A stretch of 64,000 bases of DNA, from positions 36,826 to 100,825 of the forward strand of contig WGNA01000004.1 in NCBI GenBank assembly GCA_016124755.1. Direction: 5' to 3'. The notes under the pieces were generated by a model. That model saw nothing but the letters and a program-made list of their open reading frames with translations, was not told the DNA's origin and made no database searches. The position numbers and the translations under genes are program-made. The DNA is from Bacteroidota bacterium (lineage in GTDB: Bacteria > Bacteroidota > Bacteroidia > NS11-12g > UBA9320). Numbering within the stretch: the first letter of the stretch is position 1; each line of letters begins with the position of its first letter. This document shows, piece after piece, positions 1 to 64,000 of the stretch.

Positions 1-651
1 GTGAATTTTGTTCTGGCTCCAAACGAAGAAAAAATGGTGGAGAATCTCAGATCACGTAAGTTATCGTATTTGCAGCAGGCGTTGAATTCGGAAAGAACTA
101 CTTCGATTGTTACCATTCTGAATGATGATGTTAAAAATGATACTTTTTATAATCGTCATCTGGAGCAGAAAGGGTACTCATTCCGAAAACCGAGAACTTT
201 CCGTTTAGCCATTAGTGCAGACGACTGTGCCGGAATTGTTCGCGATATGAACGGAAAACGCATTGCACTCTACATGTATGATGAACCTTATACAGAGGAA
301 AAACAGTTTTCTCAATCGTATATAATCGGCAGACGAAATGCGGTATTAAAGGAACATATTCAAACAGAGCGTCCCGACTCCGTAATTGGTTACATGTCGA
401 CCGATACCATTAATGTTAAACTCTACAGAAAACAAATCGAACTCAACGGATATTACTGCATAGAAACCCGCGGTTGGTGGGAGATGGAGAACGATTTTAT
501 GGCCGGACCGTTTGTTAATTATTCCATTTTATCGCCTGATAAAAAACGGGTGATTACCATTGATGCGAATATTTTTGCTCCCGGCGAAGACAAGAACCGG
601 CTGGTACGTCAAGCCGAATTAATTGCTGAAACCTTCCGTTGCAAAGAATGA
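1..651 (+). CDS. hypothetical protein, 5' end probably beyond the window edge
   Basis: ORF runs from base 1 with no recognisable motif. It overlaps the purN start by 13 nt, which suggests co-transcription. Confidence 0.4.
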   Translation: MNFVLAPNEEKMVENLRSRKLSYLQQALNSERTTSIVTILNDDVKNDTFYNRHLEQKGYSFRKPRTFRLAISADDCAGIVRDMNGKRIALYMYDEPYTEEKQFSQSYIIGRRNAVLKEHIQTERPDSVIGYMSTDTINVKLYRKQIELNGYYCIETRGWWEMENDFMAGPFVNYSILSPDKKRVITIDANIFAPGEDKNRLVRQAELIAETFRCKE

Positions 652-1226
652 TAAAACGCATTGCCATTTTTGCAAGTGGAAGCGGATCTAATGCCGAAAA
701 TATCATCCGGTATTTTGGGCACAACCCGAAAATTATCTTCACAAAAATTTATTGCAATAAAAAAGGAGCGGGTGTTTTAGAACGAGCCGAAAGGTTAAAA
801 GTAGAAACAACTGTTTTTTCTAAAAGTGAATTCCACGACGGAACCATTTTAAGCGATCTCGAACAAAACCAGACGGACCTGATTATTCTCGCAGGTTTTC
901 TCTGGTTAATACCGCAGGAAATTATTCGGGCATTTGCCGGGCGTATTATTAATATTCATCCTTCCTTATTACCGAAATACGGAGGGAAGGGAATGTACGG
1001 AATGCACGTTCACGAAGCCGTTATTGAAAATAAAGAAACTGAGTCGGGAATAACAATTCATCTGGTAGATGAAGAATACGATCGGGGAGAGGTGTTATTT
1101 CAGGCTAAAACTGCAGTAGAAGAAAAGGATACGCCGGAAATTTTAGCACAAAAAATTCACGAACTTGAATACCGGTTTTTCCCGGAAGTGATTGAGAATT
1201 TTCTTAAAAATAAGTTTAGAGCTTAA
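639..1226 (+). CDS. purN: phosphoribosylglycinamide formyltransferase
   Basis: N-terminal IAIFASGSGSN nucleotide-binding motif and INIHPSLLPKYGG formyl-transfer motif. Length of 195 aa is typical of PurN. Confidence 0.9.
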   Translation: MQRMIKRIAIFASGSGSNAENIIRYFGHNPKIIFTKIYCNKKGAGVLERAERLKVETTVFSKSEFHDGTILSDLEQNQTDLIILAGFLWLIPQEIIRAFAGRIINIHPSLLPKYGGKGMYGMHVHEAVIENKETESGITIHLVDEEYDRGEVLFQAKTAVEEKDTPEILAQKIHELEYRFFPEVIENFLKNKFRA

Positions 1227-1229
1227 TTT

Positions 1230-1576
1230 TTCTCCGTTTGAATGCACCAGGATTGCGAATCGGTTTAAGGATCGATGAACAATCTCTTTTCCTCTCACTT
1301 TTTTCTTGATAAAAAAGTAAGCAAAAAATCAAGTCGGAAAGAAAGCTGCCCAAGCGCCCTTTCTCATTTGTTGAAAATCTGGCGAAAGAAGTGACAAGCA
1401 CTTTCACCGATTTTCTACCAAATGAAAAATTCCCGCCGGGGCTATCCCGCCTTTCCGACGACCCACCCACGCGATCCTATTCTTGATTTGGGATCCGCTT
1501 CGCACAATTCATTTTGTACTTTTTAATACTGAAATGGAAGTGATCCACAGGTTGGTGTAATGAAGAAGAGAAACAT
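1230..1576 (+). repeat. copy 1 of an approximately 345-bp conserved noncoding element; an inverted second copy lies at 31541-31886
   Basis: By-eye alignment with the reverse complement of 31541-31886 matches over essentially the full length, with two short indels and scattered substitutions. Long identical core strings include ttttttcttgaYaaaaaagtaagcaaaaaatcaagtcgg and ccctttctcatttgttgaaaatctggcgaaagaagtgacaagcactttc. Confidence 0.75.
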
Positions 1577-2302
1577 TTAAAGCTTTACCAGTTTTTTAGT
1601 GAACTGTACGCCATCAATCATTGTTCGGATATAATAATTTCCGGCGGGTTGTTCATCAATCTTAAATTCGGTAACCTGGTTTAAGTCTGTCTGAAAGTAT
1701 GATTTGATTTCTACGCCAAGCGAATTGTATACATAAATAGTAGCCCCTTTTTTCTCTCGGATATCAAATCGAACCGAAACTTTATCCGTTGCCGGAGAAG
1801 GATACACCTGAAATAAATTACCCGAAGTATTTCGCTTGAGATCCACCACTGTTTGCGAACTGATTATGTATTTCTGGGGACTACGATAACGGAACGAGGA
1901 TTCGTAAAATTTGTCGCCATTTAAATAGGTTTGGCGTTTCGTATACATATTGAATTGAAGCAACAAAGTGTCTTGGAGATTGAGACTGGGAATTATGGTG
2001 TCCAGCACGCTTGTAATGTTTTTATCCTTCAAAACCCATTAAGTGCTAATGTATTTGTATTGGGCTTCACCAATTTTACGGGTAGAAACAGACATCTCAA
2101 CAACTGACATTTTGGTTATTGCCATGTTGTTTGTATCTCGAATGTTATTGAGATCCAGTTCCAGAAGTTCGTTTTTAGTAGCAACTCCGGGCTCAAGTCC
2201 TATATAACCGTTAAATAATCGACTGAGATATCCGGGACAATTTTGAGCCGGCTGAAAAAACAATAAAAGAAAGAATAAAAAAAAGGGTCGAATTGCACTC
2301 AT
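1577..2302 (-). pseudogene. T9SS C-terminal-domain secreted protein interrupted by one in-frame TAA (ORFs 2039..2302 plus 1577..2032 share a frame)
   Basis: The upstream ORF has a signal peptide (FFLFFLLLFFQPAQNC) but no CTD. The downstream ORF has a type-A T9SS CTD (VYPSPATDKVSV...NYYIRTMIDGVQFTKKLVKL) but no signal peptide and begins at TTG. The stop at 2039-2041 and start at 2030-2032 are 9 nt apart, so both ORFs are in the same frame. Confidence 0.55.
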
Positions 2303-2336
2303 GTTTTTCGAACGGTGACCAAAATCAATTTAGTAT

Positions 2337-4268
2337 CTATTCAACAATTCGCAATTCTGTTCTCCGGTTTTTAGCCCTTCCGGCCTCGGTATTATTATCG
2401 GCAATCGGTTGTGAAGAGGCATAACCTTTATACGAAAGCCTTGTCGCATCAATTCCGTGATCAATCAAATATTGGTACACTGCTTTTGCCCGGTTTTCAG
2501 AAAGTGTTTTATTATGCGCTTCGTTTCCGGTATTATCCGTATGTCCTCCGATTTCCACTTTTATGGTTGGATTTTTCTTTAATAAATCCAGAATCATTTC
2601 CATCTCCGCTCTCGACTCTTCTTTTAAATCCCATTTGTCAACATCGAAGAATACATTATTTAAAACAATGCGTTGATCCTTTTTAATTTTCTTTAATCCG
2701 ATTTCCAGAACGAATGGTTTTTCTAATGAGTAATCCTTTAATGAAAAATTTTCGGAGTGAAATAAATAACCATCGGCTCTGGCTTCAAAAGCATAATTTT
2801 CATTTCCGGGAAGTGTAACTAAAAACTCTCCGTTTTTTCGATCGGAAGTGGTGGAAATAACTTTATCTCCGGATGATAAAAGAAACAATTCAACCTCGGC
2901 GCCTAATCTTTCTTTTGTATCCACATCGAACACAATCCCTTTTACATAACCGGTTAAATTAGGTCGGGCTCCCGGATATAAATCCATTGAATAAATATCC
3001 ATTCCGCCGTAACCATTTAAACCGTCGGAAGCAAAAAATGCCTTATCGCCGCTTCGGTTCACCACAAAACTCCATTCGTCTCCATGCGTATTAATCGGGT
3101 AGCCGAGATTCACCGGTGTTGTCCATTTGCCATCAACCAATCGCGTGTAATAAATATCACTGCCGCCCATTCCCACTAAACCGTCGGAAACGAAATACAG
3201 CGTTTTTCCATCCGGATGAATAAAGGGAAATTGCTCTTCGCCGGGAGTGTTGATTTCGGGGCCCAGGTTTTTCGGTTTCGACCAGCCGTTCTCTGTTTTT
3301 ATTGTATACCAGATGTCTGCTCTTCCATAACCATCTTCCCGATTCGAAACATAAAAAAGTGTTTTCCCATCGGCAGATAACGAAGGTTGACTTTCCCAAT
3401 CCGGTGTGTTTATCGGCCTTCCGAGATTCTCCGGTTGCGTCCACTTATCGCCTTCTTTGGTTGTGATCCAGATATCAAATCTCCCGTAACCTCCTTCGCG
3501 GGAAGACGCATAGAGCAAATGTCGGCCGTCGGGAGAAGCACAGAAAGCACCTTCGTTCAATTTCGTATTTATAGGTGATCCCAGACTAATGGATTTTCCC
3601 CAAACCGAATCGATTTTACTGCTTACATAAATATCTTCATCCTGCAGCATTTGATTGAGACTTCCGTCGCGGCTTGTGAAATACAAAAGTGTTTCATCAG
3701 TGCTGAGTCCCGGGAAATATTCTTCGAGTTTGGTGTTAACATTCGGTCCGAGATTTTTCGGATCAAACGGAACCGGATTTTCCATTGCATTTTTAGCAAA
3801 TTCGGCACACTCAATTCTAAAATTAACTTGTCCACGGGCTTTTGGCGGAATCACCGTAAGTGCTTTGTTGAGCAATCGAAGACAATCGTCGTAACGATCC
3901 TGTTCAAAATAAACATTGCTGAGATCCAGAATCGTGTACAAATTGTCGGGAGCAATCTGATACGCTTTTTCTAATGCCTCTGTCGCCAGATCAATTTGTT
4001 TGTGCTCGAGATAAATTTGTCCGCGAAGGCTGTATGCATCTACATAATTGGGGTCGCGTTTCAGAACCTTTTCCAAAATTTCCAGCGCTTTATCATCTTC
4101 CCGAACATCGTGAGCGAGCAATGCCTGACCAAACAAATCATACGCTTTTTTATCAGGGCCGCCGCCTTTCTTTCCGGATTTTTGTCCGATACACGAAACC
4201 TGAACGAGGCTCAAAGCGAGGGTTAGAAAAAAAATCCTTGACATGGTTTTATTACTTGCTAAACTCAA
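2337..4268 (-). CDS. OmpA-family outer membrane protein with TPR repeats and TolB-like (PD40) beta-propeller repeats
   Basis: Signal peptide, TPR-like helices, repeated PDG..L.Y.S.R.G..DIW motifs, and a C-terminal OmpA peptidoglycan-binding domain (IGGHTDNTG...NRRTEL). Confidence 0.8.
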   Translation of the reverse strand: MSLASNKTMSRIFFLTLALSLVQVSCIGQKSGKKGGGPDKKAYDLFGQALLAHDVREDDKALEILEKVLKRDPNYVDAYSLRGQIYLEHKQIDLATEALEKAYQIAPDNLYTILDLSNVYFEQDRYDDCLRLLNKALTVIPPKARGQVNFRIECAEFAKNAMENPVPFDPKNLGPNVNTKLEEYFPGLSTDETLLYFTSRDGSLNQMLQDEDIYVSSKIDSVWGKSISLGSPINTKLNEGAFCASPDGRHLLYASSREGGYGRFDIWITTKEGDKWTQPENLGRPINTPDWESQPSLSADGKTLFYVSNREDGYGRADIWYTIKTENGWSKPKNLGPEINTPGEEQFPFIHPDGKTLYFVSDGLVGMGGSDIYYTRLVDGKWTTPVNLGYPINTHGDEWSFVVNRSGDKAFFASDGLNGYGGMDIYSMDLYPGARPNLTGYVKGIVFDVDTKERLGAEVELFLLSSGDKVISTTSDRKNGEFLVTLPGNENYAFEARADGYLFHSENFSLKDYSLEKPFVLEIGLKKIKKDQRIVLNNVFFDVDKWDLKEESRAEMEMILDLLKKNPTIKVEIGGHTDNTGNEAHNKTLSENRAKAVYQYLIDHGIDATRLSYKGYASSQPIADNNTEAGRAKNRRTELRIVE

Positions 4269-4743
4269 TTACCCGGAGATTGCGCATCTCTTTTTTATCA
4301 ATTTCCAAAGATATCATAGTTCGCACCTTGTGAAATCCTGAAATTCCGATTGCCCCGGGATTGATGTGCAGATGTTTTAATTCTTTGTCGTACATCACTT
4401 TTAAAATGTGCGAATGTCCGCAAACTACCAAACCGGGTTTCAACTCCTGAATTCTCTTGAGAGCAAACGATTTGTATTTTCCCGGATAACCGGCGATGTG
4501 CGTTATGTATACAGAAACTTCTTCGCAGGTAAAATTGAGTTCAACCGGAACAACAGCCCTGATTTCAGCACCGTCAATATTTCCGTAAACTCCTCGCAAG
4601 TCTGCCACTGCAGAAAGTTTGTCGAAGACCTCAATCGCCCCCCAATCGCCTGCATGCCACACTTCATCGTGTTCTGCAGCATAGCGAATGATCGCATCAT
4701 CCATATACCCGTGGGTATCGGACAGGATGAGGATTTTTTTCAA
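4252..4743 (-). CDS. YfcE/MJ0936-family metallophosphoesterase
   Basis: Calcineurin-like motifs ILSDTHG, GD, GNID and CGHSH. Size is 163 aa. Confidence 0.8.
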   Translation of the reverse strand: MKKILILSDTHGYMDDAIIRYAAEHDEVWHAGDWGAIEVFDKLSAVADLRGVYGNIDGAEIRAVVPVELNFTCEEVSVYITHIAGYPGKYKSFALKRIQELKPGLVVCGHSHILKVMYDKELKHLHINPGAIGISGFHKVRTMISLEIDKKEMRNLRVIEFSK

Positions 4744-4758
4744 GGAATTTCCCGGTTA

Positions 4759-5118
4759 TCAGAACGGAAGATCGTCGCCGGTCTCGTCCATATCGATTAC
4801 CGGAGCGTCCATCATTCCAACATCATTGTTGGCCTGAGACTGGCCGTTCTGAACATCGATTTTCCAAGCCTTAACATCGGTGTACCAGCGATCGTTGTAT
4901 TCTCTTGACTCGATGTTTATGCTAATATTCAAATTGGTACCGGGCTGAAGATTCTGAACTTCATCCACACGCTCACCCCAACAGGTAATCGCAACTTTTT
5001 TGGGAAATTGTTCATTGGTTTCAATGATCATTTCCTGCTTTTTCCAAGGCCCACGCTGACTTTCTCCACTTTGAACCGGCATCAGCTTTACCAGCTTTCC
5101 ACTTAATTCCAGACTCAT
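4759..5118 (-). CDS. DUF3127-like small protein with acidic DDLPF tail
   Basis: Size is 119 aa and the C-terminus is an SSB-like acidic tail (DMDETGDDLPF). This family is conserved in Bacteroidota. Confidence 0.5.
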   Translation of the reverse strand: MSLELSGKLVKLMPVQSGESQRGPWKKQEMIIETNEQFPKKVAITCWGERVDEVQNLQPGTNLNISINIESREYNDRWYTDVKAWKIDVQNGQSQANNDVGMMDAPVIDMDETGDDLPF

Positions 5119-5235
5119 GCTACACGAATAATTGTTCGAAACTAAGGGTCAAATTAAGGATTCCACAAAGAACCTTTACTAAATTGTTCACCGGTTTTAC
5201 ACTTCGCTGCAAATCAGCATTTTTGCGCCACTCCT

Positions 5236-5862
5236 GTGAACGAACTTTACGTATTTCTTTTTTCAACCGGAATCAGCCTTTACGGTTCGCTGATGGCAGG
5301 CATTGTAAACGTCAATGTGATTTACTGCGCCCTGCACCAAAGTAAGAGACATGCCAAATGGATGGCACTTGGCGGTGTTTTGCCCGAGCTGCTGTATTCG
5401 GGTATTGCGATTTTCGGAGTGGAAATGGTGCGAACCAACCACGCCCTTTTCGACAAACTGAAATTTGCGGTTGTCCCGATTATGATTGCCATGGGAATTT
5501 ATTTTTTGTTCACGAAAAGTGATCCCGATAAGATTAAAGAAGATACCAGTAAACATTCGGCTTTTTATAAAGGAGTGGTTCTGGCAATGCTCAATCCCCA
5601 GCTCATAACTTTCTGGTTTGGCTGGTTACTCATCGCTTATAATTTTCTGGAGTTCGGCAACTATTCATTCATCTCACCCAAGATTACCTTTATTCTCGGA
5701 ACCGCAGTGGGTGCCTATATCACTCTTCGTATTTTTATTTACATCACCGTGCGAAACCGGGAACGAATTCTTAACTGGATGCGATTTCCGATAAACGTTC
5801 TGATCGGGTGGATATTAATCGGTATTGGTATTTTGCAGTTGGGTGTTATTCTTTGGAAATAA
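5236..5862 (+). CDS. LysE/RhtB-family amino-acid exporter-like membrane protein
   Basis: Multiple TM helices in 208 aa with a LysE-like topology. Confidence 0.45.
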   Translation: MNELYVFLFSTGISLYGSLMAGIVNVNVIYCALHQSKRHAKWMALGGVLPELLYSGIAIFGVEMVRTNHALFDKLKFAVVPIMIAMGIYFLFTKSDPDKIKEDTSKHSAFYKGVVLAMLNPQLITFWFGWLLIAYNFLEFGNYSFISPKITFILGTAVGAYITLRIFIYITVRNRERILNWMRFPINVLIGWILIGIGILQLGVILWK

Positions 5863-5885
5863 ATCAAAACGCAATCGAATAATAA

Positions 5886-7979
5886 ATGACTTTTTTCAGG
5901 CGGACTTACATTCTTCAATTTGCCATGATTGCAGGTCTTACCCTGATCTCTTTTCGGGTTAATGCTCAATTGTTCAAACCCCGGTGGAAATGTCTCGGGC
6001 CAAAAGAGCTGCCGGGTTTTGGAGTAGATTCAGGGCAATATTCAGCAAATGGTTTGGGCTGGGTCGAGAGTCTTGCGGTGTCACCTTCCAACCCGAAAAT
6101 AGTATATGCCGGGAGTAATACAGGTGGTTTGTACAGAACTAAAAACGGTGGGCGAAAATGGAAATTTGTTTTTGATCTGGATGCCGTTTGCGGGGTTTCG
6201 GATATCGTGATTGACGATAAAAATCCAAAGGAATTGTGGGTGAGTACCGGAACCATATTTTTTGATATCGACTGGGGTTATGGAGTTCTGCACAGCAATA
6301 ACGGAGGACGAAGCTGGGAACCAACCGGACTATCGTTTCAACCCTGGAATTCAAAACCACTCTGGTGTCTCCAAAGAAGTGAAGTAAACCCCGAAGTTTT
6401 TTACGCGTGTTCCGAAACCCGGATTTACAAAACAACCGATCGCTGTAAATCCTGGAATGTTGTGTTGGATTCGGGAGATGGTGCCAGAATGCATTTCCGA
6501 CATCTTCGGATTCACAACCGGGATGCGAAAAAAGTAATTGCATCAGGCGATGGATTTTTTGTGAGTCGCGACGGAGGAAATACCTGGACAAACGAATCAG
6601 ATAAATTTGCCTTTCATAGCTATCACACTAAATACGATTCGCTTCCCGATCGGTTTGCATTTGACTTTAATCCGCAGAACAACGATCAGCTAATTGTTGC
6701 GTATGAATATCGCGGATACGACTATATACAACGATCCGATGATTTCGGGGAAACCTGGATTTTGCTGATGAGGCGTCCCAACTTTAATCGCCTCGACCGA
6801 AATCATGCGGAAGTTGCGTGGCATCCGAAAGATAGTCTCACCATCGCTGTGGGAACCGTTCGTATTTATCTTTCGCACGACGGCGGATTAACATTTATAA
6901 CAGCAACAGAACCGATTGCCGGTTCGCCCAACCGAATTCACGACGACATACGGGAATTGTTTTACGCACCCGATGGAACATTATTTATCGGAAACGACGG
7001 AGGTGTTGGTTGCTCTTCTGATGGTAAAAACTGGAAAGACATCAGCGGGAAAGGATTAACCATTTCCGATTTTTATCAGATTGAACTCAGTGGTGGAAGA
7101 ATCGTTGGCGGATGTCAGGATATGAGTTCCATGATTTATTCGGAAAAGAAATGGGAAAACACCGGAGAGATTTATGGCGATGGTGGATTTAATCTGATCA
7201 ACGGCGACACTTTACTCGTGATGCAAAGTGGTCGTTTGCGATACGGAACTTTTCAGAACAGGAACTGGGCTTCGATTACTCCTCCGTTCAGACCAGACCG
7301 GTTTACTTATCCTTTATTGTTTAATCCCTTCACTGGAAAAAAGGATGAAATCTGGTGTGCCGATTTTAACCTCTGGAGTTATAATCTGAAGAACGGACGA
7401 TGGCACCAATTAACAAATATTAAAACCGGAATCACAAAAATTACGGTCTTCTCAGCTGATTCGGCTTCCGGCATCATGTATCTGGCGAAAGATCAACCCA
7501 CCTGGAATCCCACGCCGGAAGGTCTGACCGACCGATTGTTCCGCGGCCGTTACAATGGAAAGGATCCGGCATTCGAAGACATTACTTCGCATCTTCCAAT
7601 TGTTGCCTGGCGAAGTATTTCGGGGATTGAAATCAATCATAAAAATCCGGAAGAGATGTTCGTTTGTCTCACGGGTTTTTCAAATTCTCCGCTTCGGGCA
7701 AAGGTTTTCAGAACTGTCGATGGAGGAGAGACTTTTGAAAATTATTCGGATAGCCTGCCCGATGTTTTGTGTTACAATTTGCTTTTAGATTCGGCAACCC
7801 GTGTATTGTATCTGGCGACTTCAGCAGGTGTATTTATGCGAAAAAATCCCGGTTCTCCCTGGGTGAAGCTCAATAAAAAAATGCCGGCTTTGCATACAAC
7901 CGATTTAAAAATTGAAGATGGTTATTTATATGCGGCAACGTTTGGAGGTGGAGTCTGGCGAGTGCGGAAATTGAAGTGA
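5886..7979 (+). CDS. secreted BNR/Asp-box repeat beta-propeller protein (sialidase/sortilin/Ycf48-like)
   Basis: Signal peptide plus at least 8 S/T-x-D-x-G-x-T/S-W Asp-box motifs (TKNGGRKW, SNNGGRSW, SRDGGNTW, RSDDFGETW, RTVDGGETF). Confidence 0.6.
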   Translation: MTFFRRTYILQFAMIAGLTLISFRVNAQLFKPRWKCLGPKELPGFGVDSGQYSANGLGWVESLAVSPSNPKIVYAGSNTGGLYRTKNGGRKWKFVFDLDAVCGVSDIVIDDKNPKELWVSTGTIFFDIDWGYGVLHSNNGGRSWEPTGLSFQPWNSKPLWCLQRSEVNPEVFYACSETRIYKTTDRCKSWNVVLDSGDGARMHFRHLRIHNRDAKKVIASGDGFFVSRDGGNTWTNESDKFAFHSYHTKYDSLPDRFAFDFNPQNNDQLIVAYEYRGYDYIQRSDDFGETWILLMRRPNFNRLDRNHAEVAWHPKDSLTIAVGTVRIYLSHDGGLTFITATEPIAGSPNRIHDDIRELFYAPDGTLFIGNDGGVGCSSDGKNWKDISGKGLTISDFYQIELSGGRIVGGCQDMSSMIYSEKKWENTGEIYGDGGFNLINGDTLLVMQSGRLRYGTFQNRNWASITPPFRPDRFTYPLLFNPFTGKKDEIWCADFNLWSYNLKNGRWHQLTNIKTGITKITVFSADSASGIMYLAKDQPTWNPTPEGLTDRLFRGRYNGKDPAFEDITSHLPIVAWRSISGIEINHKNPEEMFVCLTGFSNSPLRAKVFRTVDGGETFENYSDSLPDVLCYNLLLDSATRVLYLATSAGVFMRKNPGSPWVKLNKKMPALHTTDLKIEDGYLYAATFGGGVWRVRKLK

Positions 7980-7982
7980 TTA

Positions 7983-9218
7983 TTATTCCCCGTTATCCCG
8001 CATTTCGTAAACCTCGAGATCAAAAAAAGAAACCGCCGATAATAAATGATCAAAGATGTCGGCAATAATAAATTCGTAATTAGCCCATCGCTTGTCTTTG
8101 CTGAATGCGTAAATCTCAATCGGAATGCCGGTAGGAGTGGGCTGAAGCTGCCTCACCATAATGATCATTTCTTTATTGATTGCCGAATGATGCTTTAAAT
8201 ACGTATCGATGTATTTCCGGAACACACCGATGTTGGTCATGTTGCGACCATTAATAGCCAGAGATTTATCGGCTTCGTGTTGCTCGTTGTATTTGGAAAT
8301 TTCATCACTGCGATGCGCGAGATATTCTGAGATCAGTTGAATTTTTTCAAGCCTCAAAATGTCTTCATCACTTAAAAACCGGATGCTTTTCTGTTTGATG
8401 TTCAGCGATCGTTTTATTCTTCTGCCGTCTGATTGCACCATGCCGCGCCAGTTTCGGAATGAATCGGAGATAAGCGCGTAAGTAGGAATGGTTGTAATTG
8501 TATAATCGAAATTCTGAACCTTAACGGTTGCCAGATTTATTTCGATCACATCGCCGTCGGCTCCGTATTTATCAAAAGTTATCCAGTCACCGATGCGCAC
8601 CATATCATTAATCGAAACCTGAATGCTGGCGACAAAACCGAGAATGGTATCTCTGAAAACCAGAATTATTACAGCGGAAGCAGCTCCGAGAGCCGTGAAA
8701 AATTTCCAGGGTTTTATGCCGGTAACCTGTGCAAAACCCATGATGATTCCAACGAGCCATGCAAAAATCATCACCACCTGAATGTAACTGTCGAGCGGTT
8801 TGTCTTTCAGGTGCGGAAGTGTTTTCAGGTAATCTTTTAGTGCATTTAAAAAACTTCGCACAATGCGGAGGGCGAGCACAATTCCCAAAAGTTTAAGACT
8901 GTGTTCTGCGTAAAACTCGGTGTCGTGGAAGTCGGTAAAAACTGTCGGGATAAACTGAATGGCAATGAGCAGCGGAAGAATGTGAGCGACATTTCTCGGA
9001 GCCCGGTTTTTTACTAAAAGATCATCGATCTGGGTTTTGGTGCGGGCAGAATATCGCACGAATGCTCCGAGTAAAAGCTTTCGGCCAATGTAGTCGATAC
9101 ACAATACCACAATTACCAATGCGGCAAAAAGTATCAGCATATTGAGATACCTCGCCGATTCGGTTGAGGAACCCATTTCGATTAACCGGTCGTAAATTAT
9201 ATGGCGAAACTGATCCAC
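7983..9218 (-). CDS. mechanosensitive ion channel, MscS family
   Basis: N-terminal TM helices followed by the MscS beta domain (VRIGDWITFDKYGADGDVIEINLATVKVQNFD). Confidence 0.75.
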   Translation of the reverse strand: MDQFRHIIYDRLIEMGSSTESARYLNMLILFAALVIVVLCIDYIGRKLLLGAFVRYSARTKTQIDDLLVKNRAPRNVAHILPLLIAIQFIPTVFTDFHDTEFYAEHSLKLLGIVLALRIVRSFLNALKDYLKTLPHLKDKPLDSYIQVVMIFAWLVGIIMGFAQVTGIKPWKFFTALGAASAVIILVFRDTILGFVASIQVSINDMVRIGDWITFDKYGADGDVIEINLATVKVQNFDYTITTIPTYALISDSFRNWRGMVQSDGRRIKRSLNIKQKSIRFLSDEDILRLEKIQLISEYLAHRSDEISKYNEQHEADKSLAINGRNMTNIGVFRKYIDTYLKHHSAINKEMIIMVRQLQPTPTGIPIEIYAFSKDKRWANYEFIIADIFDHLLSAVSFFDLEVYEMRDNGE

Positions 9219-9265
9219 GGATTTTGAGGTGCAAAATTAAAATCCTAACCGGGGCATCAAAATTC

Positions 9266-11062
9266 TTAGTTCGATCGGTATAACCAGGCGTTGGTTACGG
9301 TTCTGCGAATTTCCCGGTTTCGATTGAGTGCAGTGGAATAATCGGTACCGGCGAATTCTGCGATTCGGTAACGGGTGCCGTTGTCTTCCTTAATTGCGAT
9401 AATCTCGGATTTTGGAAAGGTGTTTTTCCATTTGGCCCAATACGACTGCGCAAATTCGTACGACGTTGTAGAACCCAAAACGACGTAATAACCGCCGGAA
9501 ACCGGAGGATTTGTTTCTGTGTTAGGCGCCGTATTGCCGGTATGGTTTGAAATAGATTCGGCTGGTTTCTCGGTTTTCGCAGGAGATGTAACCTTTGGAT
9601 AAACCGGCTGAACCTCTGAGCCGGAAGATTTCGGAGAAGAACTGTTCGTGGAAGCTACAGGGGTTTCGCTTGTTTTAATAATTAGTTCTAATGGATTTAA
9701 ACCTAAGGTTAGCAGATCAACGGTGGTTGACAAAACATTTCGCCCCTGATAGTATACTTCAACCTCCCAGTTGTATATCTGTTTGTCGAGCGAAATCTGA
9801 AAAGATCCGTCGGTTTGAGTTAAAGCGAATCGGCCATTAACCACGTTGGCGGCACGGAATAAAACCCGTGCTTGTGCAATTCCCATTCGGTCCGTATCGA
9901 ACACTTTTCCGGTGAGCATTTCTCCGGTTGGCTGTGAAACCGTGATGTTAAAAATATTTGGCTGACCGTTTTTTCCGCAAACCATGATTGCCTCTGATGG
10001 TGTGAAGTCGAGAATCTGGTAGTCATTCTTTGTGCTGTTAAACGGTGCGTCAATTCCACGGATAACCGATCTGTCGGGAGCAGAAATAAAAACATCGTAA
10101 CCACCTCTTCCTGGATGACCGTTTGATGAAAAGCTCAGTTGATTCTGATAAAGTTGCGGGAGTATTTCGTTCTTCTCGGTATTAAAAACGGCTCCCATAT
10201 TTTTAACATTAATCCAGTCTTTGCCGTCAAATTCTACGGAATACAAATCGAAACCGCCGAAACCGCCCGAACGATCACTGCTAAAAATCAGTTTCTTCTC
10301 TTCTTCTAAATAATACGGATGAATGTAGTTCGCCAGGTGTTCCCCCAATTCGAGACGTACGGCCTTTTTCCATTTGTTTTTTTTCTGCGGAATCCAGTAA
10401 AGCGAATAATATCCTTCCGGCTCTTTGTAACTAAAGATATAACCGGATTTTCCGGGGCCTTCACAAATTGAAGCGAGCCGTTCGGGTTCATCCACCGGAA
10501 TCGTAACCTCCGAAATATCTGCCAGTCTTCCACAACTCAGATTAACTCTTGAAGGGTGACCTTCGATGCTCAACAGTGCAGAATTTCTTCCGGTGAGATT
10601 TCCATAAACCGAAGTGTATCGTGTGAGTTGATTTTTTACCGGAGTTCCGGAGATGCCGGTATTCGAGCGCATTTGTTCCCAAAGAATGAGGAAACTTCTG
10701 TTGTCGGGAACCTTGTTGATGTACAACTGGTAGAACTCGCGGGCCAGACTCTCTTTTCCGTTCATCGCAAGACAAATCGCCAGTTCTTTGAAATCCAAAT
10801 CACTGCACATGGGCTGATCGATCACCTGAAGGAAATACTGCTCGGCTTCCTGATACCGGTCGAGTCGGTAATAATTTCGGGCGAGACTCAGGATAAATGG
10901 TACCTGTGCCTTTTGTCCCTGATTCTGAATTAAACCTTCAACCGTTTTAATTTCATCTTTATACTGAGCCTGTTGCTGAGCAAGTTCAGGAAACTGGGCT
11001 AAAGCCAAATCTCCCATTAAAATAAAACAACACAGGCAATAGAAAATACGCACAATAGTCAA
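9266..11062 (-). CDS. secreted TPR / TolB-like / SPOR-domain protein
   Basis: Signal peptide, TPR-like N-terminus, PD40-like FSSDRSGGFGGFDLY motif, and a C-terminal SPOR-like peptidoglycan-binding domain (GYYVVLGSTTSYEFAQSYWAKWKN). Confidence 0.6.
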   Translation of the reverse strand: MTIVRIFYCLCCFILMGDLALAQFPELAQQQAQYKDEIKTVEGLIQNQGQKAQVPFILSLARNYYRLDRYQEAEQYFLQVIDQPMCSDLDFKELAICLAMNGKESLAREFYQLYINKVPDNRSFLILWEQMRSNTGISGTPVKNQLTRYTSVYGNLTGRNSALLSIEGHPSRVNLSCGRLADISEVTIPVDEPERLASICEGPGKSGYIFSYKEPEGYYSLYWIPQKKNKWKKAVRLELGEHLANYIHPYYLEEEKKLIFSSDRSGGFGGFDLYSVEFDGKDWINVKNMGAVFNTEKNEILPQLYQNQLSFSSNGHPGRGGYDVFISAPDRSVIRGIDAPFNSTKNDYQILDFTPSEAIMVCGKNGQPNIFNITVSQPTGEMLTGKVFDTDRMGIAQARVLFRAANVVNGRFALTQTDGSFQISLDKQIYNWEVEVYYQGRNVLSTTVDLLTLGLNPLELIIKTSETPVASTNSSSPKSSGSEVQPVYPKVTSPAKTEKPAESISNHTGNTAPNTETNPPVSGGYYVVLGSTTSYEFAQSYWAKWKNTFPKSEIIAIKEDNGTRYRIAEFAGTDYSTALNRNREIRRTVTNAWLYRSN

Positions 11063-11157
11063 TTAGCTAAACACAAATTAAAGGATAAACATGAAGTTAG
11101 CAGACTCGTCGGGACAGCAGCCTTCAACATTCTGCTCACAATTTTCGGACGTCTATC

Positions 11158-12087
11158 TCAGAAGGCAACCCATTGTAAACGGAAGTCGTTCGTTGTGGAA
11201 TTCCACATCATAGCAGGCATCGGAAATTTAATGCAGTTCAACATGCGCATTGCGATTTTCCATCCGCGTTTTTTAAATGGTAGTCGGGTTAAATCAATAT
11301 CAGGAGATAAATACCATTGACGGGTTTGTGCAATGTCGCGGCGATCGTGTAACCAGCCATTTTGATAATAAAGATTGTCATCTGAACTCACGAAACCGTC
11401 CATGCCATAACCCACCGCCATGTTCAGCCATTTCGGGAATTTGGTTTCCGGCTTCATAAAGGAGGCAATGTTTCCGGAAAGCCAGTACGTCTGTCCGTTA
11501 TAATCTTTAAAAACGTGTTCAATAAAATTATGTCCTAAAAGTTCCGGACGTATATCCGGATAGTGCGTCGGTTGAAATGAAAACTTCAACCAGATGCGTT
11601 GTTCGTCCCAGAACCAGGATTGAGAAATGCAAAGTGATGCCCCGGTAACATTGGCTATCATGTCTCCATACGACGCACCCCATTCCTGTGAAAATCCATC
11701 CATTACCTCTATTCCGGTCTGAATAAAAAAACCGTACGCGCCGCCAATCAGTATAGATTTTTTGCGACTAAAACCGGCCCACTTCAACATGTCGATTCCC
11801 ACAACGCCTTCGTAATAGCAACTGAAAGTGTGGCCTACTTTATCCATTTGATTCCATTCGTGATTGTCGTTGTAGAAATGAAACTTGACAATCGGATAAT
11901 CGCGGTACCACAGGTTGTAAAGTCCGGTCATAGCCGAAACATACGACGCGGAGTTGCCGATTACAAGCCACTTCTTCCGGTTGAACGGGCGGTGTATCAG
12001 GGAATCGGTTTGCGCATTGGAAAACCCTGAAGTAAAGAGGACGAGAAATACCAGGCTAAGAGCCGAGAATAGTTTCTTTGGTAACAT
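11158..12087 (-). CDS. DUF2279-like secreted/lipoprotein
   Basis: Signal peptide and Trp/Tyr-rich composition resembling the Bacteroidota DUF2279 family. This is a weak call. Confidence 0.35.
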   Translation of the reverse strand: MLPKKLFSALSLVFLVLFTSGFSNAQTDSLIHRPFNRKKWLVIGNSASYVSAMTGLYNLWYRDYPIVKFHFYNDNHEWNQMDKVGHTFSCYYEGVVGIDMLKWAGFSRKKSILIGGAYGFFIQTGIEVMDGFSQEWGASYGDMIANVTGASLCISQSWFWDEQRIWLKFSFQPTHYPDIRPELLGHNFIEHVFKDYNGQTYWLSGNIASFMKPETKFPKWLNMAVGYGMDGFVSSDDNLYYQNGWLHDRRDIAQTRQWYLSPDIDLTRLPFKKRGWKIAMRMLNCIKFPMPAMMWNSTTNDFRLQWVAF

Positions 12088-13459
12088 TTAAGATGTTGAA
12101 TGCTGCTTCGGAAGACTCCGCTTCGGCATAAACCCTTAGTACAGGCTCAGTGCCCGATGGCCGGATCATAACCCAACGGTCGTCTCCCAGATGATACTTA
12201 AAGCCGTCGAGGTCTTCCACCTTTCCGACTTTGAAACTTCCAAATTGTGTATAGAAATTATTGTGGCATTTTTCAACGATTTCATCTTTCTGAGCGGCGC
12301 TGATGTGCAGGTCGTAACGCTCCACAGCAAAAGATCCGGTAATGGCATAAATGTCTTCGATCAATTCGTTCAAAGACTTTCCGCTCTTTGCCATAAACTC
12401 CCAGATCACCAATCCGATCCAGATTCCGTCTCTTTCCGGAATATGCCCTTTGATGGCAATTCCCCCGGACTCTTCCGCACCAATTAAAACATCATCATTC
12501 ACCATGATGTCGCAGATATATTTGAATCCGATTTTAGTGGTTTGGGCCTCAAGACCGTAGTGAGCGCAAAGTTTGTCGATTCTTGAAGAGCACGAAAAAC
12601 TCTTGACAACCTTGCCTCCCATTCCCTGAACTTTATGCAGGTAGTGGATCAGGAGCAAAATAATATGGTGGGAGTCTATAAACTCTCCGCTATTGTTATA
12701 CAAACCAATGCGGTCGGCATCGCCGTCGGTTGCGAGTCCGCTGTCGATGTCTTCTGCCAGTTCAATCAGTTCACTGAATTCAAGCAGATTTTTATGAATC
12801 GGTTCGGGAGCCTGGCCGTCAAATCCCGGATTGTGTTCGCAATGCAAAAAGGTGATGTCAGGAAATAATCTCCTCATCACATCCTGACCGGCACCATACA
12901 TAGCATCGTACGCAAACTGGAGTTCTCCGCTTCTGAGGAGTTTCATGTCGAACGCTTTTTCAACTGCGTCTGCGTATATACTTTCCATATCAACCACCCG
13001 AATGTTTCCGGTGCTCAAAAGTTCTTCGTACGAATGACCCGAAGCGGTAGTGTCCGGAATTAACGATTCAACTTCTGCTATCACATTGGGTGATGCCGGA
13101 CCACCATAAGTCGCTTTTAGTTTAAAACCATTGTAGTCGGGCGGATTATGACTTGCGGTAATTACGATTCCCAATGAACATCCGTTAATATGGGTGCACA
13201 TAGAAACCATGGGAGTGGTTATGGGAACTTCACTTACAAGACATTCAATTCCGTGTTTGCACATGATTTCAGCGGTGGACTTCATGAACATCAATCCGCC
13301 AAAACGGCAATCAAAACCAATAGCCACTTTTGGGGCAGCTTTATTATTAAGAATCCATAATGCAGTTGCCTCAGCAACTCGTTTAACGTTTTCGACTGTA
13401 TAATTAAGCGCAATGATGTCGCGCCAGCCGTCGGTTCCGAATTTAATTGGGTAAGTCAT
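12056..13459 (-). CDS. phosphoglucomutase/phosphomannomutase family protein
   Basis: Active-site TASHNPPDYNG, metal-binding DGDADR and GGEESGG motifs. The likely start is the internal MTYPIKFGTDGWR, which trims the ORF-track extension. Confidence 0.85.
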   Translation of the reverse strand: MTYPIKFGTDGWRDIIALNYTVENVKRVAEATALWILNNKAAPKVAIGFDCRFGGLMFMKSTAEIMCKHGIECLVSEVPITTPMVSMCTHINGCSLGIVITASHNPPDYNGFKLKATYGGPASPNVIAEVESLIPDTTASGHSYEELLSTGNIRVVDMESIYADAVEKAFDMKLLRSGELQFAYDAMYGAGQDVMRRLFPDITFLHCEHNPGFDGQAPEPIHKNLLEFSELIELAEDIDSGLATDGDADRIGLYNNSGEFIDSHHIILLLIHYLHKVQGMGGKVVKSFSCSSRIDKLCAHYGLEAQTTKIGFKYICDIMVNDDVLIGAEESGGIAIKGHIPERDGIWIGLVIWEFMAKSGKSLNELIEDIYAITGSFAVERYDLHISAAQKDEIVEKCHNNFYTQFGSFKVGKVEDLDGFKYHLGDDRWVMIRPSGTEPVLRVYAEAESSEAAFNILNVTKETILGS

Positions 13460-13460
13460 T

Positions 13461-14603
13461 TTAATTGTCTGTTTCCTCTGTTTCTGCAACCCGGGTAATT
13501 TTATTCCAGTCGGCATGCAGCAACGCATTTTGGTAGGGTTTGTTCAGATATGCCGGAACAATTTCGTCATTGATCCGCTTTAATGTGAACTCATAATTTT
13601 TCTCGCGAATCGCTTCCGTAAGCGGTTTAAACTGAACCAGCAAACCCAGCTTGTCAAGATCATCTGTTGTGAGATCTTTCAATGGTTGGTTATTAACATA
13701 AATGCGGAAAAGCTTTGAGCCGTAATGTATTTCCCTGTCTTTCTTTTCCCAGATTTCAACGGTTTCAATTTTAGTAACTTTCAGCACGGTCTTCATATCG
13801 AAGTGGGAAATTACCGGTTCGGAAGTGAGGTTGAAATACTCGTGTCGGTTTTCTGAAAAGTAGTTGTCGAGAGATTGAAATATCCAGTAATTGAGATCTG
13901 ATGGCGTAAATCCCGGATAAATCGAAAACTCAATTTCCTTGATTTGTGCTAACGGCAACGCATTGGTTTTCATTTTAGGATTCGAAAAAACCTCATCGCG
14001 GAGATTGAAGGATTTAGCCGGATTAGACGTAAGATCCTTATTCCCGAATTTCACAACCTGAAACTGATATTGTTTGCAGTTTAACGCCGTCCAGAAATTG
14101 AGATGCGCGGTTCCGTTTGAACCCGTTGGTATTATTTCTTTGGTTAAAACCCCTAAAGCTTCTTCAACATCGATGTAACCAAAATTTACTTTTTCTCCAT
14201 TTGGAAGTCTTCTGAAAAACGATATTCCAAATATCTGAAACTCGAAGTCGTGATGATTGAGTTTCCAGAATTCATACAGAAAAATATCTTCGTTATCTAA
14301 GAACGAAACGTTGTTCTGCGTTTCCATCAGATTAAGCGCAACCTTGCTGATCTTTAGTTTTTTTGCAGGCGAATCCCAGAGTGTGATCTGATCCAGAGCA
14401 ATTTTTCGATACACCATTCCGGTGAGTTGATCCACTAATGAAAATCCTAATGAATCGGGTTGATTGAACTTACTCACCTGAAGTAAAACCGGTGTCGGGT
14501 CGTAACTCGCAGCATTTGCGATTCCTCCCCAAATCAGCAAAAACACGAACAGGATTTTATTCCGGTTTCGCATTTTCATTTTGATTCGGGTTTGGTTTTT
14601 CAT
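13461..14603 (-). CDS. hypothetical secreted protein
   Basis: N-terminal signal peptide (ILFVFLLIWGGIANA) and no motif I recognise. Confidence 0.5.
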   Translation of the reverse strand: MKNQTRIKMKMRNRNKILFVFLLIWGGIANAASYDPTPVLLQVSKFNQPDSLGFSLVDQLTGMVYRKIALDQITLWDSPAKKLKISKVALNLMETQNNVSFLDNEDIFLYEFWKLNHHDFEFQIFGISFFRRLPNGEKVNFGYIDVEEALGVLTKEIIPTGSNGTAHLNFWTALNCKQYQFQVVKFGNKDLTSNPAKSFNLRDEVFSNPKMKTNALPLAQIKEIEFSIYPGFTPSDLNYWIFQSLDNYFSENRHEYFNLTSEPVISHFDMKTVLKVTKIETVEIWEKKDREIHYGSKLFRIYVNNQPLKDLTTDDLDKLGLLVQFKPLTEAIREKNYEFTLKRINDEIVPAYLNKPYQNALLHADWNKITRVAETEETDN

Positions 14604-14607
14604 GTTG

Positions 14608-15858
14608 TCAGGCGAAGGCGTTTTCTCCGGTGATTTCCATTCCTAAAATCAGCAGATGTATGTCGTGTGTTCCTTCATACGTAATTACCGATTCGAGATT
14701 TGCCATGTGTCGCATAATCGGATATTCTCCGGTTATACCCATGGCTCCGTGAATCTGTCGGGCTTCCCGTGCAATGTTCAGAGCCATTGCAACATTGTTT
14801 CGCTTGGCCAGACTAATTTGTGCCGGAGTTGCTTTTCCGTCGTTCATTAATGTACCAAGTCTCCAGCAGAGCAATTGAGCTTTGGTGATTTCGGTTAGCA
14901 TTTCAGCAAGCTTCTTTTGTTGCAACTGAAACGACCCGATGGGTTTGCCGAACTGATGTCTTTGTTTAGAATATTTCACTGCCGACTCGTAACAATCCAT
15001 GGCCGCTCCGATGGCTCCCCAACTAATTCCGTATCGCGCAGAATTGAGACAGGTAAGTGGTCCTTTTAGTCCGCGAACTCCCGGAAGGATGTTCTCCTCC
15101 GGAATTTCAACATTATCGAAAACCAATTCGCCGGTAGCCGAAGCTCTTAGGCTCCATTTGTTGTGTGTTTCCGGAGTGGTGAAACCTTTCATTCCGCGTT
15201 CGGCAATTACCCCGATTACTTTTCCATCATCGGCTTTAGCCCAAACAACAGCTATGTCGGCAAACGGCGCGTTGCTGATCCACATTTTGGATCCATTGAG
15301 AATGTATTTGCCGTTGATGTTTTTCAAGGTGGTTCGCATGCCGCCCGGATCAGAACCGTGATCGGGTTCCGTTAGGCCGAAACAGCCCATGTATTCTCCG
15401 GTTGCAAGCTTTGGTAAATACTTTCTTTTTTGTTCTTCTGAGCCAAATTTATAAATCGGGTACATCACTAATGAACCCTGAACACTGGCGGTTGAACGAA
15501 TACCGGAATCGCCTCTTTCTAATTCCTGCATTGCGAGTCCGTATGAAATATAATCGAGTCCGCCGCCTCCGTATTCTGCTGGAATCTGTGGCCCGAAACA
15601 ACCAACTTCACCCAAACCTTTAATGATGTGATGCGGGAAAACTGCTTCCTGACAGCAGGCCTCGATAATGGGAGAAATTTCTCTTTTAACCCAATCCCGA
15701 ACCGAATCACGAATCAGTTTGTGCTCTTCGGTCAACAAGTCATCGACAGCGTAAAAATCGGGATGTTGAAATGTATCCTGACCTTTCTTCTCCTCCTTCA
15801 GTGCGTTGAAATCCAAAGTCATGCAGCCATTTTTAAATAGATTTGCAAAAATAGCCAA
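14608..15858 (-). CDS. acyl-CoA dehydrogenase (glutaryl-CoA dehydrogenase-like)
   Basis: Acyl-CoA dehydrogenase N-terminal, middle and C-terminal signatures (GCFGLTEPDHGSDPGGM, YEGTHDIH). The true start may be the internal Met at about 15822. Confidence 0.85.
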   Translation of the reverse strand: MAIFANLFKNGCMTLDFNALKEEKKGQDTFQHPDFYAVDDLLTEEHKLIRDSVRDWVKREISPIIEACCQEAVFPHHIIKGLGEVGCFGPQIPAEYGGGGLDYISYGLAMQELERGDSGIRSTASVQGSLVMYPIYKFGSEEQKRKYLPKLATGEYMGCFGLTEPDHGSDPGGMRTTLKNINGKYILNGSKMWISNAPFADIAVVWAKADDGKVIGVIAERGMKGFTTPETHNKWSLRASATGELVFDNVEIPEENILPGVRGLKGPLTCLNSARYGISWGAIGAAMDCYESAVKYSKQRHQFGKPIGSFQLQQKKLAEMLTEITKAQLLCWRLGTLMNDGKATPAQISLAKRNNVAMALNIAREARQIHGAMGITGEYPIMRHMANLESVITYEGTHDIHLLILGMEITGENAFA

Positions 15859-15890
15859 ACGATTTGTTCGGGCTGTTTACGTAAGATTAA

Positions 15891-16247
15891 TTGTCGTTGA
15901 AGAAAATACTGCAGGTTCACAACTTCCGGGTGAAAGCCCCTTTGGGGTTTTATGAAGAAGAGCGCATTCTGGGTACAGAACTGAGATTTGATCTGAAATT
16001 CTGTTTTAGAAATACCCAATCCATTGAACATCTGGATCAGACTATTGATTACGAGGAAGTGTGTGCAATCATCAGAAGGCAAATGAAAAACGAATACCAA
16101 CTGATTGAGAGAGCGGCAGAAGATGTTTATAAAGAAATCGAAAACCGGTTTGGGAATCTTGCCCGGATCGAACTCATTCTCTCCAAACTTAATCCACCAA
16201 TAAACGGACTTGGTTCCACATCTTTCACGATTGGTAATACCGATTAA
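15891..16247 (+). CDS. folB: dihydroneopterin aldolase
   Basis: Size is 118 aa and FolB-like conserved blocks are present (LGFYEEER, IDYEEV, LIERAAEDV). Confidence 0.7.
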   Translation: MSLKKILQVHNFRVKAPLGFYEEERILGTELRFDLKFCFRNTQSIEHLDQTIDYEEVCAIIRRQMKNEYQLIERAAEDVYKEIENRFGNLARIELILSKLNPPINGLGSTSFTIGNTD

Positions 16248-16262
16248 TATTGCAACATAATC

Positions 16263-18821
16263 ATGCAGTTTAAATTCACTTTACTTCTGTTGCTCGTTTC
16301 TCTTTTTTCATGCACCCAGGTGTCGAACAAAAGTCCCTTCGTTCTCGAACAGGAAGTGGAAGATCTCGAGCAGGAGTGGGAGAAAACCCGCGATCCGAAA
16401 ACGGGGAGAGTTGAAAGTCTGCGGCTCTGGAAATATTTGTTAAATCAGAAGAGTTTTCTGGGTGCAGGCGGTTTTAACAAAGCACGATTTTACCCGAATT
16501 CCTGGAGTGCCGTCGATGATTTTTTCGCGAATCTATCGGTTCAAAGAATTGTTTACGATCCGCGAAACCCTTTAACGATGTACTTCTGTACCGGTGAAGG
16601 CTGGAATAATGCAGACGCAGCCAGAGGAGCAGGTGTCTGGAAATCTGTAAATGGCGGAGAAACTTGGATTCAGCTTTCCAGCACTCTCAATGATTCATTC
16701 TCCTATTGTCACGACATGCTTGTTCATCCGCTGACTTCGGATATTTATGTTGCCACACGTGTCGGTGGTTTAATGCGCAGCGAAGACGGAGGGAATTCAT
16801 GGATGCAGGTTTTAGGTGCCGGAAACGGATCGAAATACAATACCACAACCGACATTGAACTTACGGCAGACAATGAATTAGTGGTTTGTATCGGGAACTT
16901 TAATACGGATGGAATTTATTTCTCAGCCAATGGAGATGCCGGTAGCTGGGAACAAAGAATGAATGGATTTCCGCACTCAATCCGGCGGGTAGAACTGGCA
17001 ACGGCCCCATCCAACGCTAATTACATGTATGCCATACCAACCAGTTCTAGCACTTCCGATTCAAACCGGATTGTCGGAGTTTATAAATCGGTTGATAAGG
17101 GAATGAGCTGGACATCGGTTTCCCTTCCGGGCGGTGATAAAAACTTTGCTAAAATTCAGGGTTGGTACGATCTCATTATTAAAGTAGACCCGAATGATGA
17201 AAAGGTTTTGTTGGTTGGCGGTCTCAATGTTTACAGAAGCCGGGATGCCGGAGACTCCTGGCAGCAGCTTTTCGAAGGGCAGAAGAATGTGAAGACAACG
17301 CTTCCGTATGTTCATGTGGATCAGCACGAAATTGTTTTTAAAAATTCGGATACCGTGATGTTCGGTAACGACGGTGGTATTTATATGTCGCCGGATATGC
17401 TGGCCGACACTCCTTCTTTTGTGAATCTCAATGACAATTACAACGTCACCCAATTTTATTCCTGTGCCCGGGAGAATGTTTCAGGTTCGCAAAGAATTAT
17501 CGGTGGCGCTCAGGATAACGGTTCGTTGGGTTCTACAGCGAATGGAATTTCACCTTTTGATCAACTTTCCTGGGCAGACGGAAGTTATTGCAACATAAAT
17601 CATAAAGATCCGGAGATCTATTTTACCACAACTCAGTATCAGCGGGTTTACCGGTTCAATCACGGGAATATCGACACCATTGCCAACCGCAAACTCAATA
17701 AAGACAATACCGAATTTATTAATCCGATTGAGATCGATCCCAATAATCCGGAGATTCTCTACCAATTGAGTGGAATCGGACTATGGAGAATGGATCATGC
17801 ATCCACCGATTCGAGAACCGGATGGATACAATGCAGCCGGGCGTTCGGAAGTTTTACGGCGATTGGCATTTCTACCAATGTCGCGAACACCGTTTTTATT
17901 GGCAGGAACAGCGGTGGCAGAATTTACCGGATCGACAATGCTACCCAAACCGACGAGACATATTTCCCGGTGAGCGCCGACCCAACGGGATCGCTTCCAT
18001 CGGCCGCGTATTGCAATTGTATTTATGTGGATCCCAAAGATGCGAACCACGTGATATCGGTTTATTCTAATTACGGTGTGGAGAGTGTTTGGGAAAGTAA
18101 AAATGCATTAGATGCCACCCCGATCTGGAAAAGTCAGGAAGGCGATCTTCCGGATATTCCTGTTCGCTGGGCTGCGCTGCATCCGAAGAATCCGGCGGTT
18201 TGCTACATCGCAACAGAAGCCGGCGTTATGATGACGAACAACCTGAATGACTCGAATACAAAATGGGTGTCGGTTAATACCGGACTTGCAAATCTTAAAG
18301 TCAATATGATCAGGCTGCGAGAATCGGATATGTCTCTGGTTGCTGCAACACACGGAAGAGGAATGTTCACAGGGAAAATTCAAGCGGACTACACGGTGAA
18401 ATGGGAGGAGCGGGGGCCGATGAATGTTGGCGGCAGAACCCGAACTATCCTTTTTGATCCGAATGATCCGTCGGGTAAAAAACTCTGGGCGGGAAGCGTT
18501 TCCGGTGGTTTGTGGGTGGTGCGGAATTTTGATTCCATTCCGCATTACGAGGAAGTTGTAGCGTCTGAATTTAAAGTGTTTGTTGGCGCAAATCCAATTC
18601 AAGGCAATTTGCTTAGCGTATTTATTGAAAGTGACCGAGCAGAATTGGTGGAACTGGAAATTTACAACGTTTCGGGTCAGCTCATTTTTGAAAGAAGTGT
18701 AAATTCCGTCGTGGGCAAACTCGATGAACAGCTTGATGTAACGATGCTGCGATCCGGAATTTATTTTCTACGCGTTCATTACCGAAAAAAATACAAGACC
18801 ATCCGCTTGTTGAAACTGTAA
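16263..18821 (+). CDS. secreted BNR/Asp-box beta-propeller protein with T9SS C-terminal sorting domain
   Basis: Asp-box motifs (SVNGGETW, SEDGGNSW, SVDKGMSW, SRDAGDSW) and a type-A CTD tail (LEIYNVSGQLIFE...SGIYFLRVHYRKKYKTIRLLKL). Confidence 0.7.
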   Translation: MQFKFTLLLLLVSLFSCTQVSNKSPFVLEQEVEDLEQEWEKTRDPKTGRVESLRLWKYLLNQKSFLGAGGFNKARFYPNSWSAVDDFFANLSVQRIVYDPRNPLTMYFCTGEGWNNADAARGAGVWKSVNGGETWIQLSSTLNDSFSYCHDMLVHPLTSDIYVATRVGGLMRSEDGGNSWMQVLGAGNGSKYNTTTDIELTADNELVVCIGNFNTDGIYFSANGDAGSWEQRMNGFPHSIRRVELATAPSNANYMYAIPTSSSTSDSNRIVGVYKSVDKGMSWTSVSLPGGDKNFAKIQGWYDLIIKVDPNDEKVLLVGGLNVYRSRDAGDSWQQLFEGQKNVKTTLPYVHVDQHEIVFKNSDTVMFGNDGGIYMSPDMLADTPSFVNLNDNYNVTQFYSCARENVSGSQRIIGGAQDNGSLGSTANGISPFDQLSWADGSYCNINHKDPEIYFTTTQYQRVYRFNHGNIDTIANRKLNKDNTEFINPIEIDPNNPEILYQLSGIGLWRMDHASTDSRTGWIQCSRAFGSFTAIGISTNVANTVFIGRNSGGRIYRIDNATQTDETYFPVSADPTGSLPSAAYCNCIYVDPKDANHVISVYSNYGVESVWESKNALDATPIWKSQEGDLPDIPVRWAALHPKNPAVCYIATEAGVMMTNNLNDSNTKWVSVNTGLANLKVNMIRLRESDMSLVAATHGRGMFTGKIQADYTVKWEERGPMNVGGRTRTILFDPNDPSGKKLWAGSVSGGLWVVRNFDSIPHYEEVVASEFKVFVGANPIQGNLLSVFIESDRAELVELEIYNVSGQLIFERSVNSVVGKLDEQLDVTMLRSGIYFLRVHYRKKYKTIRLLKL

Positions 18822-19967
18822 TTATTTCCCGGCTTTAAAAGTGTTCTGAAATATCCTTTGGTACAAATGGTAAAGGAGTTCAAATAAACTGTATCGCTGG
18901 TTATGATACCAACGCAGAAATTTTTTCCGCTTTTGAAGCTGCCAACGATTTTCCTTTAAAACATTTGTTGCGGGCCCGTACGAAATTTCATTTCCCGGAT
19001 TATTCCAGATCACGTTCAGCTCGGCAGGTTTAAAGTCGAGCCCAAAAGTTTTAACCGGATTTTTCATGGGTTTAATGGTCACCACATTTTTGGCGTGATA
19101 GAATTTCTTGGTGCCATTAAGATCGAATTCTGTAAAAACAGAATCCGGCAGCAGTTCTTTAAAACTTTCCGGTTCCAGTTCATACCACGCATCGTACTTG
19201 AGCAATGGTCGATTAGGAATTTTCGGAACATTGTCGTGCAGCGGTATATAGCATTGTGCGAGATGCCTGTCGTCTGTTCCCCTGAAATGCGCACCCTTTT
19301 CCCCGAATACCGTTAATCCGGAAATCACCGGAAACATTAAATACTTTTTGTTTGCAATTAGGTATTTCGTGAACCGCGATTCCCAGGCATGACTTCCATA
19401 ACTGTCGAGATGTGGAGGATAATCCAGATTAAAACTGTTGTGTTTGTTCTGTAACCAGTTATAACAATCGCCGGCCTGTTTGCCTGTCATGAACAAACCA
19501 TATGAAGAAATTCGAGTAAGTAAGTAATAACCATCGCCGCGATCAACCGGCTGAAAAGGCAACCGGGTTATCGGATGAAGACTGTAATTGTGAAGGCTGT
19601 ATCCGGCACAGTCAGCATCCGAATTAATAAATTCTTCCACAAGTCGGAAACCTCTTCGGGTAATATAATGATCGTCCTCTAAAAAGAGATTGAATGCATA
19701 ATCAGAAGCAAGTTTTAAACAGAATTCAACATGCTGATCAACGCCGAGATTGCGCTCCTGCCGGATTACTTTTTTTAAACCAAAAGGCCAGTTCCATTCT
19801 TCGAAAATGAAATCATGATCCGGATGATAGTTTCCGTCGAGACAAAGAGTTACATCTGCAACCGGATTGAGATTTTGACAGGAAGCATCAATTGATAGGA
19901 GCAATCGCCTGAATGATTCCGGGCGGTTGTAAGCAATCAGAATAATATGGAAAGGAGTGGTGCTCAA
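18822..19967 (-). CDS. GT-A fold glycosyltransferase-like protein
   Basis: N-terminus HIILIAYNRPESFRRLL resembles the GT2 IIIPTYNR block, and an acidic FLEDDHY DXD-like motif is present. Assignment is tentative. Confidence 0.4.
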   Translation of the reverse strand: MSTTPFHIILIAYNRPESFRRLLLSIDASCQNLNPVADVTLCLDGNYHPDHDFIFEEWNWPFGLKKVIRQERNLGVDQHVEFCLKLASDYAFNLFLEDDHYITRRGFRLVEEFINSDADCAGYSLHNYSLHPITRLPFQPVDRGDGYYLLTRISSYGLFMTGKQAGDCYNWLQNKHNSFNLDYPPHLDSYGSHAWESRFTKYLIANKKYLMFPVISGLTVFGEKGAHFRGTDDRHLAQCYIPLHDNVPKIPNRPLLKYDAWYELEPESFKELLPDSVFTEFDLNGTKKFYHAKNVVTIKPMKNPVKTFGLDFKPAELNVIWNNPGNEISYGPATNVLKENRWQLQKRKKFLRWYHNQRYSLFELLYHLYQRIFQNTFKAGK

Positions 19968-20074
19968 TGCGGCAATATTACGATTTCAGTCCGCAAAAGA
20001 TTTTTAATAAAGTCTATCAATTGCTGAATTCCATAAATTATCATTCCCCAATTCATCTTAAGTGAGGTTTACAT

Positions 20075-20896
20075 TTGCAAACCACAAAAGCTTTGAATCA
20101 CCGAAAATTAAAATCAACCGGAATCTGGAAAATGGCAATCCGCATATTCCTTCGTTTGCTTGGAATACGGGATTTTTTAATCTGTAATTTTTCGCTTTTA
20201 AAGCTAAATGCGGAACTTCAAATTAATAAATGGAAAGGCAAGAAGAACGACGTAGTTGTAATAATTTCCACTACAAAAACGTATGCGGTAAAAACAATTC
20301 CCGACTTGATAAAGGGACTTATACATTCGGGTGTTTCGGAAAATGATATCGTGGTTTTTGAGGGAGGATGGGATGTCGGGGAAAAGGTATATTCCGGTTC
20401 TGTTCCGGTCTATCATTGTAATCATAATTCATTTGATTATACCGCATTAATCGGGATATTGGAAATTCGTTCGAACCGAAAATTTTGTTTTCTTCTACAC
20501 GATACGAGTGAAATTTATTCGGATCGTTTTTCTGATGTCTTGTATTATTCTTCACTTAAGGATGATGAATGCCGGTCGCTGAAAGAGCATCCTTCGATGA
20601 ATATTGGTTTTTATCCAATACGTGAATTAGCCCAGCAAGCAACAACTTTAAAGGAATTAACAAACCGGGATTATTCGGAATCCGGCCTGCAGAAATTTAA
20701 AAAAACGGCTGTTGAAAAAGAAGATTCTATTTTTTTAGAAATCAGGAATAAGCCGTTGGTGAAAAAATTTAATCCGGTTGAATTGCTCGTTAATTACGGA
20801 GTTTCGGAAAGAATATGTGAAACCTATCCGTATGCAGGTTTAAAGAAGTTTAAAGCTAATAACAAAAGATCTGATTATTATGAAATAGGTGTGTAG
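20075..20896 (+). CDS. hypothetical protein, start uncertain
   Basis: Long ORF lying between two glycosyltransferase genes, with no motif I recognise. Confidence 0.4.
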   Translation: MQTTKALNHRKLKSTGIWKMAIRIFLRLLGIRDFLICNFSLLKLNAELQINKWKGKKNDVVVIISTTKTYAVKTIPDLIKGLIHSGVSENDIVVFEGGWDVGEKVYSGSVPVYHCNHNSFDYTALIGILEIRSNRKFCFLLHDTSEIYSDRFSDVLYYSSLKDDECRSLKEHPSMNIGFYPIRELAQQATTLKELTNRDYSESGLQKFKKTAVEKEDSIFLEIRNKPLVKKFNPVELLVNYGVSERICETYPYAGLKKFKANNKRSDYYEIGV

Positions 20897-21356
20897 AAAT
20901 ACCAAAAGCGATCGGGCTTTTAGCATCTTCTAAATCAATTGGCTGGGAGTACCTGACTATGATTTTTGATTACAGGTTGCAGGCGAGATATGCTTATAAA
21001 AAATCATGTTTCAAAAAAACGGTCTGCAATGGGTACAACGCGTTTAGTTACTTGTGATGATCCGGTGATCAATTCGATTTGCGGCTTCGTCAAAAAGTGT
21101 TTATCATGCGCGGGAATAAGGGCTTAAGCCCTTTTATGCCTTCAAGTTTTGCTTTATTCTTTTCCGGCATTTCCACCTTGCGAGAACATCAAAATCCCAT
21201 TTCCGGCACTCGATACACGCGCCGATCGGGTTTTTATAACAGTCTAATTCAAAAGTCTTGGAGTAACCACAGCTATTTTTTGTTTATATGTTGCTGGTGA
21301 GACATACTCATGAAAAATCATGTTGCCCAAAACTATCCGTGATAGGTGTAATTTCT

Positions 21357-22196
21357 TTAGTCTAAAAAAGGTGATTGTCGATACAAGTTTTTCCGGTTTT
21401 TAATAGACGAATAATTTTTAAAATAAAAGGTAATCAGATGTCGGAATCCGGTACCGGAAAGTTTCCCTGTTATTCGATCATAAATAATTCGCGTCAACCA
21501 CAAATTTTGGTCACTCAAAGGATTCAACAGATTTCTTTTTAAATAAGCTTCGTGTTTTGTTTTATTATTTCTAAGCGTTGATGGTGAGGATTTATGAATG
21601 ATGACGGGTTCGGTAACCACTTTCAATCCAAACCCTAGCAGCAACAGGCGATCGCAATAGTTGTGATCTTCTCCGTAATGGAAGAAGAACGGGTCAAAAC
21701 CACCGGTCTTTCGAATAATATCTGTCGGTAGAAACCAGGCGATGGCTGGAATAAAATTCAGGGATTTTGTTGAATCCGTAATTCCGGCTTTACTAAATTC
21801 TTCGTCGGTTTGATGATCATTATTCAAAACCATCGGACTTAAAACGCAATTCGGATTATTTATTCCCGCATTCACCAAATATTGAATGGCTTCTTTCTCT
21901 AAAACGGTGTCTTGATTTAATAAAAAAACGAAGTCGTAGTTCTCGTGAATCGATTTTATGAGACCTTTATTTGCCGCTCGTCCGAACCCCAGATTCCTTT
22001 CATTTAAAATGCATTCGACATTCATAAACTTGCGTGCAACCGAAACCGTGTTATCCTCAGATTGGTTATCGATAAGTAAAATTTGAATTTCAATACCGGA
22101 ACCGGTTTGAGATTCGAAGGATTTCAGGCAATCACCAATATCTCTTTCCCCGTTAAAAGAAACGATTACAACAAGTATCCGGGTTTTTCTCATCAA
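21357..22196 (-). CDS. family 2 glycosyltransferase
   Basis: Motifs ILVVIVSFNGERDIGDCLKS, DNQSED and NLGFGRAANKG, typical of rhamnosyltransferase-like GT2 enzymes. The start overlaps the stop of the upstream C25 peptidase gene. Confidence 0.8.
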   Translation of the reverse strand: MMRKTRILVVIVSFNGERDIGDCLKSFESQTGSGIEIQILLIDNQSEDNTVSVARKFMNVECILNERNLGFGRAANKGLIKSIHENYDFVFLLNQDTVLEKEAIQYLVNAGINNPNCVLSPMVLNNDHQTDEEFSKAGITDSTKSLNFIPAIAWFLPTDIIRKTGGFDPFFFHYGEDHNYCDRLLLLGFGLKVVTEPVIIHKSSPSTLRNNKTKHEAYLKRNLLNPLSDQNLWLTRIIYDRITGKLSGTGFRHLITFYFKNYSSIKNRKNLYRQSPFLD

Positions 22197-25100
22197 CGGC
22201 TGATGTACAACTTGCCATAACCATCCGTGAAATAGGTTGCAAGTCTGTCGTCTTGTGATTTGTCAACGTCTTTAATATCGAACCGATAGAGATATACTCC
22301 GTTCGCCAGTCTGTCGCCAAAGTCATCTGTTCCGTCAAATACAAACTGACTCAATTGCGGTCCGTAACTAAGTGCTCCGAATTCGTCCTGATCTATACTC
22401 CGAACCAGTTTTCCGGTGATCGTGTAAATATTTAACAGATATCGGGTTGGCAAAACTCTTCCGCTAAAATTATAGGCAAACCTACATTGGTTTACCATCG
22501 GATTGGGATACGGAAGTAATTCGGTTATTTCATTTTTATCGCTCACTTCAAAATCAATAGCGTATTTGGTTTTGAGGTTTTGATTGTCGGTTCCGGGCGA
22601 GTACAGAATAACCTGTATGGTATATTTTCCTGCACTTAAATTATTAAAACTAAATTGAAAGGTGGAAGGATCAGAGCCATTTTCCGCCACAAAATCAATG
22701 GCGGTATTCGTTGCAGAAATTGTATCGGTTTTCGAAGTGGATTTTTTAATCAGATATACGCTGTAATAATTTTCCTCATCAATTTTTAGATTCGGATGGT
22801 TCGACTTGCCAAGTATATTAATGCGGGCGTTCGGATTAATAATTTGTCCGTTAATGATTTGTTGATTGTCGAAATAGACTTCCAGTTGTGGTTTAAAATG
22901 ATTCGGAGCAACATAAATTTCGTTCAGCACGCCGTTGTTCGAAAGATCTTTTTCCGGTTGAATTCCACCGGGATTAAAAATCGTAATAATCTGATGATTT
23001 CCTTCGATTTCAACATTTGGGTACTGATGCTTAAAATGCACGGAATCACCGGCACTTATTTTACGGAGCGTATCCCGGCTGGTAACCGGCGCAGAACCGT
23101 AAAAAGTCTGAGAACGATCTACCACAACACTGTCAAGCGGAAGAGCGGATATGTTGTAGAATACAGAATTAACCGTGTAATTTCCACCGATGTCAAAGGT
23201 GTCATTCGCCGGTGTTTCAGAATATGCAAAACCATCGGGGAAGCCGGTAAACCGAACCGTCCATCTTTCTATCTCAATCGGAGTTCTTTTCCTTTCGTCG
23301 TAAACATTCACTACGAGATACACCTTTGGATATTTGGCGGCATCCACTTCAGAAAGATCCACAACACTTTCGTTAAAATCTCCGTAGGCAACCAGATTTT
23401 CAATTCCGGATGTGTCAATTCCGAAAACATTTAATTCAAATTCATCCGAACTGTTATCACTCATCCCATGGAATTCTGCCGAGCCCCAGGATTTTGCAGG
23501 TCCGAAAACACGACTCTTATATGTGCCGGAAGTTTCCAACGGATACACTGCGCTAGTATAGGTTATAATCTGACTTTCGGGAGGAGTGGATAAGTCGGTA
23601 AGGTCGGCAGTTACTTCAATTCCTTCACCTGGATTTAGAGATTGTTTGCCATGGAAGATGTAGGGATAATCTTCTTTAAGCGAACGGATTTTTGAAGCCC
23701 CGAGATTTTCAAAAGCAACAAACAAATCTTCGGACCAGTCAACGATTCCGGTTTTGCCTTCATTCATCACAAAAATTTCGAAATCACCCGGTATTCCATT
23801 TAAGAAATCTCTGAGTGAATCCCGGTCTGCAGCAATAGTTGTATTAAACCGGTACAAACAACTCAGACTGTCTTTGCCGAGATATCTGTCTGTATTAAAT
23901 GCGGGATCCCACGGAGCCGGACTCACCTGATTAAAGGTGTTTTTCTTTAAATAAAAACTACCGTCGTTCCGGTTTATGGCAAATACATTAAGCCCCGGCA
24001 TGGTTCCCCACACACCCATATAAAGAATACTGGTATACGTTGCTTGTGTGCTGAACCAATAGGAAAGATTGGTTCCGGAAGTATACAGCCAGATCGGTGG
24101 AGTAACCCTTCGAGTGAACTCCATCTTCCCAGATTTCGGGTTTAAATAAATACGGTCGTGAAGATTGTTGTTGAACTTTTCAAAGTAGCCCTGAGACAAT
24201 CCCGGCGTGGATCCAAATAAATACGCGAATGTTGTTACCGCAGTGTCGCCGGTTTGCGTGTTTACGATTGCAACATAAAAATCGGTTTTATTAAACGGTG
24301 GAATCTGAAGCTTATACGAATTCAAAACTTCAGAAGCATTAAATGTATATTCCGTCGGCACTCCGTTGAATGCGGAAGTAGTATCAATAATTAATTTATA
24401 TGGAATCGGATTTTCGGGTTTGTAATATTCGGTAAACCAGATTTTAACTTCTGAGGTCGAAACAATTTCATCTAATTCGGGAGCAATTATTTCTAATTTA
24501 TTTTTCCGGATAAAGATGTCTTTGAAAGTGATGTTGTTCTGTTCGCCGTCAATTCCGTATTCGGCAATGGTGTTGAACGGATCAATTAAAATCACAACGC
24601 GGTTTATTCCTCCGATTAATTTGTGCCGGTCTACAGATATAACTACATTGTCTTCGGTTGTAAAACCGGGAACAACCGATGTGTCGCGGCTTAATGTGTC
24701 GCTGCCGTTTAGCAAAAAAGTAATGGCCGTAAAAGAATCGTACGTAACCTTTCCCTGATTAAAAACCTTGTATTCGATATTGAATGAGTTCAGATCTCCG
24801 GTTGAAGTATTTATAGAAATGGTGGAGGCATCAGAATAAAAATCGGGTTTGTCCGGACTATAAAACCTCACTGCCGGATCTCCATGCAACAACATAACTC
24901 GCGAATGTGTAATGTTATAATCGTCGGAGAGATTCATATTATCAGCGATTGCATTTTGCATGATTTCACCGAGTGTTTTTCCGTAACTTTTGCGAAAGGC
25001 ATTGAGATGAAAATTCCGGCAAATGCTGTTCAGAGCGGCGGTATAACCATAATATGATCCTGCAATCCAGGCGATGGCTCCTCGATCAGGTGTAAAAAGA

Positions 25101-27160
25101 AATTCCTCGCAAAGTGTTGGATCCTGTGTAAAGGTATTTCCTAAAATACATCCGTTAAAAAAATAAACCGGATATCGGTTGAGGTTGTGATATTCTTCGG
25201 CTTTTCCCATATCAACCTCCGTAATGGTACTGGCACCATGACCAAAATAGTTTACCATATTAACCCCTTCATCAACGGTTGAGGTTATTTTTTCAATGAG
25301 ACTTTCATCAACGGTTAAAGCAGATTCTTTAGAAAATAAACGGGTGGTTCCGCCAAAAGAATCGGAGGCAATAATTTTTCCGTAATCACTAAGATAGCCG
25401 ACCATTTTTACGTTTTCAGCTTCGTCGATTCCTCCGGCAATCTGCATTATTCGCTTTGACGTTATCGGATATAAATCGTGTGCTTTAACCTTTGTGAGAT
25501 AATCGGTGATTTCCTGATTGGTGGTTGCGGGGACTCTACCGGTTGCCATAGACGGTCTTAAATCACTCTGGTCTAATGGAGAAGTGAAAAGATAATCGGA
25601 TGGAGGATATCCGAGAGTCGGTACCAAATCGGAATAAGTGCGAACCGTGTAATTGCTAACTACGTCAACATAGTTTCTCGCTTTACCCAATAAAAGCAGG
25701 AATTCGGGTTTGGTTGCTTGTCGGTCTGACATATAATGAATCCAGTTTCTCAATGCGAGTGGATGATGGATTCCGTAATAAAATTCATCGTACAGCTCAT
25801 CGGCATAAGCCAGTCCCACAACATAAGACCCGCCATCAGACGATTCCCGGTATTTACGATATTCCTGAGCTCCGCTGTCTAATGTAGAATTGCTGATCAT
25901 GAGATACGAAATATCTGTTGGCTCTGATGAATAATCGCGGAAAGTCACCGGTAGAACCGTAACAATCTGAATCGCATCTGCTGCATCCGCAATAAAAATC
26001 TGATCTCCGGGATTCGGGTTACATCGAAACCGGAGCGCCTTTACATTCTTAACTCCGGTTGAAGATTCACCGGTGGTGAGGTTATAAATTCTGGGAGCCG
26101 TTTTGGTAGTCGGGTAATTGGCGAATTCCACCATCGTATTGGAAGTCTGAGCAGTAAACCGGAAAGGGGTGCTGCTTCCCAGATCGAATTTTCTCGGATA
26201 ATCCATTTCAACCACCGAAACATAATGCCGGTCAATCGAGTTGGCCAGCGAGCGGAACCGGAAAGCGGTTGGAGACAAGACATACGTTTTGGGAATGGTG
26301 ATATCTCCGGATCGAACCACGTTGTATCCACGATGTCGTTTAGAATAAATAATATTTTCCTTTCCCTTCACCACAATGGCCATTTGAAATTCATGGTTGT
26401 TCCCGTCTGCTCCGTAATCCGTTGGATCATTAGTGCTGATGGCTTCTACCCGTACAACCGGTGCCGGCCCCGCACTGTCGTAATAAGGTGTTACCATGCT
26501 GTAATTTCTGGGGCTTGACACTACAGCTCCACTTACGAAACCTTCACCGCGGGTGTATTCGGCGTAACTCCCGAGTTCTGCATATCGAATTCCGTCGAAC
26601 CAACTTCCGCTCACCCACCAATACAAAGAAGAGGTGTACTGAAACCGGGCGTCCGGAGCTAAACCTGTGAAGTCGGTATTGGAGTTTTGCTGAAAACGTT
26701 TTCCGGGTGTGGAAGTGGTCCATGTAAGGAAATAAACGGTACTGTCCTGATAAAAACTGGTGTATGAATGAGCGCGTTCATCGAGATTTCTCCACAACGG
26801 AGCATCCAGTTCACCGTCGTTGTAATATCCGTAAAACTCAATAAAGTCGGTCGGGTCAAATGTTCCGTCAGATTCACCTTCAATGAGAATGAACTGTTCT
26901 TTTCCGTTGTGAAAGATCTGAATGTTTCTCGGATCAATAGACGCAAGCGGTACCCCGGCATCGGTAAGAGTGGAATAACTGAGACGGTAAAGTCCCTCCT
27001 TATTGGTTTTAAATTTAAAGTAAGTCTGATTGTAATTGATCCACTCGTTGCCGTATTGGGCATTTGCCAGTGAACAAATCAGAAATCCAAGTAGTAAAAA
27101 GGTACACCGTTTCATACCTCGAAATTGTATTTTAACTATCGAAAATACTAAAAGAAGCAT
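22193..27160 (-). CDS. very large secreted peptidase C25 (gingipain/PorU-like) family protein with T9SS C-terminal domain
   Basis: Signal peptide and the N-terminal QYGNEWINYNQTYFKF motif. Catalytic His and Cys blocks are NYFGHGAS and YFFNGCILGN. The C-terminus is a PYPNP...GVYLYRF CTD-like tail. Total length is 1655 aa. Confidence 0.7.
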   Translation of the reverse strand: MLLLVFSIVKIQFRGMKRCTFLLLGFLICSLANAQYGNEWINYNQTYFKFKTNKEGLYRLSYSTLTDAGVPLASIDPRNIQIFHNGKEQFILIEGESDGTFDPTDFIEFYGYYNDGELDAPLWRNLDERAHSYTSFYQDSTVYFLTWTTSTPGKRFQQNSNTDFTGLAPDARFQYTSSLYWWVSGSWFDGIRYAELGSYAEYTRGEGFVSGAVVSSPRNYSMVTPYYDSAGPAPVVRVEAISTNDPTDYGADGNNHEFQMAIVVKGKENIIYSKRHRGYNVVRSGDITIPKTYVLSPTAFRFRSLANSIDRHYVSVVEMDYPRKFDLGSSTPFRFTAQTSNTMVEFANYPTTKTAPRIYNLTTGESSTGVKNVKALRFRCNPNPGDQIFIADAADAIQIVTVLPVTFRDYSSEPTDISYLMISNSTLDSGAQEYRKYRESSDGGSYVVGLAYADELYDEFYYGIHHPLALRNWIHYMSDRQATKPEFLLLLGKARNYVDVVSNYTVRTYSDLVPTLGYPPSDYLFTSPLDQSDLRPSMATGRVPATTNQEITDYLTKVKAHDLYPITSKRIMQIAGGIDEAENVKMVGYLSDYGKIIASDSFGGTTRLFSKESALTVDESLIEKITSTVDEGVNMVNYFGHGASTITEVDMGKAEEYHNLNRYPVYFFNGCILGNTFTQDPTLCEEFLFTPDRGAIAWIAGSYYGYTAALNSICRNFHLNAFRKSYGKTLGEIMQNAIADNMNLSDDYNITHSRVMLLHGDPAVRFYSPDKPDFYSDASTISINTSTGDLNSFNIEYKVFNQGKVTYDSFTAITFLLNGSDTLSRDTSVVPGFTTEDNVVISVDRHKLIGGINRVVILIDPFNTIAEYGIDGEQNNITFKDIFIRKNKLEIIAPELDEIVSTSEVKIWFTEYYKPENPIPYKLIIDTTSAFNGVPTEYTFNASEVLNSYKLQIPPFNKTDFYVAIVNTQTGDTAVTTFAYLFGSTPGLSQGYFEKFNNNLHDRIYLNPKSGKMEFTRRVTPPIWLYTSGTNLSYWFSTQATYTSILYMGVWGTMPGLNVFAINRNDGSFYLKKNTFNQVSPAPWDPAFNTDRYLGKDSLSCLYRFNTTIAADRDSLRDFLNGIPGDFEIFVMNEGKTGIVDWSEDLFVAFENLGASKIRSLKEDYPYIFHGKQSLNPGEGIEVTADLTDLSTPPESQIITYTSAVYPLETSGTYKSRVFGPAKSWGSAEFHGMSDNSSDEFELNVFGIDTSGIENLVAYGDFNESVVDLSEVDAAKYPKVYLVVNVYDERKRTPIEIERWTVRFTGFPDGFAYSETPANDTFDIGGNYTVNSVFYNISALPLDSVVVDRSQTFYGSAPVTSRDTLRKISAGDSVHFKHQYPNVEIEGNHQIITIFNPGGIQPEKDLSNNGVLNEIYVAPNHFKPQLEVYFDNQQIINGQIINPNARINILGKSNHPNLKIDEENYYSVYLIKKSTSKTDTISATNTAIDFVAENGSDPSTFQFSFNNLSAGKYTIQVILYSPGTDNQNLKTKYAIDFEVSDKNEITELLPYPNPMVNQCRFAYNFSGRVLPTRYLLNIYTITGKLVRSIDQDEFGALSYGPQLSQFVFDGTDDFGDRLANGVYLYRFDIKDVDKSQDDRLATYFTDGYGKLYISR

Positions 27161-27268
27161 TGCTCAACTATTCTCAAATCGCGCGGGTTGTCTATTATTT
27201 CAGAAAGATGATGTCATTTTATTTACGGATGAAATCCTCCCGTTTTTAGAGAGCTATTAATTCTATTT

Positions 27269-27985
27269 TTGTCGGCAAATCACAGTGAGATGAATAAGGT
27301 AGTTGCCAATGCCGATGAGGCTGTTCGCGATATTAAAGACGGAATGACACTGATGTTGGGCGGTTTCGGTTTGTGCGGAATTCCCGAAAATAGCATTGCC
27401 GCATTAGTTCGTATGGGAGTGAAAAATCTTACGTGCATTTCGAACAATGCAGGAGTAGATGATTTCGGAATCGGACTGATGTTGAAAACACGTCAGGTGA
27501 AGAAAATGATCAGTTCGTATGTGGGAGAAAACGATGAATTCGAAAGACAACTACTAAGCGGAGAACTGGAAGTAGAACTCATTCCGCAAGGGACACTCGC
27601 AGAAAGATGCCGGGCAGCCGGAGCGGGAATACCGGCTTTTTTTACACCGGCAGGTTACGGAACCGAAGTCGCCGAAGGCAAGGAAGTTCGCGAATTCAAC
27701 GGAAAGATGTATTTGCTCGAACATGCTTTTGATTCAGACTTTGCGATCGTAAAAGCCTGGAAAGGTGACACCGATGGCAATCTTATATTTAAGGGAACAG
27801 CCCGAAACTTTAACCCGATGATGGCTATGGCAGGAAAGATTACCATCGCCGAAGTGGAAGAACTTCTGGAACCCGGAGAACTCGCTGCAAACGAAATTCA
27901 CGTTCCGGGGATTTTTGTCAACAAGATCTTTAAAGGTGTGAACTACGAAAAGCGAATTGAACAAAGAACCGTTCGTCAGAACTGA
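27269..27985 (+). CDS. scoA: 3-oxoacid CoA-transferase subunit A
   Basis: [10 protein letters not shown] signature of the family I CoA-transferase alpha subunit. Confidence 0.85.
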
Positions 27986-28026
27986 TACTTTTAATTCTAA
28001 ATCACTAATTATTTAATCAAACCCGG

Positions 28027-28680
28027 ATGTTGGATAAAAACGGAATCGCAAAACGAATTGCCCGAGAACTCAAAGACGGATATTATGTAAACCTCGGAAT
28101 AGGTGTTCCCACACTGGTTGCTAATTATATTCCGGAAGGGATGCATGTAACACTTCAATCGGAAAACGGATTGCTCGGCATGGGACCTTTCCCAACCGAA
28201 GCGGAGGTAGATCCGGATCTCATTAATGCAGGAAAGCAAACGGTAACCACTTTACCCGGATCCTCATTTTTTGATTCGGCCACCAGTTTCGGAATGATCC
28301 GAAGTGGTCGGGTAGATCTTACGGTTTTGGGTGCAATGGAAATCAACGATCGCGGTGACATTGCCAACTGGAAAATTCCGGGTAAAATGGTGAAAGGAAT
28401 GGGAGGGGCAATGGATCTTGTTGCTTCTGCTAAAAACATTATTGTTGCCATGATGCACACCAATAAAGCCGGCGAATCCAAGTTGTTGACTGAATGCACC
28501 TTGCCCATCACCGGATTGGGTTGTGTTAAAAAAGTGGTAACTGATCTCTGTGTTATGGATATCACCGACCGGGGTTTTGAATTAAAAGAACTCGCTCCGG
28601 GTGTAACGGTGGAAATGGTGAAGAATGCTACGGCAGGTAGATTGGTAGTGGAAGGAGAAATTCCAACCATGGAGATTTAA
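28027..28680 (+). CDS. scoB: 3-oxoacid CoA-transferase subunit B
   Basis: SENG catalytic-glutamate motif (LQSENGLLGMGPFP). The gene sits 42 nt downstream of scoA. Confidence 0.85.
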   Translation: MLDKNGIAKRIARELKDGYYVNLGIGVPTLVANYIPEGMHVTLQSENGLLGMGPFPTEAEVDPDLINAGKQTVTTLPGSSFFDSATSFGMIRSGRVDLTVLGAMEINDRGDIANWKIPGKMVKGMGGAMDLVASAKNIIVAMMHTNKAGESKLLTECTLPITGLGCVKKVVTDLCVMDITDRGFELKELAPGVTVEMVKNATAGRLVVEGEIPTMEI

Positions 28681-29541
28681 TTAAAATATTTTTTGTAAAA
28701 TTCCCATTCGGCCATCCGCATAAACTTCCTTCCATTTGGAGGAATCATGGTTTGTATAAACAGATTTTATCGCAGGCCAGTTTTCGTCCACATCATCAAG
28801 TGCCAGCCAACCATCTTGTTTCAGCAATTGGAGGCAATAACCCATTTCCTGATTCAGATAGGAAGCGTTGTGGTTTCCATCCAGAAGAATCAGGTCGAAC
28901 TGTTCCGGTATCATTCGGGCTAATGCAGCCAATTGGTGAGAAGGGGCAAATTCATTTTCAAAGTGAATCTCCGGATTGTAATCACCCGAATAATTGCGGC
29001 CGTCGTTGCTCAAAGATTTGTGAAGAGAATAACCGTGCAGCCACAAAACATTTTCATTTAGTTGGTAATGTTCCATTAAGTGTTGGGCTATTTTGTTTGG
29101 GCGTTCTACTCCTCGGTGTGGAATATCAGGATCGATGGTAACTACCTGAACATGTAATCCGTTTTTCTTTAAGCCATACACCAAAGAAGACAGTGAAATG
29201 CCGACGAAGTTTCCAACATGTAACAGTTTTACTTCCCTCTTTCCTTCTGAACCAAAGGAATCGACAAGTCTTAAAATATTCTGCTCCGGAATACTCCCCG
29301 TCCGAATCTGAGTTTCTGGAATTCCTTTTCCCATCAACCAATGTATGGCTTCTTCGTAAGAGTATTTTGAATCGTGATTCTGGTTTCGTGCCGATTCTTT
29401 CTCCCTTTCGAACTGATTTTTATCAACCAGAAGTGATTCTTCCAATCGCGATTGCATCAGCTTTGTGCGGCGCCGACTGTCGATAAACAACACCAGCCGG
29501 TGGGGAAGTAAAGATTTGATAAATCTCAGTATGGATCTCAT
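28681..29541 (-). CDS. class I SAM-dependent methyltransferase-like protein (O-methyltransferase family 3 / CmcI fold)
   Basis: LLHVGNFVGISL resembles the SAM-binding motif I and DLILLDGNHNASYL resembles the DxxxxDAxKxxY block. The call is tentative. Confidence 0.4.
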   Translation of the reverse strand: MRSILRFIKSLLPHRLVLFIDSRRRTKLMQSRLEESLLVDKNQFEREKESARNQNHDSKYSYEEAIHWLMGKGIPETQIRTGSIPEQNILRLVDSFGSEGKREVKLLHVGNFVGISLSSLVYGLKKNGLHVQVVTIDPDIPHRGVERPNKIAQHLMEHYQLNENVLWLHGYSLHKSLSNDGRNYSGDYNPEIHFENEFAPSHQLAALARMIPEQFDLILLDGNHNASYLNQEMGYCLQLLKQDGWLALDDVDENWPAIKSVYTNHDSSKWKEVYADGRMGILQKIF

Positions 29542-29565
29542 TGGTGATTATGGTGATATAGCCCT

Positions 29566-29573
29566 TAATTTTG
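29566..29573 (+). promoter_or_regulatory. candidate Bacteroidota-type -7 box (TAATTTTG) upstream of mdh, followed by perfect palindrome AGAGACTGTCTCT at 29584-29596
   Basis: This string matches TAnnTTTG at 60 nt upstream of the mdh ATG. No clear -33 TTTG is present. Confidence 0.3.
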
Positions 29574-29632
29574 CGGCCGAAAAGAGACTGTCTCTTTATT
29601 GACTGAATTCAAAACAACAACAATTATTTAAA

Positions 29633-30568
29633 ATGAAAGTAAGTGTTATCGGTGCCGGAAATGTGGGTGCCACCTGTGCTGAGTACATCGCCATGAGAAG
29701 CATCGCCAGCGAAGTAGTTTTACTCGACATCAAAGAAGGATTTGCGGAAGGCAAGGCCCTCGATATGATGCAGACCGCTACCCTCAATGGTTTCAACACG
29801 CGAATCACCGGAACAACCGGAGATTATACTAAAACAGCCGGAAGCAGTGTCGTAGTGATCACCAGCGGTATTCCGAGAAAACCGGGAATGACCCGCGAAG
29901 AACTTATCGGTATCAATGCCGGAATCGTAAAATCCGTTTCTGAAAACGTTCTCGAACATTCACCGGAAGCCATCATTGTAGTGGTGAGCAACCCGATGGA
30001 CACGATGACTTACCTCGCACTCAAAGCAACCGGACTCCCGAAAAACCGGGTGATCGGAATGGGCGGTATCCTCGACAGTTCACGTTTCAAATGCTATCTT
30101 TCAATGGCTCTCGATGCACCTGCAAATGATATTCAGGGAATGGTAATCGGCGGACACGGCGATACCACGATGATTCCTTTAACACGACTTGCCTCTTATC
30201 AGGGAACTCCCGTTTCTCAACATCTGAGTGCCGAAAACCTTCAGAAAGTTGCGGCCGATACTATGGTGGGCGGCGCAACGCTTACCGGACTTCTCGGTAC
30301 TTCTGCATGGTATGCTCCGGGAGCAGCCGTAGCGTCTTTAGTAGAAAGCCTCGTTTTCGATCAGAAGAGATTATTCCCTTGCAGTGTTTACCTCGAAGGT
30401 GAATACGGACAATCAGGTCTTTGTATGGGCGTACCGGTTATTCTCGGTAAAAACGGTTGGGAAAAAATCGTTGATGTTAATCTCAACGAAGACGAACAAG
30501 CCTTGTTCAACAAATCTGCCGATGCCGTTCGCAATATGAATGCGGTGATCGACAGCATGCCGGCATAA
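29633..30568 (+). CDS. mdh: malate dehydrogenase (LDH-like MDH)
   Basis: Rossmann motif VIGAGNVG and the substrate-specificity Arg in GIPRKPGMTR, which is R in MDH and Q in LDH. The catalytic block is IGGHGDTMIP. Confidence 0.9.
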   Translation: MKVSVIGAGNVGATCAEYIAMRSIASEVVLLDIKEGFAEGKALDMMQTATLNGFNTRITGTTGDYTKTAGSSVVVITSGIPRKPGMTREELIGINAGIVKSVSENVLEHSPEAIIVVVSNPMDTMTYLALKATGLPKNRVIGMGGILDSSRFKCYLSMALDAPANDIQGMVIGGHGDTTMIPLTRLASYQGTPVSQHLSAENLQKVAADTMVGGATLTGLLGTSAWYAPGAAVASLVESLVFDQKRLFPCSVYLEGEYGQSGLCMGVPVILGKNGWEKIVDVNLNEDEQALFNKSADAVRNMNAVIDSMPA

Positions 30569-30620
30569 AACACGACAGCTTCGACTGTCTGAATTGAAAA
30601 TCAGAAATCATAAATAAAGG

Positions 30621-30656
30621 AGGAACATCTGTATCAGGTGTTCCTCTTATTTTTTA
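30621..30656 (+). terminator. rho-independent terminator after mdh
   Basis: A 10-bp stem GGAACATCTG / CAGGTGTTCC with a 3-nt loop, followed by TCTTATTTTTT. Confidence 0.55.
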
Positions 30657-30666
30657 GAAATAAATT

Positions 30667-31533
30667 TTGAAAGCCGGCTACGGAATTCGGATGATGCTGA
30701 TGGCGAGCCTCGTGTTTGCCGGCGTAAATCTGTGCGTCAAACTCGTTCCGCGAATTCCTGTTTTTGAGATTGTTTTCTTCCGGGCCATGATCTCCTTTCT
30801 ATTAAGTTTTCTGATTCTGAAAAGAAAGAAGTTGCCGGTATTCGGGAATAATAAAAAGGTGCTTTTACTGCGAGGCATTTTCGGAACCTTCGCCCTTATT
30901 TTTTATTTCTACACACTGCATGCAATGCCGTTGGCGTCGGCAATGGTGATACATTATTTGTCGCCGGTTTTCACAGCAACCATTGCTCATTTTATTCTAA
31001 AGGAAAAGCTGCAACTGCGACACGTCTTTTTCTTTCTCATCAGTTTTGCCGGTGTATTTATGATGAAAGGATTTGATGCGCGACTTTCCTGGAGTGATGT
31101 TACCATTGGGGTTTTATCTGCGTTGGCGAGTGGTGCTGCGTACAATTGTATCCGATGGCTGAAATTCACAGAAGACAGCAACGTAATAATTCTCTATTTT
31201 CCGATGGTGGCTTTTCCGATTACCTTTATTCTGATGATGGCCAGCACCGGATTTATAATTCCCGAATGGAACGAGCTGGGTTTATTGCTGCTGATCGGAG
31301 TTCTCACCCAAATAGCGCAATATTTTCTCACCCGGGCTTATCAATCGGAGTCGGCAAATAAGGTTGCAGCTGTAACCAATGTTGGTGTGGTTTACGCTTT
31401 ATTGATCGGCTATTTTGTTTTCGCCGAAACGTTCACAATCAACAGTCTGGCGGGAATGGCGTTAGTGATGATCGGGGTTTTGCTGAATATTTTCTGGAAA
31501 CCGAAGAGGAACTTAGAGAAATCGTCGGCTTAA
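30667..31533 (+). CDS. EamA/DMT-family transporter
   Basis: About 10 TM helices arranged as two EamA-like halves. The true start may be the internal MMLMASLV. Confidence 0.7.
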   Translation: MKAGYGIRMMLMASLVFAGVNLCVKLVPRIPVFEIVFFRAMISFLLSFLILKRKKLPVFGNNKKVLLLRGIFGTFALIFYFYTLHAMPLASAMVIHYLSPVFTATIAHFILKEKLQLRHVFFFLISFAGVFMMKGFDARLSWSDVTIGVLSALASGAAYNCIRWLKFTEDSNVIILYFPMVAFPITFILMMASTGFIIPEWNELGLLLLIGVLTQIAQYFLTRAYQSESANKVAAVTNVGVVYALLIGYFVFAETFTINSLAGMALVMIGVLLNIFWKPKRNLEKSSA

Positions 31534-31540
31534 AAGGGCC

Positions 31541-31886
31541 ATTTATTAAATGTTTCTCCACTTCCTTACACCAGCTTGTGGATTATTATTAAATAGAACA
31601 AAATGAATTGTGCGAATTGGAACCTAAAACAAGAATTGGAAAGCGTGGGTGGGCAGTCGGTAAGGCGGGATAGTGTCATTTGGTGGAAAATCGGGGAAAG
31701 TGCTTGTCACTTCTTTCGCCAGATTTTCAACAAATGAGAAAGGGTTAGGCAGCTTTTTTCCGACTTGATTTTTTGCTTACTTTTTTGTCAAGAAAAAAGT
31801 GGGAAGACAAGAGATTGCTCATCGAACCCCAACCAATTTACAATCAAGGTGTATCCAAACGGAGAAGCATTCTTTATTATTCAAAA
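31541..31886 (-). repeat. copy 2 (inverted) of the approximately 345-bp conserved noncoding element
   Basis: The reverse complement aligns with 1230-1576 over its full length. Conserved core and flanking strings are shared (ttctccgtttgRatRcacc ... cgcacaattcattttgt ... ggagaaacattta). Confidence 0.75.
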
Positions 31887-31925
31887 TTCCCGATTGTTTA
31901 CCGGTCATTAATCAAATCGATACTT

Positions 31926-32675
31926 CTATGATTTAACAAATCTAAGAGTTTGAAAAGTCGAATCCGACCAGATCTTAAGTATAAAAATTCCTTTATTCAA
32001 AGACGAAACATCAATTGAATTATTTTTCTCGTCCAGCACACAGGTTAATAACAACTTTCCATTCAAATCGTAAGTCTCACAAATGGATGATCCGATTCGG
32101 GTAGATTCAAAATCAATATGAAGTGTGTTTATCACCGGATTTGGATAAACCTTCAAAATCTCTGAAATTTCTAAAGAATGGATTGAAACATATTTATGCG
32201 AGCCTATTATACAGCAGGTATTATTGAAGTAAAGACTTACTGAATCTGTTTCATCAAAAAGTGGTAAAAGGTTTGGCGGAGCATTTGGTGGCGGAGGAGT
32301 AAAAGAGTAAAACTCCTGAACACAGAATTTAACATTGTCTACATCGTTTGTTCCCTTCATTTTAAATACAATCGATGTTTTCAAACTATCTCCGGGATTT
32401 AGTTGTCTTGAATAGGGCCTCACAACAGGCAACATGCGCCAACCACCAAAATTTAGAGTTATTGAATACATATCGTTTGGGGAAATTGTATCCAGACCAA
32501 GATTTTTTATTCTAAGAATACAACTGTCGAAACCCGGACTGGTGAAAATATGATTACTTGCCGGACTATCAATGGAAATTGCCATATCGCAAAAACGATG
32601 GTTTTGACAAGAGGCTGAATTAGTCAAACCGAAAAATATACAAAACAATAAGCCAATCCCAATTTGATTCTTCAT
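31926..32675 (-). CDS. T9SS C-terminal-domain secreted protein
   Basis: Signal peptide plus CTD (KVYPNPVINTLHIDF...GIFILKIWSDSTFQTLRFVKS). Confidence 0.6.
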   Translation of the reverse strand: MKNQIGIGLLFCIFFGLTNSASCQNHRFCDMAISIDSPASNHIFTSPGFDSCILRIKNLGLDTISPNDMYSITLNFGGWRMLPVVRPYSRQLNPGDSLKTSIVFKMKGTNDVDNVKFCVQEFYSFTPPPPNAPPNLLPLFDETDSVSLYFNNTCCIIGSHKYVSIHSLEISEILKVYPNPVINTLHIDFESTRIGSSICETYDLNGKLLLTCVLDEKNNSIDVSSLNKGIFILKIWSDSTFQTLRFVKS

Positions 32676-32681
32676 AGGTTG

Positions 32682-33458
32682 TTAGTTGGTTACAACAAAT
32701 GTATTTTGAAATCTCAAACCGTTAAGTTCGGTGATTAGATAATAGACACCTGGCAACAGATTGTTAACCGGAACAACAAAGTTCTGATCGCTGCCTGAAA
32801 CATTTGTAACCGTGATGATTTGATCATTTACAGAATATAATTTAAAGGACGGAATTACATTGGGATCGACATTCTGAAGATGGATATTAAGACCATCAGA
32901 ACCACTGGAAAGCATATTGGGATTTAGTGAAACAGAAGGCAGAAATGGAAGTTTTAATTTATCAACTGAACTTGAATAATTGTGTCTCAGCAAAATATAG
33001 TAGGGGTACATCTGGCTACTATCAATCGTTGCTCTTATAACCGGGCTCCCATTATTTCTATCGCAGGTAAAGTATGAACACAAAAGGAACAATTTAAAAT
33101 GATATGTATGATGATCGTTGGTCCAATTAACACCTATGGAATCCGAAAACACCTCTGAAGAATCTCCGGGTATAATTGTTTTTCCAACTTTAACTCTTCC
33201 AATTACTTCCTTATAAGGTCCCAGAATTTCATGTGAAATAATATACGTGAAGGAGTCTGTGGAATAAATTGTATCCTTTCCATAATTGTAGAAACGAAAT
33301 GAAACAGGAATCTGAGCTGGAGAAACAAAAAGGTCTTCTGGTTTTGGATTAATGAACCTGTAACCAATGTTAACCTGTCTTATTTGACCAAGAGCGGAAC
33401 ATATAAAACCTTCTGCAAAACATAACAAAATAAAAATTCTTAAAATAATGTGTTTCAT
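32682..33458 (-). CDS. T9SS C-terminal-domain secreted protein (tandem paralog-like)
   Basis: Signal peptide plus CTD-like tail (ITVTNVSGSDQNF...PGVYYLITELNGLRFQNTFVVTN). Confidence 0.55.
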   Translation of the reverse strand: MKHIILRIFILLCFAEGFICSALGQIRQVNIGYRFINPKPEDLFVSPAQIPVSFRFYNYGKDTIYSTDSFTYIISHEILGPYKEVIGRVKVGKTIIPGDSSEVFSDSIGVNWTNDHHTYHFKLFLLCSYFTCDRNNGSPVIRATIDSSQMYPYYILLRHNYSSSVDKLKLPFLPSVSLNPNMLSSGSDGLNIHLQNVDPNVIPSFKLYSVNDQIITVTNVSGSDQNFVVPVNNLLPGVYYLITELNGLRFQNTFVVTN

Positions 33459-33775
33459 TCGATTAATTGGAGTCTTCTAAGATACGTTGGTGAATGTGGT
33501 TTATTACATCAATATTCTAACTCAGACATTGAAATGCGTTTTTGCTGAAAAATTATATGCCCATCATAGAATAGAGGCTGGCAGGAGAAAATTCTTCGGG
33601 GTATATCACGCCCGCAACCTATAAGCTAAAGCCCCAAAGATTAGTATTCGAAAACGTATGATTTAGAGAGTGCCAAAAAACGGATCGGCATCAGAATAAC
33701 ATGAAGTCACTTATTCCCAAAACATAAAAAGGCCACCTCTTTCGAAGCAGCCTTGGGGCAGGGCAAAAGATGGGT

Positions 33776-34201
33776 TTAGCGTTTATAATTATAATTGAAC
33801 TTTTTACCGTTGGTCTCGAATTCTGTTTTTAGATCCGTTTCCGTGAGCGAAGTGATGTTCATTAAAACCGGATTACTTGTGCCGGTAAACGTGAGTGCAT
33901 ACTGACTTGAATCAGAGCCGGTGAATGCATAATTTCCTACCACTTCCCAGTTGCCGTTGCTTAGAAAAAAGAAAACTCCATCCTCGCTGTAAAGGTATTG
34001 TCCGGTACCATTACTCGTTTTTAAAGCTCCGTTTTCATACGTTTCATCAAGAGTCCAGGTTTGTGCGAATTTTTCGATCGTAGACATTTCAGCCGGAGGA
34101 TTGTTCGTGTCGGTTGTAGTTTTTTTAACCGGTGTTTCGTCTTTGCAGGAAACCAGAATCAATAAAATTCCCGCAAGAAATAATGTGTAAGATTTAGTCA
34201 T
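33776..34201 (-). CDS. lipocalin-like lipoprotein
   Basis: Lipobox LILVSC after the internal Met MTKSYTLFLAGILL. Size is about 140 aa with a Thr/Gly-rich beta-type composition. Confidence 0.45.
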   Translation of the reverse strand: MTKSYTLFLAGILLILVSCKDETPVKKTTTDTNNPPAEMSTIEKFAQTWTLDETYENGALKTSNGTGQYLYSEDGVFFFLSNGNWEVVGNYAFTGSDSSQYALTFTGTSNPVLMNITSLTETDLKTEFETNGKKFNYNYKR

Positions 34202-34337
34202 AATGATAATTGTCTTTTGAACTAAAGAGCTTTTCAATGCGAATTGTGTGGTATGTTTAAACCGGCATTTGACGAGACTTGTGACGACTGATAAACTGAT
34301 TGTGACCAACAACCCGAAACCGGTGACTAACGACGAA

Positions 34338-35042
34338 TTATTTTTCGCTTAACAGTTTGAGCACTTTTTCCCGATACGTTCGTCCGATCGGAAGTTGCCC
34401 CGAATTTTTAAGATTTACGGTAGTTGCTGCCAACGATTCTATTTGGCGGGTATTGATGAGATAAGATTTATGAATGGGTAAAAACAACGGTTCCGGGAGC
34501 ATTTTTAAAACGGCTTTTAAGGCATACCGAACAATTAACGTTTTATCATTTTTTAGATGAAGCCTTGAATAATTCTGCATTCCGGAGATGTAAATAATGT
34601 CTTCAAAATTTACCTTCCGATGTTTGCCATCGCTTTTCAGAAACAAGAAATCCCGAACGGTTGATTTGTCATTTATTGTCTGGAATTCTTTTAATGCCTT
34701 GTTCGCCGCATCGTAAAAACGCCCAAACGAAACCGGTTTTAAGAGATAATCAACCGCATTTACCTCGTAACTTTCTAAAGCAAATTCCTGATACGCCGTG
34801 ATGAAAATTACCATAGGAAAATTGATCAGCTCTGATTTTAAAATCTCCATTCCGGAAGTTCCCGGCATCTCGATATCCATAAAAATCAAATCGATATTTC
34901 CTTGTTTTAAGCATTCCATCATTTCATCGGTGTTTGATGAAAATCCCATAAAATCCAAAAAAGAAATTTTGTCGATAAATGTCTTAATCCCTTTGCGGGC
35001 AATGGGTTCGTCGTCAACCACAAGACATCTTATCTTATGCAT
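34338..35042 (-). CDS. LytTR-family response regulator
   Basis: Receiver domain (VVDDEP, DLIFMDIEMPG, K near position 104) plus a C-terminal LytTR DNA-binding domain. It overlaps the upstream HK gene by 8 nt. Confidence 0.85.
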   Translation of the reverse strand: MHKIRCLVVDDEPIARKGIKTFIDKISFLDFMGFSSNTDEMMECLKQGNIDLIFMDIEMPGTSGMEILKSELINFPMVIFITAYQEFALESYEVNAVDYLLKPVSFGRFYDAANKALKEFQTINDKSTVRDFLFLKSDGKHRKVNFEDIIYISGMQNYSRLHLKNDKTLIVRYALKAVLKMLPEPLFLPIHKSYLINTRQIESLAATTVNLKNSGQLPIGRTYREKVLKLLSEK

Positions 35043-36081
35043 CTGTATTTATTTTAATGCGAATGGAAGTTGAATAAACGTCGTTAATTCTCCCGTGTTT
35101 TAAAGACGCATCATCACCGTAAATTAGTTGCAAACGTTTTCGGAGATTTGATAATCCCAAACCTCCGGAGGATTTGTCGGAAAAGGTTTTTTCTCCGCAA
35201 TTATTTTGAACTTTATAAATCAGATGCCCGTCTTCGCTTTTTAAGTTGATTCGAATAAAACCATCAGCATCGCCCGGTGAATACTTAAAGGCATTTTCTA
35301 CAGGAATAATTAACAGCATCGGCGCGATCTTGAGGTCAGGGAAATCCTCAAATTGACTTTCTATTCGAAAACCAACTTCTTTTCGCACCTGCTGAATGCG
35401 GATGTATTTTTTGAGATATTCAATTTCGGAACGTACCGAAACCCTGTCTTGAGAACCTTCATATAGCTGATACCTCAGAATTTCAGAAAAATCGTGAATG
35501 AGTTTTCGGGCGGTTGCATTTTGTTCATCAATGGAGAAATGAATGTTGTTGAGTGTGTTAAAAATGAAATGCGGATTAATCTGCGCTTTCAGAAATTTGA
35601 GTTCGGTTGCAATCTGCTCCTTTTCCAATTCCTCTTTTTGTCTTTTGGCAAGCAATAATTTTTCGCGATACGAAGCCACGGTAAAACCAATTAATCCGAA
35701 TGCGACAACAAGATAGCTGTCGAAAATCTGGTAACTTAAAGTGTCGAATATGGACAAGAAATGTTCGTTCATCGCACCCGTAGTCATATAAATCAAACGA
35801 TGAAATTCTTTTAGAACAAACACGCCCGATACAAACAACAGCGCACCGGATGATGCCCAAAGGAAGTTTTTAATCCACTGTTTTTGGAGTAAAGTAATCC
35901 TGATTTGTGCGCGCTGATACGTTATAAAAATCAGCGAACAAACCAGAATATCGGAAATCGAATTGAAAATAATCTGAAGGATCTGCATTACCTCGAAATC
36001 CGTTCGGAACGCAAACCGATACGTAATAAAAATGATGAACAGAAGTAAACCGGTTTTAAGACCGCGACGAAATGATTGCAT
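35035..36081 (-). CDS. LytS/YehU-type sensor histidine kinase
   Basis: N-terminal TM helices, His_kinase motif FLKAQINPHFIFNTLNNIHF, and HATPase G-boxes (SGGLGLSNL). Confidence 0.8.
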   Translation of the reverse strand: MQSFRRGLKTGLLLFIIFITYRFAFRTDFEVMQILQIIFNSISDILVCSLIFITYQRAQIRITLLQKQWIKNFLWASSGALLFVSGVFVLKEFHRLIYMTTGAMNEHFLSIFDTLSYQIFDSYLVVAFGLIGFTVASYREKLLLAKRQKEELEKEQIATELKFLKAQINPHFIFNTLNNIHFSIDEQNATARKLIHDFSEILRYQLYEGSQDRVSVRSEIEYLKKYIRIQQVRKEVGFRIESQFEDFPDLKIAPMLLIIPVENAFKYSPGDADGFIRINLKSEDGHLIYKVQNNCGEKTFSDKSSGGLGLSNLRKRLQLIYGDDASLKHGRINDVYSTSIRIKINTDA

Positions 36082-36248
36082 TGATTACAAATCTATTCAT
36101 CCGTTTTTGAACCTGACCGACGAGTCAAATCGTTGGTCAGCGGATTTAAGTCGTTGGTCACATAAAGCTCAATTCCAATAATCGAATTTGTGAAATATTT
36201 ATCGTCGGAATTGAGCCATATTGATTTATTGGAAAGTCCGGATAATTT

Positions 36249-37091
36249 TTATCGATGATTGCCAGCAAGAATTAATTTATTCAAGACGTCTCTTATTTCA
36301 TTTTTAATCACTTCGTTGGTTCCTCTTATGTATCCATGATGTGTATACACTATGTCACCGTTGGAGGCACAGATTACTACACTTGGATAAGACCGCACAC
36401 CCAAATTTTTACTGAACTCAGGCGAGAGAGCTATTTGAGGGCAGAAATCTGTTTTAAATTGTATCGCCTCGTTCCAGGTGTCTTCCGGGTTTAGTGCCAG
36501 AAATCCAACCGAAGATTGGTACTCCTCGCAAAGTTCATTGAGTACTTCGTCTATCTCCAATTTACAATAAGCACAGTTTTTTGTCCAGGAAATTAAAACA
36601 AACGGCTTATTTAATAAGGTTGAAAGCACAATAGAGGAGTCAGTATTCGTCTGTATCCGCTGATCCTCAAGGTTACCAAGAATTAGTTTATTCTTACCCT
36701 TGTTGGATAAATAAAAAGGCAAATAAAGATTTAAAACTATGGATAGGCCAATTCCAGAACTGATGAATAATATTTTTCCTCTGGTACTAACCTGAGGGAC
36801 TAAAACCCCAATCAACGAAAAAACAAAAACGGATAAACCAATATACCAAAGTTGCAATCTCACGGAAAGGACAAAAACCAGGAAGGCCAATGGAAAAAGC
36901 GCATACGCGATTTTATCGGAAGTGTATAGTTCTCCCACCAACCATTTGGTGATAAATCCGAATAAAATAGAGAAAATAAAGAAGGCGATTATAATATTTC
37001 CCTCGGAAGTCTGCCACATCAGGAAGGCGTCATTGCCAATCAAACAAACCAGTCCTAATAAAGATATTTGTGTAAATCGACGGTAGTTCAT
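36249..37091 (-). CDS. membrane-anchored thioredoxin-fold (TlpA/ResA-like) thiol-disulfide oxidoreductase
   Basis: About 4 N-terminal TM helices followed by a thioredoxin-like domain with a CxxC site (SWTKNCAYCK). Confidence 0.55.
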   Translation of the reverse strand: MNYRRFTQISLLGLVCLIGNDAFLMWQTSEGNIIIAFFIFSILFGFITKWLVGELYTSDKIAYALFPLAFLVFVLSVRLQLWYIGLSVFVFSLIGVLVPQVSTRGKILFISSGIGLSIVLNLYLPFYLSNKGKNKLILGNLEDQRIQTNTDSSIVLSTLLNKPFVLISWTKNCAYCKLEIDEVLNELCEEYQSSVGFLALNPEDTWNEAIQFKTDFCPQIALSPEFSKNLGVRSYPSVVICASNGDIVYTHHGYIRGTNEVIKNEIRDVLNKLILAGNHR

Positions 37092-37099
37092 ATTTGTTC

Positions 37100-37768
37100 T
37101 TAATCAATTCCTTGATCCGGATTCGGGTTTAAGGCATCATGTTCGCACATCCCATCACACGGCCAAATGGCCATAAATCCGCATCCCATACTTGAACCAT
37201 CGCATTGCGATTGGGCACAATAGGAACCGAAAAATTGGCAGGCCCCAAACACAGAACCGCGATTACAACCACATGGAGGAGCATTATTCCCACCAGAACC
37301 GTTGCCTCCATTTATAATGTAAGGATCTTGATTATCTAAGTCGTACAAGTTTAAAAAAATAGCAGTACCCAGAACATTACCGATAATGTCTTTATTCGAG
37401 TTGAACCAACTTACCGCAGTATAGAGCCGGAATGAATCAGATTCTGAGCTTGTCCAATCAAATATTTTGGTATTTAAAAGTGGAAGTAAAGAATTGATGG
37501 AATTTTTAACCGAGTCTGCTACCAAATTGCTATTAAGGCAATGGTTCATCTTGTCAATCCATAGTGCATATCTACCTTCCGGAGTTAGATTTCGCAATTC
37601 ATTCCGCACTTCCTCCATGGACATGTTCTGTAAATAAGTGCGACTTGCAGGAGTAACCGATTCATTAGAAAATCCCAAAATATTAGCAGGACCTTCCTCC
37701 CTTTTTTCACTTTCAGAGCAAGCCATGAGCAGGGTAAAAATAGCAAGAGATAAAATTAATTTTTTCAT
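37100..37768 (-). CDS. lipoprotein with Gly/Asn-rich linker and C-terminal 8-cysteine module
   Basis: Lipobox LLMACS, linker INGGNGSGGNNAPP, then CGCNRGSVFGACQFFGSYCAQSQCDGSSMGCGFMAIWPCDGMCEHD. It lies 8 nt upstream of the thioredoxin-fold gene. Confidence 0.6.
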   Translation of the reverse strand: MKKLILSLAIFTLLMACSESEKREEGPANILGFSNESVTPASRTYLQNMSMEEVRNELRNLTPEGRYALWIDKMNHCLNSNLVADSVKNSINSLLPLLNTKIFDWTSSESDSFRLYTAVSWFNSNKDIIGNVLGTAIFLNLYDLDNQDPYIINGGNGSGGNNAPPCGCNRGSVFGACQFFGSYCAQSQCDGSSMGCGFMAIWPCDGMCEHDALNPNPDQGID

Positions 37769-38153
37769 GTTAAATTTTTTTTGATAAAGAAAGATCGTTC
37801 ATCTCCTTTATTAATCATTTACCTGTTTGGAAAAAACTCAACGCCGTATTTTTTATACTGAACGCCGTCTTGAGATCAAAACTTTAACATTGATGATGCT
37901 GTATTCACCATCCCTGAATGTAACTTTAGCATTTACAAAAAAAAAGGTTCTTAGTAATACGTGATTTTAACTAAGCACTCTTGTTGTTGGTGTTATCAAC
38001 ACAAAACCGGACAATTGAACTCCGACCTGATTGCATAAGGAAATCAAACTTATTGGAATAGCTGGAGGTGATAACACCTTACGCGGGAACGTTAGCGATT
38101 AATTTACTCTTCTTGGGAATAAATTAAACATAGCTGCATTAGGACATATCAAC

Positions 38154-40817
38154 TCAATTCGAACTCACTACATTCGGGATATCGCCTTTGCCAATATTGA
38201 GATCTTCGCTCGCTTCTTCTTCTTTAAATTCCATCACGAGTTTCAGTGCATCCGGAACCACATCGCTGCACAAAACAATCAGGCTGCCTTCGGTTGCATT
38301 GCGGATGGCGTATGTAATTGCTTCCCGTTCGCTTGGAATGATATTGATCTTTTTATTCGGATCCACATCGATGATTCCGGCTTTTAACATGGCAATTAAT
38401 TCCTCTTCTGTTTTGCCACGCAGATTTTTATCCTGACGAATAATTACCTCATCAAACATTCGCGCGGCAATGCGTCCCATTTCGTTATTGTCTTCTTCGC
38501 GACGGTCACCGATTCCTGCAATGATCCCGACTTTCGGATGGCCTTCCATCTTATCGACAAACTGTTGAAGCGCTCTCATACCAGCCGGATTGTGCGCATA
38601 ATCGAGCAAAACAGTGAACTTTTTAAACCGGAACAAATTCAATCTTCCGGGAGTTTGTGATGCTGACGGAATAAAGGATTCGAGAGCAGCCCGGATATCA
38701 TGAAGTGAAAATCCACGAACGTACGCCGCCAACACAGCGGGCAAAACATTCTGAATCATAAACACAGCTTTGCCTTCGTAGGTGATCGGGATGTTCACCA
38801 CTTTGGAAACCCGCATCTTCCATTCACCTTTACAAATCGTAACATATCCGTTTTCATATATCGCCGAAAGTCCGCCGACCTTCATCATGGATTTGATATG
38901 CGGATTATTTTCGTCTAATGAGAACAGCGCAACATTGCACTGAACGTTCTTTCTCATCGCATACACCAGTTCGTCGTCGGCATTGAGAATGGCATAACCA
39001 TCGGGCAAAACAGTTTCTGGAATTACCCCTTTCACCCGTGCTAATTGTTCGATGGTCTGAATACCTTTTAAGCCGAGATGATCTGCTGCCACATTGGTTA
39101 CAATGCCGACATCGCAGTGATGAAAACCAAGTCCGGCGCGCAATAAACCCCCGCGCGCGCATTCAAGTACCGCGAAATCAACGGTCGGATCTTTTAGCAC
39201 AAATTCGGCACTTGCAGGTCCGGTGCAATCGCCACTCATCATCAATTGATTCTGTATATATACACCATCGCTGGTTGTGTAACCGACACGATATCCTTTT
39301 AGTCGTGCCATGTGAGCAATGAGTCTCGACGTGGTTGTTTTTCCATTGGTTCCGGTAATGGCAACAATGGGAATCCGGGCATTGGAGCCTGCCGGAAACA
39401 ACATGTCGATCACGTTGCCGGCGACATTTCTCGGCAAACCGGAAGTGGGAGCGAGGTGCATCCGGAAACCGGGACCGGCATTCACTTCGAGAACAGCTCC
39501 TCCTGTAACTTTCAGTGGTTCTGAAATATTGGTTGTTGAAATATCGATTCCACAGATGTCGAGGTCGATGATTTTGGAAATACGTTCGGCCATAAAGGCA
39601 ATGCTCGGATGCACAAAGTCGGTAACATCTTCAGCGGTTCCACCGGTGCTGAGGTTCGCCGTGTCTTTCAGATACAGAATTCTGCCTTCTTCTAAAACGT
39701 CATTCAGCGTAACACCCGCAGCTTTCAGCAGATTTTCGGTGAGTTCGTTTACTGTGATCATGGTCAGTACTTTCTCGTGACCGTAACCGCGTCGCGGATC
39801 GCTGTTCACTTTATCGATTAATTGCTGAACCGTTGATTTTCCGTCGCCGACAACATTTGCCGGAGTTCGTTTGGCAGCCGCAACTAATTTGTTGTCGATA
39901 ACTAAAAGACGGTAATCATCTCCTTTAATATAGCGTTCGACCATTACACTGTTCGACACCTTTTTTGCCGCTTCGAAACCTTTCAGTGCTTCTTCCATGG
40001 AGCGGATATTCACGGTGATTCCTCTTCCGTGATTTCCGTCGAGCGGTTTGGTAACTACCGGAAATCCGAGGGATTCCACCACTTCCTTCAATCCTCTTTC
40101 TGTGCGGATTAATTCGCCTCTTGGAACGGGAACTTCCGCCTGATCCAATAAGTATTTTGTATCTTCTTTATCGCAGGCAATCTCAACTCCGATGCTGCTC
40201 GTCTGACTGGTTACAGTTGCCTGAATGCGTTTCTGATTGGCTCCGTATCCCAATTGACAAAGTGAATATTTATTGAGCCGGATCCAGGGAATTCCGCGAC
40301 TTGCCGCTTCTTCGACAATACTGGCAGTTGACGGTCCGAGTCTTTCAGCTTCGCGGATTTCCCGCATTTCCTGAATGTCGGCCGCCAAATCATATTCGGT
40401 TCCTTTTATTAATGCTTCACAAATTCTAACAGAAGATTGGGCCGCAAATCTTCCAACTTTTTGTTCTTCGTAAGCAAACACAACATGATAAACTCCGTGT
40501 TCTCCATAACCGCGGGTTCTTCCAAAACCAACGTCCATTCCTGCGAGTGTCTGAATTTCCAAAGCGATATGTTCGATCACATGGCCCATCCAGGTTCCTT
40601 CTTTAACGCGTTTGAAAAAACCACCGGGTTCACCTTCACTACAGCGGTGTTCGTACATCGAAGGGAACATCGCAACGAGCCGGTCATAAAAACCATCCAC
40701 CTTATCTGAAGGATAATCTTCCATTTCTTCGAGGTCGAGAGTCATTACGATTAACTTGTGTCTTCTCACAGACCAGTAATTTGGTCCGTTCATTACGTTT
40801 ATTTCCCGGATGCGCAT
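38154..40817 (-). CDS. cphA: cyanophycin synthetase
   Basis: Characteristic N-terminus MRIREINVMNGPNYWS, an ATP-grasp region, a Mur-ligase-like domain (GTNGKTTT), and a length of 887 aa. Confidence 0.9.
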   Translation of the reverse strand: MRIREINVMNGPNYWSVRRHKLIVMTLDLEEMEDYPSDKVDGFYDRLVAMFPSMYEHRCSEGEPGGFFKRVKEGTWMGHVIEHIALEIQTLAGMDVGFGRTRGYGEHGVYHVVFAYEEQKVGRFAAQSSVRICEALIKGTEYDLAADIQEMREIREAERLGPSTASIVEEAASRGIPWIRLNKYSLCQLGYGANQKRIQATVTSQTSSIGVEIACDKEDTKYLLDQAEVPVPRGELIRTERGLKEVVESLGFPVVTKPLDGNHGRGITVNIRSMEEALKGFEAAKKVSNSVMVERYIKGDDYRLLVIDNKLVAAAKRTPANVVGDGKSTVQQLIDKVNSDPRRGYGHEKVLTMITVNELTENLLKAAGVTLNDVLEEGRILYLKDTANLSTGGTAEDVTDFVHPSIAFMAERISKIIDLDICGIDISTTNISEPLKVTGGAVLEVNAGPGFRMHLAPTSGLPRNVAGNVIDMLFPAGSNARIPIVAITGTNGKTTTSRLIAHMARLKGYRVGYTTSDGVYIQNQLMMSGDCTGPASAEFVLKDPTVDFAVLECARGGLLRAGLGFHHCDVGIVTNVAADHLGLKGIQTIEQLARVKGVIPETVLPDGYAILNADDELVYAMRKNVQCNVALFSLDENNPHIKSMMKVGGLSAIYENGYVTICKGEWKMRVSKVVNIPITYEGKAVFMIQNVLPAVLAAYVRGFSLHDIRAALESFIPSASQTPGRLNLFRFKKFTVLLDYAHNPAGMRALQQFVDKMEGHPKVGIIAGIGDRREEDNNEMGRIAARMFDEVIIRQDKNLRGKTEEELIAMLKAGIIDVDPNKKINIIPSEREAITYAIRNATEGSLIVLCSDVVPDALKLVMEFKEEEASEDLNIGKGDIPNVVSSN

Positions 40818-40895
40818 AGACGATAAAATTGAATTGTACCTTTGAAGCCGGTAATTTAATCAAATTATCCGCTGATTATTAGCGCAAAAGATTGT

Positions 40896-41768
40896 ATGAC
40901 GGATCGCACAAAAAGAGGGAAATTAATACCGATTGGAGGGAACGAAGACAAAGGGGCAGGAACGGATGAGAACTATACATTGGATTTTGTACAGCAGGGA
41001 ATTCTCTCGCATGTGGTTCGAGAAAGCGGTGGAGTAGATGCAAAAATTCTTGTGGTTCCAACCGCTTCCAGTATACCGGAAGAAGTTGGAGAAAATTATC
41101 AGGAAGCATTTGCAATTCTGGGTTGCAGCGATGTTCGTGTAATTCATATTCGAAAAAAAGGAGAATCGGATCAACCGGAATTTCTTCACTTGTTGCAGGA
41201 AGCAGATTGTGTGATGTTCACCGGTGGGGATCAATCCCGAATTTCCCGGCGAATCGGAGGTTCCGAATTTTTCAGAATCATGTTAGACCGGCACCTGAAC
41301 GACGAGCTTAATATAGCCGGAACCAGTGCAGGAGCAATGGCGATGGCTCTTGAAATGATTGCCGGAGGAAGCAGTACCGAAGCGTTTTTTAAAGGTGCGG
41401 TACAAATGAAAAAAGGACTCGGTCTTCTTCCCAAACTCATTATTGATACGCACTTTATTCAACGCGGTAGATTCGGAAGATTAACTGAAGCAGTTGCCCG
41501 TCACCCGCATTGTTTGGGATTCGGATTGGCCGAAGATACCGGACTTATAATTAAGGAAGGCCGATACGCCAAAGTGATCGGTTCCGGGATGGTGATTGTG
41601 ATCGACCCATCCGGAATTACGCACAACAACGATAAAATTCTCAAAGACGGAACACCAATGACCCTGATAGGTCTGAACACGCATATTCTGTCGAACGGTG
41701 ATACGATCGACCTTGAAACAAGAGCAGCCAAAGCACTCCCGATGCACGATAAATTTGAATGGGCTTAG
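40896..41768 (+). CDS. cphB: cyanophycinase (peptidase S51)
   Basis: IPIGGNEDK N-terminal block and S51 fold in 290 aa. The gene is divergent from cphA. Confidence 0.85.
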   Translation: MTDRTKRGKLIPIGGNEDKGAGTDENYTLDFVQQGILSHVVRESGGVDAKILVVPTASSIPEEVGENYQEAFAILGCSDVRVIHIRKKGESDQPEFLHLLQEADCVMFTGGDQSRISRRIGGSEFFRIMLDRHLNDELNIAGTSAGAMAMALEMIAGGSSTEAFFKGAVQMKKGLGLLPKLIIDTHFIQRGRFGRLTEAVARHPHCLGFGLAEDTGLIIKEGRYAKVIGSGMVIVIDPSGITHNNDKILKDGTPMTLIGLNTHILSNGDTIDLETRAAKALPMHDKFEWA

Positions 41769-42704
41769 TTAAATCCAGTCTTCGTAGATCGCAACCTTCG
41801 ATTCTGATGAAGTTCGGTAAGCTCGATACATTCCTTCCGTATTAAAAGGAAGAGAAACATTTCCGTTCGCATCAACAGCGACCAGACCACCATCTCCTTC
41901 AATTTTAATCAGTCTCTTATTAATTACTAATTCGGAAGCTTCGGCTAAAGACAATCCTCCGAACTCCATTGCAGCTGAGACATCATACGCAACGACTCCC
42001 CGTATAAAATATTCACCGCTTCCGGTGCAGGAAACAGCGCAGGTATTGTTGTTGGCATACGTTCCGGCTCCAATAATTGGTGAGTCTCCGATGCGACCGA
42101 ATTTCTTGTTGGTCATGCCGCCGGTTGAAGTTGCGGCAGCCAGATTTCCGTTTAAATCGAGGGCTACGGCACCAACAGTTCCGAACTTTCCTTCGGGATT
42201 GATGCTGTGGTCTAATTGAACAACATCCGATTCACGGGCTTTCTGCCATTGGTTGTAGCGGAGTTCATTATAAAAGTAGGAGGGAGGAAGAAACTCGTAA
42301 CCCTGAGATCTCGCGAATTCCATTGCACCTTCCCCGGCGAGTATTACATGACCTGATTTCTCCATCACATCCCGGGCAAGTTGAACCGGATTCCGGATTC
42401 CGGTAACCATAGAAACGGCTCCGGCATTTCTGGATTTGCCTTCCATAATAGAAGCATCCATTTCATGCGTTCCGTTCGCTGTGAAAACACTGCCTTTTCC
42501 GGCGTTAAAGAGAGGAGAGTCTTCCAGAATTTTTACGCATTCAATTACAGCATCCAATGCAGAGCCACCGCTTTCAACGATGTAAAAGGCAGTGTCTCTT
42601 GCCTCAGATAAGGTAAGAATGTATTTCTCCTCTTCAGCTTTCGGGAGAAAGCCGCGTCGAAGAGTACCGGCGCCACCATGCAATGCAACAGCGACGGACT
42701 TCAT
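41769..42704 (-). CDS. iaaA: isoaspartyl dipeptidase / plant-type L-asparaginase (Ntn hydrolase)
   Basis: ALHGGAGT N-terminus and autoproteolytic nucleophile site GTVGAVALD, followed by a GAGT.. block. Confidence 0.85.
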   Translation of the reverse strand: MKSVAVALHGGAGTLRRGFLPKAEEEKYILTLSEARDTAFYIVESGGSALDAVIECVKILEDSPLFNAGKGSVFTANGTHEMDASIMEGKSRNAGAVSMVTGIRNPVQLARDVMEKSGHVILAGEGAMEFARSQGYEFLPPSYFYNELRYNQWQKARESDVVQLDHSINPEGKFGTVGAVALDLNGNLAAATSTGGMTNKKFGRIGDSPIIGAGTYANNNTCAVSCTGSGEYFIRGVVAYDVSAAMEFGGLSLAEASELVINKRLIKIEGDGGLVAVDANGNVSLPFNTEGMYRAYRTSSESKVAIYEDWI

Positions 42705-42714
42705 ATCTTCAGGA

Positions 42715-43059
42715 TTATTTCGCTGCTTTAACGACTTCAGCGAAAGTCGATGGGTTGTTCATGGCCAAATCGGCGAGAACCTTACGGTTCAATTCGATGT
42801 TGTTGGCTTTGATTCCACCCATGAGTTTGGAGTAACTCATCCCATTGATGCGTGCACCTGCGTTGATACGCTGAATCCACAGACCTCTGAAGCTTCTCTT
42901 TTTCGCTTTACGATCTCGGTAGGCATAGCCCCAACCTTTTTCGATGGCGTTTTTAGCAACGGTCCACACATTCTTTCTGCGGCCAAAATATCCTTTGGCG
43001 TGCTTCATCATGTTTTTTCTTCTGCGTCTTGCGGCAACTACGTTTACTGAACGTGGCAT
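42715..43059 (-). CDS. rplT: 50S ribosomal protein L20
   Basis: Full-length L20 sequence [16 protein letters not shown]... Confidence 0.95.
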
Positions 43060-43125
43060 AATTTAAATATTTGTTGACCGAGGCGTCCGTTAAAGGTTCT
43101 TAAGCCAGGCCAAGGTTAATGTTAT

Positions 43126-43271
43126 TTACGATTTACGATTTACGATTTACGAAGTACGAAGTACGATTGACGATGTGCGATCGACGATTTGCGAAGTGAG
43201 AATGGTCTGATGTCCGGGTTTCACTTTTCGCTTTCCGATCTTCGCTTTTCAATTTTCGCTTTTCGTTTTTC
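43126..43271. repeat. low-complexity tandem repeat spacer between rpmI and rplT (ACGATTT/ACGAAGT heptamers, then TTTTCGCTTTTC units)
   Basis: tacgatttacgatttacgatttacgaagtacgaagtacgattgacgatgtgcgatcgacgatttgcgaagtga followed by cacttttcgctttccgatcttcgcttttcaattttcgcttttcgtttttc. Confidence 0.7.
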
Positions 43272-43275
43272 AAAT

Positions 43276-43476
43276 TTACTTTCCGATTCTCAGGAGAAAC
43301 TTCACGTTGTTTTCATCCGACTCGTGTACCAAACCACTATAGGTAAGATTACGTTTTTGCTTCGTAGTCTTTTTGGTGAGGATGTGTCGTTTGTACGCCT
43401 TGTTTCTCTTTATTTTTCCGGAACCAGTGAGGCTGAATCGCTTCTTGGCACTGGAATTTGTTTTCATCTTAGGCAT
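43276..43476 (-). CDS. rpmI: 50S ribosomal protein L35
   Basis: [14 protein letters not shown]... in 66 aa. Confidence 0.9.
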
Positions 43477-43482
43477 GATGTT

Positions 43483-44022
43483 CTATTTTTTCGGTGACAA
43501 CATTATAATCATTTTCTTTCCTTCCATTTTCGGCATCTGCTCCAGTTTGGCAACTTCCTGAAGCTTCTCCGCAAATTGAAGCAGGAGTAATTCTCCTCTT
43601 TCTTTATGCACAATCGTACGGCCTCTGAAAAATACATAAGCCCTTACTTTGTTCCCTTCCAGCAGAAACTTTTCAGCGTGTTTCCGCTTGAATTCGATAT
43701 CGTGATCGTCTGTGTTGGGCCCGAATCGGATTTCCTTTACAACAGACTTCGACTGGTTTGATTTAAGCTCTTTCTGCTTTTTTCTCTGCTCGTACAAGAA
43801 CTTCTTGTAGTCCAGAATTTTACAAACCGGCGGTTTCGCGTTAGGACTAATTTCAACAAGATCCAACTCCTCCGCCTGCGCCATTTTCAGGCCTTCAGCG
43901 AGTGATACTATCTGTGGTTCACCGGTACCGACCAATCTGATCGGGTCAGCTTTAATATAGGTGTTGATTCTGTGTGGATCCTCCTGTCGTTTGGTAGGAC
44001 CTTTAGCCTTAACTCTTTTCAA
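43483..44022 (-). CDS. infC: translation initiation factor IF-3
   Basis: IF3 N- and C-domains (IRLVGTGEPQIVSLAEGL, VKEIRFGPNTDDHDIEFK). The true start is probably a non-AUG codon near HRINTYIKADPIRLV. Confidence 0.85.
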   Translation of the reverse strand: MKRVKAKGPTKRQEDPHRINTYIKADPIRLVGTGEPQIVSLAEGLKMAQAEELDLVEISPNAKPPVCKILDYKKFLYEQRKKQKELKSNQSKSVVKEIRFGPNTDDHDIEFKRKHAEKFLLEGNKVRAYVFFRGRTIVHKERGELLLLQFAEKLQEVAKLEQMPKMEGKKMIIMLSPKK

Positions 44023-44025
44023 AAA

Positions 44026-45960
44026 TTAATTTTCGTCTAAAACTTTGTTAAAAAATCCGGCAAACTCCTCCAACTTCATCGATCCCAAATCTCCTTTGCC
44101 ATGTTGGCGAACAGAAACTTCTTCATTTTCTGTTTCCTTCTCCCCGACAATCAGCATGATCGGAACTTTGTTCACTTCCGCATCACGGATTTTTTTACCA
44201 ATCTTTTCGTTCCTTTCGTCAACGAAGCCGCGAATATCGAGATTCTTTAGATATTTTAAAACTTTTTGTGCATAGTCGTTAAACTTGTCTGAAATCGGCA
44301 GAATAACAACCTGTTCCGGACTCAACCAAAGCGGGAAATTTCCGGCGCAATGCTCGATCAGAATTCCGATAAATCTTTCCAATGAACCAAAGGGTGCACG
44401 GTGGATCATCACTGGTCTGTGCTTCTGATTGTCGGCTCCCACGTATTCCAGTTCGAACCTTTCCGGCAAATTATAATCGACTTGAATGGTTCCCAATTGC
44501 CATTGTCTTCCAATAGCATCCTTCACCATAAAGTCGAGTTTGGGTCCGTAGAATGCCGCTTCTCCCAAAACCGTTACAGTTTCAAGATCCCTTTCGGCGG
44601 CAGCTTCAATAATGGATTGTTCTGCCATCGCCCAGTTCTCATCCGAACCGATGTATTTAGATTTATTCTCCGGATCGCGGAGAGAAATCTGTGCTGTGAA
44701 TTTATCGAAACCGAGTTTTCCAAAGACGAACATCACAAGGTCAATTACGTTCACGAACTCTTCTTTTATTTGTTCACGCGTGCAGAACAAGTGCGCATCG
44801 TCTTGTGTAAAACCGCGAACCCGGGCAAGTCCGTTTAACTCACCGGATTGTTCGTAGCGATATACCGTTCCGAATTCTGCAATGCGAAGCGGTAAGTCTT
44901 TGTAGGATCTTGGTTTGAATTTATAAATCTCGCAGTGATGCGGACAATTCATCGGTTTCAGCAGAAACTCCTCATTTTCGTTCGGAGTGTGAATCGGTTG
45001 AAATGAATCTTTACCGTATTTATCATAATGGCCGCTGGTAACATATAATTCCTTTTTACCAATATGCGGAGTTACCACCTGATCGTAGCCGCGCTCGATC
45101 TGTGCCTGACGCATAAACTTTTCGAGACGTTCGCGAATCGCAGTTCCTTTTGGCAACCAGATCGGCAGACCAGCACCGACTTTTTCGCTAAAGGTGAACA
45201 ATTCGAGTTCTTTACCGAGCTTTTTATGATCCCGCTTTTTCGCTTCTTCCAGCATGTGCAGGTACTCCGAAAGTTCTTTCTGCTTTGGAAAAGTGATAGC
45301 GTAAATTCGGGTAAGCTGTTTATTCTTTTCGTCGCCTCTCCAATATGCACCGGCGACCAGCATCAGTTTTACGGCTTTAATTTTTCCGGTACTCGGAATG
45401 TGCGGCCCGCGACAGAGATCCACAAAATTTCCCTGTTCGTAAAAAGTTATCTCGCCATCGTTCAACCCTGAAATGAGATCGAGTTTGTACGGATCTTCTT
45501 TTTCCTCAAAGTATTTTATGGCGTCTGCTTTCGAAACTTCGCTTCGCACATACGAGTTGTCTTCTTTGGCGAGTTCCATCATTTTGGCTTCTACTTTCGG
45601 AAATTCATCCGCCGAAAAATGATGTTCACCAAAGTCGATATCGTAATAAAAGCCATTTTCAATCGGGGGGCCGATTCCTAATTTTATTCCGGGATATAAA
45701 GCTTCTAATGCTTCTGCCATGAGGTGAGCACTCGAATGCCAAAAGGTTGATTTTCCCTCGGTGTCGTTCCACGTTAATAATTGCAGATTGGTTTGTTGTG
45801 GTAAGGTTCGCGTGGCATCCCAAACCACTCCGTTCACTTTAGCAGCGAGTACATTTCTCGCCAGACCTTCACTGATGTCCTGAGCAACATCCATTGATGA
45901 TGTTCCTTCAGGGTAATTCCGGACACTGCCATCCGGCAATTTAACTTCAATCGAACTCAA
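44026..45960 (-). CDS. thrS: threonine--tRNA ligase
   Basis: TGS and second-additional domains, class II motifs, and an anticodon-binding domain in 644 aa. Confidence 0.95.
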
Positions 45961-46001
45961 TTTTCTGCAATTAAAATTTAAAACCTGAAGAGAGGAGAGA
46001 A

Positions 46002-47069
46002 TTAGTTTTTGCCAATACGTTTCAGCGCTTCTTTAGCGAGATTGAATTCGGGATCGATCTCAAGAGTGCTTTTATAATGCGTGGCAGCTTCGTCTAAATT
46101 TCCCTTGCCTTCATTACACAATCCCAACATATATTGGGCTTTTGCATAATCAGGGGCAAATTTAGCCGCGATGCGAAAATGTTCGATAGCTCGGTCTAAT
46201 TTATTTTGGCTAAAGAGAATGTAGCCGGTATTATAATAAGCAAGAAAGTGCCCGGGGTTAACATCAATTGCCCTCTGATAATTGGCAATTGCCGAATCGT
46301 ATTTCCCCAATCGCTGAAACAAATAACCTCTGCCATACCATCCTTCATCATTGTATTCGTCAACAACTGTAGCATTATGAAAATAGGCAAGTCCGATGGA
46401 ATCTTTCTTTTCGCTGTGTAACTGTCCGAGTTGAATCAGAGCATTATAATCATACGGATCGATCTGAATGGTTTTCCGGAATTCTGTGAGAGCCCCGGTT
46501 GTGTCGCCGGTTTCTTTGTACAGCATTCCCATGTAAAAGTGAGCTTCCTTGTTTGAAGGATTTATTTCAACCAAAGAACTCAATGTTTTTTTACTGTTGT
46601 CGAATTGCCGCACAAACAAATAAAACCGCCCGAGCCCCAGCAGTGCCTTTTCATTTTTCTTGTCAACCTCGACTGCTTTTTCATAAGAGTCCAATGCTTT
46701 TTTGGTTTCGTTTTCGGCCATCAGAATTTCCGCTTTGCCAATGTGATAATCGGCGTTCTTCGGTTTTAGTTTAATGGCCGCTTCCATATCTTTCAGTGCC
46801 AGTTTAAACTTTTTATTTTTCGCCAATTCAAGTCCCCTTTTATAAAGCAGTTCATCGTTGTCTGGGTTGGCATCGATCATTTTGCTGTATTCCCGAACCA
46901 CTAAACTCAATGTTGTGTCGTTTGCCATGGCACTGCCGCCCGAACCGAAAAATCCTCCGGAACAACCTCCGGTTCCTGTGATAATGATGTAAGTACAAGT
47001 GGCGATGATAATCGTTGTGAAAAATTTGCTCAATGGGATGTTAACTTTTAAATCGGTTTTTAAAATCAT
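46002..47069 (-). CDS. tetratricopeptide repeat protein
   Basis: N-terminal TM/Gly-rich segment followed by about 8 TPR units. Confidence 0.65.
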
Positions 47070-47218
47070 CTATACTTCTGGTGATAATCAATGTGTATTA
47101 AACCATCCGAATCCTTTGCGGATTTGATCTGCATCAGGCCACAAAATCTGACCTTGCCCAACCTTGGTTTAATGGGCCGAATTTCGATAATTTTGACCAC
47201 TCCAAAACGAAAGAGCCC

Positions 47219-48376
47219 ATGCCATTTTACCATCGGGCGGGAAAGATTCCGCATAAAAGACATACACAATTCAGAAAACCCGACGGCAGTCTTTACGCCG
47301 AAGAACTAATAAGCACCGAAGGCTTTTCTAATATTCTCTCATTGGTTTATCACTGCCATCCGCCAACGTTGGTAAAAGATATCGGAGAACCGGTTGATGT
47401 TCGCCCGAAATACATCGTGGAACACAATCTTCGGCATCGCAGTTTTCTCACATTTAGTACACCGCCAAAAGACGATTACCTCGATTCACGTGTGATACTA
47501 ATGGGGAATAACGACCTGATGATTGCTGTAGCAGCACCTAAAAAAAGCATGACCGATTATTATTACAAAAACTCGGATGCCGATGAAGTGCTTTTTATTC
47601 ACGAGGGAAACGGAACACTGAAAACCATTTACGGGAATATTGATTTTCGTTACGGTGACTATCTCGTAATTCCCCGGGGAACGATTTATCAACTCACGTT
47701 TAAAGATGAAAACAACCGGATTTTTATTACTGAAAGTTTCTCGCCGATTGTTCCGCCGAAGCGATATTTAAATCATTACGGACAGTTTTTGGAGCACAGT
47801 CCGTATTGCGAGCGCGATATCCGTCTTCCGGAAAATCTTGAAACCCACGACGAATCCGGCGACTTCAAAGTAATTATTAAAAAGTCGGGACATTATTATC
47901 CGTACACTTTCGCAACACATCCGTTTGACGCTATTGGTTGGGACGGATTTGTTTACCCGTACGCCTTTAATATAGAAGACTTCGAACCGATTACCGGAAG
48001 AGTGCATCAGCCGCCACCGGTTCACCAGACTTTTGAAGGACACAATTTTGTGATCTGTTCATTTGTGCCGAGGTTGTACGATTACCATCCCAATTCAGTA
48101 CCTGCACCGTACAATCACAGCAATGTCGACAGCGATGAAATTCTGTATTATGTGGATGGTGATTTTATGAGCCGCAAACATGTCGAACGCGGTATGATTA
48201 GTTTACACCCGAAAGGAATTCCGCACGGGCCGCATCCGGGAACGGTGGAAAAGAGCATCGGACAAAAAGAAACCGGAGAGCTCGCTGTAATGATAGATCC
48301 GTTTTACCCGCTCAATCTTACCGAAGCCGCTATTAATTTAGAAGACAAATCGTACTGGAAAAGCTGGGTCGAATAA
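47219..48376 (+). CDS. hmgA: homogentisate 1,2-dioxygenase
   Basis: HGD-like blocks (APYNHSNVDSDEILYY, HPKGIPHGPHPG) and a bacterial HGD size of 385 aa. Confidence 0.85.
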   Translation: MPFYHRAGKIPHKRHTQFRKPDGSLYAEELISTEGFSNILSLVYHCHPPTLVKDIGEPVDVRPKYIVEHNLRHRSFLTFSTPPKDDYLDSRVILMGNNDLMIAVAAPKKSMTDYYYKNSDADEVLFIHEGNGTLKTIYGNIDFRYGDYLVIPRGTIYQLTFKDENNRIFITESFSPIVPPKRYLNHYGQFLEHSPYCERDIRLPENLETHDESGDFKVIIKKSGHYYPYTFATHPFDAIGWDGFVYPYAFNIEDFEPITGRVHQPPPVHQTFEGHNFVICSFVPRLYDYHPNSVPAPYNHSNVDSDEILYYVDGDFMSRKHVERGMISLHPKGIPHGPHPGTVEKSIGQKETGELAVMIDPFYPLNLTEAAINLEDKSYWKSWVE

Positions 48377-48406
48377 TTTGAACTCACCTTTGTTTTAATT
48401 TGCCCG

Positions 48407-48841
48407 ATGCGATGGGGTTTCATTTTGGGTTTGCCAACAGCATTGTTCAGTCTTTATCTGGCAGGTCGGTTTATGGTTCCGGTAACCCGTGATTTAATAA
48501 TGGAAGTACCGGAGGGCGATGAATTTTTTCTGTTGGTTTCATTTATTATTTCCGTTTTAACTTCCGTGGCATCCGGCTTTTTAATGCTAAAAGCAGAAAA
48601 GGTGAACAGCATAAAATTTCTCCGAATACTGATGATTCTCGTAATTCTCGTTGCCGGATTTTTACTAACCTTTTTATTCATCACCGGCATTTTTATTCTA
48701 TCAGTAGCAATCATTGCCGGAACCTATTATATGGTTACCTCTTTATTAAGAAAAGGGAACTACACATATACTTCAATCTGGGTTTGCAGCCTGATTAATA
48801 TCGCATTTATGCTTCAACTCATCTTGTTTGAGCACATTTAA
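48407..48841 (+). CDS. small integral membrane protein, hypothetical
   Basis: Four predicted TM helices and no motif. Confidence 0.4.
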   Translation: MRWGFILGLPTALFSLYLAGRFMVPVTRDLIMEVPEGDEFFLLVSFIISVLTSVASGFLMLKAEKVNSIKFLRILMILVILVAGFLLTFLFITGIFILSVAIIAGTYYMVTSLLRKGNYTYTSIWVCSLINIAFMLQLILFEHI

Positions 48842-49032
48842 TCCACATTTTGGGGAGTTTGTAAAATCCTTAAAAAGAATACTTTAGAGTCGAAAATAAG
48901 CATTATGCAGAGTCGCGATTTTCGATATTGAGTAAGATTCTGATTCAGTTTACAAAAGCATTATATGTTGTTAACATAGCCTTAACACAGCCGAAGTCCT
49001 TTTGCGGTGACTAAAGAACACACATAGAATTC

Positions 49033-50250
49033 ATGAAAATCAAGTATCTAAATCGAATAGCTATCGCGGCAATAGCTATCGGAACACTGAGCTTTCAAGC
49101 ATGTAAAGACAAAACCGACGATGGTGGAGAAGATGTAAAGCCGGTTGATGAAAAAACCGTAGTTGTTACTGAAAACATCACGACCAACACAACCTGGGAT
49201 GCAAATCACTACTGGCAATTGGGCGATAGAATCACTGTTACTGCAGGAGCTACTTTAACAATTGAAGCCGGAACTATTATTAAAGGTGAGGCTGGAGCCG
49301 GTGCAAATGCAACAGCTCTTCTTGTTGCCCGAGGTGGTAAACTTATCGCTGAAGGAAAAGCTGACAAGCCAATCATTTTTACAACTGTTGCTGACGAAAT
49401 CACAATGGATCAGGTAGCTGCCGGTAATTTCGCAAGCCCGAACCTCGACCCGAATATCAACGGTCTTTGGGGTGGAGTTATCCTTTTAGGAAAAGCTAAA
49501 ATTTCTGCTTCAAACTCTTCAGGAGATGTTAGCGAAGTTCAGATCGAAGGTATTCCTACATCAGATCCTAGCGGATTGTATGGTGGAAGCGATGACGCAG
49601 ATAACTCTGGTTCATTGAAGTACATTTCTATCCGTCACGGTGGTACAAACATCGGAGCCGGTAACGAAATCAACGGTCTTACACTGGGTGGTGTAGGTTC
49701 AGGAACTGTAATCGAAAACATTGAAATCGTTTCAAATCAGGACGACGCTATCGAATTCTTCGGTGGAATGGTTAATCCTAAAAACGTTGTTTCCTGGAAC
49801 GTAGGTGACGACGGAATCGATACTGACCAGTCTTGGGGCGGTACACTCGACAACGTTGTTGTAATCACTCCGGGTGACAGAAGTTTCGAGCTCGACGGTG
49901 CGGAAGGATCAATGGAACGAAGACATACAATCCAAAACGGTTCTATCATTTGCACACTTGATGGTCGTGCATCTACTGACCTCGCGAACGTTGACCCGAA
50001 CACAATCGTTACCCTTAAAAACCTTTACTACCAAAATGCTGGTGAAGGACAAATCTTCAATTCAGTTGTTGAAACAGGTGTAACATTCGAAAATATCTGT
50101 GTTGATGTTGCTGCTGCAGATCTCTCAATGCACTTCAAAAGCGGAGCTACAATTCCAGCCGGAATTACAGCTTGCTCTACTAAATACGCTGACATTTCCG
50201 GTTTCGGATGGACTTGGGCTAAAGCTGCCGGAGTTCTCAGCACACTTTAA
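49033..50250 (+). CDS. lipoprotein, probable beta-helix fold, hypothetical
   Basis: Lipobox LSFQAC and Gly/Thr/Asn-rich repeats resembling parallel beta-helix turns. Confidence 0.45.
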   Translation: MKIKYLNRIAIAAIAIGTLSFQACKDKTDDGGEDVKPVDEKTVVVTENITTNTTWDANHYWQLGDRITVTAGATLTIEAGTIIKGEAGAGANATALLVARGGKLIAEGKADKPIIFTTVADEITMDQVAAGNFASPNLDPNINGLWGGVILLGKAKISASNSSGDVSEVQIEGIPTSDPSGLYGGSDDADNSGSLKYISIRHGGTNIGAGNEINGLTLGGVGSGTVIENIEIVSNQDDAIEFFGGMVNPKNVVSWNVGDDGIDTDQSWGGTLDNVVVITPGDRSFELDGAEGSMERRHTIQNGSIICTLDGRASTDLANVDPNTIVTLKNLYYQNAGEGQIFNSVVETGVTFENICVDVAAADLSMHFKSGATIPAGITACSTKYADISGFGWTWAKAAGVLSTL

Positions 50251-50294
50251 TCCTTTGAAATATCAAGTATCAAAATCTTGAATAAAGAATAAGG

Positions 50295-50336
50295 GAAACC
50301 CGGTTGATTTTTTCATCCGGGTTTCACCTTTTTTTA
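50295..50336 (+). terminator. rho-independent terminator
   Basis: GAAACCCGG ttgattttttcat CCGGGTTTC followed by CCTTTTTTT. Confidence 0.6.
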
Positions 50337-50358
50337 ATTATCAATCTGTCTGTCTGTA

Positions 50359-53277
50359 ATGAAATCACCACTAATTTTATTTCTTTTATTAATTTCTTCT
50401 GTCTTTGTCTCGGCCCAGAACGGAACCATTCGTGGGTCCGTAATCGAAGACGCAACAGGGGATCCAGTAATATTTGCAGATGTTCTTGTTAAGGGACATC
50501 CAAACGGGGCCAGCACCGATATTGATGGAAAATTTTCCATTAGCCTTGCGCCCGGAACCTACACTCTTGAAGTAGCTTATCTCGGCTATCAAACGTTGGT
50601 TTTAACCGATGTAGTCGTTAAAGCAAATGATGTAACGATTCTCAACGATCTCAGAATAAAAGAGAAGTCGGATGGAGAAGGTAACGTCATTCAACAGGTT
50701 ACAATCAATGTAAAAACAAACAAGAACACCGAAGCTTCATTGATTACTATGAAGCAACGTTCTCCAACAATCCTGGATGGAATTCCTGCCGCAAAAATGG
50801 AATTGATCGGGGATCCGAATGCCGCAGAAGCTGCAAAGCGTGTTACCGGAGTTTCTGTGGAAGACGGCAAATATGTTTACGTAAGAGGTCTTGGAGACAG
50901 ATACACCAAGACTATGTTGAACAACGTAGATATCCCGGGACTTGATCCGGATAAGAACTCTCTTCAGATGGACTTATTTCCGGCCAACCTGATAGACCGT
51001 ATCACTGTAAGCAAAAATTTCTCTGCAGAATTACCTGCTGATTTTACCGGCGGTTTATTAAATGTTGAGACCAAGGATTTTCCGGATAAAAAGATTTTCA
51101 ATGTTTCGATAGGTACATCATACAATCCGGCGATGAACCTGAATAAAAATTATATTTCTTATCAGGGAGGTAAGTATGACTTTCTCGGTTTTGATGATGG
51201 CTCCAGAGCATTGCCCGACGGTGCCGAAAAATCGACAATTCCTACCCCGATCAGCGGTTCAAAATCTCAACAGGTTAACGACTTTGTAAATAGTTTTAAT
51301 CCTACACTCGGAGGAACGAGACAACGAAGTCCTCTTGATTTTTCTGCCAGTATCACTTTTGGAAATCAGATCAGCCTCACTAAAGGCGATTCTATGCCAA
51401 CCGAAAAGGATCCGAAGCTGGGTTATATTTTCTCTTTATCCTACAAAACTGATTACAAGTATTATAGTGATGTAGCGTACGGAGAATTTCAGAGAAGTCA
51501 GAAATCAAGTGTTTACGACATGGTTCAGGCGAATATGCAAACCGGAGGAATGGGCGAGCATAATGTACTGATCGGAATGCTTGGTGGTATTGCGTATAAA
51601 ACCAAATTGTCGAAATATCGATTTACGGTTATGCTGCTTCAGAGCGGAGAAAGCAAAGCCGGAATTTTTGAAATAGACAATGCCTCGGAGGCAGTAGGTC
51701 AATCGGGATATTACGCAATTTCCAATAACCTGGAATACAACCAGCGAACGCTCGCAAATGTGTTGCTTCAGGGAAATCACGTAATACCTAAAAAGGGATG
51801 GGAAATAGACTGGAGAGTTTCACCTACATTGTCATCTTCAACCGATCCTGACATTCGTAAAACCGCCTTTACTTATGCTTCCAACGATACATTCTTTTCG
51901 GCAGGAGCCGGAGGTAACCCTAGCCGGATCTGGAGATCACTCACTGAGATTAACGTAACGGCAAAAGTGGATTTCAAAAAAGAATATAGTTTGGGTAAAA
52001 TGGATTCAAAACTCAGATTTGGTTTTTCCGAAACATATAAGAAAAGAGATTACGAAATCATCTCTTTGTTTATGCAATTCTTCGGGCCTCAAAACTGGAG
52101 TTCAACCGATGTAAATCAGGTACTGAAACCGGAATATGTTTATCCTAATGCCCCGAATAAAATTTACTACCAAACCACTACGATAAGTCCGAATCCAAAT
52201 GCATATTCATCCGATGTAACGTGTTCGTCAGGTTATATTTCTAATGAATTTCAACTGAGTAAAAAAGTTAAGGCAATTGCAGGGTTAAGAGGTGAATATT
52301 ATCTTCAGCATCACACAGGTCGCGATCAGGCCTGGGCTCGCGGCGATCATGTAAGCGGTAAAAATCTAGATGATACCATCGTTATTAACCAATTCAACCT
52401 ATTCCCTTCCCTTAACTTCATTTATTCTTACACCGAAAAATCAAATCTCCGATTTACTTACGGAAGAACAACTGCAAGACCTTCCTTTAAAGAATTGTCT
52501 TTTGCACAGATTCTTGACCCGATCACCAACCGCTTTTTCAACGGAAGTTTATTCCAGTATTCATCATGGGCTGGCAATCTGGTTCCAACCATGATCGACA
52601 ATCTGGATGCTCGATGGGAAATGTTCCTCAAACGAAATCAAATGTTCTCGGTTAGCGGATTCTATAAAATGTTCACGAACCCGATTGAAATGGTTCGTAT
52701 TCCGGAACAACAAACCACAACGGAATATCAGCCGAGAAACGTGGGTAATGGCAAATTGCTCGGAGTTGAAATTGAAGTTCAGAAGAACTTTGACTTTATT
52801 CATCCGGCTTTCCACAAGTGGAGCTTTAGCGGAAACTTCACATTTGTGCAGTCACAGATCGACATGACTTCCACCGAATACAATGCCCGAAAACAGTACG
52901 AAAAAGAAGGTCAAGATGTAGGTCATACAAGACCAATGGCCGGTCAGTCGCCTTGGGTTGTAAACGCAGGAATTAGCTTTAACGATTATGAAAACGGCAC
53001 GAATGCAGGAATTTTCTATAATGTTAAAGGCCCTGCTTTATACATCGTTGGTGGAGGATTGTTCCCGGATATTTATTCTGAGCCGTTCAACAGTTTGAAT
53101 TTTAGTTTTAATAAAAAACTTGGTAAAGAACAGAAAACACAAATCGATTTCAAGGTTTCAAATATTTTGAACGATAAACTGGAAGCTTTTTATAAATCGT
53201 ACAAAGCCGACAAGCAAGTGTTCAGCAGTATCAATCCCGGACGTTCGTTCAGCTTTGGTATTAAACATTCCTTCTGA
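50359..53277 (+). CDS. TonB-dependent receptor with N-terminal carboxypeptidase-regulatory-like domain
   Basis: Signal peptide, CarbopepD_reg-like block (GTIRGSVIEDATGDPVIFADVLVKG), plug domain, and a C-terminal barrel ending in aromatic-x-aromatic. Confidence 0.8.
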   Translation: MKSPLILFLLLISSVFVSAQNGTIRGSVIEDATGDPVIFADVLVKGHPNGASTDIDGKFSISLAPGTYTLEVAYLGYQTLVLTDVVVKANDVTILNDLRIKEKSDGEGNVIQQVTINVKTNKNTEASLITMKQRSPTILDGIPAAKMELIGDPNAAEAAKRVTGVSVEDGKYVYVRGLGDRYTKTMLNNVDIPGLDPDKNSLQMDLFPANLIDRITVSKNFSAELPADFTGGLLNVETKDFPDKKIFNVSIGTSYNPAMNLNKNYISYQGGKYDFLGFDDGSRALPDGAEKSTIPTPISGSKSQQVNDFVNSFNPTLGGTRQRSPLDFSASITFGNQISLTKGDSMPTEKDPKLGYIFSLSYKTDYKYYSDVAYGEFQRSQKSSVYDMVQANMQTGGMGEHNVLIGMLGGIAYKTKLSKYRFTVMLLQSGESKAGIFEIDNASEAVGQSGYYAISNNLEYNQRTLANVLLQGNHVIPKKGWEIDWRVSPTLSSSTDPDIRKTAFTYASNDTFFSAGAGGNPSRIWRSLTEINVTAKVDFKKEYSLGKMDSKLRFGFSETYKKRDYEIISLFMQFFGPQNWSSTDVNQVLKPEYVYPNAPNKIYYQTTTISPNPNAYSSDVTCSSGYISNEFQLSKKVKAIAGLRGEYYLQHHTGRDQAWARGDHVSGKNLDDTIVINQFNLFPSLNFIYSYTEKSNLRFTYGRTTARPSFKELSFAQILDPITNRFFNGSLFQYSSWAGNLVPTMIDNLDARWEMFLKRNQMFSVSGFYKMFTNPIEMVRIPEQQTTTEYQPRNVGNGKLLGVEIEVQKNFDFIHPAFHKWSFSGNFTFVQSQIDMTSTEYNARKQYEKEGQDVGHTRPMAGQSPWVVNAGISFNDYENGTNAGIFYNVKGPALYIVGGGLFPDIYSEPFNSLNFSFNKKLGKEQKTQIDFKVSNILNDKLEAFYKSYKADKQVFSSINPGRSFSFGIKHSF

Positions 53278-53469
53278 TTTTAGAAATCAGATTATATACG
53301 TCACAGACTGATTATTTTGATAATTTGTTAGAGCCATCCGGAGAAATCCGGGTGGCTTTTTCACTTGTTCCTGAATAATGCACTCTCAAAAATGAAATGA
53401 CCGGAATAGTTCGGTTTGAAGCAATTTCGGAACAACAAAAGACTAATTTTGCCGACCCATTAAAAAAGC

Positions 53470-55233
53470 ATGCAATCCATTCGAAATATTGCCATCATAG
53501 CGCACGTCGATCACGGGAAAACCACATTGGTTGACAAAATCATTCAGGCTTGTAAAGTACTGGACGATCGAAAAGAAACCGGTGAGTTAATTCTCGATAA
53601 CAACGATCTGGAGCGAGAAAGAGGAATTACCATTCTTTCTAAAAACGTTTCCGTTCGATATCAGGATGTTAAAATCAACATCATCGATACACCGGGTCAC
53701 AGCGACTTCGGTGGCGAAGTTGAACGCGTTCTCAAAATGGCAGACGGCGTAATTCTGCTGGTTGACGCCTTTGAAGGTCCAATGCCGCAAACGCGTTTTG
53801 TGTTGAGCAAGGCTGTTGAACTGGGACTAAAACCCATTCTGGTTGTTAACAAAGTCGATAAGGAAAATTGTCGTCCGGATGAAGTTCAGCAAGACGTTTT
53901 CGAACTCATGTTTAACCTCGATGCAACCGAAGAACAACTCGATTTTGAGACTCTCTTCGGCAGTTCAAAACAAGGTTGGATGTCGTTCGACTACAAACAA
54001 CCCACAGATAATATTTTCCCGCTGCTCGATACCATAATTAAGGTAATTCCGGAAGCTCCGTACAGAGAAGGAAGTCCGCAGATGCAAATAACTTCCCTCG
54101 ATTTCTCAAGCTTTGTCGGAAGAATTGCGATCGGACGGGTTTTCAGAGGTGATCTGAACGTTGGTAAAGATTACAGTCTTTGTACTAAAGACGGGAATTT
54201 TAAAAAGGTTAGAATTAAAGAGCTCCACGTTTTTGAAGGACTCGGAAAAGCTCCGGCTACCAGTGTGAGAAGCGGAGATATCTGTGCGATCACCGGCCTC
54301 GACGACTTTGAAATTGGTGACACAATTGCTGATCTTGAAAAACCGGAAGCACTGCCCAGAATTAAGGTAGATGAACCTACGATGAGTATGCTTTTCACGA
54401 TTAACAACTCACCGTTTTTCGGAAAAGAAGGAAAATTTGTTACGTCGCGACATCTCCGCGACCGCTTGTATAAAGAAACAGAAAAAAACCTCGCACTGCG
54501 TGTTCAGTCAACGGAGAGCGAAGATAAATTCATTGTGCACGGCAGGGGAATTCTCCACCTGAGCGTATTGATTGAAACTATGCGACGGGAAGGTTACGAA
54601 TTGCAGGTAGGAAAACCTCAGGTAATCACAAAGGAAATCGACGGTCAGGTTAAAGAACCTTTTGAAACGCTCGTAATCGACGTGCCGGAAGAATATTCGG
54701 GAAAGGCCATTGAGCTTGTTACCATGCGAAAAGGAGAACTTCAGGTAATGGAACCCAAAGGGGATGTTCTGCATTTGGAATTTGATATTCCGTCGCGAGG
54801 TATCATCGGTCTTCGAAATAATATTTTAACTGCAACCGCCGGAGAAGCGGTTATGAATCATCGTTTCCGCGGATACGATGTTGTAAAAGGTGATATTCCG
54901 ACACGACTCAAAGGCTCTTTGGTGAGTATGGAAGAAGGTCAGGTTTTGGCGTACGCACTGGATCGTGTTCAGGATCGCGGAAGATTTTTCGTTGAACCGG
55001 GCGAACGAATTTATAAAGGTCAGGTAGTTGGGGAACACAACCGGAACAATGATCTGGATCTCAATCTGATCAAAGGGAAAAAACTCACCAACATACGCGC
55101 ATCCGGCACCGACGAAGCGGCCAAGATCGCTCCCAAAGTGCGCTTCTCTTTGGAAGAATCTATGGAATACATTCGGGAAGATGAGTATTTGGAAGTAACA
55201 CCGGAGAGTCTCAGAATGCGAAAAATCAATTGA
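53470..55233 (+). CDS. typA: translational GTPase TypA/BipA
   Basis: [20 protein letters not shown] and NKVD G-motifs, in an EF-G-like architecture of 587 aa. Confidence 0.95.
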
Positions 55234-55237
55234 TAAC

Positions 55238-55351
55238 TACTGACGAATGCTGGAGAAACTTGATTTAACCAAATCAATTCCGTTGGCATTGTCAGTTTAA
55301 ATTGGGGAATTGGAGAATTGGGGAATTGGAGAATTGGGGAATTGGAGAATA
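55238..55351 (+). repeat. REP-like hairpin (TACTGACGAATGC ... GGCATTGTCAGT) followed by AAATTGGGGAATT and about 3 tandem GGGGAATTGGAGAATT units
   Basis: An imperfect inverted repeat at 55238-55250 and 55285-55296, and 16-bp tandem units at 55304-55351. The same hairpin-plus-AAATTGGGGAATT unit recurs at 60335-60460. Confidence 0.7.
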
Positions 55352-55461
55352 TATTTTTCGAACCGTTAACAATAAGAACGTTTTGTGCGTGCTGAAACTG
55401 CAAGTACATCTTTTCAAAAAGCAGGAATTGCAATGTTTTTATATTGTTGCTATTTCTAATT

Positions 55462-55821
55462 TTATTTAAGTTTAGCTCTTGTAGTTTTTCTGATTGAACC
55501 AATTAGTTTGAGCAATTCTTCAACCGATACTGTTAGTCGGTTCAATTCTGGATTTTTGGATTCGGAAGTTGCATTAATAATTCTTAACCAGTAATGAGTT
55601 TCTCTTGCTTCACGATAAGCAATACTAATTTTGTGGAAGAATTCTTTTCTCGATTGAGACCCCATTGATTCTTCGATATTGGCACCGATCGACGTTCCCG
55701 ATTTGAATAATTGATTCTTTAAAACTTCCGGTATTTCGGATCTTTTCTTGTTTTTGAGGTAATTCAAGAGGTTGACTGAAAACGCAAAACTTTTTATCAA
55801 AACCGGGTTGGAATCTTCCAT
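55462..55821 (-). CDS. four-helix-bundle protein (23S rRNA intervening-sequence protein / Avd-like family)
   Basis: Size is 119 aa with diagnostic blocks SIGANIEE and AYREARETHYWLRI. Confidence 0.8.
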   Translation of the reverse strand: MEDSNPVLIKSFAFSVNLLNYLKNKKRSEIPEVLKNQLFKSGTSIGANIEESMGSQSRKEFFHKISIAYREARETHYWLRIINATSESKNPELNRLTVSVEELLKLIGSIRKTTRAKLK

Positions 55822-56113
55822 CTTGTTAGAATTAGTCTATAAAGGAACCCTGAATTTTACGTTTATTATAGCATTGTAAATGGGGAAAAATTTAACGCTT
55901 AAAATTTCTGACTAAGCGTACAGACCTTATTTGTGTATTTTAATTAAACGGCTTAAGCTGACAACACGGATCGCCTAATTCTTCGTCACCCAATTTAAAT
56001 GGGCTTCTTCATTTGGATAATAATTAATGATGGTAAAAGGCAGGTTTATATAGCCGAAAATTTCGATTCGAAAGAATGAGATTCTGAAACGCGTGTAGGA
56101 TGACCATCGATCG

Positions 56114-56525
56114 AACATTTACCAATTCTCCAATTCACGAATTCCCCAATTCAAAAGAGTTCCTTCACTTTGTTCAGGACGACGTTGTCTGTGCTTGTAA
56201 CAAAGGATTCTTCGTTACACTCAGAATTTCAACTAACTTCCATGGCAAAAGGTACTGCATCGAGTTCAGGATGATCTTCGAATGAACATTTACCAATTCT
56301 CCAATTCACGAATTCCCCAATTCAAAAGAGTTCCTTCACTTTGTTCAGGACGACGTTGTCTGTGCTTGTAACAAAGGATTCTTCGTGACACTCAGAATTT
56401 CAACTAACTTCCATGGCAAAAGGTACTGCATCGAGTTCAGGATGATCTTCGAATGAACATTTACCAATTCTCCAATTCACGAATTCCCCAATTTAAAAGA
56501 GTTCTTTCATTTTGATGATTAGTTG
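56114..56525. repeat. 171-bp tandem repeat, about 2.4 copies, each unit beginning with an inverted copy of the AATTGGGGAATTGGAGAATT motif
   Basis: Unit starts fall at 56114, 56285 and 56456. Copies are near-identical, with a single T/G difference between units 1 and 2. Each contains ccaattctccaattcacgaattccccaattc. Confidence 0.8.
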
Positions 56526-56674
56526 GCTAATCAAAAAAAAGAACTAATTCGTAATACTCAGCTCAGATAAACACTTAAATCTTTAGTCACTATCTCAAGT
56601 CCTGATTGAAATTTACCCAGCTAGTCAAGCGTTAAAACCTACCAATCCCATTTTTTTCATTCCTTTAATTCTTT

Positions 56675-58633
56675 TCATTTCTTAATTCTCCAAAGAACTC
56701 CTGCCATAATCCATCTACCCGGCATTTTGCTGCCGAGGATGTTTTGATACTGAACATCAAAAGCGTTTTGGATTTGAATATTTAAACCGAATTCGGGAGT
56801 GATCATATAGCCGATTCTGGAGTTCCAGAGTGTGTAGGTTTTTGCAAGTACCGTAGCGATTTCAGGTGCAATTACACCGAGCCGTTCTTTGTATAAAGTG
56901 GTTACGGCAAATTCAAATTTGTGAATATTTAATATGAGTTTATTGGTAATTAAATGTTTGGCGTGACTTGCTATGTAAACCGAAACAACATCATCCGCAT
57001 TGCTGGTATTTAAATAAGTGTAGCCCAGATTCCAGATTAATGATGTTTCAGAATTAATTTTTTTTCGCAATCCCGATTCGATTTCGAAACCGTATGTCTG
57101 AACCTTGGTGACGTTTTTCGCGAAATAATAATCGGCTCCGGGTTGAAGACTTCCTACTGAGCTTACCGACCCGATTTCCGATTGATTGGTTAAAACATAG
57201 TCAATGAGATTACCCGACTGACGAACAAAGCCGGTTGCTTTTACCTGCCAGTTCTTAACGATCGTATAATTTAATCCCAACTCTTCCGACCAGCTTCTTT
57301 CGGCAACCAGATCCGGATTTCCGAGACTTCTTCCCGGCGTTAAATTTTTTAAACTGTTCGAAACAAACCGTTCGGTATAATCGGCTGCCCGGATACTTTT
57401 TCCGGCTGAACCCCGGATTACTAATTTATTTTTTACATACGAAACATTCACCTGCGGAGAAAATTCAAACTGATAATTATTGTCGTAATCTCCGCGAAGG
57501 CTGGTCGTAATATTCAAACCATTGTGACGGTAAACGCCCATGACATACGCTCCGAAATGATAATTTTCGTGATCGCCGCGATCCGTACTTTCAATTTTTC
57601 GTTTGTCGGCTTGCAGCCCGCCTTTAACCGTAATATTTTTATCCAACTGAATCATGTGATTCAACGTAAGATTTAAAAACTGACTGGTGTGGATATTCGT
57701 TGAAGCGAAATCCGGACTGAACATAAAAGAATCGGTGTTGTATTTATACGCGATGTTGAGATCGGTTAATGTTTTGGCGGTTTGTTTCTGCAGCCGCATT
57801 TGATTCCAGAAATTGGTAACGCGTTCGGTGGATTTATCGAACGGACTTGTTGTATAAAAATATCTGGCTCCGAAATCGCGGAAGTCGAATGAAGACCGGA
57901 TATGAAGACTGTATTGATCCGAAAAACGATAGGCGAAAGAAGCACCTGCCGAGTAATTGTTGAAGTAATTATTATAGGATGAAAGTGTGGTTGCCGTATC
58001 AAGAATTTTCGCCGGAATAAATTCACCATCGGATTGATTAAGCATAAAACCGGCACCGAATGTTACCTTTCCACTTCGATAATTAAAACCCTGATTGGTG
58101 GAAGTAAGCCTGTGCTGGCCCCGGTTGAGATTTCCGGAAACCTCCATTCCGTCTTTCTGATGTGAAGCCGAAAAAGTTTTGGTGATCACATTAATAACAC
58201 CTCCGACTGCATCCGCTCCGTAAATGGCTGCGGCAGCTCCGCGAAGAATTTCAATTCGCTCGATTTCTGCCGGTTGAATCGGGATATAACTGTTGAAGTG
58301 ACCGGTGAGGGGATCGTTCATTTTCATACCGTCGATTAAAACCAAAACCTGCGTGAAAGTGGAACCGCGCATGAGAATGTCTCCCTGTGTTCCGAATCCG
58401 CCTCTGGATTGAATTTCAACACTGGTAATGGTTTGCAGAATTTCATCTAAGGATGTTGCTGGTAAAGACTGAATTTCTTTGGCTGTGATTACAGTTATGT
58501 TCCGGCCGGTTTCACTCATTTTTAACGGAACCCGAACAGTGGAAATATCGATTGTGTCTAGGTCGTAATCAACCTGGGCCATTGATATTAGAGCTGATTG
58601 TATGACGAATAATGTGGCAACTATTCTTTTCAT
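56675..58633 (-). CDS. TonB-dependent outer-membrane receptor (BtuB/CirA-like)
   Basis: Signal peptide from the internal Met MKRIVATLF, a plug domain (DEILQTITSVEIQSRGGFGTQGDILMRGS, ILRGAAAAIYG), and a 22-strand barrel ending in WRIKK. Confidence 0.8.
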   Translation of the reverse strand: MKRIVATLFVIQSALISMAQVDYDLDTIDISTVRVPLKMSETGRNITVITAKEIQSLPATSLDEILQTITSVEIQSRGGFGTQGDILMRGSTFTQVLVLIDGMKMNDPLTGHFNSYIPIQPAEIERIEILRGAAAAIYGADAVGGVINVITKTFSASHQKDGMEVSGNLNRGQHRLTSTNQGFNYRSGKVTFGAGFMLNQSDGEFIPAKILDTATTLSSYNNYFNNYSAGASFAYRFSDQYSLHIRSSFDFRDFGARYFYTTSPFDKSTERVTNFWNQMRLQKQTAKTLTDLNIAYKYNTDSFMFSPDFASTNIHTSQFLNLTLNHMIQLDKNITVKGGLQADKRKIESTDRGDHENYHFGAYVMGVYRHNGLNITTSLRGDYDNNYQFEFSPQVNVSYVKNKLVIRGSAGKSIRAADYTERFVSNSLKNLTPGRSLGNPDLVAERSWSEELGLNYTIVKNWQVKATGFVRQSGNLIDYVLTNQSEIGSVSSVGSLQPGADYYFAKNVTKVQTYGFEIESGLRKKINSETSLIWNLGYTYLNTSNADDVVSVYIASHAKHLITNKLILNIHKFEFAVTTLYKERLGVIAPEIATVLAKTYTLWNSRIGYMITPEFGLNIQIQNAFDVQYQNILGSKMPGRWIMAGVLWRIKK

Positions 58634-58844
58634 TTTAGCAGTGCATTTTTGATTGAGGCCGCGAAAGTAATCCGATTTCTTATGGTAAATAAAATGTGAT
58701 GGATATCTTGAAAGGTGTGAATCTGACACTAATTAGCTTTCAAAATGAATCTCACTTTTATCAAATGAATTTTTGGGTAAGCTGATCGATTACTGTTGAA
58801 CTTACGATTTCTGTAACACCGGTTTCCGTTCAATTCTTCTAATT

Positions 58845-60296
58845 TTGGCCGCAAACAATATTTATATGTCAGTACGAAATCTTGAACCCAAAGCCGTCTG
58901 GAATCATTTTGAAGATTTGAATGCCGTTCCAAGGGCTTCCAAGAAAGAGCAGCGGGTAATTGCTTTTATAAAATCATTCGGAGAAGGTCTGGGTTTGCCA
59001 ACACATGTTGATCCGATCGGAAACGTAATAATTACCAAACCGGCTTCTGCAGGAATGGAAAACCGCAAAACTGTGATTCTTCAGAGCCATCTCGACATGG
59101 TTCACCAGAAGAATGCAGATACCGATTTTAATTTTGATACAGACGGAATTCAATCGTACATCGATGGTGATTGGGTGCGCGCAAAAGGAACAACTCTCGG
59201 AGCCGATAACGGAATGGGAGTAGCTTCCATAATGACTTTACTGGCATCTACAGATATTGCTCATCCTCCGTTAGAAGCACTTTTTACCATTGATGAAGAA
59301 ACCGGAATGACCGGTGCTTTTAATCTGGAACAAGGTATTCTGAAAGGTTCTATTTTATTAAATCTCGATACGGAAGACGACGATGAATTTTCGATTGGAT
59401 GTGCCGGCGGGATGGATACAAATTCCGAAAAACACTATCCTTTACATCCGGTTTCAAAAGGTGTTGCGTGGAAGATCACGGTTAACGGATTAAAAGGCGG
59501 ACACAGCGGTGTAGACATTAATCTGGAACGCGGAAACGCTAATAAAATCATGAACCGGTTGATGTTCAATCGCGATGTTCAAATTGTGTCGATCAACGGA
59601 GGCAGTCTTCGAAATGCGATTCCACGCGAAAGTTTTGCGGTAATAATTGCCGGAGAAAATTATAAGAGTGATGTCGCTTCTTTGGTTGATGAAATTAAAG
59701 CAGAATACACGGCGGAAGATCCGGGGCTCAACATAAATATTGTTCAAACGGAAACTCCGGCTAATGCACTGAGTCTGGAAGATAGTCGGGAAATTATTGT
59801 TGCCTTATACGCTTGTCATAACGGAGTTTTCCGAATGAGCCGCGCGATTCCCGGTTTGGTGGAAACCTCTTCATCTCTCGCCCGCGTAATTGTGGAAGAC
59901 GGAAAATTTGTAACGCAAAGTTTGCAACGCAGTTCGTTGGAAAGTGGAAAATGGGATGTGGCGAATACGGTTGCTGCACCGTTCCGACTGATCAATTGCA
60001 AAGTAGAACAGGGGGGAAGTTACCCGGGTTGGGCACCAAATCCGAAATCGGAAATTCTCGATGTGATGGAGCACCGCTACGAAACCTTATTCGGGGAAAA
60101 GCCGCACGTAATGGCAATTCACGCCGGACTCGAATGTGGAATTATCGGAGAGCGATACCACGGCTTGGATATGATTTCTTTTGGTCCGACCATCGTTGGT
60201 CCGCATAGTCCGGATGAACGTGTTTCTATTTCTTCGGTTCAGAAATTCTGGAAATTCTTGTTAGATGTATTGGAACATACCCCGGAGGGGAATTAA
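58845..60296 (+). CDS. pepD: aminoacyl-histidine (Xaa-His) dipeptidase, M20C
   Basis: PepD blocks (LQSHLDMVHQKN, GADNGMGVA, FTIDEETGMTGA) in 483 aa. Confidence 0.85.
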   Translation: MAANNIYMSVRNLEPKAVWNHFEDLNAVPRASKKEQRVIAFIKSFGEGLGLPTHVDPIGNVIITKPASAGMENRKTVILQSHLDMVHQKNADTDFNFDTDGIQSYIDGDWVRAKGTTLGADNGMGVASIMTLLASTDIAHPPLEALFTIDEETGMTGAFNLEQGILKGSILLNLDTEDDDEFSIGCAGGMDTNSEKHYPLHPVSKGVAWKITVNGLKGGHSGVDINLERGNANKIMNRLMFNRDVQIVSINGGSLRNAIPRESFAVIIAGENYKSDVASLVDEIKAEYTAEDPGLNINIVQTETPANALSLEDSREIIVALYACHNGVFRMSRAIPGLVETSSSLARVIVEDGKFVTQSLQRSSLESGKWDVANTVAAPFRLINCKVEQGGSYPGWAPNPKSEILDVMEHRYETLFGEKPHVMAIHAGLECGIIGERYHGLDMISFGPTIVGPHSPDERVSISSVQKFWKFLLDVLEHTPEGN

Positions 60297-60334
60297 TAAT
60301 GAAAAGAATGAAAGGAATTAAGAATTACTGACGA

Positions 60335-60460
60335 ATGCCTTTGAAAATACCATGTAATAACTTGCTGGCGGAACGGCATTGTCAGCATAAATTGGGGAAT
60401 TACTGACGAAAGCCGAAGTGCAATTTTGTTGAGGCATCATACTCGCACGGCATTGTCTGT
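60335..60460 (+). repeat. two tandem REP-like hairpin units of the 55238 family
   Basis: tactgacgaatgc...ggcattgtcagc ataaattggggaatt actgacgaaagcc...cggcattgtctgta. Confidence 0.65.
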
Positions 60461-60519
60461 ATGAATTTACTTTATTTCAGGATTTGATTTTGTTGTAATT
60501 GTTAGCAATAATTACCGAG

Positions 60520-62535
60520 TCACCGGACTATTATTTTTTTGAATATTCTTTTGCCGGTTTGTGAATTAAAATATTCTAAAAAGTAAATACCGGAATCAAG
60601 ATATGAAATGTCGATTCTGGTTTCTGGCTGAGGAGCACTTTGATAAATAACACTTGCTCCATTTACATTGAAAATTTGGAGTATATCATCTTGGTGAGGT
60701 GAGATTGGGATTTTGACCAAAATATAATCATCTGCGGGATTTGGATAACAAATAAACTCCTCCGATGAAGAATTAAGAGAGGCATCTAAAATGCATGAAT
60801 CCCAATAAAATTGGTGATTATCGAAATACATTGTTTGTGTGTCGGCGGAAGTACTGCCATAAAATAAATTAATGAAGCCAGCTTGATTATAATCGAGTCG
60901 ATATTCAGAAGTAAATTGAGTTTTTTCACCATAGCCTGAACTGTCAATCAATGAAATTTTATAACAATCATCAATTGGCAAACAAAGTGAAGTATGGCAG
61001 CTTCTGTATGTTGCATTGCTGGATGTTATATCTATGATTTTACAAACATCAATCAGTTTTTTATGTAAGAATGTTTCGGGGGAATTTGTGCCTTTAATAT
61101 CAACAATAAACGTAGAAGGATTTGCAGAGATATTCGGATTGAATGATTTTACTATTGGTGTTTGGAGATTAAAAGAAAATTCAAACTCATTGTTCAAACA
61201 GGTTTGGTACACACAACTGCCATCATTGACATTGGCTTGAGGATTAAAATTTGATGCGGATGAATCTGTGCATCCCCTAATTTGAAGACCGGAAACAGGT
61301 TCACTAAGACCATCAGTTGTAAAGAGGTAATTCACTGAACTTATTCCCATGGTGACCAAATCAACTTTATTTGAAATCGGTATTATGTTAAAAGCCCTTG
61401 CTGTTGGATTAATATAACTAACATTGATATATTTCATAAACTCAGAAAGATCAAGAAAATCAGAGATGTTCTCATTTTTGTCGATTCTGAAAAACAGCAA
61501 CTTACGAGGTTGTCCCATTACCTCTATGTATGTTAATACGTCTTTGCGTTCAAACTCCGGAATAAATGCAACACCGGTATGTGCTGATGTAAAATACATG
61601 GCATCCGTTGATTGAAACAGAGAATTATAAAAGTCTGTTGTGACTGAATTTGCAGAATTAATTTTTACGGATAGAAAGGAAACCATAGGATTTGTTGATT
61701 TTGTATTTGAGCTGTATTTTTTATTCGGGTTCCGACCATTCAGGTATTCGTAATTCTTATAAAAAATGTACAAGCTTGTATCAAAAGCATAGAAGCTTGG
61801 ATCTGATATTTTAAATACAGGATCATTATAAATCTGAGCATTATGTCTCTGATTATTTTCGGTTGATATTTTATCTATTCTTATTCTTGAATCATTATCT
61901 TGAACAAATAGAAGTAATGTGTCTTGTAAATATGCATTCAAGTGGATATCCGGATACCCGGAAAAACTCTGGATTATCAGGTGATTGCCGTTCTCAAAGC
62001 TATATAGGGATCTGTATTCATCAGTAATAACATAATAAAGTTTATCATTAATTTGAACAGCGGAATTAAGCTTTAAATCCTTTTTATAGAATTTTCTTTC
62101 ATTGAACGAGAGATGATAGATCTCCTTTCCGTCAAACTTCATGATGGTGGGTCTATTCACGGATTCCGCATTCAAATTAGTAATTGCCAAAATATTGATT
62201 ACCCCATCAATGATAAAAATTGATTTTGCTCCATACGTAGAAAGTTCCACATTCCAATTCTGAGTTGGCAGGCTATCTGCAATTTCTTTTGATAGAATTA
62301 GCTCAGATGAGTCCAACACTGAGCCATCAAGACCTGTTTTATATAGGATTAATCCTGTTTGTCTTTTGGTCGGAGAATGATAATAATTATCAGCCAACGT
62401 GTATATAGTATCGTTCCAAACAATGCTTTCGTAGCATAGGGAACCTTCAATCTTTCTGTACCAATTCTGTGCGAAGCAAGTAGAAATTGAGATTGATGTA
62501 AACAAGATTAACTGTGTTAGAAGATATCTTTTCAT
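60520..62535 (-). CDS. T9SS C-terminal-domain secreted protein, hypothetical
   Basis: Signal peptide plus a CTD tail (ICYPNPADDYILVKI...SGIYFLEYFNSQTGKRIFKKIIVR). Confidence 0.6.
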   Translation of the reverse strand: MKRYLLTQLILFTSISISTCFAQNWYRKIEGSLCYESIVWNDTIYTLADNYYHSPTKRQTGLILYKTGLDGSVLDSSELILSKEIADSLPTQNWNVELSTYGAKSIFIIDGVINILAITNLNAESVNRPTIMKFDGKEIYHLSFNERKFYKKDLKLNSAVQINDKLYYVITDEYRSLYSFENGNHLIIQSFSGYPDIHLNAYLQDTLLLFVQDNDSRIRIDKISTENNQRHNAQIYNDPVFKISDPSFYAFDTSLYIFYKNYEYLNGRNPNKKYSSNTKSTNPMVSFLSVKINSANSVTTDFYNSLFQSTDAMYFTSAHTGVAFIPEFERKDVLTYIEVMGQPRKLLFFRIDKNENISDFLDLSEFMKYINVSYINPTARAFNIIPISNKVDLVTMGISSVNYLFTTDGLSEPVSGLQIRGCTDSSASNFNPQANVNDGSCVYQTCLNNEFEFSFNLQTPIVKSFNPNISANPSTFIVDIKGTNSPETFLHKKLIDVCKIIDITSSNATYRSCHTSLCLPIDDCYKISLIDSSGYGEKTQFTSEYRLDYNQAGFINLFYGSTSADTQTMYFDNHQFYWDSCILDASLNSSSEEFICYPNPADDYILVKIPISPHQDDILQIFNVNGASVIYQSAPQPETRIDISYLDSGIYFLEYFNSQTGKRIFKKIIVR

Positions 62536-62645
62536 GTGTATGACACCCTCAATTTCTGTTTTTTTTGTTTAATCAATTAGCTCTTTATGATTCATGATAT
62601 TTTCATTACACTAACAAACTGAATGGAAACAATGTTAACACTTAA

Positions 62646-64000
62646 TCATTGTCTCTTCAACTCCATCACTCCGTATTTCATCCGGTTTTGCCCTGTATCT
62701 TTTAAACCGCCGACAATAATAATGTTGTCGTGAATCCAGCGGATGGCGAGTATTTGGGAGACTTCGCTGAAATATTGATTGCATTCGAATTCTTCCATTC
62801 CGTTTCCAGCAATTGTGTAAAGAAATTGCTGACGTTTTTCGACCAGATAATTGTTTGAAAATCCGAAAACGGAATTGTTTCCATCGGTTATTAACGGATT
62901 AATATTTTCGGAAATGGGCTCCAGTTTCTTTAGAAAAAATGGTGGTAGTTTATCTGTTTTTTCAAATGAATTTATTGTTGGGAACGTATTTCCAGTCACT
63001 ATTATCCAATAGGCATTATTCGATACACCGGGTGTTATGGTGAAAAAATCGGGAAGGGGAGGGCCGAGAGTTGCCCAGTTTAGCGAAAGTCCATCGGAAT
63101 TGGGATATAACAGAAAAAGCGATTTTTCATTCAAAGAGTCATTTGTAAGTTCAACGACGAAGACCAAATCGCTCTGAGCATTCTGAATGGCTATTGAATG
63201 AAAACGAATGTTAGTACAACTCATAGAAAAAGGAGGTTTGGTATGCCATTCATTCAACAGATTTCCGGAAGTATCGCTCATCCGGAACAACCATAAATCT
63301 CCCGGATTAATTTCTCGGTTAATACTCACTTCGGTGTAAATAATATTTCCGGAACTGTCGATTCCGAAACCGGAAGCTTGTAAAAGCGATGATTCTTCGC
63401 TTCCCCAGTTGTTGAGGTATTTTAATCCGCGTTGTTCCGCATCTTTTCGGTTTTGGTGGAAGTGATCTGTGAAGGTTGAGGAATAAACACAGGCGAACGG
63501 ATGTAGAGGATAATCCCGCTTCCACGTTATATCATTCCGGCGATGATTGTTGGAAAAAAAATCCCGTTCGCTAAAGTTTGAATTTCGAAATGCGAGCTGT
63601 CTAACGATGTAAGCGGACGCATATTGAACCATGAGCGCTGAATCTTTCGGATATTGTACGGAAATAGCACCGCAGTTGTTCTGTAACGAATCGTATGTAA
63701 TCAAATTGAACCGGAGTTCTTTCGGAATGTGCTGGTGAAATGCCGTTAGGAGTTTTTCATACTTTAAACTCAGTGATTTGAATAAATGACTTTCCCTAAG
63801 AAAATGCTGAAGCGCAAAGCTGGTTTTATCGGCCTGATATTCCTTGCAATTGAGATTAGTTGGTTTGATTTGATACCGGTCGTCGAGATGGTGACCAAAT
63901 TCGTGCGCCAGCAAACAAAGAATATGATAGCGCGCAACTAAGAGTGCTTCCTTTTTATTTTTAAAATGTTTTTTAGGATTCCAGGTTCCTTCGGTAAGGG
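62646..64000 (-). CDS. HEXXH zinc-metalloprotease-like protein, N-terminus beyond the window edge
   Basis: The reading frame stays open to base 64000. The HEFGHH motif sits near the window edge, and the ORF-track Met is a TTG inside a longer frame. Confidence 0.5.
   Translation of the reverse strand, partial: LTEGTWNPKKHFKNKKEALLVARYHILCLLAHEFGHHLDDRYQIKPTNLNCKEYQADKTSFALQHFLRESHLFKSLSLKYEKLLTAFHQHIPKELRFNLITYDSLQNNCGAISVQYPKDSALMVQYASAYIVRQLAFRNSNFSERDFFSNNHRRNDITWKRDYPLHPFACVYSSTFTDHFHQNRKDAEQRGLKYLNNWGSEESSLLQASGFGIDSSGNIIYTEVSINREINPGDLWLFRMSDTSGNLLNEWHTKPPFSMSCTNIRFHSIAIQNAQSDLVFVVELTNDSLNEKSLFLLYPNSDGLSLNWATLGPPLPDFFTITPGVSNNAYWIIVTGNTFPTINSFEKTDKLPPFFLKKLEPISENINPLITDGNNSVFGFSNNYLVEKRQQFLYTIAGNGMEEFECNQYFSEVSQILAIRWIHDNIIIVGGLKDTGQNRMKYGVMELKRQ

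Follow-up and report, generated by a model that had tools for sequence, protein, structure and literature searches.

Two inverted repeats in a Bacteroidota genome as probable copies of a non-autonomous transposon that carries a widespread, covarying hairpin module

Two stretches of intergenic DNA about 30 kb apart in a Bacteroidota genome are alike over some 345 bp and lie in opposite orientations, and the question that they raise is what kind of sequence has been repeated here. They could be genes for a structured RNA, copies of a mobile element, a substrate for inversion of the DNA between them or the related 3' untranslated regions of duplicated genes, all of which were mentioned in an earlier note on the window, that is, the whole 64-kb stretch of DNA that was analysed.

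The two repeats, referred to below as copies A and B, are homologous over their whole length once one of them is reverse-complemented (blastn E 2.4e-69 for a piece of 299 nt, together with a second piece), just as the earlier note had reported, and a MAFFT global alignment of the refined elements contains 282 identities, 41 substitutions and 30 gap columns, giving 87% identity over aligned bases. Copy A is taken to be oriented as the strand that reads TTTTTTCTTGAT. Both copies exist where they had been placed, with the qualification that the second had been given as 31541-31886, which is ~15 nt too long at one end, and its refined limits are 31549-31871 (Table 1). The perfectly conserved blocks that had been quoted are also present, namely a 49-nt block at 1357-1405 in A and 31696-31744 in B, a 42-nt block at 1299-1340 in copy A that is interrupted by a single Y, and TTCGCACAATTCATTTTGT, which is identical at 1499-1517 and 31598-31616. 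Identity between A and B is clustered moderately beyond chance, with runs of at least 49 and at least 30 nt found in 134 of 20000 permutations of the substitutions (p ~0.007); the excess conservation of the core is modest and gene conversion could account for part of it.

The copy number within the 64-kb window is two, a third copy being found neither by blastn nor by an nhmmer profile search nor by a pattern search with three mismatches. Searches of wider collections were made with words specific to the core of the element: an exact-word scan of the GTDB species representatives with a 19-mer returned 35 matches of 20-28 nt, all of them due to chance, a 24-mer had no match in an exact-word scan of the JGI metagenomes, and there was none for core words in an exact-word scan of plasmids or for two core words and the pattern of the terminal inverted repeats (TIRs) in IMG/VR. 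Phages searched with blastn gave no match to the element, and nor did a protein-word search for copies miscalled as genes, for which a spurious ORF of 84 aa served as the query. In the source sample, SRR10063241, three short-read contigs (Logan) end inside both copies at the perfectly conserved blocks, breaks which arise because the copies are a repeat and so interrupt the assembly.

All four termini of A and B begin with AATKYTTCTCY, followed by ..TACACC..TGTGGA, and form imperfect terminal inverted repeats of ~30 bp in both copies. Just outside these ends 8 bp are directly repeated on either side of both copies, as TAGAGCTT and TAAAGCTT for copy A and, in the orientation of the element, TAATAAAG and TAATAAAT for copy B. 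The same boundary rule yields an 8-bp duplication in both copies, and a match of at least 7/8 at such a spacing has a chance of ~0.001 per pair, as estimated empirically from random positions in the window. The duplications match at only 7/8 positions in either copy, and this imperfection is a point against reading the repeats as transposon copies. The lack of any ORF of note, which had been remarked on before, holds true, with internal ORFs of at most 84 aa, none of them conserved between the copies, and frames that are broken between A and B by indels of 1, 3, 14 and 11 nt. There is no transposase or recombinase gene in the 64-kb window and the enzyme must therefore act in trans; a transposase with ends matching AATKYTTCTCY was found neither in the window nor in the collections searched, and this, like a count of known copies that stops at two, also speaks against the transposon reading.

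Table 1. Coordinates of the features discussed in the text (positions are those of the window unless a locus is named)
Feature	Position	Strand	Basis or remark
Left target-site duplication of A, TAGAGCTT	1217..1224	.	7/8 match to 1578-1585
Probable MITE, copy A, 353 bp	1225..1577	+	End-to-end alignment with B; absent from the syntenic site in the relative
Left terminal inverted repeat of A, AATTTTTCTCCGTTTGAATGCACCAGGATTGCGA	1225..1258	+	Reverse-complementary to 1544-1577
Hairpin P1 of module, TCAC-T6 / loop CTTGAT / A6-GTAAG	1295..1321	+	Family-wide covariation
Module tail, CAAAAAATCAAG	1322..1333	+	ATCAAG complementary to P1 loop; loop-tail covariation
Predicted long hairpin P2, closing helix GTCGGAAAG / CTTTCCGAC	1333..1459	+	Single- and two-sequence folds
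Right terminal inverted repeat of A	1544..1577	+	Reverse complement AATGTTTCTCTTCTTCATTACACCAACCTGTGGA matches left end
Right target-site duplication of A, TAAAGCTT	1578..1585	.	Overlaps last codons of T9SS-cargo gene
Target-site duplication of B, ATTTATTA (reverse complement TAATAAAT)	31541..31548	.	7/8 match to 31872-31879
Probable MITE, copy B, 323 bp, inverted relative to A	31549..31871	-	Alignment with A
Predicted long hairpin P2 of copy B, GTCGGAAAA / CTTACCGAC	31656..31764	-	Folds
Module of copy B: P1 31776-31802 (loop CTTGAC) and tail 31764-31775	31764..31802	-	Pattern match, 1 mismatch
Second target-site duplication of B, CTTTATTA (reverse complement TAATAAAG)	31872..31879	.	
Logan contig ends inside the copies	L001 10583-10663; L002 10421-10595; L003 10790-10961		SRR10063241
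Persicobacter sp. JZB09 MITE copies	L047 19951-20370, 27468-27887; L049 1445-1867		Plasmids

The genes around the two copies provide further evidence on how the repeats came to be where they are. Copy A is located between the convergent genes purN and a Por_Secre_tail gene (at 1577-2032) and copy B between convergent EamA, with a stop at 31531-31533 that is 15 nt before the element, and another Por_Secre_tail gene, which agrees with the convergent intergenic setting beside cargo genes of the T9SS that the earlier note had described. At copy A both stop codons straddle the junctions between element and duplication, that of purN at 1224-1226 being TAA made up of the last T of the left duplication and the first two bases (AA) of the element, and that of the T9SS-cargo gene at 1577-1579 being made up of the last base of the element and two bases of the right duplication; were the insertion absent, purN would extend ~5 codons into the 3' end of the T9SS gene.

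The nearest relative accessible is the MAG GCA_020437705.1 (locus L176), in which malate dehydrogenase is 90% identical. The order of genes around purN is the same there (SLT/LysM, DUF4837, purN, convergent Por_Secre_tail, TPR-PD40-OmpA, Metallophos_2, LysE and BNR), the final codons of the T9SS gene are recognisably orthologous to those in the window, and the stops of purN and the T9SS gene abut, TGA being followed directly by TCA with zero intergenic bases. As the stops abut in the relative with the same synteny, the 353-bp copy A is an insertion, and a clean example of one that rewrites the stop codon between two abutting convergent genes. The empty site in the relative is too diverged to show what the target sequence originally was. 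Next to copy A, the T9SS-cargo gene itself seems to be split, with an ORF at 1577-2032 (minus strand, 151 aa, TTG start, Por_Secre_tail) and a separate ORF at 2039-2302 (minus strand, 87 aa) that has a signal-peptide-like start; the orthologues in relatives are called as 180-238 aa, and the split gene may be a pseudogene or the result of a sequencing frameshift.

The site of copy B is uninformative with regard to insertion because the neighbouring genes of the relative differ, EamA having a different downstream neighbour there and the window carrying ~11 kb of extra DNA. This segment, 31880-42704, is lacking in the relative, whose EamA precedes a 126-aa gene and rplT, and it contains two T9SS-cargo-like genes, a LytTR/histidine-kinase pair and thioredoxin-like genes as well as a set of cyanophycin synthetase, cyanophycinase (S51) and isoaspartyl-dipeptidase. 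The segment has the appearance of a variable region or island, and copy B sits at its edge.

Inverted ends, duplications of fixed length on both copies, the lack of coding capacity and a syntenic relative whose corresponding site is empty together identify a non-autonomous transposon of the MITE kind, which bears out one of the two identities that the earlier note had proposed. We therefore regard both repeats as copies of a single non-autonomous DNA transposon, a MITE of ~320-350 bp, with a probability of about 0.8. A transposase encoded elsewhere in the genome would be expected to bind the AATKYTTCTCY ends and to cut the target with an 8-bp stagger, in the manner of DDE-type cut-and-paste enzymes, and copies A and B would have diverged by ~13% since insertion. 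A keyword search of the literature for MITEs or repeats of Bacteroidetes found nothing matching. As a MITE the window element would be ordinary genome furniture, and the interest lies in the module that it contains.

This module consists of a 10-bp hairpin (P1) with the loop CTTGAT, a tail A6TCAAG that is complementary to the loop, and a long hairpin (P2), and it belongs to a widespread family in which covariation is strong. P2 of copy A is 127 nt long, starts at the last base of the tail and holds the 49-nt perfect block, and it is predicted on both strands in single-sequence as well as two-sequence folds. Amongst 71 distinct sequences of the family 7 of the 10 pairs of P1 have compensatory changes and 96.9% of cells are paired, a level of covariation that was reached in none of 500 shuffles and that register shifts came nowhere near. 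The compensatory changes reach into the T6/A6 run, where TTTTGT/ACAAAA and TTTTGG/CCAAAA are found. There is hardly any variation in the loop CTTGAT or in the ATCAAG downstream of it, which are complementary to each other, and the last base of the loop covaries with the first base of the tail, being T/A in 64 sequences and A/T in 6, the latter from at least two lineages. The earlier note had suggested selection on secondary structure rather than on coding, and for the core of the element this suggestion is supported at the level of the family; the pairing it had drawn, cTTTTTTCTTGA with TCAAGtcggAAAAAAg, is not, the pairs that are supported being those of T6 with the first A6 and of the loop CTTGAT with the tail ATCAAG. 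Beyond the tail, a helix that starts within 0-3 nt is present in 78 of 116 distinct members as against 29% of shuffled controls, and closes domains of 28 to ~250 nt.

When copy A was compared with plasmids by blastn only its first perfect block was matched, at 15 places in the replicons of Persicobacter sp. JZB09 and one in Aureibacter tunicatorum. The pattern TTTTTTCTTGATAAAAAA-N5-8-AAAATCAAG occurs on at least 120 metagenome contigs and 4 viral contigs, and a 48-nt consensus was located at 38 places in 8 plasmid or chromid records, including those of Parabacteroides distasonis and of Ilyobacter polytropus, a member of the Fusobacteriota. The replicon pILYOP01 of the latter has 6 module places, so that the family extends outside Bacteroidota. 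Members from Aureibacter, Parabacteroides, Ilyobacter and several metagenome contigs form a sister subfamily with a multi-helix domain and conserved loops, in which one hairpin has compensatory changes in 9 of 14 pairs. The variants in P. distasonis (L175 2500-2700) and I. polytropus pILYOP01 (L174 2500-2700) have the loop CTTGAA and the tail TTCAAG, and are followed by a multi-helix domain with the loops AACTCGCTnCGCTCArACA and CTTAACG, the second of these occurring twice. On A. tunicatorum pAT6 (L045 3001-3235) the module is found between cas7d and cas5d of a type I-D CRISPR-cas operon, where a small hairpin ends ~20 nt before the start codon of cas5d.

The module family is apparently uncatalogued. 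Rfam 15 has no match at the gathering score in the 64-kb window, copy A giving only chance-level hits (E above 1), and nothing relevant was returned for the members from Persicobacter, Aureibacter, Parabacteroides and Ilyobacter at gathering or permissive thresholds (E up to 10); as a positive control the same search recovered a lysine riboswitch at 108.7 bits upstream of lysA in Ilyobacter polytropus (L174 4510-4694). A literature corpus of 8 million papers gave no match when it was searched for four forms of the motif as strings, and those Bacteroidetes motifs of a 2010 survey that were compared either have Rfam models that do not match or were described as restricted to one organism.

The module, or cassette, is not tied to the ends that surround it in the window. 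In non-orthologous copies homology usually begins 1-13 nt before P1 and stops at the foot of the long hairpin, and therefore the cassette exists in a naked state. A shell of TIRs and target-site duplications (TSDs) was detected around 5 of 92 family members, shifted controls giving 2.3, and the majority of members are therefore naked. The minority of lineages that do have a shell of inverted ends and 8-bp duplications, which comprise the window element, an element of Persicobacter and two others, have shells that are unrelated to each other. The Persicobacter sp. JZB09 MITE is ~420 bp long, is present in 15-18 copies with the ends GGCTTTTT(C/T)ATAAAAAGC and the same internal module, and is flanked by 8-bp duplications, AACAAGTG being perfect and the others being ACGCTCAC/ACGCTCTC and TGGATAGG/TGGATATG. 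It resembles the window element in its module, in its 8-bp duplications and in size, and differs in its ends, in the sequence of its long hairpin and in the order of its host (Cytophagales). In Persicobacter the module occurs at 30 places, which is ~2x the number of shells, and so naked and shelled states coexist in one genome. No recurrent neighbour was apparent, as all-against-all blastp around 133 module instances gave no cluster and a Pfam scan of 148 flanking ORFs showed diverse housekeeping families, none of them in more than two members, with no enrichment of transposases, integrases or HUH enzymes.

It is conceivable that the cassette is itself mobile as single-stranded DNA, its hairpin being recognised by an HUH-type enzyme that acts in trans, much as in REP/REPIN-RAYT systems or elements derived from IS200/IS605, and that the shell of TIRs and TSDs is a second, independent vehicle. 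The naked cassettes in non-orthologous contexts, with homology confined to the interval from just before P1 to the foot of the long hairpin, would fit such a mechanism, as would the occurrence of the same cassette inside shells with unrelated ends, an invariant P1 loop on a freely covarying stem, the asymmetry of the strands and the presence of the family across phyla (Ilyobacter). GC-GNA-GC mini-hairpins are also found in the cassette family and GNA triloops are unusually stable in DNA, and CTTGATA is the nick-site core of the rolling-circle Rep proteins of the pC194/phiX174 type, which was counted on the same side. However, no HUH, RAYT, TnpA or other enriched family was encountered among the 148 flanking ORFs, neither a conserved target motif nor a right-end hairpin could be defined for the naked cassette, and the window copies have TIRs and 8-bp duplications, features that HUH transposition does not generate. 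Overall we consider movement of this kind unlikely. For the window copies themselves, membership of the IS200/IS605-derived palindromic elements (PATE) or of the REP-RAYT systems was rejected on the same grounds, since inverted ends and duplications place the element outside both groups.

A broader proposal, which we advance tentatively and would not back at even odds, is that the cassette represents a new class of structured single-stranded nucleic acid, present in many copies and across phyla, which may be either a mobile element recognised via its hairpin or a structured RNA carried along as a passenger by several unrelated MITE families, with the window element as one of its vehicles. As cargo it is worthy of note, with a 45-nt motif in which an invariant loop sits on a freely covarying stem and is followed by a tail complementary to the loop, and after this by complex covarying hairpins. 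Should it prove to be a functional RNA or the site for a mobilising enzyme it would constitute a new widespread class comparable to REP/REPIN or ERIC.

That the repeats are instead paralogous genes for a free-standing structured ncRNA, with the inverted ends as its closing helix, was the other identity offered by the earlier note, and it appears very improbable. Both strands do fold far better than shuffles (z -4.6 and -5.05), the ends of the element pair in every predicted fold and covariation in the module family is strong. Yet an RNA gene would not have made the 8-bp direct repeats that flank both copies or left an empty site in a syntenic relative, and the end helices differ among the lineages that have the module, each with its own duplications, and the unit is bounded by transposon ends. 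Nor was there an Rfam match at E up to 10, or a promoter of the Bacteroidetes type (TTTG ... TAnnTTTG) recognisable by eye on either strand, the closest being a weak near-match, TCATTTTG, at 1509-1516, which faces outward on the C-rich strand.

It would seem scarcely credible, too, that the pair has acted as a recombination substrate to invert the 30-kb segment between the copies, as had been suggested. Perfect runs of 49 and 30 nt, shared here by two inverted copies, are within the range where homologous recombination is possible, but the overall identity of the copies is only 87% and the window has no recombinase gene. Collinearity with the relative, in unchanged orientation, holds to either side of copy B (22.3-31.5 kb and 42.7-51.3 kb) and also across the site of copy A, so the present arrangement of the segment between the copies is the ancestral one. 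The last alternative, that the similarity is simply that of homologous 3' UTRs of duplicated T9SS-cargo genes, which the earlier note had named as an outcome that would undo its finding, can be set aside as refuted, for whilst a Por_Secre_tail gene adjoins each copy, the two cargo proteins are only 25% identical in the sorting domain, where 44 residues align. At copy A the T9SS gene abuts the right end and at copy B it is 46 nt from the left end, so that the element is oppositely oriented relative to each, and no such sequence is found downstream of the orthologous T9SS gene of the relative.

For the cassette as cargo of a MITE, several independent lines of evidence point to its G-rich strand, complementary to the one reading TTTTTTCTTGAT, as the relevant one. 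Amongst the mismatches in P1, C.A outnumber T.G by ~10 to 2. In 5 subfamilies it is the G-rich strand that gives the more stable consensus fold, and for the window pair the energy is -66 kcal/mol there compared with -50 kcal/mol on the other strand, with all 12 of 12 substitutions within predicted pairs keeping the pairing, ten of them via G.U; this evidence from folding is supportive and not decisive, because RNAalifold favours compatible pairs. The mini-hairpin of the sister subfamily displays GNA triloops and an alternation of U.G and C-G on the G-rich strand, and the gene that flanks the cassette on the G-rich side is co-oriented with it in 61 cases as against 31. In the window the T9SS-cargo gene, whose end falls in the final base of the element, has the same sense as the G-rich strand of A, and EamA, which ends 15 nt before the element, has the same sense as the G-rich strand of B, the + strand of the window. 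In conflict with this evidence, it is on the C-rich strand that the loop-tail pseudoknot would be sterically comfortable.

The cassette might thus be envisaged as working as a folded single strand on the G-rich strand, possibly co-transcribed as a structure in the 3' UTR that would end or stabilise the upstream transcript; such a structure could allow insertions between convergent genes to be tolerated and favour the persistence of the element. In all members the G-rich strand has the U-run (C)UUGAUUUUUU directly behind the long hairpin, which weakly suggests a role at transcript ends; in the fold this run is also able to pair with purines in a tract that lies past the small hairpin. A plain intrinsic terminator was considered as the general explanation and rejected; a short GC hairpin directly precedes the U-run in just 8 of 122 family members and a terminator scan of copy A called none, and a plain terminator is therefore an insufficient description.

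Finally, the element and its cassette can be compared with systems that are already known. With intrinsic terminators the cassette has in common a hairpin followed by a U-run on the G-rich strand and a site between convergent genes, but its hairpin is usually the long-range closing helix of a 100-200-nt domain and there is a second conserved hairpin past the U-run, which terminators do not need. The likeness to REP/REPIN and ERIC/BIME is that of dispersed hairpin-forming intergenic repeats, often downstream of genes, in which a conserved motif lies beside a variable palindrome and a strand bias with respect to flanking genes is observed. In contrast to REP/REPIN the window unit is much longer, has TIRs and duplications and was seen with no RAYT gene, and the cassette lacks the GTAG/CGTC tags that have been described for REP elements (PMC3733652). 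Close to the window element as a whole are bacterial MITEs such as the Correia elements of Neisseria and the MITEs of Porphyromonas gingivalis (PMC4596501), which are likewise small and intergenic, have TIRs and duplications and no transposase, and form a long hairpin once transcribed. The window element differs in that it duplicates 8 bp and has ends, AATKYTTCTCY, that match nothing in the searches. Furthermore it is most conserved in its interior and not at its ends, and this interior is a cassette that it shares with unrelated shells and with naked copies in other phyla. The target-site duplication again sets it apart from Correia elements, which duplicate TA.

Follow-up and report, generated by a model that had tools for sequence, protein, structure and literature searches.

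Gene order at the locus

Five co-directional open reading frames occupy the minus strand of the window, by which we mean the whole 64-kb stretch of DNA that was analysed, at 37100-37768, 36249-37091, 35035-36081, 34338-35042 and 33776-34312. The first two are 8 nt apart, a gap of 167 nt then precedes the third, and the third and fourth overlap by 8 nt. With small corrections this is the layout given by the first-pass annotation, whose gaps and overlap were all recovered from the ORF coordinates and whose motifs INGGNGSGGNNAPP, SWTKNCAYC and FLKAQINPHFIFNTLNNIHF were each found in the sequence.

The first gene (37100..37768) encodes a fulvocin C-related bacteriocin precursor of 222 aa, as identified by its ORF, the NCBIfam model NF033852, the NCBI name and alignment A1. 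It is followed by a 280-aa partner protein (36249..37091) consisting of a transmembrane (TM) domain and a thioredoxin domain, for which Pfam, neighbourhood, profile matches and topology were used. The next two genes encode a LytS/YehU-type histidine kinase of 348 aa (35035..36081; Pfam His_kinase PF06580, E 4e-25) and a LytTR-family response regulator of 234 aa (34338..35042; Pfam Response_reg and LytTR), in agreement with the earlier assignment of this pair. In NCBIfam the regulator also matched the BtsR and LytR models in part, with scores under their cutoffs.

The last gene encodes a small lipoprotein with a signal peptide. The previously described ORF at 33776-34312 exists, but the most likely start is the ATG at 34201, which gives a protein of 141 aa (33776..34201) with MTKSYTLFLAGILLILVSC at its N-terminus and is also the start chosen by an independent gene call; this leaves 136 nt, and not 25 nt, between it and the regulator gene. 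The protein lies outside named families, with no match in Pfam, NCBIfam or PDB sequences to back its former label "lipocalin-like". A terminator-like hairpin on the minus strand (33729..33754), with an 11-bp stem followed by the T-run TTTATGTTTT, ends the gene string.

The Cys-rich precursor and the fulvocin C family

The product of 37100-37768 matched NF033852, "bacteriocin fulvocin C-related protein", with 69.4 bits (E 6e-19, cutoff 35), and the NCBI record of an identical protein already carries the fulvocin C-related bacteriocin name. The Cys-rich lipoprotein is a member of this family. The first-pass annotation had seen it outside any named family and would have abandoned its finding on a match to a well-characterised one; the family is indeed named already, yet hardly characterised. 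An exhaustive search returned 126 cluster representatives. Nearly all have 190-240 aa and are covered by the match entirely or for the greater part, and the window protein is of the same length class and architecture.

Members of the family are built alike: a lipoprotein signal comes first, then a helical domain of about 100 aa, a linker rich in Gly and, at the C-terminus, an 8-Cys module. In the window protein the signal is of lipoprotein type (residues 1-17, LLMAC lipobox), the helical N-domain covers residues about 41-140 (37349..37648) with the nearly invariant W70 and is presumed to be a pro-domain, and a flexible Gly/Asn-rich linker follows at residues 141-165 (37274..37348). The linker is variable in sequence and Gly-rich in all members (alignment A1). 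The structure model shows the N-domain as helical with confidence, the linker as disordered (pLDDT <50 at residues 153-159) and the Cys domain as compact.

The 8-Cys module spans residues 166-208 (37145..37273) and follows the pattern CGC-x8-C-x6-C-x4-C-x6-C(GCG motif)-x7-C-x3-C. In the alignment of 40 sequences C166, C168, C184, C189, C196, G197, C204, G206 and C208 are invariant, and the last 70 aa contain exactly eight Cys in 107 of 121 representatives. The number of cysteines had thus been counted correctly, while the spacings once given as x9 and x7 are x8 and x6, and the module falls within the last 57 of the 222 aa and not the last 45. We predict this module to be the core of the mature peptide, with four disulfides, and residues 141-165 to be the zone of proteolytic release, with a putative cleavage site in the linker.

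Fulvocin C of Myxococcus fulvus was purified as a 45-aa peptide (Hirsch 1977; Tsai & Hirsch 1981, cited in PMC8708641). In the literature we found no description of its gene, precursor, maturation or neighbours. The window protein resembles it in the 8-Cys module with GCG motif and in an HMM score above the curated cutoff, and differs from the known 45-aa peptide in being predicted as a lipoprotein precursor of 222 aa, encoded in a Bacteroidota MAG. What would tie it to a true bacteriocin is the homology of the 45-aa Cys module to the peptide sequenced in 1981, whose sequence presumably aligns with the family profile at the positions of the 8-Cys module. For the window protein, as for the other Bacteroidota members, antibacterial activity is putative.

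The membrane thioredoxin partner

The fold of the 36249-37091 protein was recovered as previously proposed, with Pfam thioredoxin matches that were weak and under gathering thresholds, which counts against reading the first two genes as a bacteriocin cassette. A profile of the partner family matched ResA, StoA, TlpA and Etrx with E between 1e-25 and 1e-13, and some partner homologues weakly matched SCO1/SenC-type profiles. The thioredoxin domain (residues about 150-280) is ResA/TlpA-like and predicted to face the periplasm. Its active site CAYC (C173, C176; 36564..36575) stands in the context W-T-K-N-C-A-Y-C; all 26 partners have both cysteines and P236, the candidate cis-Pro, and W169 is almost invariant.

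The TM domain (residues 1-135; 36687-37091) has about five helices. From hydropathy and K/R bias we obtained a topology of five TM helices, N-terminus in and thioredoxin domain outside, in 19 of 26 partner homologues, and a low-confidence single-sequence model places five helices in residues 4-135 of the window partner. The earlier description as a 4-TM protein holds in that the protein is multi-pass with a CxxC domain, but the helix count is more likely five. No conserved Cys for an electron relay was found in the TM domain in the partner alignment, which counts against a role in maturation.

The partner shares with ResA, TlpA, CcmG and StoA the thioredoxin fold, the W-x-x-x-C-x-x-C motif, the cis-Pro candidate and a predicted extracytoplasmic location. 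Those proteins, anchored by a single TM helix or a lipid, reduce cytochrome c, ScoI/CuA or spore proteins, whereas the window partner appears to carry a 5-TM domain and to be paired with a bacteriocin-family gene. Domains of the ResA/TlpA type are usually reductants and not oxidants, a further point against maturation.

The TlpA match, the weak SCO1/SenC-type matches and a Cys-rich lipoprotein as putative substrate would also suit the alternative of the first-pass annotation, a metal-binding lipoprotein with its private TlpA-type reductase as in TlpA-ScoI. We regard this as very improbable. The fulvocin family model recognises the Cys module, whose eight cysteines keep fixed places within 43 compact residues that include the GCG motif, and the alignment shows no conserved His or Met ligands. 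Searches of Pfam, NCBIfam and PDB brought up neither ScoI or CopZ nor another metallochaperone, and the family neighbourhoods have no recurrent copper or cytochrome genes.

To describe the neighbourhoods we used 50 evaluable family loci, 38 from Bacteroidota or unassigned metagenomes and 12 from other phyla. A partner with TM domain and CxxC lies directly downstream of the Cys-rich gene in 26 of the 38, a TM-only version is found in a further four, all gut Bacteroidales, and the partner is missing in eight, which counts against the cassette. In the other phyla it is adjacent in 2/12 loci and missing in 10/12. The adjacency is also seen in seven of eight Pfam-annotated contigs, a set that includes the closest relatives having usable flanks. 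The genes flanking the two-gene cassette vary from genome to genome. This recurrence, which bears out the pairing claimed earlier, speaks for the membrane thioredoxin as the predicted functional partner of the Cys-rich lipoprotein. On the other side, the cassette holds no protease, exporter or immunity gene.

The closest architectural parallel comes from the bacteroidetocins (class IIf, Bacteroidales), whose Cys-containing toxin genes are flanked by those for a thiol oxidoreductase and a five-TM protein; toxin production depends on both, and a sensitive strain is protected by neither (Coyne et al. 2019; PMC6671954). The likeness is one of architecture: the window partner unites about five TM helices and a thiol oxidoreductase domain, and would thus be a fused counterpart of the two separate bacteroidetocin proteins. 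The leader of bacteroidetocins is of the double-glycine type and 15 aa long, their exporter is a C39-ABC protein, and the mature peptides are 42 aa long with 4 Cys. In the window locus the signal is of the Sec/lipoprotein type, the pro-region covers about 150 aa, the Cys number eight, an ABC exporter is lacking and both accessory functions sit in one protein. Thioredoxin-family proteins also serve EntV of Enterococcus faecalis, which needs DsbA and whose C-terminal peptide is released proteolytically from a secreted pro-protein (PMC6606811), and glycocins with bdbA/bdbB in their clusters such as sublancin, whose activity needs a thiol-disulfide oxidoreductase (PMC4336743, PMC6391423). These systems differ in being Gram-positive and unrelated in sequence; they form one or two disulfides and lack both a lipoprotein anchor and a fusion of TM domain and thioredoxin.

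We suggest that the membrane thioredoxin probably forms the disulfide bonds of the Cys-rich protein, a redox direction that we infer. The precursor would be exported by Sec and lipidated at Cys17, carrying its helical pro-domain of about 100 aa, the flexible linker and the roughly 45-aa C-terminal module with the eight invariant cysteines. The partner, as a dedicated accessory, would be anchored in the inner membrane by its TM helices, which would present the CxxC domain to the periplasm, where it may make the module's four disulfides or rearrange them. Display, or release by a cut in the linker, would be the next step for the peptide or for the lipoprotein as a whole.

The partner might instead be the immunity determinant, its TM domain blocking the toxin at the membrane or its reductase-type CxxC domain inactivating toxin that re-enters, by reduction of the toxin's disulfides. 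For this speak the lack of another immunity candidate in the cassette, the thioredoxin domain's place in the ResA/TlpA/StoA/Etrx clade, of which the characterised members are reductants, and the homologous TM-only protein that gut Bacteroidales keep adjoining the toxin gene, whose 135-147 aa are typical of small membrane immunity proteins. As the bacteroidetocin proteins served production and gave no protection, and as an 8-Cys peptide clearly needs catalysed oxidative folding, we consider immunity unlikely and prefer disulfide maturation.

The kinase/regulator pair and its regulatory elements

Neither a LytS-type kinase nor a LytTR regulator was found near the family gene in any of the 50 evaluable loci, the small lipoprotein had no homologue in them, and all three were likewise lacking from the Pfam-annotated contigs. 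The kinase/regulator pair with the small lipoprotein is a separate unit that is not conserved beside the family gene. Of the two adjacencies on which the first-pass annotation had built, that to the thioredoxin is kept and that to LytS/LytTR is not, and a conserved five-gene operon or agr/com/pln-like signalling module finds no counterpart in these genomes. We think it probable that the locus holds two independent units side by side, a bacteriocin and disulfide-maturation cassette (36249-37768) and an unrelated sensor unit (33776-36081) in which the kinase and regulator would be under their own promoter.

Three features mark the pair off: a stable hairpin, a promoter-like element and direct repeats of its own. 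The hairpin lies directly 3' of the thioredoxin gene (36162..36234, minus strand; inverted repeats and RNA fold, -22.1 kcal/mol, z = -3.7); it has no clear U-tract and is likely a transcript boundary or attenuator. Next to it are TGACCAACGA boxes at 36151-36160 and 36130-36139, with 21-bp spacing, and an inverted copy at 36114-36123, together a candidate LytTR operator of the kinase/regulator promoter (36114..36160, minus strand). Such 21-bp spacing is typical of LytTR operators, and the pair is the only 12-of-13 direct repeat with 17-23 bp spacing in the window. Ten box matches with at most one mismatch occur in the 64 kb, five of them in the two intergenic regions before the kinase and the small lipoprotein. 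The element TAGATTTG (36088..36095) sits 14 nt ahead of the kinase start codon and matches the Bacteroidota -7 promoter consensus TAnnTTTG, of which the minus strand has only two occurrences in 33700-38200. The hairpin, this element and the clustering of the boxes argue for a separate second unit.

Upstream of the bacteriocin gene we found another repeat pair (37836..37871, minus strand), two copies of AA[G/T]ACGGCGTT[C/G]AGT with 21-bp spacing, 68-103 nt 5' of the start codon, as a candidate operator of some regulator. A CGTT core is all it shares with the TGACCAACGA boxes, and no such box with up to two mismatches lies upstream of this gene. Other family loci, those with an XRE gene in divergent orientation, likewise carry repeats with 21-bp spacing at about -100, though in different sequences, so the architecture is not specific to LytTR. 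An XRE regulator adjoins many family members and is missing from this window, so that another regulator must act here, and with the CGTT-core repeat upstream, control of the bacteriocin gene by the neighbouring LytTR regulator is possible.

In a rival reading, the main idea of the first-pass annotation, the five genes would form one autoinduced bacteriocin or peptide-signalling module in which LytS/LytTR senses the peptide or its production and controls it. As in agr, com and pln, a kinase and LytTR regulator adjoin a secreted-peptide gene, all five genes are adjacent and co-oriented, and 21-bp repeats precede the kinase, small lipoprotein and, in another sequence, bacteriocin genes. However, the kinase is of the PF06580 (LytS/YehU) type and not that of AgrC, ComD or PlnB, there is no adjacent AgrB-like or C39-ABC processing/export gene, and the repeats are strongest ahead of the kinase and small lipoprotein genes rather than ahead of the Cys-rich one. 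Together with the missing adjacency in all 50 loci, the closest relatives with usable flanks included, the hairpin and promoter element between the units, and the XRE-linked repeats, this makes a single module quite unlikely, and we retain the two units.

Between the regulator and small lipoprotein genes lie the boxes TGACCAACAA and TGACTAACGA with 21-bp spacing (34303..34333, plus strand). In the regulatory wiring that we infer, the kinase/regulator pair probably regulates itself and the small lipoprotein gene through the 21-bp-spaced TGACCAACGA boxes, and the small lipoprotein is probably a regulated target of the adjacent two-component system.

The Cys-rich lipoprotein and its family

The five minus-strand ORFs that the first-pass annotation had read as one peptide-signalling or thiol-maturation operon were all found in the window: the Cys-rich precursor (37100-37768, 222 aa), a membrane-thioredoxin protein which we call its partner (36249-37091, 280 aa), a kinase (35035-36081, 348 aa), a LytTR regulator (34338-35042, 234 aa) and a last ORF listed at 33776-34312. 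The 8-nt and 167-nt gaps, the 8-nt overlap between kinase and regulator and the quoted motifs were all correct, and the cysteine spacing is here corrected to C-x-C-x8-C-x6-C-x4-C-x6-C-x7-C-x3-C (residues 166-208). For the last gene ATG 34201 is the most likely start, in line with gene calling done independently on an identical contig; the gene then encodes a small lipoprotein of 141 aa with a lipoprotein signal at its N-terminus, and a 136-nt intergenic region precedes it. A terminator-like hairpin lies 3' of it at 33729-33754. Between 31.5 and 38 kb the G+C content is 35-41%, versus 42-51% in the flanking housekeeping genes.

The precursor had been thought to belong to no named family. It matches the NCBIfam profile NF033852, "bacteriocin fulvocin C-related protein", with 69.4 bits (E 6e-19, curated cutoff 35 bits), residues 56-209 covering profile positions 3-150 of 150. 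An identical protein from a Bacteroidetes MAG already carries exactly this name in NCBI nr, while Pfam gave no match for the precursor. When 1.84 billion cluster representatives were searched exhaustively with phmmer, 126 relatives came up, nearly all of 190-240 aa and aligned in full or over the greater part of their sequence. In an alignment of 40 precursors C166, C168, C184, C189, C196, G197, C204, G206 and C208 are invariant, and C177 is found in the window precursor and most family members. Exactly eight cysteines fall within the last 70 residues in 107 of 121 representatives, and about two thirds of these 121 have a lipobox-like N-terminus. The C-terminal module of the precursor, with eight conserved cysteines and the C-x-C and G-C-G motifs, is that of NF033852. 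Judged from these sequences, the protein turns out to represent a family with a constant precursor architecture. Word-indexed protein searches with the precursor, the partner and the profile of the 40-sequence alignment recovered essentially the query alone; tblastn of plasmids with the precursor and a metagenome scan with an alignment of P0001 and P0003 gave no match.

All that the literature searchable here offers on fulvocin C concerns a peptide that was purified and sequenced in 1977-1981; on its gene, precursor, maturation or immunity we found nothing. The 45-residue sequence that we take as that of fulvocin C matches the Cys module in the family profile and starts one residue before C-x-C; because of this start, we place the likely processing site of the precursor in the linker.

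Family ORFs of about 340 aa were seen in actinomycetes (Streptomyces, Streptosporangium, Fodinicola, Amycolatopsis), at L060:738-1751, L034:1107-2174, L053:6303-7310, L112:2249-3271, L083:5682-6719, L114:5277-6317 and L039:848-1738 (L-numbers denote the collected loci). They open with about 90 aa that are conserved and include F-D-x-x-C-x-x-C, continue with a twin-arginine-like or TM segment, and end in the N-domain followed by the Cys module. The Cys module would here be tied to a CxxC domain for a second time and, it seems, independently; the N-terminal extension might also be a product of simple ORF calling in high-GC DNA. The opening segment was considered as a DCC/DUF393-type domain, which was rejected as it had no Pfam match. 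In some loci ORFs with the N-domain only (sometimes in tandem) or with the Cys module only adjoin full-length family genes (L013:976-1440, L023:7023-7868, L110:5527-6142, L046:289-582, L123:1369-1656 and L075:1977-2192); these could be split genes, pseudogenes or frameshifts from MAG assembly.

The conserved membrane-thioredoxin partner

To compare gene neighbourhoods we collected loci by exact look-ups of family representatives and by a degenerate DNA pattern (GCGF-x5-C-[ND]-G-x-C, one genome per species). The pattern loci were passed through the family HMM, by which about half were discarded as chance matches, and all counts that follow are among the matches listed. A locus was evaluable if its sequence continued for 900 bp or more downstream; the window itself and duplicates were left out.

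The adjacency of the Cys-rich gene to the thioredoxin gene held up. Among the matches listed, 26 of the 38 evaluable loci from Bacteroidota or unassigned metagenomes have a partner with TM helices and CxxC directly downstream, four have a TM-only protein there and eight have neither; for other phyla the corresponding numbers are 2, 0 and 10 of 12. The partners are 243-345 aa long; each has one CxxC and, in its N-terminal part, several TM helices. The four TM-only loci among these matches are all from gut Bacteroidales and encode a membrane protein of 135-147 aa, whose profile cross-matches the TM domain of the partner.

The genes flanking the pair vary between genomes. In 18 loci (L092:6530-6913, L085:3813-4193, L020:2890-3282 and 15 others) a lipoprotein of the DUF1573 family (PF07610), about 130 aa in length and with its SCGC motif conserved, is encoded just up- or downstream of the pair; a divergent XRE-type HTH regulator is found in 11, both counts among the matches listed. 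To our knowledge DUF1573 has no known function. Both genes are absent throughout the 64-kb window. In gut Bacteroidales the pair has two further companions, one a protein of about 650 aa and the other an O-antigen-ligase/TPR-like membrane protein. The constant neighbour in Bacteroidota is the multi-pass membrane thioredoxin, often with the DUF1573 lipoprotein and the XRE gene nearby, a context which is apparently undescribed in the literature searchable here.

Neighbours do vary freely as regards the two-component system. For the kinase, the LytTR regulator and the small lipoprotein no homologue was detected in any of the 50 evaluable loci among the matches listed (phmmer, E <=0.01); PF06580 and PF04397 occur in none of the Pfam-annotated family contigs. 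The proposed linkage of the Cys-rich gene to the LytS/LytTR pair is hence not conserved among these loci, and these three genes stand outside the conserved pair. A metagenome scan with the kinase as query found nothing.

In the alignment of 26 partners C173, C176 and P236, a cis-Pro candidate, are invariant and W169 nearly so. The partner-family profile matches ResA (3e-24), StoA, TlpA, pneumococcal Etrx and CcmG/DsbE with E-values from 1e-25 to 1e-9. The window partner scores 24.8 bits against Thioredoxin_2, just short of the gathering score of 27, and several homologues pass the Pfam thresholds of Redoxin, AhpC-TSA and Thioredoxin_8. By hydropathy and K/R bias (positive-inside rule), a crude method, five TM helices with the N-terminus inside and the thioredoxin domain outside are predicted for 19 of 26 partners, and the thioredoxin domain is put outside the membrane in 21 of 26; the partners with other predictions mostly look like cases where one helix was missed. 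A single-sequence structure model, which at pLDDT 47 was used for helix counting only, also places five helices ahead of residue 135 and, after them, a beta-alpha-beta pattern. We also considered the TM domain as an electron relay of the DsbB, VKOR or CcdA type. As no conserved cysteine was found in the TM domain of the partners, it cannot be of this kind.

The two-component unit and its candidate promoter elements

The gene order had been likened to that of agr, com and pln. The regulator does fit, having the PF00072 and PF04397 domains of the LytTR family. The sole kinase-domain match of the kinase is PF06580, of the LytS/YehU type, while the peptide-sensing AgrC/ComD/PlnB-type (HPK10) kinases form a different family. 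Further, no AgrB or C39-ABC gene for processing or export is present in 31926-40817, and linkage between precursor and kinase or regulator is lacking in the evaluable loci and the Pfam-annotated contigs alike. What had been read as a five-gene signalling operon is better seen as a recognisable bacteriocin-type cassette beside an ordinary two-component unit, and the part of the interpretation which stands is the probable thiol-maturation pair, now within a named bacteriocin family.

The intergenic sequences are in accordance with this division. The thioredoxin gene is directly followed by a hairpin (-22.1 kcal/mol, z = -3.7); after it, upstream of the kinase gene, come two TGACCAACGA boxes without mismatch at a spacing of 21 bp and an inverted copy. 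A TAGATTTG element, a match to the Bacteroidota -7 promoter consensus, is located 14 nt before the kinase start codon. The stretch between the regulator and small lipoprotein genes holds two further boxes of the TGACCAACGA type, each with one mismatch and likewise spaced by 21 bp. These two short intergenic regions hold five of the ten box matches with <=1 mismatch in 64 kb, and the pair upstream of the kinase is the only 12-of-13 direct repeat in the window at spacings of 17-23 bp. The clustering before these two genes fits a LytTR regulator which may regulate itself and control the small lipoprotein. For the latter, described as lipocalin-like in the first-pass annotation, no Pfam (E <=0.1), NCBIfam or meaningful PDB sequence match was found that would confirm this description.

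The bacteriocin gene is preceded by a different repeat, AA[G/T]ACGGCGTT[C/G]AGT, at -68 to -103. Its 21-bp spacing would suit recruitment of the local LytTR regulator to this promoter, which we consider quite unlikely, as no TGACCAACGA box with <=2 mismatches was found upstream of the gene and the XRE-linked family loci have analogous 21-bp repeats of other sequence at about -100, so that the architecture is not specific to LytTR regulators.

Proposed maturation and the surrounding sequence

We propose that the precursor would be exported by Sec and lipidated, that its 8-Cys module would then be oxidatively folded or disulfide-isomerised by the membrane-anchored thioredoxin domain, and that the product would finally be displayed on the surface or freed by cleavage of the linker. 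Of this scheme, the family membership, the architecture and the conserved pairing of the genes are shown; toxicity, redox direction, topology and cleavage are inferred. Its main difficulty lies in the usual role of ResA/TlpA-type domains as reductants, hence the partner might instead be an isomerase or proofreader, or an immunity factor acting by reduction.

The closest experimental precedent is the bacteroidetocin locus of Bacteroides, where the toxin gene is flanked by a thiol oxidoreductase and by a five-TM protein whose function is not known (PMC6671954). Toxin activity depends on both, and neither of them confers immunity; in the authors' view the oxidoreductase forms the disulfides because Bacteroides lack a general disulfide machinery (PMC6671954). 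In our locus the two features seem fused in one protein. Bacteroidetocin has a short double-glycine leader and a C39-ABC exporter, whereas in the window precursor a lipoprotein signal precedes some 150 aa of pro-region, and no gene for an ABC exporter adjoins it. A second precedent is EntV of E. faecalis, a secreted pro-protein which needs the thioredoxin-family DsbA before its C-terminal peptide is released by proteolysis (PMC6606811). Glycocin clusters with bdbA/bdbB are a third.

Taken further, fulvocin C-related lipoproteins might be a widespread, uncharacterised class of lipid-anchored, disulfide-knotted toxins of Bacteroidota including gut Bacteroidales, maybe borne on the surface or on vesicles, with the partner as a self-contained disulfide-forming device of the envelope to which the often co-located DUF1573 lipoprotein, with its SCGC motif, perhaps contributes, and the present cassette having lost the usual XRE gene and come under LytS/LytTR; as a joint reading this seems rather improbable to us. 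The pair offers a testable two-gene unit for producing a putative antibacterial peptide with four predicted disulfides. It points to what an unannotated membrane-thioredoxin fusion, and possibly DUF1573, may do, and it would extend the bacteroidetocin observation of Bacteroidota toxins with their own disulfide machinery. We see the locus as a reasonable experimental lead and no surprise.

Downstream in the same low-GC block, beyond the hairpin at 33729-33754, the stretch 31926-33458 encodes two secreted proteins side by side (249 and 258 aa) that look like paralogues, one of them with a T9SS C-terminal sorting domain. Directly upstream of the bacteriocin gene lies a complete cyanophycin metabolism cluster (38154-42704) with a cyanophycin synthetase (887 aa), a divergent cyanophycinase (Peptidase_S51) and an isoaspartyl peptidase (Asparaginase_2). 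An AT-skewed region at 43124-43271 holds adjoining heptamer tandem arrays of ATTTACG (about 10 copies) and TTTCGCT (about 7.6 copies); 21-bp repeats at 43.1-43.3 kb, considered as operators, are an artefact of these 7-mer arrays. Finally, the 16-mer AATTGGGGAATTGGAG is repeated in tandem at 55300-55350 (3.2 copies), and about 750 bp away a 171-bp tandem repeat (56097-56514, 2.4 copies, 96% identity) includes the reverse complement of the same motif.
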